From NCBI GenBank assembly GCA_963663165.1, contig OY760175.1, positions 3,328,001-3,392,000 of the forward strand: a stretch of 64,000 bases of DNA. Reading direction: 5' to 3'. Of the stretch, positions 1 to 64,000 are shown in pieces; the first letter of the stretch is position 1; every line of letters begins with the position of its first letter. The DNA is from an uncultured Desulfospira sp. (lineage in GTDB: Bacteria > Desulfobacterota > Desulfobacteria > Desulfobacterales > Desulfobacteraceae). Both the position numbers and the translations under genes were made by a program. The notes below the pieces were generated by a model. It did not search any database, had not been told where the DNA came from, and was given only the letters and a program-made list of their open reading frames with translations.

Positions 1-3
1 TCC

Positions 4-930
4 ATGGCATCCAACCGGGGCATGTTCAATGCCATCGGCGCCATTGCCTTTTCCATGGTCGGGGCCAAGACCATTGATCTGTTAGGAAACGGAGATAAGG
101 CCATGGGATGCACCCTGACCGTTATCGCCGCCGGCATCCTGATGATCTTCTGCTACTGGGTCATCTTTGCCATGACCAAAGATTATGCCTATCATCCGAA
201 AGCTGCCGGTACTTCTGAGGCTGCAAAAGCCGATAAAATGCCCGTTAGTGAAATGCTCAAACAAATCATTGTCAACCCGCCCCTGATTGGCCTTATGCTG
301 GCGGAGTTAGGGCGGTACCTGGGACGGTTTATCATTTTCGGACTGGCCTTCTACTACTTTAAATATGTGGTTAACAGCCTGGCCTCTATTGCCATCTTCT
401 TTACCGGCCTGAACGTGGTCTGTTTTTTCGGCGCCATGGCCACGGCCCCCCTGGCCAAAAAATTCGGCGAACGGAACACCTACATGCTGTCACTGGCCAT
501 TTTCATTATCGGTTTGATGGCGGTCTGGATCATGCCCATGAACCATATGTCCTTTATGGTTGTCATGTTTGTGGCCTATCTGGGATACGGCATGCCCGAT
601 GCCCTCAGTGTTGCCATGTATTCGGCCACCGTGGATTACGGTGAGTGGAAAACCGGGAAAAACGCCAGGGGATTTATCATGTCCCTGATCAGTTTCCCCA
701 TTAAAACCGCTATCTTTGTCAGAAGCGTTGTGATCACCGGGATCCTCGTATCCGCCGGCTATGTGGCGGATATGGCGGCCACACCTGAACTGATTCAGGG
801 GATCAAAAACGGAATCGCTTTGGTGCCGGCACTGTTTATCGGTGCAGGCCTTGTCATCATTCTGCTGCTTTACCGGATTACGCCCGAAAAGCTGCAGCAA
901 ATGCAAGAGGAGATTGCCTCCCGTAAATAA
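4..930 (+). CDS. MFS transporter, glycoside-pentoside-hexuronide (MelB-like) family, 5'-truncated by window edge
   Basis: Multiple TM helices; motif 'YSATVDYGEWKTGKNARG' typical of GPH symporters; C-terminal 'YRITPEKLQQM'. Confidence 0.85.
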   Translation: MASNRGMFNAIGAIAFSMVGAKTIDLLGNGDKAMGCTLTVIAAGILMIFCYWVIFAMTKDYAYHPKAAGTSEAAKADKMPVSEMLKQIIVNPPLIGLMLAELGRYLGRFIIFGLAFYYFKYVVNSLASIAIFFTGLNVVCFFGAMATAPLAKKFGERNTYMLSLAIFIIGLMAVWIMPMNHMSFMVVMFVAYLGYGMPDALSVAMYSATVDYGEWKTGKNARGFIMSLISFPIKTAIFVRSVVITGILVSAGYVADMAATPELIQGIKNGIALVPALFIGAGLVIILLLYRITPEKLQQMQEEIASRK

Positions 931-938
931 GGCGGCTT

Positions 939-991
939 AAGGGAAGCCTGATGCTTCAGGCAGGTTACCTAAGGACAGGCTTCCCTTTTTC
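939..991 (+). terminator. Intrinsic terminator-like hairpin
   Basis: AAGGGAAGCCTG...CAGGCTTCCCTT stem followed by T-run after the MFS stop. Confidence 0.55.
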
Positions 992-1112
992 ATCACTCGC
1001 GAAAGCCCAATTAACGAAAATATGACATAAAACCGCAAAAGGGCCCTAAGGCCATACAAAAATTTTATACCGGGGACCGTGTCCCCCCTGACAATACAGA
1101 AGGAGTAAACAG

Positions 1113-1916
1113 ATGATCATCATAGGAGAAAAGATCAATGGTGCCATCCCTTCCGTGGCAGAGGCCATTGCCAAAAAGGATGGTGAATTCATCAAAAACC
1201 TGGCCAAAACCCAATCTGATGCCGGTTCTCATTTTATTGATGTCTGTGCATCCACCGATGTCAAAATCGAACTTGAGACCATGAAATGGCTCATCGATCT
1301 GGTCCAGGAAGTCACTGACACCCCCATTGCCGTAGACAGCCCCGATGCCGGGATCTGTGCTGCGGCCATGGACTTTTGCAACAAGCCCGGCCTGATCAAT
1401 TCCGTATCCATGGAAGGGGACAAAATAGATGTGGTGTTCCCTAAAATCACCGGTACCAAATGGGAATGCGCGGCCCTGCTTTGCGATGACACCGGGATTC
1501 CCAAAACCGGAGAAAAACGTCTGGAAGTTTTTGAAGACATCATGAAAAAGGCCAAAGAATATAACATCGACCCTTCCCGCCTGCACATTGACCCCCTGGT
1601 AGAAATGCTCTGTACTTCTGAAGACGGCATCAATACCATTCTGGACGTGATGAAAACCATTAAAAAGCAATACCCCACCATCCACATCACCGGCGGGGCC
1701 AGCAATATTTCCTTTAACCTGCCGGCCAGAAAATTTGTCAACCAGGCCTTTCTTATCCTGGCCATGGGGGCCGGTATGGACAGCGCCATTATCAACCCCT
1801 TGCACAAACACATGATGGGGCTGATCTATGCCACCGAAGCCCTCAAGGGATTGGACGAGTACTGCATGGAATATATTAACGGATACAGAGACGGGCTGTT
1901 TGGCCCTGTAAAATAG
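1113..1916 (+). CDS. Methyltetrahydrofolate:corrinoid methyltransferase (pterin-binding, AcsE/MT2-like)
   Basis: MIIIGEKING start, 'IAVDS', 'INSVS', 'IDPLV', 'GASNISFNLP', 'GMDSAIINP' motifs; RBS AGGAG. Confidence 0.9.
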   Translation: MIIIGEKINGAIPSVAEAIAKKDGEFIKNLAKTQSDAGSHFIDVCASTDVKIELETMKWLIDLVQEVTDTPIAVDSPDAGICAAAMDFCNKPGLINSVSMEGDKIDVVFPKITGTKWECAALLCDDTGIPKTGEKRLEVFEDIMKKAKEYNIDPSRLHIDPLVEMLCTSEDGINTILDVMKTIKKQYPTIHITGGASNISFNLPARKFVNQAFLILAMGAGMDSAIINPLHKHMMGLIYATEALKGLDEYCMEYINGYRDGLFGPVK

Positions 1917-1973
1917 TAGTCCGTTTGATGTTTAAAACGATTAACACATAAGCAAGATGTAAGGATATACAAC

Positions 1974-2612
1974 ATGTCTAAAATAGAAGAAGTCAAAACA
2001 AATGTGGAAAAAGGCAAAACCAAACTGGTCCCCGGACTGGTTCAGGAGGCCATTGATGAGGGGGATAAGCCCTCAGACATTCTCCAGGCAATGGTGGACG
2101 GTATGGGCGTGGTGGGAGACAAGTTTTCCGCCGGCACCATTTTTGTTCCTGAAATGCTGATCGCTGCCAAGGCCATGGCCAAAGGCGTTGAAATCCTCAA
2201 GCCCCTCATGGCCGGTGAAGACAGCGGACCCTCCCTGGGGACATGTATCATCGGAACCGTTCAGGGGGACCTTCACGATATCGGCAAAAACCTGGTGGCC
2301 ATGATGGTGGAAAGTGCGGGATTCAACATGATTGATCTCGGGGTGGACGTGTCTCCGGAAAAGTTCATCGACGCCATTAAATCCAATGAACACGTGACCC
2401 TGGTGGCCTGTTCCGGACTGTTGTCCACCACCATGCCGGCCTTGAAAGATACCGTGGAACAGATTAAATCCTGCGGTGTCAACGGATTTAAGGTGATCGT
2501 CGGGGGGGCCCCCGTGACCCAGGCCTTTGCCGATGAAATCGGTGCGGACGGCTATGCGGCGGATGCCGGCGGTGCAGCCATCAAAGCCAAAGCGCTTGTC
2601 ACCGCAGCCTAA
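1974..2612 (+). CDS. Corrinoid (B12-binding) protein
   Basis: 'FVPEMLIAA' cap domain, 'GDLHDIGKNLV' DxHxxG motif, 'VIVGGAPVT'. Confidence 0.95.
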   Translation: MSKIEEVKTNVEKGKTKLVPGLVQEAIDEGDKPSDILQAMVDGMGVVGDKFSAGTIFVPEMLIAAKAMAKGVEILKPLMAGEDSGPSLGTCIIGTVQGDLHDIGKNLVAMMVESAGFNMIDLGVDVSPEKFIDAIKSNEHVTLVACSGLLSTTMPALKDTVEQIKSCGVNGFKVIVGGAPVTQAFADEIGADGYAADAGGAAIKAKALVTAA

Positions 2613-2636
2613 CTGAATAATAAGGAGGTTCACATC

Positions 2637-3614
2637 ATGTTGACCAAACGACAAAACCTGATTGAAACCATGAAAGGCGGGAATCCGGACCGGTTCGTCA
2701 ACCAGTACGAATTTATGGATATCATCCTGGAAGCACCGCGCAGAATTAAACCCCAGCCCGGGCAGACCATTGTCAATGAATGGGGCATTACCTACAGCTG
2801 GCCCAAAGACCAGTTGGGCGCATTCCCCGTGCATACCGAAGAACTCAAAGCACTTAAAGACATCACCAGGTGGAAAGAACAAATCAAGGTGCCTTCAGTG
2901 ATTTTCCCGGAAGATCAATGGGAGGCCGCCATAAAGCATGCCCGGTCCGTGGATAGAAATGACAAATACGTGGCCATCTTTTATGCCCCCGGTATTTTTG
3001 AAATGACCCATAGTCTTATGGGGATGGAAGACGCCATGATGGGGCTTTACGAAGAACCTGAACATATGGTCGAGCTCATTGATATGCTCTGTGAGTATGA
3101 AATTGCCCATGCCAAAGAGGTGGTCAAGTATCTTAAACCCGATGCCCTGTTCCACCATGACGACTGGGGCAGCCAGATCTCGTCTTTCATGTCCCCGGAT
3201 ATGTTTGAGGAATTTTATGTGCCGGCGTACAAGAAGGTCTATGGATTCTGGAAAGACAACGGGGTTGAGCTCATCGTCCACCACAGTGACTCCTACGCGG
3301 CCAACCTGGTGCCCTTTATGATTGAAATGGGAATTGATATCTGGCAGGGGGTGATGACCACCAACAACACCCCGGAGCTGATCAAGCAGTATGGCGGGCA
3401 GATCACCTTTATGGGGCAGCTGGATTCAGGGCCCTTGGACAACCAGGACTGGTGTGAGGAAGCCATTGAAAAAGCCGTGGAAAAAGTCTGCACCGAATGT
3501 GGTAAACAGTATTTCATCCCCTGCCTGACCCAGGGGCTTCATTTCAGCTCTTTCCCCGGCGTTTATGATGCCGCCACAAAGGCCATCGATAAAATGAGCA
3601 AAAAAATGTTCTAA
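2637..3614 (+). CDS. Uroporphyrinogen-decarboxylase-fold methyltransferase (MT1, O-demethylase-like)
   Basis: 'MLTKRQNL', 'HHDDWGSQ', 'HHSDS', 'IDIWQG', 'IPC' motifs; operon with corrinoid protein and MT2. Confidence 0.85.
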   Translation: MLTKRQNLIETMKGGNPDRFVNQYEFMDIILEAPRRIKPQPGQTIVNEWGITYSWPKDQLGAFPVHTEELKALKDITRWKEQIKVPSVIFPEDQWEAAIKHARSVDRNDKYVAIFYAPGIFEMTHSLMGMEDAMMGLYEEPEHMVELIDMLCEYEIAHAKEVVKYLKPDALFHHDDWGSQISSFMSPDMFEEFYVPAYKKVYGFWKDNGVELIVHHSDSYAANLVPFMIEMGIDIWQGVMTTNNTPELIKQYGGQITFMGQLDSGPLDNQDWCEEAIEKAVEKVCTECGKQYFIPCLTQGLHFSSFPGVYDAATKAIDKMSKKMF

Positions 3615-3650
3615 GCATTAGACCATTCACTTTGGCAGGCTCGAAAAGAT

Positions 3651-3727
3651 GGAGACCGGAAACGGGAAACTGGAGACTGGATGTTACGCATCCGGTTTCC
3701 TGTCTTCGGTTTCCGGTCTCCTTTTTT
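3651..3727. repeat. Palindromic heptamer tandem repeat (GGA[GA]AC[CT] units) with T-tail, probable terminator
   Basis: ggagaccggaaacgggaaactggagactggatg...catccggtttcctgtcttcggtttccggtctcc then TTTTTT; related units at 22110-22172, 32875-32936, 61575-61606. Confidence 0.7.
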
Positions 3728-4076
3728 CATTGGCCACCTGTACACACCTATTCTTACTTTAAAAAATTAATTCGTTAAATTTGCCCTTGCATTTAATCCT
3801 GCTTTGGCTCGAATTCATGGGCTGAACCAAGCGCAAAATTAAGCACTGTTCATGCGGGTGCAAAAGAATATTTTTTGTTAACAGCCAGTTAAAAAAGGCC
3901 TGTGGTTTTTCCAACCCCTTGGGTCGTATTTTCATTCCCGGTGACCCGGATGTTTCGCCGGTGCGTTCCTGGCAAACAGGCGGTCATGGATTATTTTTTC
4001 ATGTCAATTTGGATAGCCTTTCGCAAGTGAATGTGTTATTTATTACACAATTCAACTTCAAAAGGAGGATCACCCT

Positions 4077-5333
4077 ATGTTCAGAAAAAATATTGTTCTA
4101 AATTTTATTTTAATTGCAGGCCTTTGTGCCATGATGCTTCAATTTTACGGCTGCAGCGGAATGATGAAAGCAAACCATTTGATTGCGCAGGAAAAATATG
4201 ATGAAGCCATACCGGTCTTGAAAGAACAGATCGCCGAAAACCCGGACTCTGTCCAAGCAAAAAACAGGCTTGGATTTGCCTATTTAAAAACCGGCCGGAT
4301 GGATGAGGCCATTCAGGAATTTGAGGAGGTTTTAAATTTATCACCTGGCGAACCCGAGGCTGTTTTATACCTGGGAATGGCCTATCTGAATAAGGAAGAG
4401 CTGGACAAGGCCATAGACACCTGGCAGGGATACAGAAATGACAAAGCGCCCCTGGTAGAAGAAGAAATTAACCGCCTGATGACCATCCTGCTCATCGCCC
4501 AGAGTCAACAGTCGGCCAAGACAGCCATTGCACAGGAGTCTCAGCTGAGCGCTAAAAAGGCTGATGCCAATTCAATTGCCGTGTGTTATTTCAACGACCT
4601 TTCAGCAGACAAATCCCTGGGGGCTTTCCAGAAAGGCCTGGCCGCAATGGTCACCACAGATCTATCCAAACTTGGAAAATTTAAAGTCGTTGAGCGCCTG
4701 CGCCTTCAGGCGTTGCTGCAGGAAATGAAATTGGGACAAACCGGTATCGTTGACCCAAGTACGGCCCCGAGAATCGGAAAGCTTCTCGGCACCGAAACCC
4801 TGGTGACGGGGAACCTGTCTTTAGGCAGCATCCGGGTGGTCACCTCCTTGTCCTCCTCAAGCAGAGAAAAAGTGGTGGGATCTGCCAATATCAGGGTGGC
4901 CCAGGAAGATTTTTATAACCTGCCGGGACAGATTATCCAGAACTGTGCCGATATTCTCGGAATAAAGTTGAATGCCATGGAGCAGAAAGCCATCCATGTG
5001 CCCCATACAAAAGTTTATAAGGCGTTTATTCACTATGGCCAGGCCATTGATGCTTTGGATGCCGGGAAGTGGCAGGATGCCAAAAACTTTTTTGAAATGG
5101 CGTTAAAAGCAGACCCCAATTTCGATCTTGCCAAAATGGGAAGTGATTCATGTCCTGGACCTGCCGCACCTGGAGTGAATGCCATCAGCGCGATGACGGT
5201 TTCCAATATCGCACAACAGGCTGCGACTTCGGTCTCTACGGCTGAAGAAGCACAGGAAAGTGCGAATTCCGAGGCCAGCGGCTCCGGCGGGTTCGGCTCA
5301 AGCGACAGCGATGGCGGTGGAGGATCATATTGA
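4077..5333 (+). CDS. TPR-repeat lipoprotein with CsgG/FlgO-like domain
   Basis: Lipobox-like 'FYGC', TPR helices, 'IAVCYF..GLAAMVTTDL..FKVVER..L..LLQEMKLGQTG.VD..TA..IGKLLG' CsgG/FlgO signature. Confidence 0.8.
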   Translation: MFRKNIVLNFILIAGLCAMMLQFYGCSGMMKANHLIAQEKYDEAIPVLKEQIAENPDSVQAKNRLGFAYLKTGRMDEAIQEFEEVLNLSPGEPEAVLYLGMAYLNKEELDKAIDTWQGYRNDKAPLVEEEINRLMTILLIAQSQQSAKTAIAQESQLSAKKADANSIAVCYFNDLSADKSLGAFQKGLAAMVTTDLSKLGKFKVVERLRLQALLQEMKLGQTGIVDPSTAPRIGKLLGTETLVTGNLSLGSIRVVTSLSSSSREKVVGSANIRVAQEDFYNLPGQIIQNCADILGIKLNAMEQKAIHVPHTKVYKAFIHYGQAIDALDAGKWQDAKNFFEMALKADPNFDLAKMGSDSCPGPAAPGVNAISAMTVSNIAQQAATSVSTAEEAQESANSEASGSGGFGSSDSDGGGGSY

Positions 5334-5453
5334 TCCCTTTTGTACCGTCAATACGGTTTTGATCATGAATATTTAACATAAAGGCAGGGCCGGTTGTTTC
5401 AAGGCCTTGCCTTAGACATCAGGCCTGTCAAGAAAAATAGAGGAGAGCTGTTT

Positions 5454-6173
5454 ATGAAAATTATCAGTAAGACTGTGACCATGGCAGTGATGGCCGTGCT
5501 TCTGGCAGCATCCGGATGGATCGATGCCGCAGGGGCGGGCACCGTCGGGTCCGGTAATACTGAGGGCGGCCAATCCGTTGAAACGCTGGCTATTTTACCC
5601 TTTGAAAATAATTCCGTGACTGACCCTGACCGATACGCTCCTCTGAGTAAGGGGCTTTCAGCCATGCTGATAACCGATCTTAACAAAAACGCGCCGTCCA
5701 TGAAGCTGATTGAACGCGGAAAGATAGCGGCCCTGTTAAAGGAGGTCGCCTTAAGCCAGAGCGGCGCCGTAGATGATTCCACCGCCGTCCAGGCGGGGAA
5801 AGTTTTAGGGGCCCAGTGTATTGCCTTTGGCTCATTTATGGTCATCGGCAAACAGGTCCGCATTGACACCAGGATCATCAAGGTTGAAACCTCGGCACTG
5901 GTGATGGCTGAATCCATCAGCGGAAAATGCAATGACTTTATGACCCTTGAGCAGGATCTGGCCAAAAAGATCGCAGACTCCTTCAACGTGGGGTTAAACA
6001 CGAAAGACATGAAGTCCGGCAGTGACATTGAAGCGGCGCTTTATTTCTCAGAAGGGCTGGACCTGCTGGATAAAGGGGACAAGGCCGGGGCCAAAAAAAT
6101 GTTCAAAGAATGTATTAAGCTGGATCCCGCTTATAAATCGCAAGTGGACAATGCACAGGGCCAAAAGCTATGA
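5454..6173 (+). CDS. CsgG/HfaB/FlgO-fold periplasmic protein with C-terminal TPR
   Basis: 'LAILPFEN..GLSAMLITDL..LIER..LLKEVALSQSG.VD..TAVQAGKVLGA'; start reset to ATG 5454 after AGGAG RBS. Confidence 0.8.
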   Translation: MKIISKTVTMAVMAVLLAASGWIDAAGAGTVGSGNTEGGQSVETLAILPFENNSVTDPDRYAPLSKGLSAMLITDLNKNAPSMKLIERGKIAALLKEVALSQSGAVDDSTAVQAGKVLGAQCIAFGSFMVIGKQVRIDTRIIKVETSALVMAESISGKCNDFMTLEQDLAKKIADSFNVGLNTKDMKSGSDIEAALYFSEGLDLLDKGDKAGAKKMFKECIKLDPAYKSQVDNAQGQKL

Positions 6174-7300
6174 AAAAAATACTGTTAATCATCCTGTTTA
6201 TTATGTCTGCTTTTTGTTTGTCCACCGGGGTGCAGGCCGGTGATAAAGTTGTCGAGGCGGAAGGAAGCAGCGATTTATCCCGTGATGATGCGGCCCGGCG
6301 TGCCATGGTCGCTGCCGTGGAACAGGCCGTCGGGGTATTTGTTCATTCTGAGACTGAAGTGGAGAATTTTGAACTCAAAAAAGATAAAATCCTCTCCCGT
6401 ACACAGGGGTATGTTACCCGTTATGATGTCCTCAAGGAGTGGCAGCAGGACGGTGCTTACAATATCCGCGTAAAAGCCACGGTCTCTTTGGATAAGATCA
6501 AAGACGATCTGATTGCCATGAAAATTCTGCTGGACAGTATGGAACGGCCCAAGCTCATGATCCTGATTGAAGAAAAATATGTGGATATGGGTGATATGGG
6601 CATGCGGTTTGCCGAAACAGAGCTTTCCAATATGTTCGTGGCCAAAGGATTTGATCTGGTGGACAAAGCCCAGATTGAACAGATCCAGTCCATGGACCAG
6701 GCCCGCCAGGCCCTGGCCGGAGAAGCCGATGCGGCCAAACAGCTGGGGTTGCAGTTTGGCGCCCAGTATGTGATTCTGGGGAAAGCGGTTCTTCAGGATG
6801 CGGGGGAAGCTTATCCCGGCAGTGGTCTGAAATCAATTCAGGGCAGTCTTCAGGTAAAGGTTCTTCAAACCCATACCGGACTGATGCTGGGCTCTGCGGT
6901 TAAAACCGGCGTTGCCGCACATATCAGTCCGTTAACCGGGGCAACAAAGGCCATGAAGGATGCCGCCGGCAAAGCAATGGATGAATACCTGCTGGATACC
7001 ATTACCAATTCATTCCAGGATTTTCTCAACAACGGCTCCCCTTTGAAGCTTTATGTCTCCGGGGTTAAATCCTTTCAAACATATAAGCAGGTCGCCGCCG
7101 GTGTTGAATCCCTGGAAAAAATGGTCAGCAGTAAAAAGGACGGCTGGAATAAAGCCGGCGGCGTACTGGTTCTGGACCTTCGGTTTAAAGGCGTCAGTGA
7201 GGAACTGGCCGATCTCCTGGATGGAAAAAAGCTTGCTAAAGGAAGCCTTGAGGTCGTGGACCTGGCACCGGACCGAGTGGATTGCAATTATTTGGAATAA
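6170..7300 (+). CDS. FlgT N-terminal-domain-like secreted protein
   Basis: Signal peptide; 'VEAEG...A.RRA..AVEQAVGVFVHSET.VENF...D.I...TQGYV..Y.VL.E' pattern; overlaps upstream stop (ATGA). Confidence 0.7.
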   Translation: MKKILLIILFIMSAFCLSTGVQAGDKVVEAEGSSDLSRDDAARRAMVAAVEQAVGVFVHSETEVENFELKKDKILSRTQGYVTRYDVLKEWQQDGAYNIRVKATVSLDKIKDDLIAMKILLDSMERPKLMILIEEKYVDMGDMGMRFAETELSNMFVAKGFDLVDKAQIEQIQSMDQARQALAGEADAAKQLGLQFGAQYVILGKAVLQDAGEAYPGSGLKSIQGSLQVKVLQTHTGLMLGSAVKTGVAAHISPLTGATKAMKDAAGKAMDEYLLDTITNSFQDFLNNGSPLKLYVSGVKSFQTYKQVAAGVESLEKMVSSKKDGWNKAGGVLVLDLRFKGVSEELADLLDGKKLAKGSLEVVDLAPDRVDCNYLE

Positions 7301-7387
7301 TGGCGGCAGGCGTTTGTTCAGGTTGGCATGAAACAGACGCCTGCCCGGCGATATTGGTTTAACGTCAAAGGAAGTAAGGGACGTTTT

Positions 7388-7789
7388 ATGATCAAGTTGA
7401 TAAAAATTGTGAGTTTTCTCCTATTGGGTTGTCTTTATCTTTCCTGCACGGCTGCGGCTGGAACAAGCCGGTTCTCCAGCCCGCCTAAAACAGTAAAACC
7501 CATTCAATATGAAGTCAGTGATTTATCGGCCAATACCTTTTCAAACAACACCCTTTTGCACGTTTCAGGAAAAATCAAGAACACCTCTTTTTACCCCATA
7601 CAAGGATATGTCATCATTCGGTTTCAAGATATCGGCCATTCGAATCTGGGATATGTAGAAGCAGACTTGAATCAGAACCGCCTTTTGCAGCACAACGAAT
7701 TGGGCGACTTTGAAATCAGCGTCAACATTCAAAATGAACCCGATATCCAGTCTGTATCCGTAGAGTTTGTAAGCACCGTGGGCCGCTGA
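7388..7789 (+). CDS. Secreted/lipoprotein with FxLYD-like Ig domain
   Basis: Signal peptide; 'VSGKIKNTS...V.IRFQD' beta-sandwich pattern. Confidence 0.5.
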   Translation: MIKLIKIVSFLLLGCLYLSCTAAAGTSRFSSPPKTVKPIQYEVSDLSANTFSNNTLLHVSGKIKNTSFYPIQGYVIIRFQDIGHSNLGYVEADLNQNRLLQHNELGDFEISVNIQNEPDIQSVSVEFVSTVGR

Positions 7790-7810
7790 CCCGGACATGT
7801 CATGACGTTT

Positions 7811-9307
7811 TTAGTGTTGAAATTTCAGGGATCGGTCTGAAGAAATTTTATACTTTTTGAGAATTCTTTCGTTGGATTCTTCTACCGCGGTTTTGTTTAA
7901 AACGATTTTAAAGCCTCGGATATCTTCAATCACATGATAATCCTCATCCCACTGCTCAAAAGCCCTTATCAAATCCTCAAGGGTGGCGATGGGCTGCCCG
8001 TTGACCTTTGAAATGATGCCGTTGATAAATTCATGATATCCGATATTGACATCATCGGGCAGGACCTGGGCCAGCATTACGATATCTTTCTGGCGTTTGC
8101 TGGGGACGCCGTTATAAAACAGGTTTAACAGTTCGGTGGGGGCATTTAAATAGAAGTCCCCGTCACCGCTGCCGTATTCGTAAAGGTAATTCATGGACAG
8201 TGCCTCAAACACCAGGCCGCCGATAATATAAAATTCCGGTTCTGTTTCGTATTGCCGGTAAGGAACAAGACGGCAGCAATGAAGGGCTTTGGTTAACGGC
8301 AGTGTGATGGACAGACGTTTTCCCTTTCTAAACACATCAAGAGAAACTGAATCGTTGATCTGCTTTTCCTGGATCACAAAGCCCAGATAGGTTCTTTCCC
8401 CTTTCCTGAATTCAATGGTACCGTCATTGTCAATATCAAAGTCATCAATTTTTAACAGCACATCACTGTCTTCAAGATACCCCAGGGCAGGCGAATTCGG
8501 ATAAATAGCGTTCACCAGAACACCGGTCTGGGTATCGCTCATTTGATAGAATTCCCTCATGTCCTGATTTTCCAGTTTCTGCATGGAGATTCCTAGTTCA
8601 GGAATGCCGTCCAGATGATTGTCGGCAATATCTTCAAGAAAATGGCGCACCACCGGAATGGGGATCATAAAGCCGATATTCTCCGTTTGAGGGCCATAAT
8701 GATTCTGGAAGGCAATGCCCGCAATTTTTCCATCTTTGAAAATAGGCCCCCCGCTGTTCCCATGGTTGAGGGATGCGTCCAGCTGGCAGGCGATCAGGTA
8801 AGATCCGGCATGTTTATAATTTTTATGCTCCACCCGTGAGACCACTCCCTTTGTAATGGAAAGTTTGTCTCCGCCTTCGGGAAACCCATAGGCATAGACC
8901 TCATCCTTAACCTGGGAAAACTCACCGAATTCGATAGGAACAATGCCTTTGAAAAAACCAGGATCATTCACTTTGAGAAGTGCCAGATCACTTTTATGAT
9001 CAATTAGATCAACCACTGCGGTATACCGCTTGGCCTGCCCTGATTTTCTGACCTGTAAAAATGTATTGTCGCAGACCACATGGGCGTTGGTAAGAATTCG
9101 ATTGCCGTCGATGATCACGCCGGACCCATGGCGTGAATTAATGCCTTTCATCTGCCAGGGTTCATGGTAGTTGTACTCATTAAACACCACATAAATTTTG
9201 ACAACGGTATCTTTTTCTCCGGCAAATACTGAGGCGGCGGGAATGGTGCTGCATACCATGAACCATGTCAGAAAAACCCATTTTAATCCGGCCATGGGGT
9301 TATTCAA
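7811..9307 (-). CDS. DegP/HtrA-type serine protease with PDZ domains (Deg2/Deg9-like)
   Basis: Catalytic triad motifs 'ILTNAHVV', 'SDLALL', 'LNHGNSGGP'; signal peptide. Confidence 0.92.
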   Translation of the reverse strand: MNNPMAGLKWVFLTWFMVCSTIPAASVFAGEKDTVVKIYVVFNEYNYHEPWQMKGINSRHGSGVIIDGNRILTNAHVVCDNTFLQVRKSGQAKRYTAVVDLIDHKSDLALLKVNDPGFFKGIVPIEFGEFSQVKDEVYAYGFPEGGDKLSITKGVVSRVEHKNYKHAGSYLIACQLDASLNHGNSGGPIFKDGKIAGIAFQNHYGPQTENIGFMIPIPVVRHFLEDIADNHLDGIPELGISMQKLENQDMREFYQMSDTQTGVLVNAIYPNSPALGYLEDSDVLLKIDDFDIDNDGTIEFRKGERTYLGFVIQEKQINDSVSLDVFRKGKRLSITLPLTKALHCCRLVPYRQYETEPEFYIIGGLVFEALSMNYLYEYGSGDGDFYLNAPTELLNLFYNGVPSKRQKDIVMLAQVLPDDVNIGYHEFINGIISKVNGQPIATLEDLIRAFEQWDEDYHVIEDIRGFKIVLNKTAVEESNERILKKYKISSDRSLKFQH

Positions 9308-9596
9308 TCTGGATAAAGGGCTTCTTTAAGTGATTAATAAAGATGACGGATTCATGTTCTGATTTGATCAGTCGGCTGTATACGGTTTTTGTCTCGCCGG
9401 TGGCGGTATCAATTACAAATGCGCCCACCAGAGCGCCGCCGTCCACAGGGGCCGTGGCCCACGACTGGAGTTGAAACCGTCCGTAATGGGGTGGCGGCGG
9501 CGAGTTTACCGCACCAAGAAAAAGGATGCCAAGCACCGTCAGACCAATCCCAAGCATAAAATATTGAGCCGGTTTGTTAAAATTAGGGAATTTCAT
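9300..9596 (-). CDS. Small membrane-anchored hypothetical protein
   Basis: N-terminal TM, 'GRFQL', 'FVIDTATGETK'; coupled to neighbours, RBS present. Confidence 0.6.
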   Translation of the reverse strand: MKFPNFNKPAQYFMLGIGLTVLGILFLGAVNSPPPPHYGRFQLQSWATAPVDGGALVGAFVIDTATGETKTVYSRLIKSEHESVIFINHLKKPFIQIE

Positions 9597-9621
9597 GGAA
9601 CCTTCCTAAAAAAAATATCCA

Positions 9622-10356
9622 TTATTTCTTTGCCTTTGCAAAATCATCTTTAGAGGCACCGAAACCCTGGACTTCAATCACAGCATCGGGAATGCCAAGG
9701 TCTTTTCCAAGGATATTGGTGGCGTCAGCCACATTAAGCACCATGTTCACGAAGGCATCTCCGTTTTCTTCCCATCCGTAATCAGAGACTTCTGCAAGGT
9801 ACAATGTTGCCAGCAGTTTGGTTTTGACAATATCGGATTTGAGCAGATAGTTATCAACGCTTGTTTTGGATTCAACCTGCATACCGACCAGTCGTTTGCC
9901 AAGTTCCTTGTAAGCGTCAATTTCCGCCGCCCTTAGTGCGGCAACGGCCCCGGCATTTTTCTGGGTTGAAGTCCCGTACCCGACACGCCTGAACACCTTA
10001 TTTCCCAGATTCATCTGTTCGCCGTCAATATTTTCCATGGACGAAAGTTGGACACAGGCTTCAACTTTGGCAATATCTTTTTTGGAATCATAAACGATAT
10101 TGGTATACTGTATATTTTTTATGAATCCTTCGGTTTTGGTTTCGGTCGTGCTTTGATAATTGGCTGCAATCATGTTTTCTACAGACTCAGTCGCCCTGAT
10201 TTTAAGTCCGTATATGGACTCCACCAAAGAACGGGATGCGACCGCTTTGGCGGCCATGATGCTCATCAGTCTCTTATTTCCCGCCAGGGCAGGCGAAAAA
10301 CAGCCGGATACCAGAACCGATACGATCAGCATCGTTATTGTCTTTTTTTTCATCAT
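9622..10356 (-). CDS. LPP20/FlgP-like exported protein (two LPP20-like segments)
   Basis: 'AAKAVASRSLVESIYGLKI..TESVEN' and 'ALRAAEIDAYKELGKRLVGMQVESKTSVDNY' repeats; signal peptide. Confidence 0.7.
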   Translation of the reverse strand: MMKKKTITMLIVSVLVSGCFSPALAGNKRLMSIMAAKAVASRSLVESIYGLKIRATESVENMIAANYQSTTETKTEGFIKNIQYTNIVYDSKKDIAKVEACVQLSSMENIDGEQMNLGNKVFRRVGYGTSTQKNAGAVAALRAAEIDAYKELGKRLVGMQVESKTSVDNYLLKSDIVKTKLLATLYLAEVSDYGWEENGDAFVNMVLNVADATNILGKDLGIPDAVIEVQGFGASKDDFAKAKK

Positions 10357-10394
10357 GAATGACTCCGCCTTCACTTAAATTGGTTACGCAATGG

Positions 10395-10682
10395 TTATGG
10401 GTTTTTCTTTTCTATATCCTCTGTTCTCGGTCCCGTTTCGATGGTTTTTTCTATAATTTTAACTTTGGGGCCGTTTTCCCCTTCTTTCACATGGGCTTTG
10501 TATTCAATGGTCCCATATTGGGGAATATCAGGAAATTCTTTAATAATATCCTTATTGAGCTGGTCTATATCTTCCACCCGTTGTTCAACATGTTCTTTGT
10601 TGCCGGCCCAAAGCGTCATGGAAAAAGGGCCGGTAGCCAGAACAAAAATCAGGGCCATGATAAATGAGCGATATTTTCCCAT
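10395..10682 (-). CDS. Small secreted hypothetical protein
   Basis: Starts 5 nt after the CsgG-like stop; signal peptide 'FIMALIFVLATGPFSMTLWA', charged mature part. Confidence 0.6.
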   Translation of the reverse strand: MGKYRSFIMALIFVLATGPFSMTLWAGNKEHVEQRVEDIDQLNKDIIKEFPDIPQYGTIEYKAHVKEGENGPKVKIIEKTIETGPRTEDIEKKNP

Positions 10683-10686
10683 GGAT

Positions 10687-12039
10687 TTACCATTCGTCAT
10701 CGCTGAGCATTCTTCCAATACCGGCTCCCGCTTTGATTGCCGGCTTGGGCTGGCTCTTGCTTCCAGGGGATGGCGCACTGGCCGCCGGTGGCGGTGGCTG
10801 GCTTTTGCTGGATGAAGAATAGGCTGGCGCACTGGTGGAGGCGGCCGCGGCACTGGTTGCTGATGGTGCCGGAGGACTTGATTCTACCGGCTGTTGAACC
10901 GTTCCGCCCGCCAGAAGATTGTTCAACTGATATCGCCGTGACAGGGCGGCTTCAGTGATGGGGATTTTTTCATATATGGTCATGAACGTCTTAAAATCAA
11001 CCGTACCCGATGCCGGTGAAAAAGAGGAAGAAATGGATTGAAAGGCCTTGATGGTGGCGGCATCAAGCTGGCCGCTCAAGGGCACGTTATGCCCGTATAA
11101 ATAGGCCCACTGCTGGGCCGCCATGATCTGCTCTGCCGGATTGATGCTGTGGTAATACCGTTTAATCTGCCTGACAACAACCGAATCCGGGGTGGTATCC
11201 TCTCCTAAAAGTGTCCAGTAGGGAAGTGCCAGGTACTTTCCAACCATCTGGATCATGCTGACTTCCACGAGCACCCGGACGGCGGCATGCCGGCCCTGGA
11301 CCTTTTTAACTGACCCCTTTGATCCAAAGGTAGGGCCAAACAGGGTGATGCCGAACTCTTTTTCCTGAAGCGCTTTGCGGACCTCCATACTGTTGATGGT
11401 GTTCATCCGGGGGATGCCAGCCATGGTTTTAAAATCCAGCATGTTAAAATCCAGGGTAATTCTGGCCAGTCCCTGTTTTTCGCTGTCACTGTAATTCAGG
11501 CCCACAGACCCGCTCGGGGTAAAGCTAGGGGCGTTGCTGAAGGTGGCATCCACGCCAAGATCCGTCCCCTCTCCTCTGGTTTCAAGGCCCCGGTCAAATT
11601 CCGTGATCCCCCCGCTGATCACCACCTCGGGAATCAGTTTATCTGAGAAGTCCGAATACCCTGTCACGTTCATGTTCTGGATATAGGCAGGATCGTAGGG
11701 GATATACCGGATATTGCCGCCGATGGAGTTCAGGGCGCTTTTCAGTATTTCTGTAATATCCCGGGGGATTTCCCCCCCTGTTGCCCCGGATGTTCCCGTG
11801 TTGTCCCCGATGGGGTCACTTTGTATTTTCAGCTCTCCCGTATCAAAAATTTCGGTCATCAAACCCAGATCAATCAACGTTTCTGTGTAAGATGTCATTT
11901 TGACTTCAGGACTTGATTCCTCCAATTGGACATTCACTTTGGTTGGCGAAGAGACGCACCCGCTCATTGTTATGCTGATAAATACGACGCATAGTCCTAT
12001 TATCAGCCGCCCTTCCAGCCTTCTAAATCCTTTCATCAT
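10687..12039 (-). CDS. CsgG/HfaB-family outer-membrane lipoprotein with putative peptidoglycan-binding domain and Pro/Ala/Ser tail
   Basis: Lipobox 'MSGC'; 'IGDNTG..GGEIP..ILKSAL', 'ISGGITEFD', 'ITLDF', 'AVRVLVE...VGK...PYW'; 'SGQLDAATIKAFQ' PG-binding-like segment. Confidence 0.75.
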   Translation of the reverse strand: MMKGFRRLEGRLIIGLCVVFISITMSGCVSSPTKVNVQLEESSPEVKMTSYTETLIDLGLMTEIFDTGELKIQSDPIGDNTGTSGATGGEIPRDITEILKSALNSIGGNIRYIPYDPAYIQNMNVTGYSDFSDKLIPEVVISGGITEFDRGLETRGEGTDLGVDATFSNAPSFTPSGSVGLNYSDSEKQGLARITLDFNMLDFKTMAGIPRMNTINSMEVRKALQEKEFGITLFGPTFGSKGSVKKVQGRHAAVRVLVEVSMIQMVGKYLALPYWTLLGEDTTPDSVVVRQIKRYYHSINPAEQIMAAQQWAYLYGHNVPLSGQLDAATIKAFQSISSSFSPASGTVDFKTFMTIYEKIPITEAALSRRYQLNNLLAGGTVQQPVESSPPAPSATSAAAASTSAPAYSSSSKSQPPPPAASAPSPGSKSQPKPAIKAGAGIGRMLSDDEW

Positions 12040-12166
12040 AATTCGCTCCTCAGTCCGACCTTGTTTTAATTGTAATATTGAGGTTTTTCACTAGAACCCA
12101 GACCAGCTATTGTGTTTCGCAAGGGTGTCCCAGGCTGAAATAACAAATGACCCGTTCATAAGAAGC

Positions 12167-12502
12167 CTAATCGGCAACCAGGGTTTTATTCCCCTTACTG
12201 TCGTCAATAATGATAATGTCACCCTTGACGGTACTGCCGGCCCCCATGACAACACTGTTCATGTTTGCGGATTCTGCGCTGCTGCTACCGGTCATGGAAT
12301 CTGCGTTGGTTTGGGCTTTGCTGCGGGCATTCATCTTAATGAAAGTGACGTTTCTATCCTTTTTCCCCAACTCGTCGTATTTTTGAATGGAGTCGTCTGT
12401 ATAAGTTGATATCCCGTCATCAAGATCCCCACTGACAGCAACAACCGGTGCCAGGAATTGAAGCAGGCAAAAAAACATGATTAAAATTTTGATGGATTTC
12501 AT
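12167..12502 (-). CDS. Small secreted protein with one degenerate copy of the 36-aa repeat
   Basis: GGAGG RBS, signal peptide; 'ANMNSVVMGAGSTVKGDIII' resembles 'ANMGSVNVKDSNVKGAVIN' of the upstream gene. Confidence 0.7.
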   Translation of the reverse strand: MKSIKILIMFFCLLQFLAPVVAVSGDLDDGISTYTDDSIQKYDELGKKDRNVTFIKMNARSKAQTNADSMTGSSSAESANMNSVVMGAGSTVKGDIIIIDDSKGNKTLVAD

Positions 12503-12521
12503 TTCAAAATCCTCCCTTATT

Positions 12522-12617
12522 TTATAAGAAAGTCCCACTAACAACTTAAAAAGACTTTCAATATCTATTGCGGACGCTGCTTGGTTGAATAACCACGGCG
12601 GCCCGTGGCCGTTATAA
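12522..12617 (+). repeat. 90-bp REP-like dispersed element, copy 1
   Basis: TTATAAGAAAGTC...AGACTTTC...GCTTGGTTGAATAACCA...CCGTGGCCGTTATAA; TTATAA at both ends. Confidence 0.9.
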
Positions 12618-12801
12618 ACTATCAACGGTAGGCCTGTGACTCACCGTTGAACTGCAGGTATCAAGCCACAGGCCCTGAACTCAAGAAAACGGCCCCAGGG
12701 CAAACAAGCCATAACAGGATTCAGCAGAAAGGCGGTACAAAAACCGATCTGCTGAACCCCTGAATGCTGCTGCCCTGATAATCCGTACAAGTCTGCGCTA
12801 A

Positions 12802-13626
12802 CTATTTGATATCCACAGACCCCATGTTGGCGGTGTTGCCTTTGCCACCGGCAATGTTGGCCGCATTTTCAACATTGGACTGATTGATGACCGCCCCTTT
12901 GACATTGGAATCCTTGACACTGACGGATCCCATGTTGGCGGTATTGTCCTGTCCAACAGCAATGTTGGCCGCATTTTTAACATTGGACTGATTGATGACC
13001 GCCCCTTTGACATTGGATCCCTGGACATTGACAGATCCCATGTTGGCGGTATTGCCCTGGCCTGCGGCAATGTTGGCGGCGTTTTTAACATTGGACTGAT
13101 TGATGACCGCCCCTTTGACATTGGAATCCTTGACATTGACAGACCCCATGTTGGCGGTATTGCCCTGGCCTGCAGCAATGTTGGCCGCATTTTGGACATT
13201 GGATTTATTGATGACCGCGCCCTTGACATTGGATCCCTCGACATTGGTAGACCCCATGTTGGCGGTATTGCCCTGGCCTGCAGCAATGTTGGCCGCATTT
13301 TTAACATTAGACTGATTGATGACCGCCCCTTTGACATTGGAATCCTTGACATTGACAGACCCCATATTGGCCGCATTGTCCTTTCCAGCAGCGATGTTGG
13401 CGGCATTTTCAACATTGGACTTGTTGATTACGGCGCCCTTGACATTGGAGTCCTTAATTTTTACAGATCCCATGTTGGCGGTGTTGTTATCTCCCACAGA
13501 AATGTTGGCGGCATTTTTAACGTCGGATTTGTTGATAACAGCGCCTTTGACATTGGATTCCGCCAGTAAAGTACCCGGCAGCATGACAAACAACGCGATT
13601 AATGACAGTGCAAAAACGTTTTTCAT
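12802..13626 (-). CDS. Secreted tandem-repeat protein (22-aa signal plus 7 x 36-aa repeats), candidate functional amyloid/beta-solenoid fibre subunit
   Basis: Consensus [DG]SNVKGAVIN[KQ]SNVKNAANIAAGQGNTANMGSVNVK; 108-bp DNA periodicity; AAGGAG RBS. Confidence 0.85.
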   Translation of the reverse strand: MKNVFALSLIALFVMLPGTLLAESNVKGAVINKSDVKNAANISVGDNNTANMGSVKIKDSNVKGAVINKSNVENAANIAAGKDNAANMGSVNVKDSNVKGAVINQSNVKNAANIAAGQGNTANMGSTNVEGSNVKGAVINKSNVQNAANIAAGQGNTANMGSVNVKDSNVKGAVINQSNVKNAANIAAGQGNTANMGSVNVQGSNVKGAVINQSNVKNAANIAVGQDNTANMGSVSVKDSNVKGAVINQSNVENAANIAGGKGNTANMGSVDIK

Positions 13627-14044
13627 GATTCTGATCTCCTTTAATTATTAATTGTGGCCGGTATCGGCCTTTTTCAGTCTTGCAATAAAAAATCAATCCA
13701 CCTTCAATATTTATCTGCATCCTGAAAATCGTCTCTATAATCTCCAATTCACAATCAACGTCTTGATAAATATTTAATATTCAGTTGCTTTCCCCTGATG
13801 GTGTCTGTATGCTTTATACAATCAAGCTCACGGCAACCCAAAATCAATAAAAAAAAACGAACGAGGACAAATTAAAAAACAGCTATGCATCCCAAACGAT
13901 CATCGTTTCGCTCAAAAAAAATTTTCATAATTACATAATGATCATCCTAAATAATTCATAAGCGAATGTAAATAAAAAAAGGATAAATTGTGAATAAATT
14001 GTGAATAAAAAATAGATAAACTAGGGACAAAATATGGAGATAAA

Positions 14045-14782
14045 ATGAAATACCGAATTAAAAACAGAGTGTTGCTCATTTTACAGCTTATTTTTATCAG
14101 CAGTCCGGTATGGTTTCCGGTTGCTGCATCCGGCGCCCAAGCGCTTGAGAACTCAACAGGATATCAACTTAGCAGCACCAACCTGGTCCGTACAGATTGT
14201 CTTCAGGGCAACGGAATCCTTAAAAAAGAGAATAGAACCCCCGGTCCGTTCAACAAGGTACACATCAGCGGTGTTTTCAATGTTAAGATCATGCAGCAGG
14301 CCGACCCTTTTTTTGAAATATCCGCAGACGCCAACCTGATTTCAAACATCGAGACCCGTGTTATTGATGGCCAGCTGCAGATTTCTTCAAAAGGCTCTCT
14401 TTGCCCCAAACTGCCCGTCAAAATACAGATCGGTCTGCCCGAACTTGTGGCGCTGCAAGGTGTGGGTGCTGATGATATCAGCGTTTCAAATTTGGATAAT
14501 CAGCAGTTTTCAATCCAGATGGATGGCAGCGGCGATATCAGGGTGACGGGCCGCACCAGAGAATTTCAGGTCATGATGGATGGCGCAGGCAACCTTGATG
14601 CGGGCCAATTCAAGGCCGGCAACGTCTCTATCCGCTCTTCAGGTGCCGGGGATGCACAGATTTTTGCAATAGAAAAAATAGACGCTTATATAGACGGGGC
14701 CGGGGATATCTCACTCCATGGGCAGCCTGAAAAAGTGATTTTCAACTCAGATGGGGTAGGAGAATTAATCCGGGCGGATTAA
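14045..14782 (+). CDS. Head GIN domain (DUF2807) beta-helix protein
   Basis: 'QGNG...E.R..GPFNKV.ISG.F.V' and repeated 'GSGDI/GAGNL/GAGDA/GAGDI' motifs; signal peptide. Confidence 0.85.
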   Translation: MKYRIKNRVLLILQLIFISSPVWFPVAASGAQALENSTGYQLSSTNLVRTDCLQGNGILKKENRTPGPFNKVHISGVFNVKIMQQADPFFEISADANLISNIETRVIDGQLQISSKGSLCPKLPVKIQIGLPELVALQGVGADDISVSNLDNQQFSIQMDGSGDIRVTGRTREFQVMMDGAGNLDAGQFKAGNVSIRSSGAGDAQIFAIEKIDAYIDGAGDISLHGQPEKVIFNSDGVGELIRAD

Positions 14783-14792
14783 AATTATGGGT

Positions 14793-14838
14793 TATGGCCC
14801 CTTTTCCAGGATACAAAGATCCTCCAAAAGGGGCCATA
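14793..14838. terminator. Bidirectional terminator hairpin between convergent genes
   Basis: TATGGCCCCTTTT...AAAAGGGGCCATA. Confidence 0.6.
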
Positions 14839-14849
14839 GACTTGGATCA

Positions 14850-15773
14850 TCAGGGAATCATCCAGATGCTGAATTTTCTGGAGCTGTAGATGATTTTCCG
14901 GGGGATCCGGCCCAGGTCAAAGTTCTCAACCTCTGACCGGCCTTTCCGGCCCATGACCAGGGTATCACACTCCGCTTTCCGGGCCGTGTCCAGAACTGCG
15001 GCGGCCCGGCTTGAGGCGCCCTCAATCAGCCGGGTTTCGATCCGGTCTTCGGAAATGCCCGCCTCAACCAGGACGTCTTTTGACGCTGCCAGAGCCTGTT
15101 CCAGCCTGGAATAGGCCTGGTTGGACATCTCGGCAAAGGGGTCGTCCGTACCGGTAGGTTTGGCGGCCCGCATGACCGCACACAGAAGAATCCGGCAGTC
15201 GAATTTTCCCATGATGCCGGCGGTGAACCGGACGGCCCGCATACTCCCATCGGACCCGTCAACGGCAATACACAGATAATGCTTGATTTCCCGGGTTCCG
15301 GCTACAATCAAAGGAATGGAATCCTGCTTTTCCACAAGTTTTGCCGCCACGCTGCCCATGGTGACCCCGAGGATGGAGTTTTCGGTTCCCCTTCTCCTTA
15401 TGACAAGGGCCTCGTATTCACCGCTTTGGACCTCTTTGAGAATGCCTCTGGTAATTCCCTGGACACACCGCTCAAGCTTGACCTCAATACCGCCGGACTC
15501 AAACCCGGCGGAAATAAGTGCCTTGCGGGTGTTCTCCATGAAATCTGCCATCATTTTCTTCTGGCCCATTTCCCATGCTTTGACCTGGGATACGGCCACT
15601 TTGCTGAAGGCATTACGGCTTAAGTCGTAATAGGTTTCAGGCACCGGCGTGGTTATGTTGAACAGGGTCAGGTGTTTTTCTTTAAACGGTTTGAAGCTGC
15701 AAAGGTAATCAATGGTTCTTTCCGCTCGTTTTGACCCGTCAAGGGTGACCAGTATCTTTTTATCCTCCGACAT
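14850..15773 (-). CDS. Tandem universal stress protein
   Basis: Two USP domains: 'KILVTLDGS', 'MGSVAAKL', 'IAVDGS', 'LVMGRKGRS'. Confidence 0.92.
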   Translation of the reverse strand: MSEDKKILVTLDGSKRAERTIDYLCSFKPFKEKHLTLFNITTPVPETYYDLSRNAFSKVAVSQVKAWEMGQKKMMADFMENTRKALISAGFESGGIEVKLERCVQGITRGILKEVQSGEYEALVIRRRGTENSILGVTMGSVAAKLVEKQDSIPLIVAGTREIKHYLCIAVDGSDGSMRAVRFTAGIMGKFDCRILLCAVMRAAKPTGTDDPFAEMSNQAYSRLEQALAASKDVLVEAGISEDRIETRLIEGASSRAAAVLDTARKAECDTLVMGRKGRSEVENFDLGRIPRKIIYSSRKFSIWMIP

Positions 15774-15804
15774 AAAACCTCCTTTGATGTAGTTGTAAGC
15801 CGAG

Positions 15805-16728
15805 TTACCGGCTGCTCATTAATCGTTTGGGCAAGATGCATTTTCCCATTTCAAAAAACAGGTCCTGTTCTCTGATGACGCCGACAGGGCGGTCGTCTTT
15901 GGTTACAATAAGCCGGCGCTGGTCCTGGTCCACCATGATCCAGACCGCTTCCATGAGCGTGGCCGTGGCGTCAATGGATGTGGGCACGGGAGACATAACC
16001 TCGCTGATGGTCAAGTCACGGATATGCTCAACGCCCTGTGTGAACATGCCCTTCCAGAACATGGGAGAGTACTGAATGGAATCGGCCGTGGCCGGCTTGG
16101 GTGAGTTAAGGTATCCGGGCAGGATCAGTTCAAGCAGGTCCCGGATGGTCAGAATCCCCTGGATCTGCATTTTTTTGTCCATAACCAGCACAGACCGGTG
16201 GCCGGTCTCCATGATCTGGTCCGTGGCCGTGAGGGTGAGAAAGGAGGTTTTAAGCTCCCCTACCGCCTGGGCGATGGTGGCGTCCTCGTTTATGGTGGTA
16301 TAGGCTCCCAAAGGAATCATCACCGACTCCACCAAAGCCTCTTCGGCCCTGCCGGCATGTTTTTTACTCCGGCAGGCCTCACGGATCTTGTCGGACAACA
16401 GATCAATATCACAGGGTTTGGCCAGGTAATCAAAGGCGCCTAAGGCCAAGGCCTGTTCCGCAGAATCCTTGTCTCCATGGCCTGTGAGCATGATCACGGG
16501 CAGATCGGGCTTCATTTTTAACATTTTTTCCAGCACCTCGTGCCCGTCCATGCCGGGCATCCGAATATCCAGAATGACCACGTCCGGAGACTGTTCCAGC
16601 TGGATTAAGGCATCGGCTCCGTTTTCAGCCAGAATGGTTGCAAAACCGTTTCGTTCCAGAATTTTCCGTGTTGTTTCCCTGAACCGCTTTTCATCATCAA
16701 CCATTAATACTTTGATGGAATCTGTCAT
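15805..16728 (-). CDS. Response regulator with C-terminal CBS pair
   Basis: REC 'VLMVDDE..LDIRMP..MLTGHG..KP'; CBS-like 'VMSP', 'RRLIV', 'VGVIREQD'. Confidence 0.9.
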   Translation of the reverse strand: MTDSIKVLMVDDEKRFRETTRKILERNGFATILAENGADALIQLEQSPDVVILDIRMPGMDGHEVLEKMLKMKPDLPVIMLTGHGDKDSAEQALALGAFDYLAKPCDIDLLSDKIREACRSKKHAGRAEEALVESVMIPLGAYTTINEDATIAQAVGELKTSFLTLTATDQIMETGHRSVLVMDKKMQIQGILTIRDLLELILPGYLNSPKPATADSIQYSPMFWKGMFTQGVEHIRDLTISEVMSPVPTSIDATATLMEAVWIMVDQDQRRLIVTKDDRPVGVIREQDLFFEMGKCILPKRLMSSR

Positions 16729-16827
16729 GTTATATACTCCTATTTAAATTTATTTGAAAGCTGTTAATTGTCAGCCCCCCTGATCAGATGACCGCTTTCG
16801 GTATGTGCTGCGGACTGCGGCGGCCGT

Positions 16828-17361
16828 TCATCCATGGCCGATCACCGCCCTTAAAGCGGAATAGATCAGGCACCACTGCACAGGCACGGATATTAAAAGG
16901 ATGCTTAAAACCCGGGACTTTGCCAGGCCGCAGCTCTGTCTGAACCCCGTATACACCAGCCAGTATTTCCATGGCTCTGTAAACCAGAGCATAAAGGGAA
17001 GCCAGGAAATCAGCATGGTGATTCCCGAAGCGTAGGCATAAAGGGCAAACACCAAAGAAAAGCCGTTCTGCCTGCCGCTGATCATCACCATGGCGCAAAA
17101 GCCGGTGATGGAACCAATGACCACCATGCCCACCGCATTGGTAAAATAAATCAATGCCATGATCCCGGGACTCTGGGGGCCAGGCCCCGTGAGCAGGCAG
17201 GCACCGGCAAAAAAACCGCCGCACAGGGCCGCAAATCCCAGGGCAAGGCCCGGGGTATGGACGCTTGGCAGATCCTTAAAGAACAGGACCGGTTCGATGA
17301 GCAGCCGGATCACGGCATGGCTGTAAAATCTCAATGCCTGAAGTGTCCCTGATAGTCTCAT
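16828..17361 (-). CDS. YIP1-family membrane protein
   Basis: 'LLIEPVLFF', 'YAYASG', 'SWLP', 'TEPWK'; start reset to ATG after GGAG RBS. Confidence 0.75.
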   Translation of the reverse strand: MRLSGTLQALRFYSHAVIRLLIEPVLFFKDLPSVHTPGLALGFAALCGGFFAGACLLTGPGPQSPGIMALIYFTNAVGMVVIGSITGFCAMVMISGRQNGFSLVFALYAYASGITMLISWLPFMLWFTEPWKYWLVYTGFRQSCGLAKSRVLSILLISVPVQWCLIYSALRAVIGHG

Positions 17362-17432
17362 TGGCTTTCTCCTTTGGTGCCGGGGCAGCTTCTGCCCCGG
17401 GCGCTGAACTGTGTTGCACATATCCATGGGCG

Positions 17433-17570
17433 TCATAGCAGCCGGGCCGCAATCCCTGCCCCGAGCATGACCAGTGTCATGTAAAAAAAGGCCCGCCGTT
17501 CCGCTTGTTTTGAAAAGTAAATTCTGCTGTTGGCCTTTTTAGCCGTTATGGTGCTTTTCCTGTGTCTCAT
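17433..17570 (-). CDS. Small (45 aa) single-TM protein, below ORF-track cutoff
   Basis: GGAG RBS; MRHRK...ERRAFFYMTLVMLGAGIAARLL*; lies between the DASS and YIP1 genes. Confidence 0.6.
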   Translation of the reverse strand: MRHRKSTITAKKANSRIYFSKQAERRAFFYMTLVMLGAGIAARLL

Positions 17571-17593
17571 GGGTTTCTCCTTTCAGCTTCGGG

Positions 17594-19444
17594 TCAGAAT
17601 CCGGGCAGGGTGCCAAACCCTCTGAAGGTCCAGTAAACGCCGGTGAGCAGCAGAAGCACGATGTTGGCGACAAAGAACAGAGGAATACCGGCTCTCAGGT
17701 AATCTTTGGGCTCCAGATAACCGCTGGCGTAAACAATGGCATTGGGAGGCGTGCCGATGATCAGACAGTAGGCAAAGGATGAGGCAATGGCCGTTGCCAT
17801 GGCCATGAAAGGCAGATAGTTGCTTGCCGGATGAACCATGCCGGCCATGTTCAGGGTAATGGGGCCTACGGATGCAGCTGCCGGGCCGTCCGCCATGAGG
17901 TTGGTTAAAATGGCGGTCATGCCGTTGGATACTGCCATAAGGGGCAGGCCGGAGTCAATGCCGAAGTTGGACAAAAATTCAATGGCGGTCCGGGCCAGCC
18001 AGTAGGCGGCACCCGTGTCATCCAGGGTCCGGCCGAAAATCAGGGCACCGGCATAGAGCCATACCACCCCCCAGTCCACCCTGTCCTGATAGTCACGCCA
18101 GTTGACCACGCCGGCCAGGATATAGGCGATGGCGCCGGCCACGGCAATGGTACCGATCCCCAGGCGGACCGGGTAGATGCCCATCTGGTAGAAGGCTTTT
18201 TCCGTAAACCAGCCGAACACCATGACCAGGAAGATGCAAAGGGCCCAGATCTGTTTGCTGTTCCAGCTGCCCATACGGTCGATCTCGTGGCGCAGGTGAT
18301 CCATGGCAGGGGCCAGGGTTACGGTTTTAGGCCGGAATCTGATGTTGATGATAAACCAGGTGACCGGGATCATGATGAACAGAAAGGGGAAACAGTAGGT
18401 GACCCACTGGAAATATCCGATATCAACGCCGAACATGTCGGTCAGATAGGTGATCATGATAACGTTTCTGGCACCGCCGGAAGGCGCACCGGGTCCGCCG
18501 ATGTTACAGGCCATGGCAATGGAGATCATTAACAGTTTGGCCAGCTCCTTGTCTTCGGGGACCTCGTCGGTCAGACTGTTCTGGTAGAGCAGCATGCCGA
18601 TGGGCAGGAACATGGCGGCCAGGGCATGATCCGAAATAAAGGCGGCCAGGGGGGTGATGATGATAAAGAAGACCAGGGTGATCATCTTGGGATTGGGCAC
18701 GGCCATGCGTTTGAACATCATCATGCAGACCCGCTTGTCCACCCCGGTTTTAACAAAGGCGGCGGCAAACATCAAAGAACCCATGATGAACCAGCAGGCA
18801 TCCCCCCAGTAAAGCATGGCCACCTGGCTGTAGCTGGTGACGCCGGTGAACACCACAATCAGGCCGATGCAGAAGGCCACCGCCGGCAGGGGGATACATT
18901 CGGTAAGAAAGCATAACACCACAAAAACACCCATGGCAACGGACACTTTAATCTTCCATGCCCCGTCGTCGGCCGACGCTTTGTCTTTGTCCTTGAGGTC
19001 CTCATATTTAAGCCCGGATTTTCTTAACTCCAGGGCCTTTTTCATCAGGGCCTGGAAATCATCGTCATTATAGCTGGCGTTGATAAACGCCTGGGCTTTT
19101 TCAAGGTTGGCTTTTTGAGCCGCAATTTTATATTTCTTGCACCACTTGGCATCCCGTTTCAGGAACCGGTCTTTGCTCAAAGCGCCGATGCGCATGTTCT
19201 GTTCCATAATCTGGGTGCATAACAGCTGCCATTGCTGAGCATCCTCGGATTTGACCGAGAACAGCTCGTTTGAAAGATAGGACAGCACCTTAGGGGTGGC
19301 CACCGTGTATTCCATCCCCACATCCTTCATGCCGTACGGGGTTGGCATAAAGAGTACCGCAAAAAACAGCACCACTGGAATGATAAAAATTTTCCAGTCT
19401 ATATATTTGTCATACCCGGTGACTTTCTTTTTCTCTTGTTTCAT
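17594..19444 (-). CDS. SLC13/DASS family anion (di/tricarboxylate or sulfate) permease
   Basis: 'ACNIGGPGAPSGGARN', 'VDWGVVWLYAG', 'IIGTPPNAIVYASG'. Confidence 0.93.
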   Translation of the reverse strand: MKQEKKKVTGYDKYIDWKIFIIPVVLFFAVLFMPTPYGMKDVGMEYTVATPKVLSYLSNELFSVKSEDAQQWQLLCTQIMEQNMRIGALSKDRFLKRDAKWCKKYKIAAQKANLEKAQAFINASYNDDDFQALMKKALELRKSGLKYEDLKDKDKASADDGAWKIKVSVAMGVFVVLCFLTECIPLPAVAFCIGLIVVFTGVTSYSQVAMLYWGDACWFIMGSLMFAAAFVKTGVDKRVCMMMFKRMAVPNPKMITLVFFIIITPLAAFISDHALAAMFLPIGMLLYQNSLTDEVPEDKELAKLLMISIAMACNIGGPGAPSGGARNVIMITYLTDMFGVDIGYFQWVTYCFPFLFIMIPVTWFIINIRFRPKTVTLAPAMDHLRHEIDRMGSWNSKQIWALCIFLVMVFGWFTEKAFYQMGIYPVRLGIGTIAVAGAIAYILAGVVNWRDYQDRVDWGVVWLYAGALIFGRTLDDTGAAYWLARTAIEFLSNFGIDSGLPLMAVSNGMTAILTNLMADGPAAASVGPITLNMAGMVHPASNYLPFMAMATAIASSFAYCLIIGTPPNAIVYASGYLEPKDYLRAGIPLFFVANIVLLLLTGVYWTFRGFGTLPGF

Positions 19445-19467
19445 TCAATCCACTCCTTGTCTACGAA

Positions 19468-19920
19468 TTATTCACGACCCTCTTTGAGGATTTCCCTGGG
19501 AGATTTCAGATACTGTCTGGCCTGGGCTGACCGGATTTTTTCTTCCTGGTTCATCCGCTTTCCAAAGGCCTGTTCCGCTTTTTCAATAATATCCTCGATA
19601 TCAGCAGGCTTCATCAGATAGTCAAAGGCCCCTGACTTGAGACCGTCTATGGCTGAATCCACTGTGGCATGGCCCGTGAGCATGATCACTTCCGTAAGGG
19701 GATACAGCTCTTTGATATGCTTTAAGGTTTCATTGCCGTCCATCCCGGGCATTTTAACATCCAGGACCACCACGTGGGTGGTGTGGGTCGCCATAAGTTC
19801 AAGCGCCTTTGCTCCGCTGTTGGCCGTAAGGGTGTGATACCCTTTTTTGTTCATCAGTTTACTGGTGGTCTCAAGGTACCGTTCTTCGTCATCCACCAGT
19901 AAGAGTTTCATTTTCTCCAT
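19468..19920 (-). CDS. Single-domain response regulator
   Basis: REC motifs 'LLVDDE', 'LDVKMP', 'MLTGHA', 'MKP'. Confidence 0.93.
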   Translation of the reverse strand: MEKMKLLLVDDEERYLETTSKLMNKKGYHTLTANSGAKALELMATHTTHVVVLDVKMPGMDGNETLKHIKELYPLTEVIMLTGHATVDSAIDGLKSGAFDYLMKPADIEDIIEKAEQAFGKRMNQEEKIRSAQARQYLKSPREILKEGRE

Positions 19921-20056
19921 GCATTGGCCTCCTTTGTTGGGTTGGGTGAAAGCATCACCCGTTTAATGTGATTTTTTCATACCGCACGGTATGGTGGGCA
20001 ATTTGGTTTTTCATGATCCAGCCGGCCCTGTTCTGCCCTTCAGGGGCTGGCCGGTT

Positions 20057-21766
20057 TTAAGTTCCATGGGCTGCCAGCCGGATTGAAAACACGGTCCCAA
20101 GGCCTGGCTGGCTGTCCACGGCCATGGTCCCGCCAAAGCTTTCAATGATGCCGAAACAGACCGAAAGCCCAAGCCCGGTTCCCTTTCCGACGGCTTTTGT
20201 TGTAAAAAAAGGACTGAAAATTTTATTCATGTGGCCGGGATCAATCCCGCACCCGTTGTCTTTGACCTGGATGTCCACCATGGTCCTGTCTTTTTCCTGA
20301 TCAGGCCGGGCCGTGATTTCAATTTTCCCGCCGCTGGCCCCATGCTGCCGGGACACGGCATCCATGGCATTGTTGATCAGGTTGAGCATGACCTGCTGGA
20401 ACCGGCCGGGATCACCCGTAAACGACGGGGTGTCCTCGGCAATGCGGGTGACCAGTTCAATGCCGTTGGCCTTTGCAGAGTTTCCAACCAGCTTGAGAAT
20501 GTCAGGGATCACCACGGCAGGGGACAGGGCGGTCTGTTTGACCTCTTTTTTCCGGCCGAATTTCAAAATAGAAGAGGTAATTCCGTGGCAGCGCTCCACC
20601 TGGCAGTGAATCTGATCCACGCTTTCCTCTATATCCGCCATGGTCTTGGGATCTGGCTTGCCGCCGTCCCCAGGGCACAGTTCCTCTAAAAGAATCTTGA
20701 GCATGGCGTATTCGCTTTTGATAATCTGAAGGGGATTGTTGATCTCATGGGCAAAGCCTGCGGCCATTTCTCCGATTTCCGCCAGCTGCACGGCCCGGAT
20801 CAGCTGGCTTCCGAGCTGTTCCTTTTCCTTATCCAGGCGGGCCATGCGGCGGATAATGGCCTCTGTGGTGAAATAGGCCAGAACCACCAGGGCGGCCAGC
20901 CCGAACACGGCAATGGTCACACAGATCAGGACTGCGGAATAAAGGGACCGGTAAGCATCATGTTTTTCCTGGCGGACCACCAGGTACCAGGATTTTCCGG
21001 AAAGTCGGGATACGGCATAAATAAAGGGCTGGCCTTTGGGGGACAGTTGGAAGGTATGCGGATTGGAGGAAAATTGATTTACCATCCACCCAAAGGCCGG
21101 ATCTTTGTCAAGAAGGGCGATGTCCCCGGACCGCCGGGCGGTCTGGGCCACGCCTTCGTGGTTCAGGATATAGGCTTCCCCGGTTTTTCCCATGCGCACC
21201 CCGGAGACCATGGCATCAAAAAACACGGTATCAATGGTGGCCCGAAGCACCCAGGTCCGGTTGTTCTCAAACTTGCGCACCGCCACCACAAAGTGGGGGA
21301 TATTCCGGTACCCTAAAAATACATCGCTGATATAAAACCCCTGGGCCATGGTATTTTGAAACCAGGGTTCTGCGGTGTAACGCTTGCCGGCCAGGGCATA
21401 AGTACCTGAATATTTTAAATGATTGCCCTTATCATCAAAGAGCCCCAAATCCACAAAGGCCTCAGAGCGTTCCTGAATGCTCAAAAAGATGGCATCAATG
21501 GCGCCCGGGGCATTGATATCTTCAAAGCAATACACCCGGGTCATCAGCTCAAGGTCGGCTTTTCTTTCGAGCAGGAAGGATTCAATCATCCGGCGATGGT
21601 CTGTCAGTGTTCTTTCAAGGCTGATCTGGGTGGATTTATCCAGGGTTGAGGAAAAAAAATAAAAACTGACGCCCACAACAAGGATAAAGGGGATCATGGG
21701 GAAAAAGGTCATGTTCAGGAAGATAATTCTTTTGAGCCCTTGTCTGTTTTGTTTTGTTTTACCCAA
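20057..21766 (-). CDS. Membrane sensor histidine kinase with Cache domain
   Basis: H-box 'AGFAHEINNP', N/G1/F/G2 boxes; start reset to TTG 21766 after AAGGA RBS because a sigma54 site lies within the longer ORF. Confidence 0.9.
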   Translation of the reverse strand: MGKTKQNRQGLKRIIFLNMTFFPMIPFILVVGVSFYFFSSTLDKSTQISLERTLTDHRRMIESFLLERKADLELMTRVYCFEDINAPGAIDAIFLSIQERSEAFVDLGLFDDKGNHLKYSGTYALAGKRYTAEPWFQNTMAQGFYISDVFLGYRNIPHFVVAVRKFENNRTWVLRATIDTVFFDAMVSGVRMGKTGEAYILNHEGVAQTARRSGDIALLDKDPAFGWMVNQFSSNPHTFQLSPKGQPFIYAVSRLSGKSWYLVVRQEKHDAYRSLYSAVLICVTIAVFGLAALVVLAYFTTEAIIRRMARLDKEKEQLGSQLIRAVQLAEIGEMAAGFAHEINNPLQIIKSEYAMLKILLEELCPGDGGKPDPKTMADIEESVDQIHCQVERCHGITSSILKFGRKKEVKQTALSPAVVIPDILKLVGNSAKANGIELVTRIAEDTPSFTGDPGRFQQVMLNLINNAMDAVSRQHGASGGKIEITARPDQEKDRTMVDIQVKDNGCGIDPGHMNKIFSPFFTTKAVGKGTGLGLSVCFGIIESFGGTMAVDSQPGLGTVFSIRLAAHGT

Positions 21767-21834
21767 GGTTATGTCCTTTTTAGCGGTTAGCGGATAGCTT
21801 ACGGCTGTTGGTTCGTTTACCTGACTGGGGATAG

Positions 21835-21850
21835 AGCAACTATGGTGCCC
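21835..21850 (-). promoter_or_regulatory. Sigma54 (-24/-12) promoter
   Basis: Reverse strand GGGCAC-CATAG-TTGCT with exact GG-N10-GC spacing. Confidence 0.7.
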
Positions 21851-22179
21851 GGGGTGTACCACACGACAAGAAATTATTTAAACGATTGAAATAAAAGAAT
21901 AAAATAATACAGCCCCCCTTGAAGAAGGGCAGGGTTTCCAGAGGGGATTGCGGCCGGACGCCGTCCAGGTGTTTGTCAAACTGTAAAAAGGTATGACACC
22001 TGTGTCGGGGTCAAATCAGGGCAATGGCATGCACCTGCTGACGGTTTGATAAGACGGTAGGGATCAATGTATGGAAAGGCGGCCGAAAACGGAAGGAAGG
22101 AAGAAAGGAAGCTGGCAACGGGAGACCGGATTTTGCCAATTCCTAAGCGTTGTGCATCCGGTCTCCGGTTCTCTTGGAT

Positions 22180-22362
22180 TTATATGAAAGTCTCACTAAC
22201 AGGCTGAAAAGACTTTCATTTTTCGTTGTGGACGGTGCTTGGTTGGATAACCCAAGCCGTCCGTGACGGTTATATGAAAGTCTCACTAACAAGCCGAAAA
22301 GACTTTCATTTTTCGTTGTGGGCGGTGCTTGGTTGGATAATCCAAGCCGTCCGTGACGGTTA
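22180..22362 (+). repeat. 90-bp REP-like element, tandem copies 2 and 3
   Basis: Two head-to-tail near-identical 90-bp units (22180, 22270) ending on the radical SAM stop codon. Confidence 0.93.
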
Positions 22363-24012
22363 AAGAAAAACCATCCGTCTCTTTTCAAGCTCATCCAGAT
22401 TACGGCGAAGGCTGGCGATATAGTTCGCTTTTTTGACGGATTCAGGAACTTGTGACAGTTTTTCCATCTCTTTGGTGATCACCCGGTCGGCCTCTATGCG
22501 GCATCGCTCATAATGGGCTTCGGGCTGGCTGAAAAATCCGTACTTCTCTCGTTGTTCAATGGTAAATTCAACAGAGGAATAGATCATTTCCACGATCTGC
22601 TTTTTTTCCATTAAGGCTGTTTCATAATTCAACCACTGATGCCATGACGGCTCAGACAGTCCCCGGACATATTCTTCCAGGTTCTTATATAAAAGCCTGT
22701 ACCCGTATTTTCCGGGTGAATCAAACGCCTGCGAACCAGGGTCCAGAACGATTGGGCCCAATATCTGTCCGCCAATGGGAACGTTTTCCTCAATGGCATG
22801 AAACTCCCCTTTGGAGAAGGCCTCATGCTCCATCTGATCAAGTTGCCGCCACAGGTCCCAGGTTTTTTTCGCGTCCATCTCTGACTCATCGGCAAGCCCG
22901 ACGGAAAAGAAGTTGGTGACCGGGATCCGGTATTCGTGACAGATCTTTATGGTATGGATAACCTGGTCGTTGGTATACCCCCTGCCCAGGCGCTTTCGAA
23001 CCTTGTCTGATCCCGTATTGGGGCAGAAATGGAGGATAATGTTGTGGGCAACCCCTCTGATTTCCCTGATATAATCTTCATCCACAGGGGCCAGGATATC
23101 CAGGGACAACCGGTCCAGAACCGGTCTTTCCCTCTTGAGGGCTGCCACCAGTTCCTGCCAGTATGCGCGCCCTGCCATCCGGGGATCCTGGAACAGCCCG
23201 ATAAACGTAATGCCCTGGTCGTTCAGCTTTTTCATGTCGGCTGCAATCTTCCCGGGACTCCTGAACGACGGTTTTGCCATATTGAGATATTTTTTATAGG
23301 TGTAGGCGGAACCGCCGCAGATGGAGCAGTTGTGAACACACCCCCTGCAGACTTCAAGACTGTAGCGGCTCACGGAGTCCGCCGGGTAGACAGAGGTTTT
23401 GGGATCGAGAAGATCAAACCGGGTATATTCAAACTCATCCAGATCAACACTGGCCGGCATCAGGGGGGTCACGTGGACCTTTCCGTGAGAATCCCGGCAG
23501 GTCAGGTTCGGTGTGACGCCGAGTTGTCCGGTTTTTTCATAAGCCCGGACCATCCGGAGAAATGGCTTTTCAGCCTCCGCCCTGATCACCGCGTCAATGA
23601 ATTCATATTTTTCAATTATCTCATCATGAAACCGGGTTGCTGTCAGCCCGCCAACCACGACAACGGCATTTGGGTGATGTTTTTTGCACAGCCGGGCAAT
23701 CTCCAGCGCGCCCTGGGAATGCTGCTGAAAGTGCAGGCTGATCCCAAAGATGCCGGCCTCGGATTCCCGGATGTGCCGGTCGACATCAAAATCAGGCGAA
23801 TTGATCATACGGTCACCGAGATTATCCAGCACAACCCTGTAACCGTGCCGGTCCAGATACTCGGCAATGCTCAGCATGCCAATGGGCACCTTACTGAATT
23901 GGAGCCCTTCCACGGTTCGGCCCAACATTCCGGGAAACATTGGCCGGGATCTGAAATCGTAAATTGCCGGAGGATGAAAGAGAATGATATCGTATTTACT
24001 CATCGGGTCCAT
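22360..24012 (-). CDS. B12-binding-domain radical SAM protein
   Basis: 'PIGMLSIA', 'VVVGGLTAT', CxxxCxxC 'CVHNCSIC'. Confidence 0.92.
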   Translation of the reverse strand: MDPMSKYDIILFHPPAIYDFRSRPMFPGMLGRTVEGLQFSKVPIGMLSIAEYLDRHGYRVVLDNLGDRMINSPDFDVDRHIRESEAGIFGISLHFQQHSQGALEIARLCKKHHPNAVVVVGGLTATRFHDEIIEKYEFIDAVIRAEAEKPFLRMVRAYEKTGQLGVTPNLTCRDSHGKVHVTPLMPASVDLDEFEYTRFDLLDPKTSVYPADSVSRYSLEVCRGCVHNCSICGGSAYTYKKYLNMAKPSFRSPGKIAADMKKLNDQGITFIGLFQDPRMAGRAYWQELVAALKRERPVLDRLSLDILAPVDEDYIREIRGVAHNIILHFCPNTGSDKVRKRLGRGYTNDQVIHTIKICHEYRIPVTNFFSVGLADESEMDAKKTWDLWRQLDQMEHEAFSKGEFHAIEENVPIGGQILGPIVLDPGSQAFDSPGKYGYRLLYKNLEEYVRGLSEPSWHQWLNYETALMEKKQIVEMIYSSVEFTIEQREKYGFFSQPEAHYERCRIEADRVITKEMEKLSQVPESVKKANYIASLRRNLDELEKRRMVFL

Positions 24013-24200
24013 AGCTCCTGTTAAAATAGTGGCCTGTATAGGACAGGCAAATACGCTTTGTCAAGTATTTTGGAAACCGATTGTTTTCAAGGGATGACAC
24101 CGGCAGCCGCGAAATTTTAAGGTTGAAAAAAGCCCGTGACTTGCTTATGAATTGATTATCCTTTAATAATATCAAAACCCCATACATCAAAAGGAGCCCC

Positions 24201-25304
24201 ATGCTAGTCTCTTTAATTGTCGCGGCAGGTGTCATTGTCCTGATCATTGTCCTGGTTGTTCGCGGGCTGAACCGGCCTGACGATCGCACCATGGCGCCTT
24301 TTGAGCCGGCATCACCGGATTTGTCCCCATCCGCCCCCATGGACGACCTGGAATCAGAACTGCTGTCGGCCGGCCGTCAGCGCCGCCCTGAATTTGAATA
24401 CACGCCCCTGCCTGAACGCATTGGCCTTTATGAAGGGGATGACCTGTCAGGGGAACTGCTTGATACCATACAGAAAAAGCTGAAAACCCTGACCCCGCCC
24501 ACATCAGCTGCCTTTAAAATCTTAAAGCTCCTTGACAATCCCAATGTAAAAAACGAAGAGATCGCATCTGTGGTGTCCACTGACCCGGTCTTTTCCGCAA
24601 ATGTCTTAAAAGTGGTTAATTCAGCCTATTACAGCCTGCCCAATAAGGTCAGTTCCGTGGGGTCGGCCATCCTTTTTATGGGATACAATACCTTCAAGGT
24701 CATGGTCATGCAGCATAATTTAAAGGATGCCCTGCCCAAAACCCAGAATGCCCGGCAAAAAAAAGAGTACAATGACCTGTGGCTTCACTCCACCGTGGTT
24801 TCGGCCTGCGCCTATTACCTGGGCAAAAAAATTTTTCATCAGTATGAGCAGGAATTGGGCACTATCGGGCTGCTCCATGATATCGGCAAGTACTATCTGC
24901 CCTTGTTTGAAAAAAAGGCCGGGGCCCCGGATCACCCCCTGTCCTGTGTTGAGGAAGACCTTGCCTACGGGGTCAACCACGGGGTTTTAGGCGGCTATAT
25001 GGCCAGGGAATGGAACCTTCCGGAAATGATCGCCAACGCGGTTCATTACCATCACTATCCCCAGTTTTTCACCCCGGACAAAATTCCCAATGAATACCGC
25101 CAGATCAGTTTTATCACCAGTCTTGCCAACCTGGTGTGCAAAGCTTACGGCTATTACGGAAAAGGGGAGCAGATCTCTCCTATTCTTGAAGACTACTTTG
25201 AGCTTTACGAGATAGATCCGGACTTAAACGGCATCTTTTCCAAAGACCTTGAAAAAGAGCTTGAAAAGGCCCGGTATGCCGTAGAAGTGTTTATGAACGA
25301 ATGA
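24201..25304 (+). CDS. Membrane-anchored HDOD domain protein
   Basis: 'DPVFSANVLKVVNSAYY', 'LWLHS', 'GLLHDIGK', 'WNLPE'; N-terminal TM. Confidence 0.92.
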   Translation: MLVSLIVAAGVIVLIIVLVVRGLNRPDDRTMAPFEPASPDLSPSAPMDDLESELLSAGRQRRPEFEYTPLPERIGLYEGDDLSGELLDTIQKKLKTLTPPTSAAFKILKLLDNPNVKNEEIASVVSTDPVFSANVLKVVNSAYYSLPNKVSSVGSAILFMGYNTFKVMVMQHNLKDALPKTQNARQKKEYNDLWLHSTVVSACAYYLGKKIFHQYEQELGTIGLLHDIGKYYLPLFEKKAGAPDHPLSCVEEDLAYGVNHGVLGGYMAREWNLPEMIANAVHYHHYPQFFTPDKIPNEYRQISFITSLANLVCKAYGYYGKGEQISPILEDYFELYEIDPDLNGIFSKDLEKELEKARYAVEVFMNE

Positions 25305-25578
25305 AAGGAATTTTGCCCGGCGTACAGCGTTAAGTTCACACCAGATCCAAGACCCCGTTGATATGAAGAATCAACGGGGTCTTGAATTTTAAATTTTTGC
25401 CCCAACTAGGAAAAATTTTTCATATATTTATGAAATTAAGGTTCGAACTTTATTACCTTTTTTACATAATCCCATTGTTGTATCCGGGTTTTTCCTCTCC
25501 CATAAAATCCCATTTATATAAAAAATTGTTTTAAATTCGAAATATTTATAATATAACTGCTGTAATTCTTTATATCTT

Positions 25579-25594
25579 TGGCACCAATCATGCT
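25579..25594 (+). promoter_or_regulatory. Sigma54 promoter upstream of PEP-CTERM-type gene
   Basis: TGGCAC-CAATC-ATGCT in AT-rich intergenic region. Confidence 0.65.
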
Positions 25595-25690
25595 TAAACA
25601 AATATATTGAAAACGATTTTGGGACTTAACATAGCCATTTGAAACCAACAAAAAACCGGTTAAGCACCAAATTAAAAAGGACACAACATA

Positions 25691-26440
25691 ATGAAACATA
25701 TTTTATTCGGTCTGACGCTGATTGCTGGAATTCTCGGTTTATGGGGACTTTCCTTTGCCGCTTCCTATTCCGGGATTATCTATGACACCCCGGGCGCCAA
25801 TGATATCTATGGAAACCCCGATACCTATGACGTCTATGCAATGACGGTGGATTATTACAGTGACGGGGATCAAAACTATTTGAAAGTGGTGATACTCACC
25901 GATTATGATACTTCAAAAGATTCTCAAACAACCTATGGTGATTTATTTATCAGTATTGACGGCAATAACGGCTGGGATTATGCCTTTGATGTAAGCGACT
26001 CAACGCTTTACAACATCAGCAGTGCTTCAGACCAATACATCCTCACCGCCAATGAATACTCTGACCAGTACAAATACAATTGGGACACAGCGGGGTATAG
26101 ACCCGATGCGGTGGTTTTGGTGGTCCCTGATCCCGACGGCGATGGTGGCATTTCCCCCCTGGTGAGTATCAGTGATGACTCCGACGGATCAACAGTGGTT
26201 CATGCGTCGGCGACAAACAGCACCCTCTATCAATACACCTATACCATGACAATCAACGTGACCGGTGTGGATGAATTTAATCCGGATAATTTCGACCCGA
26301 CCCAGCTTTACCTGTACTGGACCATGACCTGCGGCAATGATATCATTGAAGGCACCCCCGAAGCCGTTCCGGTACCGGCCAGTATCAGCCTTTTGGCATT
26401 AGGCTTAGCCCTGGTCATAAGCCGCAGGAGAAGCTTCTAA
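25691..26440 (+). CDS. PEP-CTERM-type (exosortase substrate) surface protein
   Basis: Signal peptide; 'WTMTCGNDII'; C-terminal 'VPVPASISLLALGLALVISRRR'. Confidence 0.85.
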   Translation: MKHILFGLTLIAGILGLWGLSFAASYSGIIYDTPGANDIYGNPDTYDVYAMTVDYYSDGDQNYLKVVILTDYDTSKDSQTTYGDLFISIDGNNGWDYAFDVSDSTLYNISSASDQYILTANEYSDQYKYNWDTAGYRPDAVVLVVPDPDGDGGISPLVSISDDSDGSTVVHASATNSTLYQYTYTMTINVTGVDEFNPDNFDPTQLYLYWTMTCGNDIIEGTPEAVPVPASISLLALGLALVISRRRSF

Positions 26441-26466
26441 ACGCCGCATACCCCCTTTTATCGCTT

Positions 26467-26504
26467 AAGGCAGCGCCTTTTTAAAGGGCGCTGCCTTTTT
26501 TTTT
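26467..26504 (+). terminator. Rho-independent terminator
   Basis: AAGGCAGCGCC...GGCGCTGCC followed by T9. Confidence 0.85.
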
Positions 26505-26596
26505 GAAACATTAAATATCCGGGCTGACGCCCGTGTTTGGGCGAAAATTTGGCCAGGCATTGACATATTGGCCCTCAAATCCTAATACTTGACATT

Positions 26597-27226
26597 ATGA
26601 CTTTATCTAAGCAGCTTTGGAACGACAATCAGGACCTGGCCACAGCCTCTTTGGAGAACCCTTTTGTCCAGGGAATTCTTTTTGGTACCCTGGACAAGGA
26701 AAAATTTTCTCACTATGTCAGCCAGGATTCATTTTTTCTTAAAGCCTTTGCCCGCGCTTATATTATCGCCGGGGCCAAGGCACCGGACTGGGAAGACTTT
26801 ATCAAATTGCACGGCCTTGCCCAGGGGGTTTTTGAAGAGTTGGCGTTACACCAGAAATATGCCCGGAACTGGGGCGTAACCGTTGACCAGGTAGCCCCTT
26901 CCCCGGCGACCAGGCGTTACACGGATTTTGTCATGGCAACCGCCTGGGGGTATGATACCGGGCTTACCGTGACCGCGTTGACGCCCTGTATGCGCCTTTA
27001 TGCCTTTCTGGGGCAGACCCTGTCAGAACAGCAGTCCGCTTTGCCCCACGCCTACACGGACTGGATTGAAACCTACAGCTCCGGTGAAATTGAAGCACTG
27101 GCCTGTGATTTAGAAGCCCTGGTGGACAAGTATGCAGACCCTGAAAACCCGTTGACGGCCGATACCTACCGGTATGCCATGGCCTGTGAAAGGGATTTTT
27201 TTCAGGCCGCCTTTGAAAAAGCCTGA
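26597..27226 (+). CDS. tenA: TenA/THI-4 family thiaminase II
   Basis: 'NPFVQG..GTL', 'YVSQD.FFL', 'PCMRLY', 'YTDWIETY', 'ERDFF'. Confidence 0.9.
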   Translation: MTLSKQLWNDNQDLATASLENPFVQGILFGTLDKEKFSHYVSQDSFFLKAFARAYIIAGAKAPDWEDFIKLHGLAQGVFEELALHQKYARNWGVTVDQVAPSPATRRYTDFVMATAWGYDTGLTVTALTPCMRLYAFLGQTLSEQQSALPHAYTDWIETYSSGEIEALACDLEALVDKYADPENPLTADTYRYAMACERDFFQAAFEKA

Positions 27227-27259
27227 TCCATCCGCGCCGGCCGTTTAAAAGGAACCGCC

Positions 27260-27832
27260 ATGATCGTTGCAGTTAACGGGAAACGCCCCGTCATCGGCAA
27301 AGAGGTTTATATTGCACCCAATGCCGTTATTGTGGGAGATGTTGTTTTAAAAGACAGGTCCAGCGTCTGGTTCGGCGCTGTTATCCGGGGCGATGAAGGC
27401 CGCATTGTCATTGGCGAGGGCACCAGCGTCCAGGACAATTGCGTGGTCCATGTGAACGCCAGTTCCGATACCGTGATTGAAGGCGATGTCACCATTGGCC
27501 ACGGCGTGGTGATGGAGGGCTGCACCATCCAAAAAGGAACCCTCATCGGCATGAACGCCACCATCTTAAGCCATGCCCAAATCGGCGAAGGCGCGCTTAT
27601 TGCAGCCGGTTCCGTGGTCAGGGAACATTTTGTTGTCCCGGCCCACCACATGGCGGCAGGTGTCCCCGCCAAAATCATACAACCCCTCTCTGCGGAACTG
27701 AAGGCCAGGATTGCAAAAGCACCCGGGCATTATGCCCAAAGCCGCCGGTGTTACCTTGAGGCCAGTCAAATCATCTATCCCCTGAAGCAAAAACAGAAAG
27801 AAAAAAACACATTAAAAAGGCCTTCATGTTGA
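27260..27832 (+). CDS. Gamma-carbonic anhydrase family (YrdA/PaaY-like) protein
   Basis: Hexapeptide repeats; 'WFGAVIRGD', 'VQDNCVVH', 'TIGH'. Confidence 0.92.
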   Translation: MIVAVNGKRPVIGKEVYIAPNAVIVGDVVLKDRSSVWFGAVIRGDEGRIVIGEGTSVQDNCVVHVNASSDTVIEGDVTIGHGVVMEGCTIQKGTLIGMNATILSHAQIGEGALIAAGSVVREHFVVPAHHMAAGVPAKIIQPLSAELKARIAKAPGHYAQSRRCYLEASQIIYPLKQKQKEKNTLKRPSC

Positions 27833-27856
27833 TCAGATGGCTCTGCAGTCATATTA

Positions 27857-27960
27857 ACAAGGGGAAGATTATTTTGGGCCATAATGATATCTTTACCCTG
27901 AAAAGCCATGTCAACCAACTTGGACCATTCTGCCTTTGCTTCCAATACATTAACGATCAT
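27857..27960 (-). pseudogene. Truncated duplicate of the Phd/YefM antitoxin
   Basis: MIVNVLEAKAEWSKLVDMAFQGKDIIMAQNNLPLV matches 32476 antitoxin then diverges; upstream DNA also duplicated. Confidence 0.85.
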
Positions 27961-28071
27961 TTTTAAAATCTCCGGTTATTTTCACAAAACAAAAGCCGGT
28001 CCCCCGCTGCCAAGTTGAGCCAGGTTGGTCACGCGATAATCAAAGTCTGCCTCCATCTGTTCTAAATTTAG

Positions 28072-28136
28072 ATTGTGGAAAAAAGTACACAATTTATGAA
28101 GAAAACTATCTAAAATTGTGTACTTTTTTCCACAAT
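28072..28136. promoter_or_regulatory. Perfect 24-bp inverted repeat, probable tandem enhancer-binding-protein sites
   Basis: ATTGTGGAAAAAAGTACACAATTT-N17-AAATTGTGTACTTTTTTCCACAAT; each arm is TTGTG-N10-CACAA; ~150 bp upstream of a sigma54 site. Confidence 0.7.
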
Positions 28137-28282
28137 TTACCCTTCTTTTTTCATCTATAACTTTAAATTTTTTCTAAAATTTAAAAAATTTGAAAAACTT
28201 ATTGGATTTAACTCTCTGAAATATTGATTCTTTCAGGCCTTCAAATTTTAAACAAAAAATATCTGCATAATTTTTCATATTT

Positions 28283-28298
28283 AGGCACACCAGTTGCA
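28283..28298 (+). promoter_or_regulatory. Sigma54 promoter
   Basis: AGGCAC-ACCAG-TTGCA with exact spacing. Confidence 0.7.
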
Positions 28299-28334
28299 AA
28301 AAAAACTCATCATATCAAACGAAATTATTAATTT

Positions 28335-28412
28335 AAAGAAAAAGCCAAACCCGGCGCGAGCCGGGGACGGAAAGCAAAAGGGCCTCACAGGGAGGCAGCC
28401 TGGCTGCCACAC
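28335..28412 (+). ncRNA. Cyclic di-GMP-I (GEMM-I) riboswitch
   Basis: GCCAAACCCGGC-GCGA-GCCGGGGACGGAAAGC...GGCCTC..GAGGCAGCC.GGCTGCC matches GEMM P2 (GNRA loop) and P3 consensus. Confidence 0.88.
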
Positions 28413-28431
28413 AAACAAAAGGAGATTTAAA

Positions 28432-28524
28432 ATGAACCTGTTTTTCAAGGGGTTAAAAAGGATTGTTGCTCAAAATTATCACAGGCTTTTTTACCGCTGG
28501 GAATGCGGTGCCTTTGCCACATGA
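28432..28524 (+). CDS. Possible 30-aa small ORF directly after the riboswitch
   Basis: AAGGAG RBS, ATG 28432, MNLFFKGLKRIVAQNYHRLFYRWECGAFAT*. Confidence 0.4.
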   Translation: MNLFFKGLKRIVAQNYHRLFYRWECGAFAT

Positions 28525-28615
28525 ACGAAGTGCAGGCCATGCTGATTTCACCACAGATTTTGAAATGATGATTTAATTCTATAGACAACGAGATCACTCA
28601 CAGAGGAGGTAAGGT

Positions 28616-29263
28616 ATGAAAAGATTTGCGTATTTGGTTTTGCTGGCGGCGGCGTTCCTGTTTGCCGGTGTCACAACGGCTTCGGCGGCCTATTATGAGT
28701 TTGATTACAATGAAGGGTCATATACTAGTTCCGTTAGCAACACATTCACTATCGACGATTTTTCCGGAATCGATTCCGCAACCCTGTCCATAACGATCAA
28801 AGGGCGGACCTACCATGAAACCAGATCTAATTATTGGCTATATTGGCCCGTGGTGGATATTTCGGCATCCGGCACTCAATATTTCAACAATAGGGCATTG
28901 ACATCTGCATGGGAAACCATCGTTATCGAACTGGATGCGGCTGTTTTGGCGTCCATGACGGAAAGTGGCGAGTTATTGTTCACTGTAGCCGGCGATTCTT
29001 CATACTGGCAAAGCAATAGCAGTTCAGGATACACCGCCGGCAGGTTCTATCTTGACAGTGTTGGTTTGACCGTCACCCCCTCATCCACCGTTCCCGTCCC
29101 CGGCGCCGTCTGGCTTCTGGGGTCAGGTCTGGCCGGCATGGTCGGCATCCGCCGCAAAAATTGGTCATCTAATGAGGGCCGATTCCTTTTTTTTATAAGA
29201 AAGTCCCACCAACAAGCTGAAAAGACTTTCATTTTTCGTTGTGGACGGTGCTTGGTTGGATAA
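28616..29263 (+). CDS. VPLPA/PEP-CTERM-type surface protein, C-terminus extended into a repeat
   Basis: Signal peptide; 'VPVPGAVWLLGSGLAGMVGIRRK'; GAGGAGG RBS. Confidence 0.88.
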   Translation: MKRFAYLVLLAAAFLFAGVTTASAAYYEFDYNEGSYTSSVSNTFTIDDFSGIDSATLSITIKGRTYHETRSNYWLYWPVVDISASGTQYFNNRALTSAWETIVIELDAAVLASMTESGELLFTVAGDSSYWQSNSSSGYTAGRFYLDSVGLTVTPSSTVPVPGAVWLLGSGLAGMVGIRRKNWSSNEGRFLFFIRKSHQQAEKTFIFRCGRCLVG

Positions 29264-29378
29264 TCCAAGCCGTCCGTGACGGTTTATAAGAAAGTCTCAG
29301 TAAGGTCCTGAGAAGACTTTCAATATTTGTTGTGGGCGGTGCTTGGTTGGATAACCAAAGCGGCCCGTGGCCGTTATA
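29193..29378 (+). repeat. 90-bp REP-like element, tandem copies 4 and 5
   Basis: Two head-to-tail units starting 29193 and 29284 with TTATA junctions. Confidence 0.92.
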
Positions 29379-29476
29379 TAATGTATTTATAATCCCTACC
29401 GGGAGAACGTGGCCATACGCCTCCCGGCAGGGATCATTTTAACCGCCTGCTGAAACTCCGTCCGGCTCCCAGGCCC

Positions 29477-30834
29477 TCATATTTCATTTAAAAATTGGGC
29501 CAGTTCCCGAACATTGGGGCAGGGAAACGCCCCGGCACACTGTGGCCCGTACCGGTCCATCACACAGTCTTTTTCCCCCACCGGGTTTCGGGAAGCGGAT
29601 TGAGCCAGTAAAGGGCGTCGCAAAGGCCCCTGATCTGCCCGAGAATGTCCTGGGCGTCGTCGGCATGGCCGTTGTTCTTGCCGTCCCCGAGAATCAGCAC
29701 CGTGGTCTGTTTTGAAAGCTGATCCAGGTATTGGTCTGAAAACTGCCGCAACACCTAGCCATAATCGGAAAAGCCTGTGGCGTTGGCGCCTTTAACGGAC
29801 TTTAAATTGAGCAACACCGTTTCCCAGTCGTTCTCTTTAAAATAATCCGTGGCCTCCACTATCCGGTCCACAAAGAAAAAAGAGCGGATCCGGCTGTAAT
29901 ACCGGTGGGAGGAATAAACAAGGGCCAGCATGAAATAAACAAATTGCCGGACCGAATTGGAGATGTCACAGATTAGCCAGAGATCCGGCTTTGATTGCTT
30001 TCGGCACATTTTAACCAGGTCCATGGGGATGCCGCAGGTCTTTAAAGACTGCCTTACCGTCCTGGGAAAACTTATGGTTCTCCCGGAACCCGGCTTTTTT
30101 CGTCTGCCCTTCCGGGTGGCCAGCTGTTTTCCCATTTTCCTGACTTCACGACAGATCCTGGGGACCTGGTCTTCACGGCAGTCCACAAAGGAGGCTTGCA
30201 GGGGATTGAGTCTGGAAATTGTTTCAACCAGGATACCCGCCCCCATGTTCTGTTTGAGCCATTGTTCCACCCTGGCCTCAATCAGGGCATGCCAGCGGTT
30301 CAGGGCTTTAAGGCTTGACTTGTGCCTTTCCGGGCACAGCTCCTTTTTAATGCGGGGCTGGCCCAGAAGAGGAGAGACCTCAAGCCAGCCGCATTCAGCC
30401 TCCATAAGCCCAAGGGCCTGGTCAAAGTCTTCCACTTCCGGTTCAAATTCCAGGTTCATGCCGGAGAAAATCAGGTGGACCTGTTTTAGATCATTGGCTG
30501 AAATGGCCTGAAAAAGGGTGTCAACCATTGCCCCCTTTGACGCTTCACCCATGTTTTTTTTGGCAGCGGGGTGATGGGCGGTGAGCCTCCCCAGCCGGTC
30601 TCCCGCAAGTTCCGGATCAGGCCCAAAGTAAAGCTCCACCAGCCAGAGGATGAACTGACGGCCCCAGGCCTCCTTTATCAGGGCGGCATTGATCAGGGTG
30701 TAAAAGTCGGACCGGTCAATGGGTGTTTGCCCCATACAGGAGAGCAGTTTCAAGCAGTCAACAATCTCCCCTGTGCTGACCGGGATGCCGCAGGCCCGGA
30801 GAAGCCCTGCAATTTTAAGGATGAGAAATGCCAT
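29477..30834 (-). pseudogene. Disrupted CoxE-like VWA domain gene
   Basis: 'CDISNSV', 'SDYG*VLRQF', 'ILGDGKNN', 'WLNP'; in-frame TAG at 29755-29757 and frameshift near 29570; C-terminus aligns with intact paralog at 58805. Confidence 0.85.
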
Positions 30835-31693
30835 GGAACCAGTCTTCCTGGTCGATCTTTTCCAAAACCCGGGAAAGATCCTCCCGGTACTTGAACAGAA
30901 TATTAACCGATTCTGAGGCAAGGGGCCGGGTCAGGGTTTGGGCATGGCTTTTTTCAAGAACGGTGACCCAATCAATGACCTCACTGATGCTGGGATGCTT
31001 TTTGAGCTTTTCCAGCCGCAACTTACGGACAAACGCCACCACCTGCCTGCCAAGCTTCTCGTTTAATTCAGGGAAATAAAGCCTTAAAATGGAAAGTTCC
31101 CTGTCCTGGTCCGGATAATCCAAATGCAGATAAAGACAGCGCCGCCGCAGGGCCTCGCTGAGGTTCCGGGTATTGTTGCTGGTCAAAATTACAGACGGGA
31201 TGCAGGTTGCCCTGATGGTTCCGGTTTCCGGAATAGTCACCTGCCAGTCCGACAGGATTTCCAGCAGAAAGCTTTCAAATTCTTCATCGCTTTTATCGAC
31301 TTCATCGATGAGCAGGACCTTTGGCTCTCCAGAGGTGATGGCATAGAGCAAGGGCCTTTTGAATAAAAATTCATCGGTGAAAATATCGGCCCCGGTGTTC
31401 TGCCAGTCCAGGGCCTTTTCTCCTTTGGCCTGGATATAGAGCAGCTGCCTTGGGTAATCCCATTCATAAAGGGCCTTGCTTTCATCAATGCCTTCATAAC
31501 ATTGGAGCCGGACCAGCTCCCGGCCAAGATGCCGGCCCCATGCCTTGGCAAGTTCTGTTTTTCCGGCGCCGGCCGGACCTTCCACCAGCAACGGCTTGTT
31601 CAGGATACCGGCATAGGCCAGGACCTGGGCCGTGGCCTGGTCGGCAATATACCCCTGGGCCTTGAGTCCGGCTTTAATTTTTTCAATATTCAT
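30815..31693 (-). CDS. MoxR-family AAA+ ATPase, CoxD-like
   Basis: 'LVEGPAGAGKT', 'RLQCYEG', 'LLIDEVDK', 'LTSN', 'EALRRRC'. Confidence 0.93.
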   Translation of the reverse strand: MNIEKIKAGLKAQGYIADQATAQVLAYAGILNKPLLVEGPAGAGKTELAKAWGRHLGRELVRLQCYEGIDESKALYEWDYPRQLLYIQAKGEKALDWQNTGADIFTDEFLFKRPLLYAITSGEPKVLLIDEVDKSDEEFESFLLEILSDWQVTIPETGTIRATCIPSVILTSNNTRNLSEALRRRCLYLHLDYPDQDRELSILRLYFPELNEKLGRQVVAFVRKLRLEKLKKHPSISEVIDWVTVLEKSHAQTLTRPLASESVNILFKYREDLSRVLEKIDQEDWFHGISHP

Positions 31694-31874
31694 CGGTTAT
31701 CAGGGTTTCAGATTTTTGTATTCCTTTTGGGTGTCGAAATTAAAGGCTTTATCCGCCTTTTTTGACCTCATAAAGTAGCACAGCACTGCAAATCCGCAAC
31801 CCCAATTATCCAAAACAACGCAACATCTCATATGCCTTAATCAGGATCTAACCCCAGTAACCCTTTCATGTCGA

Positions 31875-32246
31875 TCAGATAGTTCTGCAATTGTATTTAA
31901 GAATTTGCAGATCATCGGTCATCAGGGCCAATTTATTGGTCATGGATTGTGCAATCAGCATGCGGTCAAACGGGTCCTTATGAATAAACGGCAATTTTCC
32001 CAATAGCCGCGCATCCTCCCCTGAAAAATCCAGTGGTTCCAGATCCATTTTTAAAGCCATTTCTAATGGATTAAATTGAATATCAATCTTGCCAATTGAA
32101 GTTTTAATCATAAGTTCGGCTATGCTGACAGCACTGAAAAACACCTCATTTAAAGGGACTTCAAGTTCGTATCGACGTTCATCCGACAATTTTTCCGGGC
32201 AGGAAAGCATCCATAAAAAGATATGCGTATCTATCAGAATCCGCAT
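31875..32246 (-). CDS. vapC: PIN-domain toxin (VapC family)
   Basis: 'ILIDTHIFLW', 'SAVSIAE', 'HKDPFDRMLIAQ'. Confidence 0.93.
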   Translation of the reverse strand: MRILIDTHIFLWMLSCPEKLSDERRYELEVPLNEVFFSAVSIAELMIKTSIGKIDIQFNPLEMALKMDLEPLDFSGEDARLLGKLPFIHKDPFDRMLIAQSMTNKLALMTDDLQILKYNCRTI

Positions 32247-32476
32247 TATTCGCCACCATAAAACAATGCATTGATTTCTTGGCTTTCATCCAGAAAATCA
32301 TCCGGGATGGCGATTTCCCCTTTCATCAGCCCAAGTTTACGCTTTGTTTTTGTTCTATGGGGCACCAGTCTTACAAGGGGAAGATTGTTTTTAGCAATAA
32401 TGATATCTTCTCCCTGAAAAGCCATATCAACCAACTTGGACAATTTTGCCTTTGCTTCCGATACATTAACGATCAT
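32246..32476 (-). CDS. Phd/YefM family antitoxin
   Basis: 'VNVSEAKAKLSKLV...GEDIII...PLVRLVP'; 1-nt overlap with toxin; GACCAAGTTGGTC palindrome upstream. Confidence 0.93.
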   Translation of the reverse strand: MIVNVSEAKAKLSKLVDMAFQGEDIIIAKNNLPLVRLVPHRTKTKRKLGLMKGEIAIPDDFLDESQEINALFYGGE

Positions 32477-32617
32477 TTTTGAAATCTCCGGTTATTTTCA
32501 CAAAACAGCCAGTGGACCCATACTACCAATTCGGACCAAGTTGGTCAAGCGATAGCCTGGGAGTAACCAGGGAAATCGCATGTAACTTTCCGACTGTTTA
32601 AGACTACCGAATGCAGC

Positions 32618-32804
32618 TTCAGTGCGCAGCACTGAAACTAAAGTGTTTCTCTGTGCCCCTCCGTGGTTAAATTTAAAGAGTGGGCGAAGCCCAAAATTTA
32701 TAAAACCAGGAGGTTAAAGAAGAATAATTCAACCCCTTCGGGATTTCATATTTTTAAACCACAGAGAGGCACAGAGGTTTGGCTTACGCCAAACACCACA
32801 GAGG
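32618..32804 (+). repeat. ~190-bp multi-hairpin dispersed element, copy A
   Basis: Highly similar to the reverse complement of 61322-61508; internal IR CTCTGTGCCCCTCCGTGGTT / AACCACAGAGAGGCACAGAG. Confidence 0.88.
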
Positions 32805-33005
32805 CGCGGACCTTGAATGCATATGTAAAGAAAAATCATCGAGGATAATTTTTTTACATGCGATTGCCCTGTGGGAGAGACCGAAGGGTTCGCGACATCC
32901 GGTCTTCCGTTTCCGGCCCCCGGTTTCCCGTCTCCCTTGACAAAGCCTGATACAGCTGTAAAATTGCCCTGTTTGTTAAACTTTGAAAACAGGATATCCC
33001 TTTGC

Positions 33006-34427
33006 ATGGATCATGAAAAACAGCCGGACCGGATCACCATTCTCAATGCCCGGTTCCAGGGGCTGAGAGTGGATCAGTTTACCGCACAGCCGGGCCAGGC
33101 ATGGTGTATCCTGGGCCTGAACCGGTCCGGCATTGACCGGTTTTTCAGGCTGCTGTGCCAAAATCCCGCAGATATTGACGCCCGGCAGATGGTTCTGCCC
33201 CCCAATATGGGATCGGTTTCCTTTAAAGATCAGCAGGACATTTACGAGGCGGAATTAAAAAAAGATGACACCGATTTCATGGATAAAATCGACCCCGGGA
33301 CCCTGGCCAAAGAATTTATCCATGACATGGATTCCCACTGGGAGCTGATTGAGGCCCTTGACATGGCCGGGTCTCTTTCCAAAGGATACCGGCAGCTGAG
33401 CACCGGGCAGTCCAGAAAACTGATGCTGCTGTCCCGGATTTCAAAGGGACTGGCCTGCCTGGCCGTTCAATGCCCTTATGACGGACTGGACGCCCGGACC
33501 GGCAAAGAGCTGGACCGGGCCATGGAAAAGCTGTTTCGCCAGGGAATTCTAATTATTGTTTTCGTGAACAATACCGGGGATGTGCCGTCCTGGTGCACCC
33601 ATATCGGCCTGGTGGAAGACCAGCGCCTTAAGCACCAGGGGAAAAGAGATCCCATGATGGCGGTTCTGGAGGATCAATTCTCTCAGGCATCGCCGGATTT
33701 CAAGGCCCGGGTTGAGGATGTATCCGGAACCCGGGAAGGTGAACCTGAGGATAATGGCCGTGAACTGGTCCGGCTGAAAAACGGCCGGGCCGGATACCAG
33801 GGAGAACCGGTTTTCAAAGGCCTTAACCTGAGCATCCATGAGGGCGGCCACACCCTGGTGACCGGCCCCAACGGGTGCGGCAAGTCCACCCTTCTGCAAG
33901 TGGTCACCGGCGACCATCCGGCCTGTTACAGCAACGATCTACGGATATTCGGGATCCAGCGGGGAACCGGGGAATCCATCTGGGAGTTAAAGGCCCATAT
34001 GGGCATTGTCAGTTCCGACCTTCACCGGAACTACCTGGTCCCGGGAAACACCCTTCACTGTATCATCTCCGGTTTGTTTGACTCCATTGGCCTGTATCAG
34101 CCCTACTCCCCTGACGACGAGCAAAAGGCCCTGACCTGGCTGGACCGCTTAGGGCTGTCCCACAAAGCCCTCACCCCTTTCAGGGACCTGACCTATGCCC
34201 GGCAGCGCCTGGTTCTCATTGCCCGGGCCCTGATCAAGATGCCGAGGCTTTTGGTACTGGACGAGCCCACCCAGGGGCTGGATGAACTGAACCGGAAAGC
34301 GGTCCTGGACTTTCTGGAAGGAATTGCCAGAGAAAAGCTTAGCACCATCCTTTATGTGAGCCACCGGGAGGACGAATTCCGTCCCTTTTTTGTCCAGCGC
34401 CTTGACATGGGCCGCGGCAGCCGATGA
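33006..34427 (+). CDS. modF: Duplicated-domain ABC ATP-binding protein, ModF-like
   Basis: 'LSTGQSRK', 'GPNGCGKSTLL', 'GDHP', 'RGTGESIWELK', 'LDEPTQGLD'. Confidence 0.8.
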   Translation: MDHEKQPDRITILNARFQGLRVDQFTAQPGQAWCILGLNRSGIDRFFRLLCQNPADIDARQMVLPPNMGSVSFKDQQDIYEAELKKDDTDFMDKIDPGTLAKEFIHDMDSHWELIEALDMAGSLSKGYRQLSTGQSRKLMLLSRISKGLACLAVQCPYDGLDARTGKELDRAMEKLFRQGILIIVFVNNTGDVPSWCTHIGLVEDQRLKHQGKRDPMMAVLEDQFSQASPDFKARVEDVSGTREGEPEDNGRELVRLKNGRAGYQGEPVFKGLNLSIHEGGHTLVTGPNGCGKSTLLQVVTGDHPACYSNDLRIFGIQRGTGESIWELKAHMGIVSSDLHRNYLVPGNTLHCIISGLFDSIGLYQPYSPDDEQKALTWLDRLGLSHKALTPFRDLTYARQRLVLIARALIKMPRLLVLDEPTQGLDELNRKAVLDFLEGIAREKLSTILYVSHREDEFRPFFVQRLDMGRGSR

Positions 34428-35755
34428 AGATCAGCAAAATATGGCCTGTTCTGATCGGGATCTTTGTTGTGCTGGCAGCCGGCCTTCCCGCCTTAAACGG
34501 CGTTTTACTGGAGCGGTTTCTTAACCATTGGGGTCTTGAAAACCGGACAGACGCTGTTGAAATCCTGTCCATTGACCGGGGATTGTTTTCGTCGGCCATT
34601 GAATGGAAACTGACCTGCCCGTTTCCCTTTGCCGGGGCTAAGGATATCCGGGTTACGGACCGGGCCCGCCATGGGTGTTTCGCCGTCACCTCAACCAGCA
34701 GTCTGGAAAAAAACCCCTGGTTTGAAAAATTTTGCACCCGGTTTCCCGATGGGAAACCGCCCTTTGAAATAACCACCCAATATAAGATTTCAGGGACCGT
34801 TACCGCCCATATCGCCTTAGAGGAATGCACGTTCACTTCCCAGGGGCAAACCGTTGAGCTTCAAGCCGGAACGGTTCATCTGGCAATGGACCGGCATCAG
34901 CAGATCTCGTTTCTGGCAAACTGGGGCGGCGGCCATATCCCCGAAAAATTTGAATCCGGTCCCCTAAACGTTGATTCCCGGTTAAAGAAAATCCAGGAGC
35001 GGATCTGGGACGGCCGCCTGGCCGTTCGGGCAGACCATATCCGGTCTTTGGACAGGCTTCAGCCTTTTGAAGCAAGCCGGGCGGCCCTCACCATTGATTC
35101 CGGGTTTGATCCGGAAACCAGCCGTTTGTGCCTTGGCCTTGGCGCTTCTTTTGAGGTCCTGAATCAAGGGGATGGCCCTGTTCTCAGGGACGGGAACGGG
35201 CGGCTTGAGCTTAACCGGGTGAACGCCTATGGGTGGCAGTGGGCAACCGGCCTGTTTTCAGATATCGGACAAGGTGCGGTTGACGGCCTGATACAGGGAC
35301 GGCCGGTCACAGACAGCTTGAACCAGGCAGTTCAGGCCGTTTCCGGCAGGGCTGGTTTCCAGTTTTTCAGCCAGTGTGACCGGCTGCTGAAACAGGGCCT
35401 GGAAATCAGGGCCAAAGACGTAACCGTCCAAATTGATGAGGACACGCCCGGCCAGGTCACGGCCGACATGGCCCTGGCCTTGAAAAAAAACATGACCCTG
35501 GCCGGGTTTATCCCCATTGTTTTAAGGCCGGGTTCCCTTTTTGAAATTTTAGATGTAAAAACATCCATTGGCCTGCCCCTTGCCATGGCCCGCAAAGCCC
35601 CCGATCTGTTAAGGCCGGTGGTGCCCGGCATGGGGGCCGCGCTTTTTGTCCGCAAAAAAGACAGGCTGTCCCATACAGCCGAAACCCGGCAAGGCCGTCT
35701 GTTTTTAAATGATCAGGAGGTGATGTTTGAGCCGCATTCGCTATTCTCATTTTGA
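34424..35755 (+). CDS. YdgA/DUF945 family protein
   Basis: N-terminal TM, 'DRGLFSS', C-terminal 'GRLFLND'. Confidence 0.7.
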   Translation: MKISKIWPVLIGIFVVLAAGLPALNGVLLERFLNHWGLENRTDAVEILSIDRGLFSSAIEWKLTCPFPFAGAKDIRVTDRARHGCFAVTSTSSLEKNPWFEKFCTRFPDGKPPFEITTQYKISGTVTAHIALEECTFTSQGQTVELQAGTVHLAMDRHQQISFLANWGGGHIPEKFESGPLNVDSRLKKIQERIWDGRLAVRADHIRSLDRLQPFEASRAALTIDSGFDPETSRLCLGLGASFEVLNQGDGPVLRDGNGRLELNRVNAYGWQWATGLFSDIGQGAVDGLIQGRPVTDSLNQAVQAVSGRAGFQFFSQCDRLLKQGLEIRAKDVTVQIDEDTPGQVTADMALALKKNMTLAGFIPIVLRPGSLFEILDVKTSIGLPLAMARKAPDLLRPVVPGMGAALFVRKKDRLSHTAETRQGRLFLNDQEVMFEPHSLFSF

Positions 35756-36206
35756 TTCCCCCGTGGGCCGGCTTTTGCTTTTTGGCCGGGATAAACTGGA
35801 AGGGATAAGCTTTCCCACAGGGTCAACCCGGATCATCCCTGAAACAGAGTGGGTTCCGGATAATGCAGGGTTTAAGGAGGCCGCAGACCAGCTTGCGGCT
35901 TACTTTAAAGGGGAACTAAAGGCCTTTAACCTTGCCATGGACCTTAAGGGAACCCCTTTTCAGAAACAGGTCTGGGAAGAACTGGCCAGGATTCCCTACG
36001 GCGAAACCATTTCCTACGGGCAGCTGGCCGACAGGGTCGGCAACCCCAAAGCGGCCAGGGCCGTGGGCATGGCCAATAAAAAGAACCCCATTCCCATTAT
36101 CATTCCCTGCCACCGGGTGATCGGCAAAAACGGCCGTTTGACCGGATTCGGCGGGGGGATAGACATCAAGGCCAAACTGCTGGAACTGGAAAAAAAGCAT
36201 GCCTGA
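35727..36206 (+). CDS. ogt: Methylated-DNA-protein-cysteine methyltransferase
   Basis: 'GTPFQKQVW', 'ARAVG', 'IPCHRVIG'. Confidence 0.96.
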   Translation: MSRIRYSHFDSPVGRLLLFGRDKLEGISFPTGSTRIIPETEWVPDNAGFKEAADQLAAYFKGELKAFNLAMDLKGTPFQKQVWEELARIPYGETISYGQLADRVGNPKAARAVGMANKKNPIPIIIPCHRVIGKNGRLTGFGGGIDIKAKLLELEKKHA

Positions 36207-36481
36207 ACCGGGGTGCCGTGTCCCATAAAAACAAAGTCTTTGCACCTGAACTTCTCAATGGTTCAGCTGTAAAAATCAATTGGACTTTATTTCTTCTGCC
36301 TGATAAAGAAGGGAACAGTTTTTTCCCTGGAATACAGGGAATATATCTGTTAACGGTCACGGGTTGAAAGCCCGCAACAAACCATGAAAGACATGAAGGT
36401 CAAAGAACCTGCAAGCCCTAAAAGCCTTCAGCCTGAATCCCTTCAGCCTTTCATATTCACCCCCCATACAGGAGAAAACTT

Positions 36482-36832
36482 ATGGCCAATTTTTTGTTTG
36501 TTTTGAGCAAGGATAATAATGAGTCTGCCACCAGATGTTTTCAGTTTGCCAAAATCGCCCATTCAAAGGGGCACCATGTGGACCTGTTTTTTATAGACGG
36601 CGGCGTCATGTGGGCGGACAAAAACCGGGATTTATCCATTAAAACCGACACCGGTGACTGCCCGGCCGATTACCTGCCATACCTTGTGGAAAATGAAGTC
36701 ACCACCGGCATCTGCACCCCCTGCGCCAAAAACCGCGGCCTGGATGAATCCAATTTTTTCACCAACATGCAGCTGGACGGCGGGCCTCATCTGATTGACA
36801 TGGCCGCAGAAGCCAAGACCTTTAATTTCTGA
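36482..36832 (+). CDS. DsrE-family sulfur-relay protein
   Basis: 'VDLFFIDGGV', 'CTPCAKNRG'. Confidence 0.85.
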   Translation: MANFLFVLSKDNNESATRCFQFAKIAHSKGHHVDLFFIDGGVMWADKNRDLSIKTDTGDCPADYLPYLVENEVTTGICTPCAKNRGLDESNFFTNMQLDGGPHLIDMAAEAKTFNF

Positions 36833-36855
36833 TCCGGATATTTTTTTTAAGATAC

Positions 36856-36904
36856 AAAGGCCGGCCGGAAAGCGATACGCACTTTCCGGCCGGCCTTTTC
36901 TTTT
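36856..36904 (+). terminator. Rho-independent terminator
   Basis: AAAGGCCGGCCGGAAAG...CTTTCCGGCCGGCCTTTTCTTTT. Confidence 0.8.
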
Positions 36905-37160
36905 GCCGTTGATTCCCCTGGGGAACCGCATTTGAAATAATACATTAAATTCACAACCGATATCAGAATATCATGCCGGTTATCCTGAACAATCATGGGC
37001 ACCATTCTGATACACCCGGTAAATTCAGGCCCACGCCTATCATTTAGACAGATGACATCTCTCATCTATCATTTTGATACCCCCTCAACACTCCCTTTTT
37101 GAGGTGCCGGATATCCCTTTTTCCCTGACTGGCGGCTGGTTTCGTGAATCACAGCACGGT

Positions 37161-37176
37161 TGGCCCGGATGTTGCT
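37161..37176 (+). promoter_or_regulatory. Possible sigma54 promoter
   Basis: TGGCCC-GGATG-TTGCT; TATCATTTTGATA palindrome ~90 bp upstream. Confidence 0.5.
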
Positions 37177-37257
37177 GATGTTGTTCATTGGGTTGCCGGA
37201 ACAACCCAAACAGATACAAGAGAAACCATGTCCGACAAGATAGATAAAGGGGGTTTT

Positions 37258-58804: not shown

Positions 58805-60196
58805 CTACAGCACAAGCTCTGTGACAAAGTCTGCCAGGTGGTTTAAATTCATGCAGGTCCGGACCTCGTGGCAGTGCTGCTTATAGGTGTGGATTTCACT
58901 GTCCCCGGTGCCCCATAAATGGCCGGGTTCCGGGGTCAGCCAGATGATTCTGCGGCATTTTTCCCGGATCTTCTCCAGGATATGGGCCTGGGGATTATGC
59001 CAGTTGGACCGGCCATCCCCCAACACAATCAGGGTGGTTTTCATGGTCAGTTCAGATCCGTAATCCCGGTAAAAATCATGGAATACCGCCCCGTAATCGG
59101 TTCTTTCATTCAGGTTGATCCCCGGATTTTCAAACACCCGGGCCACGGCCCGGTCAATATCATTATCCTTAAACATTGCGGAAACCTCGGCAAGGCCCGC
59201 CACAAACACAAAACTTTTGATTTTGGAAAAACAGTCCTCTAAGGCGTAAAGCACCTGGAGCATGAACCTTGCCGTGGACCAGACCGATCCGGATATATCA
59301 CACAGCGCGACAATCCGGGCCTTGGACGGGGGCCTTTTTTTATAACAGATCTCAAGGGGGACCCCCTGGAACCGGTTGGCCCGTCGAAGGGTCTTTTTGA
59401 TATCAATGCCGCCCCGGTTCCGGTTTTTATATTTTAAGCCGGCCTTGTCCTTAAGCTTTTTGACCAGCCGGTCCATCAATGCCCGGGCCTGGTCCAGCTC
59501 ATTTCCGCTCAGGCCGGAAAAGGGTGTGCCGCTGATGTTGTTCAAGTTGGCCAGATCCCCTGTATCCTGTTTTAAGGCATGGTTCAAGGTGACCGGTTCC
59601 CGGGACAAGAGGCTTGCGGCCCGGTCAAGCCGGCCCAGGGCCTGCCCCTTTGCCTGGCGGATTACGGCGGCCTCGGCATCCGGCTCACCGGATTGAAATT
59701 GAAGGATCCGTTTGCGAAATTGGTTGATCATGAGCATGACCCCAAGCTTGGCCGAAAGCTGCCCTAGATTGGATTTAAAGCATCTGGCCTGCTTTTCCTC
59801 CCGGGTATGAATGTCCTGAACAAGGGCCAGTAACGGCTGGGGATCACCCTTGAGAAAATCCAGAAGATCCCGGGCCAGACTCTCCTCCACGGCCTGATCT
59901 GCCTCAGCTTCCAGTGCCTGGATCATTTGCCGGGCGCTCTGCCCTTCCAGCCCCGAGCCATCAGGGCCTACCCCGAAGGCTTGGTCCTGGAAGAAAAAAA
60001 TCCGGTAAACTTTTTCAAACCGGTCCCGGTGGCGAATGGCTTTCACAAAATGGGCCTGGACAACCCGCTTAAAGACGGCTTCATCCCGGACCTGAAGGCA
60101 GTCAAGGCTTTGGGCACAATCTACCACCTCGCCTGGGGAGACCATCAGGCCAAAGGAACGGCAGCAGGCGGCAAATTTGACCAGGCTGGTCAGCAC
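58805..60196 (-). CDS. CoxE-like VWA domain protein
   Basis: 'CDISGSV', 'TDYG', 'VLGDGRSN', 'IWLTPE', 'WGTGDS'. Confidence 0.9.
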   Translation of the reverse strand: MLTSLVKFAACCRSFGLMVSPGEVVDCAQSLDCLQVRDEAVFKRVVQAHFVKAIRHRDRFEKVYRIFFFQDQAFGVGPDGSGLEGQSARQMIQALEAEADQAVEESLARDLLDFLKGDPQPLLALVQDIHTREEKQARCFKSNLGQLSAKLGVMLMINQFRKRILQFQSGEPDAEAAVIRQAKGQALGRLDRAASLLSREPVTLNHALKQDTGDLANLNNISGTPFSGLSGNELDQARALMDRLVKKLKDKAGLKYKNRNRGGIDIKKTLRRANRFQGVPLEICYKKRPPSKARIVALCDISGSVWSTARFMLQVLYALEDCFSKIKSFVFVAGLAEVSAMFKDNDIDRAVARVFENPGINLNERTDYGAVFHDFYRDYGSELTMKTTLIVLGDGRSNWHNPQAHILEKIREKCRRIIWLTPEPGHLWGTGDSEIHTYKQHCHEVRTCMNLNHLADFVTELVL

Positions 60197-61122
60197 GGAT
60201 CCGGGTCCCGGCTGTCCTTTAAAAGCCGTTCCAGATTCTGCCGGACCGCTTTTAAATCAGACTGGTATTTTAAAACCAGGTTCAGGGTCTGGCCCGCAGT
60301 TTCGGCGGTCAGCTCGGTGACCTCCAAGGCGGCCAGGGCCTGTGCCCAGTCAATGGTTTCAGAAATGCAGGGTTGTTTTTTAAGGTCCATTTCCCGGATC
60401 CGGTGCATGGTGTCCACCAGCTGGTCCAGAAGCCGTAAATCAATACCCGGCAGCCGGGTTTTGACGATCTGCTTTTCCCTTACAGCCGGGGGATAGTCAA
60501 TATAAAGGTGGATGCACCGTCGTTTTAAGGCATCGCTCATGTCCCGGTAGTTGTTGGAGGTTAAAAATACCAGGGGAACCGTCACCGGGCGGCGGGTCCC
60601 GATTTCAGGGATGGTCACGGTAAAATCACTGAGCAGTTCCAACAAAAAGGCCTCAAATTTTGGGTCTGACTTATCCACCTCGTCCACGAGCAGCACCACG
60701 GGATCAGGGGACAGGATGGCCTTTAACAAAGGGCGGGGCTGGATAAACCGCTCTGAGAAAAATGCATCTTCCTGGGCTGCGATCCGTTCCACGGCGCTGG
60801 GCAGGTCCTGGGCACCCTCAATCACCGTGTTAATCCGCTCTTTGACCATCTGGGTATAGAGCAGCTGTTTGGCATATTCCCATTCATAAAGGGCTTTGGC
60901 CTCATCCAGCCCTTCGTAGCACTGAAGCCTTACCAGCTGACGGTCAAGGCACTGGGCCACGGCCTTGGCCAGCTGGGTCTTTCCCACCCCGGCAGGCCCC
61001 TCCACCAGGACGGGCTTCTGGGTGGCCAGGGCCAGGAACACCACGGTGGAAATTTCCCTGGACGGGATATACCGGGCCGCGGCCAGCTGTTTTTCCACAT
61101 CTTCAACACTTTTAAATCCCAT
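60190..61122 (-). CDS. MoxR-family AAA+ ATPase, CoxD-like
   Basis: 'VEGPAGVGKT', 'RLQCYEGLD', 'LVDEVDK', 'DALKRRC'. Confidence 0.93.
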   Translation of the reverse strand: MGFKSVEDVEKQLAAARYIPSREISTVVFLALATQKPVLVEGPAGVGKTQLAKAVAQCLDRQLVRLQCYEGLDEAKALYEWEYAKQLLYTQMVKERINTVIEGAQDLPSAVERIAAQEDAFFSERFIQPRPLLKAILSPDPVVLLVDEVDKSDPKFEAFLLELLSDFTVTIPEIGTRRPVTVPLVFLTSNNYRDMSDALKRRCIHLYIDYPPAVREKQIVKTRLPGIDLRLLDQLVDTMHRIREMDLKKQPCISETIDWAQALAALEVTELTAETAGQTLNLVLKYQSDLKAVRQNLERLLKDSRDPDPC

Positions 61123-61321
61123 TTGCCCTCCTTGGTGTCCGCCGTGACAACCATAACCGGTTTTTTGATAAATTTAGGTACCATGCCATGGGGATTTTCA
61201 CAAGGGCCGGCGCCGGACAGGGCAACCGCGTTTGCACTCCGGTATGGGAATTGGATACCGTTTGTAAACTCAATGTATAATCAAGAAACAAGAGACTGGA
61301 AACAAGAAAGAAGCCGAAGCC

Positions 61322-61508
61322 CCTCTGTGTAGTTTGGCGAAAGCCAAACCTCGGTGTCCTCTGTGGTTTAAAAACATAAACTCCCGAAGGGGTTGAATTG
61401 TTCTTCTTTAGCCTTCTGGTTTTTATAAATTGTGGGCTTCGCCCACTCTTTAGATTTAACCACAGAGAGGCACAGAGAAACACTTTAGTTTCAGTGCTGC
61501 GCACTGAA
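61322..61508 (-). repeat. ~190-bp multi-hairpin dispersed element, copy B
   Basis: Inverted copy of 32618-32804. Confidence 0.88.
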
Positions 61509-61608
61509 ATTTTATTCGCCAAAGTTTACATAACAGGCTTGTCAATTCGATGTTCTAAATTCTCGGGGTTACCCCTCCGGTCTGTGGTCTCCGGTTTCCG
61601 GTCTCCAT

Positions 61609-62265
61609 TCAATTTTGATGAAGCTGCGGCAGCATCAGCTGTTCAAGGTTTTGGCGCTGGGCCTCGAAATCATGTTCCTCTTCCGGGGTAAGATGGATGG
61701 GATCTGAGAAATAAAGCCGGACCCGGGCAAAGGGTTTGGGCAGCATGAACCGGTCCCAGGAATTGAAAAACCAGGCCTTATCCGCATGGGTGAAGAAAGG
61801 CACCAGCACAGAACCGGTCTCCAGCCCCATTTTGATGATGCCGGGCTTGACTTTGCCAATGGGGCCGGTGGGGCCGTCCAGAATATGGGCCCCAAACCCG
61901 TGGGCGGTGAGATGGGCAATCATTTCCCCCATAGCCTCTTTGCCGCCCCTTGAGGAAGAGCCCCTTGGGGTATGCCATCCGGTCCGGTTGGCGACCCCGG
62001 CAATCAGATCCCCGTCCCGGCTCCTTGAAATCATCAATCCCGGATGATACCGGGCATAGGTTTTAAAATGGCGGATGGCGGAAAAAAACTGCTGATGCCA
62101 GGTCACCAGAATAACGGACTGCTTTTTATTGAGCAGCGCCTTCCAGGTCTTTTCATTTTCAACCGTCAGTCTGAAGGTCGCCGAATAAGTACGGATCAAA
62201 TAATAGGCAAAACAGATGAAGGGCCGGGTGTAGATAATGAACTTCAGGCGCTTGAATATTTTCAA
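61609..62265 (-). CDS. DUF374 lysophospholipid acyltransferase-family protein
   Basis: 'TWHQ', 'ISRSRDGD', 'RGSSSRGG', 'DGPTGP', 'SWDRFMLPKPF'; start reset to TTG 62265. Confidence 0.88.
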   Translation of the reverse strand: MKIFKRLKFIIYTRPFICFAYYLIRTYSATFRLTVENEKTWKALLNKKQSVILVTWHQQFFSAIRHFKTYARYHPGLMISRSRDGDLIAGVANRTGWHTPRGSSSRGGKEAMGEMIAHLTAHGFGAHILDGPTGPIGKVKPGIIKMGLETGSVLVPFFTHADKAWFFNSWDRFMLPKPFARVRLYFSDPIHLTPEEEHDFEAQRQNLEQLMLPQLHQN

Positions 62266-62278
62266 AATAAATTCCCTT

Positions 62279-62371
62279 TTATATGAAAGCATCACTAACA
62301 TCCTGATAAGACTTTCATTATTCGTTGTGGGCGGTTCTTGGTTGGATAACCAAGGCGGCCCGTGGCCGTTA
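62279..62371 (+). repeat. 90-bp REP-like element, copy 9
   Basis: TTATATGAAAGCATC...AGACTTTC...GTGGGCGGTTCTTGGTTGGATAACCAAGGCGGCCCGTGGCCGTTA. Confidence 0.9.
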
Positions 62372-62477
62372 GTTGGTAAAGCTCGGACTCTATCAGACAT
62401 ATATTGATTATCCAACCCATATTTTAATATGATAAACGGCATGTATCATTTTTTAACAAACCAAATCGGGAGACAAC

Positions 62478-62786
62478 ATGACACAAATTTTTTCAGAGCC
62501 GGGAACCGGCCCCCATGAACTGATCAAGGAGACAATAGAAGATCCTGAATTAACCTTTCAGCAGGCAAAGGATGCCGCCAAAAAGCTCGCACTGACAAAA
62601 TGCAGCAACTGCATGATCCTTTCCTGGAAAAACGGCAAAACCGGGGAGTTTTATCCCAAACGCGAGTGCGGCACACAAAACAAGCCGGCCTGGATTTATT
62701 ATGCCGAAACAAGGGGGGCCAACCTGACCATTGATATTAATGACGGGGAATATATTTTTATGGTCCTGAAAATGGATGGCTTTTAA
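62478..62786 (+). CDS. AF1514-like small protein
   Basis: 'MILSW...GEFYP..EC....PAW..YA..RGA.L.I.IN.GEY.F' pattern; GGAG RBS. Confidence 0.7.
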   Translation: MTQIFSEPGTGPHELIKETIEDPELTFQQAKDAAKKLALTKCSNCMILSWKNGKTGEFYPKRECGTQNKPAWIYYAETRGANLTIDINDGEYIFMVLKMDGF

Positions 62787-63020
62787 AGGGACTTGGCCAT
62801 GGCCCGGGGACCGGAAAATATTTCCCGGCAGCCATGGTAAAATTTGCTGTTTTCACCCGGGCTTTCAATTTGGGCGACACGACCAAAAGCCCATTGGGCG
62901 CGGGTATCCGGCAAACGGGGCAACGGGTACGAAACTTGCTGTAACCTGTTGGTGGACGATCAGTTGACAGAAGATCTATTTTAAGATCCGTTACTAACCC
63001 CATAAAAGGATAAACAGATC

Positions 63021-63671
63021 ATGACATCCATCATCAGCACCTACAACAGCCTTTATTCTTCAAGCTCATCAAATCTTTCAAGCCTGCTGTCAAGCGCCGC
63101 TGATTCCACCGACGATGACACCGCCACAACCACTACCAGCACCACGGATACTGTAACCATTTCAGCAGCAGCCTTAAGCGCTATTGACAGGGACGCCCTT
63201 GGCCTGCCTGCGACCGGGGCGTTGTCCCTGTCCGACTTTGAAACCGCCATAGCCGACCAGGAGGAAACCGTAAACACCCTTTTGGCGTCCGCCATGGAAG
63301 AACTTGGTATTGATGCCGGCCAGGAGGTCTCCCTGACCCTGGCCAGTGACGGCTCCATTGAAATTGAAAATACCTTTGACGGCAGTGATGAATTAGAAGA
63401 GGCACTAAACAGCAACAGTGATTTTACCGATGCCTTTACCGGATTGACGGCCAACACCGAAATCCTCAACTTCAAAGACTATCTTTTGAACAAATCCACG
63501 AGCCTTGCCGACTATATGGACAGTGACGAGAAGGTGGATCTGCTTTCCCTGGCCGCCAAAAGCGACTTGATCAAATCCGCCGGCACCTCCCTGTCAGCCC
63601 TGTGGAGCATGAGCCGCTCGGAAACGGAATACACGTATACCTACGAATACAGCGGATCACAAACCACTTAA
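63021..63671 (+). CDS. Acidic Ser/Thr-rich hypothetical protein
   Basis: AAGGA RBS; low-complexity N-terminus, 'DTVTISAAA'. Confidence 0.7.
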   Translation: MTSIISTYNSLYSSSSSNLSSLLSSAADSTDDDTATTTTSTTDTVTISAAALSAIDRDALGLPATGALSLSDFETAIADQEETVNTLLASAMEELGIDAGQEVSLTLASDGSIEIENTFDGSDELEEALNSNSDFTDAFTGLTANTEILNFKDYLLNKSTSLADYMDSDEKVDLLSLAAKSDLIKSAGTSLSALWSMSRSETEYTYTYEYSGSQTT

Positions 63672-63758
63672 TCTCACCGGACATTGATTCCCATCCGATT
63701 TTTTTAAAGCAAAATATTGTCTGCCGCCATGTTTTGTTTTATAGGTGGCATAAAGGCT

Positions 63759-64000
63759 ATGAAAAGAATCGGATTTCATAATTTGCGGACCTGTTCCGAC
63801 GGTCCCATGGGACGGCCGGGGGCCTCGGTTTCGGGGACCATCATGGCCAGTTTCGAATTTGAGCGGGAAATCGAATTTTTGTTCCCCTATATCAATGCCA
63901 TGGCCCGGCACTGTGAGTTTCACAAACATTTCCGGCTTCTCAGGTTTAAATTTGAAGGGTCCCACTGTGTTCTGTATCCTAAAAAGTGCATTATTTCCCC
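63759..64000 (+). CDS. 3'-truncated CDS, possibly an (Fe-S)-binding-family protein N-terminus
   Basis: Open frame to window end: MKRIG...'LFPYINA'...'LRFKFEG..CVLYP'. Confidence 0.5.
   Translation, partial: MKRIGFHNLRTCSDGPMGRPGASVSGTIMASFEFEREIEFLFPYINAMARHCEFHKHFRLLRFKFEGSHCVLYPKKCIIS

What the first reader, a model, noticed from the sequence alone, without database searches (positions are those of the whole stretch)
7811..13626. Candidate new functional-amyloid secretion system: Fap-like repeat fibre with a curli/holdfast-type CsgG channel
Seen: seven co-oriented genes, all predicted exported or membrane-anchored: 7x36-aa repeat protein, small one-repeat partner, CsgG/HfaB-like lipoprotein, small secreted protein, LPP20-like protein, small TM protein, DegP protease. 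Known: curli (CsgA/B via CsgG) and Caulobacter HfaA/HfaB use CsgG-type pores, while Pseudomonas Fap (repeats of similar length with NVAAGxxNQQ) uses the FapF barrel and FapD peptidase. Inference: this locus joins a Fap-reminiscent repeat with a type VIII-like pore and its own protease, with no recognisable csgE/F or fapD/F. I do not recognise it as a described system; it could build a biofilm or adhesion fibre.
Basis: partly seen in the sequence, partly recalled or inferred. Interest (0 to 1): 0.92.

Follow-up and report, generated by a model that had tools for sequence, protein, structure and literature searches.

The report
Curli-type pore, new repeat fibre
A conserved gene cluster of sulfate-reducing and other sediment and sludge bacteria pairs a distant relative of the curli export pore with an undescribed secreted repeat protein built to stack end to end, so it probably makes a new kind of surface fibre; no fibre has been seen yet.

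Summary
In detail: seven co-oriented exported genes. The core is three genes.
- A: signal peptide plus exactly seven 36-residue rungs, predicted uncapped beta-solenoid (pLDDT 96.8).
- B: small partner with one rung-like segment.
- C: lipoprotein whose model best matches CsgG (Foldseek E 5.5e-10, Z 15), with two amphipathic hairpins.
The repeat gene lies near C in 55 of 58 genome loci with enough upstream DNA. It ends in a fixed register, varies from 2 to 12 rungs, and is followed by a strong RNA hairpin in 60 of 67 loci. These fit a major subunit that polymerises head to tail.
It is neither curli nor Fap: both repeat motifs fail, and CsgE, CsgF, curlin, HfaA and HfaB were not found in the genome. 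The DegP-like protease is optional (18 of 62). Two genes outside the given coordinates also belong: DUF2807 (14045-14782) and 7388-7789.
Best reading (0.6): a type VIII-like system exporting a new fibre. Polymer, pore and amyloid nature are inferred, not shown. Ten paper searches found no description. This scan noted the same system twice before, in other genomes.

The parts
12802..13626 (-). A: major subunit candidate, 274 aa; 22-residue signal peptide, then one residue plus seven 36-residue rungs (mature chain 252 aa = 7 x 36), no cap at either end
   Evidence: (AF2 pLDDT 96.8, all beta)
12696..12778 (-). Strong RNA stem-loop after the A stop codon; probable attenuator or stabiliser giving excess A (inferred)
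   Evidence: spacer z -4.55, 0 of 100 shuffles as stable; z <= -2 within 70 nt after the subunit gene in 60 of 67 loci, against 3 of 67 after B and 5 of 67 after C
12167..12502 (-). B: 111-aa secreted partner; conserved acidic N-terminal segment and short amphipathic stretch, then one rung-like segment; candidate nucleator or anchor (inferred)
   Evidence: present in 74 of 80 loci; no Pfam family
10687..12039 (-). C: 450-aa lipoprotein (Cys28); CsgG-fold core with two long amphipathic beta-hairpins (about 11464-11592 and 11296-11382), short Gly/Thr-rich constriction loop, helical C-terminal domain (peptidoglycan-binding-like in relatives), Pro-rich linker, conserved acidic-Trp tail
10395..10682 (-). 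D: 95-aa secreted protein of no known family; shares its mature N-terminal motif (G-N-K) with E; optional
   Evidence: 43 of 80 loci; D-E N-termini align, hhalign probability 90% over 27 columns that include the signal peptide
9622..10356 (-). E: 244-aa secreted protein with two LPP20-like halves; candidate periplasmic ring or scaffold (inferred)
   Evidence: 68 of 80 loci
9300..9596 (-). F: 98-aa protein, N-terminal hydrophobic segment then a conserved small beta-rich domain
   Evidence: 53 of 80 loci
7811..9295 (-). G: HtrA/DegP-type protease (trypsin, PDZ, PDZ_3), catalytic motifs present; recurring but optional accessory
   Evidence: (19 of 80 loci; 18 of 62 with 6 kb downstream)
14045..14782 (+).
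   Evidence: 42 of 80 loci; 4 of 301 genomes, 2 of them at this system; fused to three rungs in P0178
7388..7789 (+). K: 133-aa secreted beta-rich protein; convergent here, recurring at related loci; outside the given coordinates
   Evidence: 24 of 80 loci
6170..7300 (+). J: FlgT_N/LipL46-like secreted protein; loosely linked
   Evidence: 9 of 80 loci

Best explanation
A curli-like (type VIII-like) export and assembly system with a new subunit family. Steps: (1) A, B and the accessories cross the inner membrane by Sec (signal peptides seen in the sequence). (2) C is lipidated and assembles as a ring whose two hairpins per subunit form an outer-membrane barrel, tied to peptidoglycan by its C-terminal domain (fold and hairpins predicted; ring and pore inferred from CsgG). 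(3) A passes unfolded, folds outside as a beta-solenoid of 36-residue rungs and stacks head to tail into an unbranched, probably amyloid-like fibre (monomer fold predicted; stacking inferred from uncapped in-register ends). (4) B starts and anchors the fibre through its single rung (inferred). (5) The hairpin after A gives excess A (inferred). (6) E, D, F, K and DUF2807 are optional scaffold, chaperone or tip parts, and G clears misfolded subunit (inferred). Likely role: attachment, aggregation or biofilm matrix.
For: C: best Foldseek and VIA matches are CsgG (E 5.5e-10; Z 15.2, rmsd 8.9, 213 aligned), ahead of hairpin-less relatives FlgT (Z 12.4) and PelC (11.5). Long hairpins alternate hydrophobic with Gly/polar residues. 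PG_binding_1 hits 18 of 65 members. Linkage: repeat gene and B each in 55 of 58 loci with 2 kb upstream. In 301 sampled genomes the repeat profile hit exactly the 3 with a close C. A-B-C alone occurs, e.g. G189 and L017. Polymer signs: C-terminus in one register in 65 of 68 subunits by pattern, the other 3 by eye; 27 of 37 parsed subunits are exact multiples of 36. Rung number runs 2 to 12. Two-rung subunits head full operons. Invariant Gly and Asn ladder positions. Hairpin in 60 of 67 loci. Extra scattered copies of a two-rung gene in sludge metagenomes. Rungs are fused to subtilase, FecR and DUF2807 domains in other proteins.
Against: Nothing here shows a fibre, a pore or surface location. 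C is only 10-12% identical to CsgG, under the Pfam cut-off, with rmsd 7-9 A; a profile search of PDB sequences found nothing. The CsgG/TolB-N fold is shared by non-pore lipoproteins. A's model resembles ordinary soluble parallel beta-helices (Z up to 14.1). More distant C relatives can lack a detectable repeat gene: G233, G002 and Azospirillum. Ten of 37 parsed subunits are not exact multiples of 36. Some two-rung forms may be assembly collapses: P0164 has the same two ends as the seven-rung L009 protein. The loci are kin-related, and the genome sample has only three positives.
Confidence: 0.6

Rival explanations
1. Holdfast-anchor-like complex: C exports A and B, but they form short cell-bound rods or a mesh that tethers a polysaccharide or a tip adhesin, as HfaB does for HfaA and HfaD in Caulobacter.
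For: HfaB is a CsgG-like putative translocon for anchor proteins (PMC6707917, passages read). B could cap A. Long accessory repeat proteins (576-1302 aa) with a distinct end motif could be finite stalks. A's fold resembles beta-helical adhesins.
Against: HfaA and HfaB models find nothing in the genome. Rung number is not held. Both ends of A are in register rather than capped. The hairpin implies excess A over B and C.
Confidence: 0.18
2. Envelope scaffold: C is a non-pore ring lipoprotein of the FlgT/PelC kind, and A polymerises or acts in the periplasm with the LPP20-like E.
For: LPP20/SHS2-fold proteins form outer-membrane-associated rings in flagellar motors (PMC12222027, passages read). 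C has a peptidoglycan-binding-like domain. All parts have only Sec or lipoprotein signals. A periplasmic protease recurs.
Against: C keeps two long amphipathic hairpins and ranks CsgG above FlgT and PelC. E is missing from minimal A-B-C loci.
Confidence: 0.13
3. A very divergent member of the curli or Fap family rather than a separate system.
For: Gene logic parallels csgA/csgB/csgG. Curli operons vary widely and some lack CsgE and CsgF (PMC3521004 passages; PMC12822426 section 7). A short N-x-A-x-G core recalls Fap.
Against: Curlin repeats average 23 +/- 5 residues with Q/N motifs (PMC10192328 passages); these are 36 and nearly Q-free at conserved sites. Curli motif 2 hits and Fap motif 1 hit in 716 repeats. 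No profile match to E. coli CsgA. No curlin, CsgE or CsgF in the genome.
Confidence: 0.07

Closest known systems
Curli / type VIII secretion (CsgA, CsgB, CsgE, CsgF, CsgG)
   Same: CsgG-fold lipoprotein with two hairpins; Sec-exported uncapped beta-solenoid repeat subunit with variable repeat number; small partner with related repeat.
   Different: 36-residue rung without curlin motifs; no CsgE, CsgF or curlin found; C's constriction loop is five residues shorter and lacks the Tyr/Asn/Phe of E. coli CsgG; C adds a peptidoglycan-binding-like domain; different accessories (LPP20-like, DUF2807, HtrA).
Fap amyloid of Pseudomonas (FapA-F)
   Same: Repeat of similar length (39 in PMC3792158) rich in Asn, Ala and Gly, with an N-x-A-x-G core; an associated protease.
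   Different: Fap has almost always three repeats with linkers, a FapF barrel and a cysteine protease FapD (PMC12822426). Here 2-12 contiguous rungs, a CsgG-type channel and an optional serine protease; the minimal Fap motif fails.
Caulobacter holdfast anchor (HfaA, HfaB, HfaD)
   Same: A CsgG-like lipoprotein beside secreted, possibly amyloid-like partners, without CsgE or CsgF.
   Different: No match to the HfaA or HfaB models; subunit is a regular tandem solenoid with variable length.
'DUF4384 domain-containing' CsgG-like proteins in databases
   Same: Several C relatives carry this label; some are fused to DUF4384 or TPR.
   Different: The window's C has no DUF4384 domain; the label gives no function; distant members such as the Azospirillum one have no detectable repeat neighbour.

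Membership tests
Curli / type VIII secretion | CsgG-fold outer-membrane lipoprotein with two beta-hairpins | tested here: met
   Invariant lipobox Cys; model and fold searches. Pfam score 18 bits is under the 20.8 cut-off, so it is met by predicted fold, not by family score.
Curli / type VIII secretion | Curlin repeats (about 23 aa, Q-x-G-x-x-N, PF07012) | tested here: not met
   No motif in A; 2 hits in 716 repeats; PF07012 not found in the genome, E. coli control positive.
Curli / type VIII secretion | CsgE and CsgF | tested here: not met
   Not found in the 96.7% complete genome, controls positive; B profile against E. coli CsgF probability 0.4%. Some curli operons also lack them.
Curli / type VIII secretion | Subunit fold like CsgA | tested here: inconclusive
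   Model is a beta-solenoid; best structural matches are generic parallel beta-helices; predicted handedness is unreliable with shallow alignments.
Curli / type VIII secretion | Nonameric membrane pore that exports the subunit | not testable with these tools
Curli / type VIII secretion | Cross-beta amyloid fibre on the cell surface | not testable with these tools
   Needs EM, dye binding and diffraction.
Fap | Minimal Fap repeat G-x4-N-x3-G-x6-N (PMC3792158) | tested here: not met
Fap | Three repeats separated by linkers | tested here: not met
   Seven contiguous rungs here, 2-12 in relatives.
Fap | FapF barrel and FapD cysteine protease in the operon | tested here: not met
   Pfam and NCBIfam scans of the seven proteins show neither; the protease is trypsin-type. 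The rest of the genome was not searched for them.
Holdfast anchor (Hfa) | HfaA (NF037934) and HfaB (NF037935) | tested here: not met
   Neither found in the genome; Caulobacter control positive.
Holdfast anchor (Hfa) | Tethers a secreted polysaccharide | not tested
   Neighbour clusters were listed but not annotated for polysaccharide genes; needs experiment.

The most novel reading that the evidence does not exclude
A third kind of dedicated Gram-negative functional-amyloid system, beside curli and Fap. A 36-residue-rung fibre is exported through a wider, peptidoglycan-tethered CsgG-type pore. B does the jobs of both CsgF (pore anchor) and CsgB (nucleator), and rung tags let enzymes and binding domains (subtilase, FecR-like, DUF2807) be built into the fibre.
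Probability: 0.4. Interest if true: 0.88.

Novelty: new variant of a known kind. Interest (0 to 1): 0.72.

Why it matters
Curli and Fap are the two model secreted amyloids of Gram-negative bacteria, and recent genome surveys use only their profiles (PMC12822426 section 7), so this system would be missed. If it makes fibres, it gives a testable matrix protein for sulfate reducers, iron reducers, Nitrospirota and sludge bacteria, with cultured carriers. It would show that CsgG-type pores export an unrelated, larger solenoid. It also offers a CsgG-type channel with a different constriction and a very regular self-stacking protein, of interest for nanopores and materials.

Tried and rejected
Complex prediction of three copies of A gave no verdict (0.33 against a mark of 0.42) and is not used either way. 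B-C and A-B complexes and a C ring were not run (one job only).
The idea that B's short helix is CsgF-like rests on an N-x-x-F-(I/L)-x-x-x-A pattern seen by eye against E. coli CsgF. Profile comparison and a PDB sequence search gave no support, so it is a lead only.
CsgA (8c50) and FapC (9u4u) appear in Foldseek only at E 0.8, TM about 0.1, and not in the top 50 VIA rows; this does not exclude kinship. Weak pentapeptide-repeat hits to A and PHROG hits were judged compositional. The Atlas gave no hit of 0.9 or more for A.
The promoter scan was near shuffle level (18 against 12.7 +/- 3.8).
The two convergent genes at 4077-6173 match only the N-terminal half of Pfam CsgG and recur in 4-5 of 80 loci; they were left out of the system.
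A metagenome scan with one two-rung protein found nothing.
In one search, stop codons at position 36 are circular because those 25 proteins were picked as exact multiples; only one search is used for register.
Paper searches found no description of this cluster.
Full report
OBSERVATION. The seven minus-strand genes are there, each with an N-terminal export or anchor segment. Named relatives of C place the genome among Desulfobacteraceae: 94% to a record titled uncultured Desulfospira and 82% to an uncultured Desulfobacter. A, B, C, D, F and K are single-copy in the genome; E has one weak second hit (E 0.007).

SUBUNIT A. After a 22-residue signal peptide the chain is one residue plus seven repeats at exact 36-residue spacing, the last ending one residue short, 252 residues in all. 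The residue left by cleavage fills the position missing at the C-terminus, so stacked copies would continue the helix without a seam (read from the sequence). AF2 with 37 sequences gives an all-beta model, pLDDT 96.8, with no capping helices. Its structural neighbours are generic parallel beta-helices (best Z 14.1, rmsd 3.8, 208 aligned); Foldseek found none at E <= 0.001. Handedness should not be trusted (PMC10192328 passages). In 163 repeats from 25 selected proteins G5, N9, N18 and G22 are invariant and A27 and G30 are 99% conserved. A profile search found 276 clusters at 50% identity. No Pfam family reaches its cut-off.

POLYMER SIGNS ACROSS RELATIVES. A repeat ORF lies directly upstream of B in 68 of 74 loci holding B. 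Its C-terminus has one register in 65 of 68 by pattern and the other 3 by eye. Of 37 that my pattern parsed, 27 are exact multiples of 36; two of those 27 were anchored on an inner repeat, and 31 were not parsed (truncated, broken or unmatched). Rung number runs from 2 to 12. Of 147 listed representatives, 36 are at most 110 aa with a signal peptide, mostly two rungs. Some may be assembly collapses. However, two-rung genes head A-B-C operons in G189 and L071 and in 3 of 12 metagenome loci, while 5 of 12 are lone copies in unrelated flanks and 4 were uninformative. A two-rung chain has both faces exposed and should need stacking to fold (inference). A strong hairpin follows the subunit gene in 60 of 67 loci, against 3 and 5 of 67 after B and C, as expected for a subunit made in excess (inference).

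CHANNEL C. The lipobox Cys is invariant in 65 of 65. The model has the CsgG core and two long hairpins. Foldseek ranks CsgG first (E 5.5e-10, 12% identity), and VIA gives Z 15.2 for CsgG against 12.4 for FlgT and 11.5 for PelC. Hairpin columns alternate hydrophobic with Gly or polar residues. Pfam CsgG hits 32 of 65 members at E <= 0.05 and PG_binding_1 hits 18 of 65. Against E. coli CsgG the N-terminal half aligns weakly (E 0.003). The constriction loop is five residues shorter and lacks the Tyr, Asn and Phe (their role as the constriction is recalled), which suggests a wider throat (inference). Ring formation was not tested.

LINKAGE AND BOUNDARIES. I examined the best 80 of 202 genome loci found. 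Titles include Desulfobacterales, Desulfuromonadales, Desulfobulbales, Geomonas, Nitrospirota, Sulfurospirillaceae and candidate division FCPU426. With 2 kb upstream (58 loci), the repeat gene and B are each present in 55; a broader profile adds L082. With 6 kb downstream (62 loci): E 54, F 44, DUF2807 36, D 32, K 21, protease 18, J 9. The usual order is A-B-C-(D)-E-F-DUF2807-(protease)-K. In 301 genomes sampled from the phylum the repeat profile hit exactly the three with a close C; two with a distant C were negative, though one of these has a diverged two-rung gene beside C. Kin are not independent and three positives are few. The protease has close relatives in 15 of 301 genomes, only 2 with the system, so it is recruited, not dedicated. 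DUF2807 occurs in 4 of 301, 2 at this system, and is fused to rungs in one protein. E's close form is in 2 of the 3 carriers.

MECHANISM. Shown from sequence: export signals, rung geometry, linkage, hairpin. Predicted: the folds of A and C. Inferred: pore, export of A through C, head-to-tail fibre, B as nucleator or anchor, roles of the accessories, and function in attachment or biofilm. I put this at 0.6, a short anchored rod of holdfast-anchor type at 0.18, a periplasmic scaffold at 0.13 and a divergent curli or Fap member at 0.07.

COMPARISON AND NOVELTY. It works like curli but fails the membership tests for curli, Fap and Hfa. Papers seen: passages of PMC3521004, PMC12459412, PMC6707917, PMC10192328, PMC13397529, PMC3792158 and PMC12222027; passages and section 7 of PMC12822426; others as search listings only; no supplements. 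Ten searches found no description of the cluster. The library lacks most subscription papers, and the NanoporeDB supplement may list C relatives. Two earlier AI notes of this scan describe the same system in other genomes. They are not independent evidence; I tested the linkage, folds and membership myself.

VERDICT. A real, conserved and apparently undescribed system: a new variant of type VIII-like secretion with a new subunit family. Interest 0.72. The main open question is whether A forms fibres.

Noticed in passing
window 4077-7300 (+): Convergent three-gene block: TPR lipoprotein with the N-terminal half of Pfam CsgG, a second such protein, and a FlgT_N/LipL46-like protein. Only the last recurs noticeably at related loci (9 of 80).
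   Followed up: partly
L018:4685-6415, L020:2656-5256, L037:3236-6154, L064:2460-6368, L076:3960-6158: Long accessory repeat proteins (576-1302 aa) upstream of the main subunit, ending in a distinct conserved motif that resembles B's rung; possible minor or tip subunits. Absent from the window's genome.
   Followed up: partly
P0141, P0154, P0176, P0180, P0178: Rungs fused to subtilase, FecR-like and DUF2807 domains; possible cargo displayed on the fibre.
   Followed up: partly
L106-L109, L112: Near-identical two-rung subunit genes scattered as lone copies, two inverted copies in L106, in sludge-type metagenomes; possible gene-dosage expansion.
   Followed up: partly
L096:7502-9627, L097:5829-10901, L098:7733-11156: Distant C relatives sit before a 660-760-aa ORF without a Pfam hit (L097 tested). 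L097 has a diverged two-rung gene nearby. Possibly a sister system.
   Followed up: partly
L047, L068, L071, L073, L078: A recurring three-gene block (unassigned 220-270 aa, J-like, unassigned 250-290 aa) next to the operon, with further CsgG-like-looking lipoproteins in G167.
   Followed up: no
L039, L049, L058, L064, L085: An outer-membrane efflux protein, membrane-fusion protein and ABC gene follow K in five Desulfobulbales-type loci.
   Followed up: no
window 10395-10682 and 9622-10356: D and E begin their mature chains with the same G-N-K motif; a shared docking or targeting signal is possible.
   Followed up: partly
G000:C1:4136471-4136950 and 6577749-6578255: Two more Pfam CsgG-family genes elsewhere in the genome, with no repeat gene near them.
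   Followed up: partly
L066: B-C-D on a 2.4-kb, low-coverage contig titled as an archaeon; probably misbinned.
   Followed up: no
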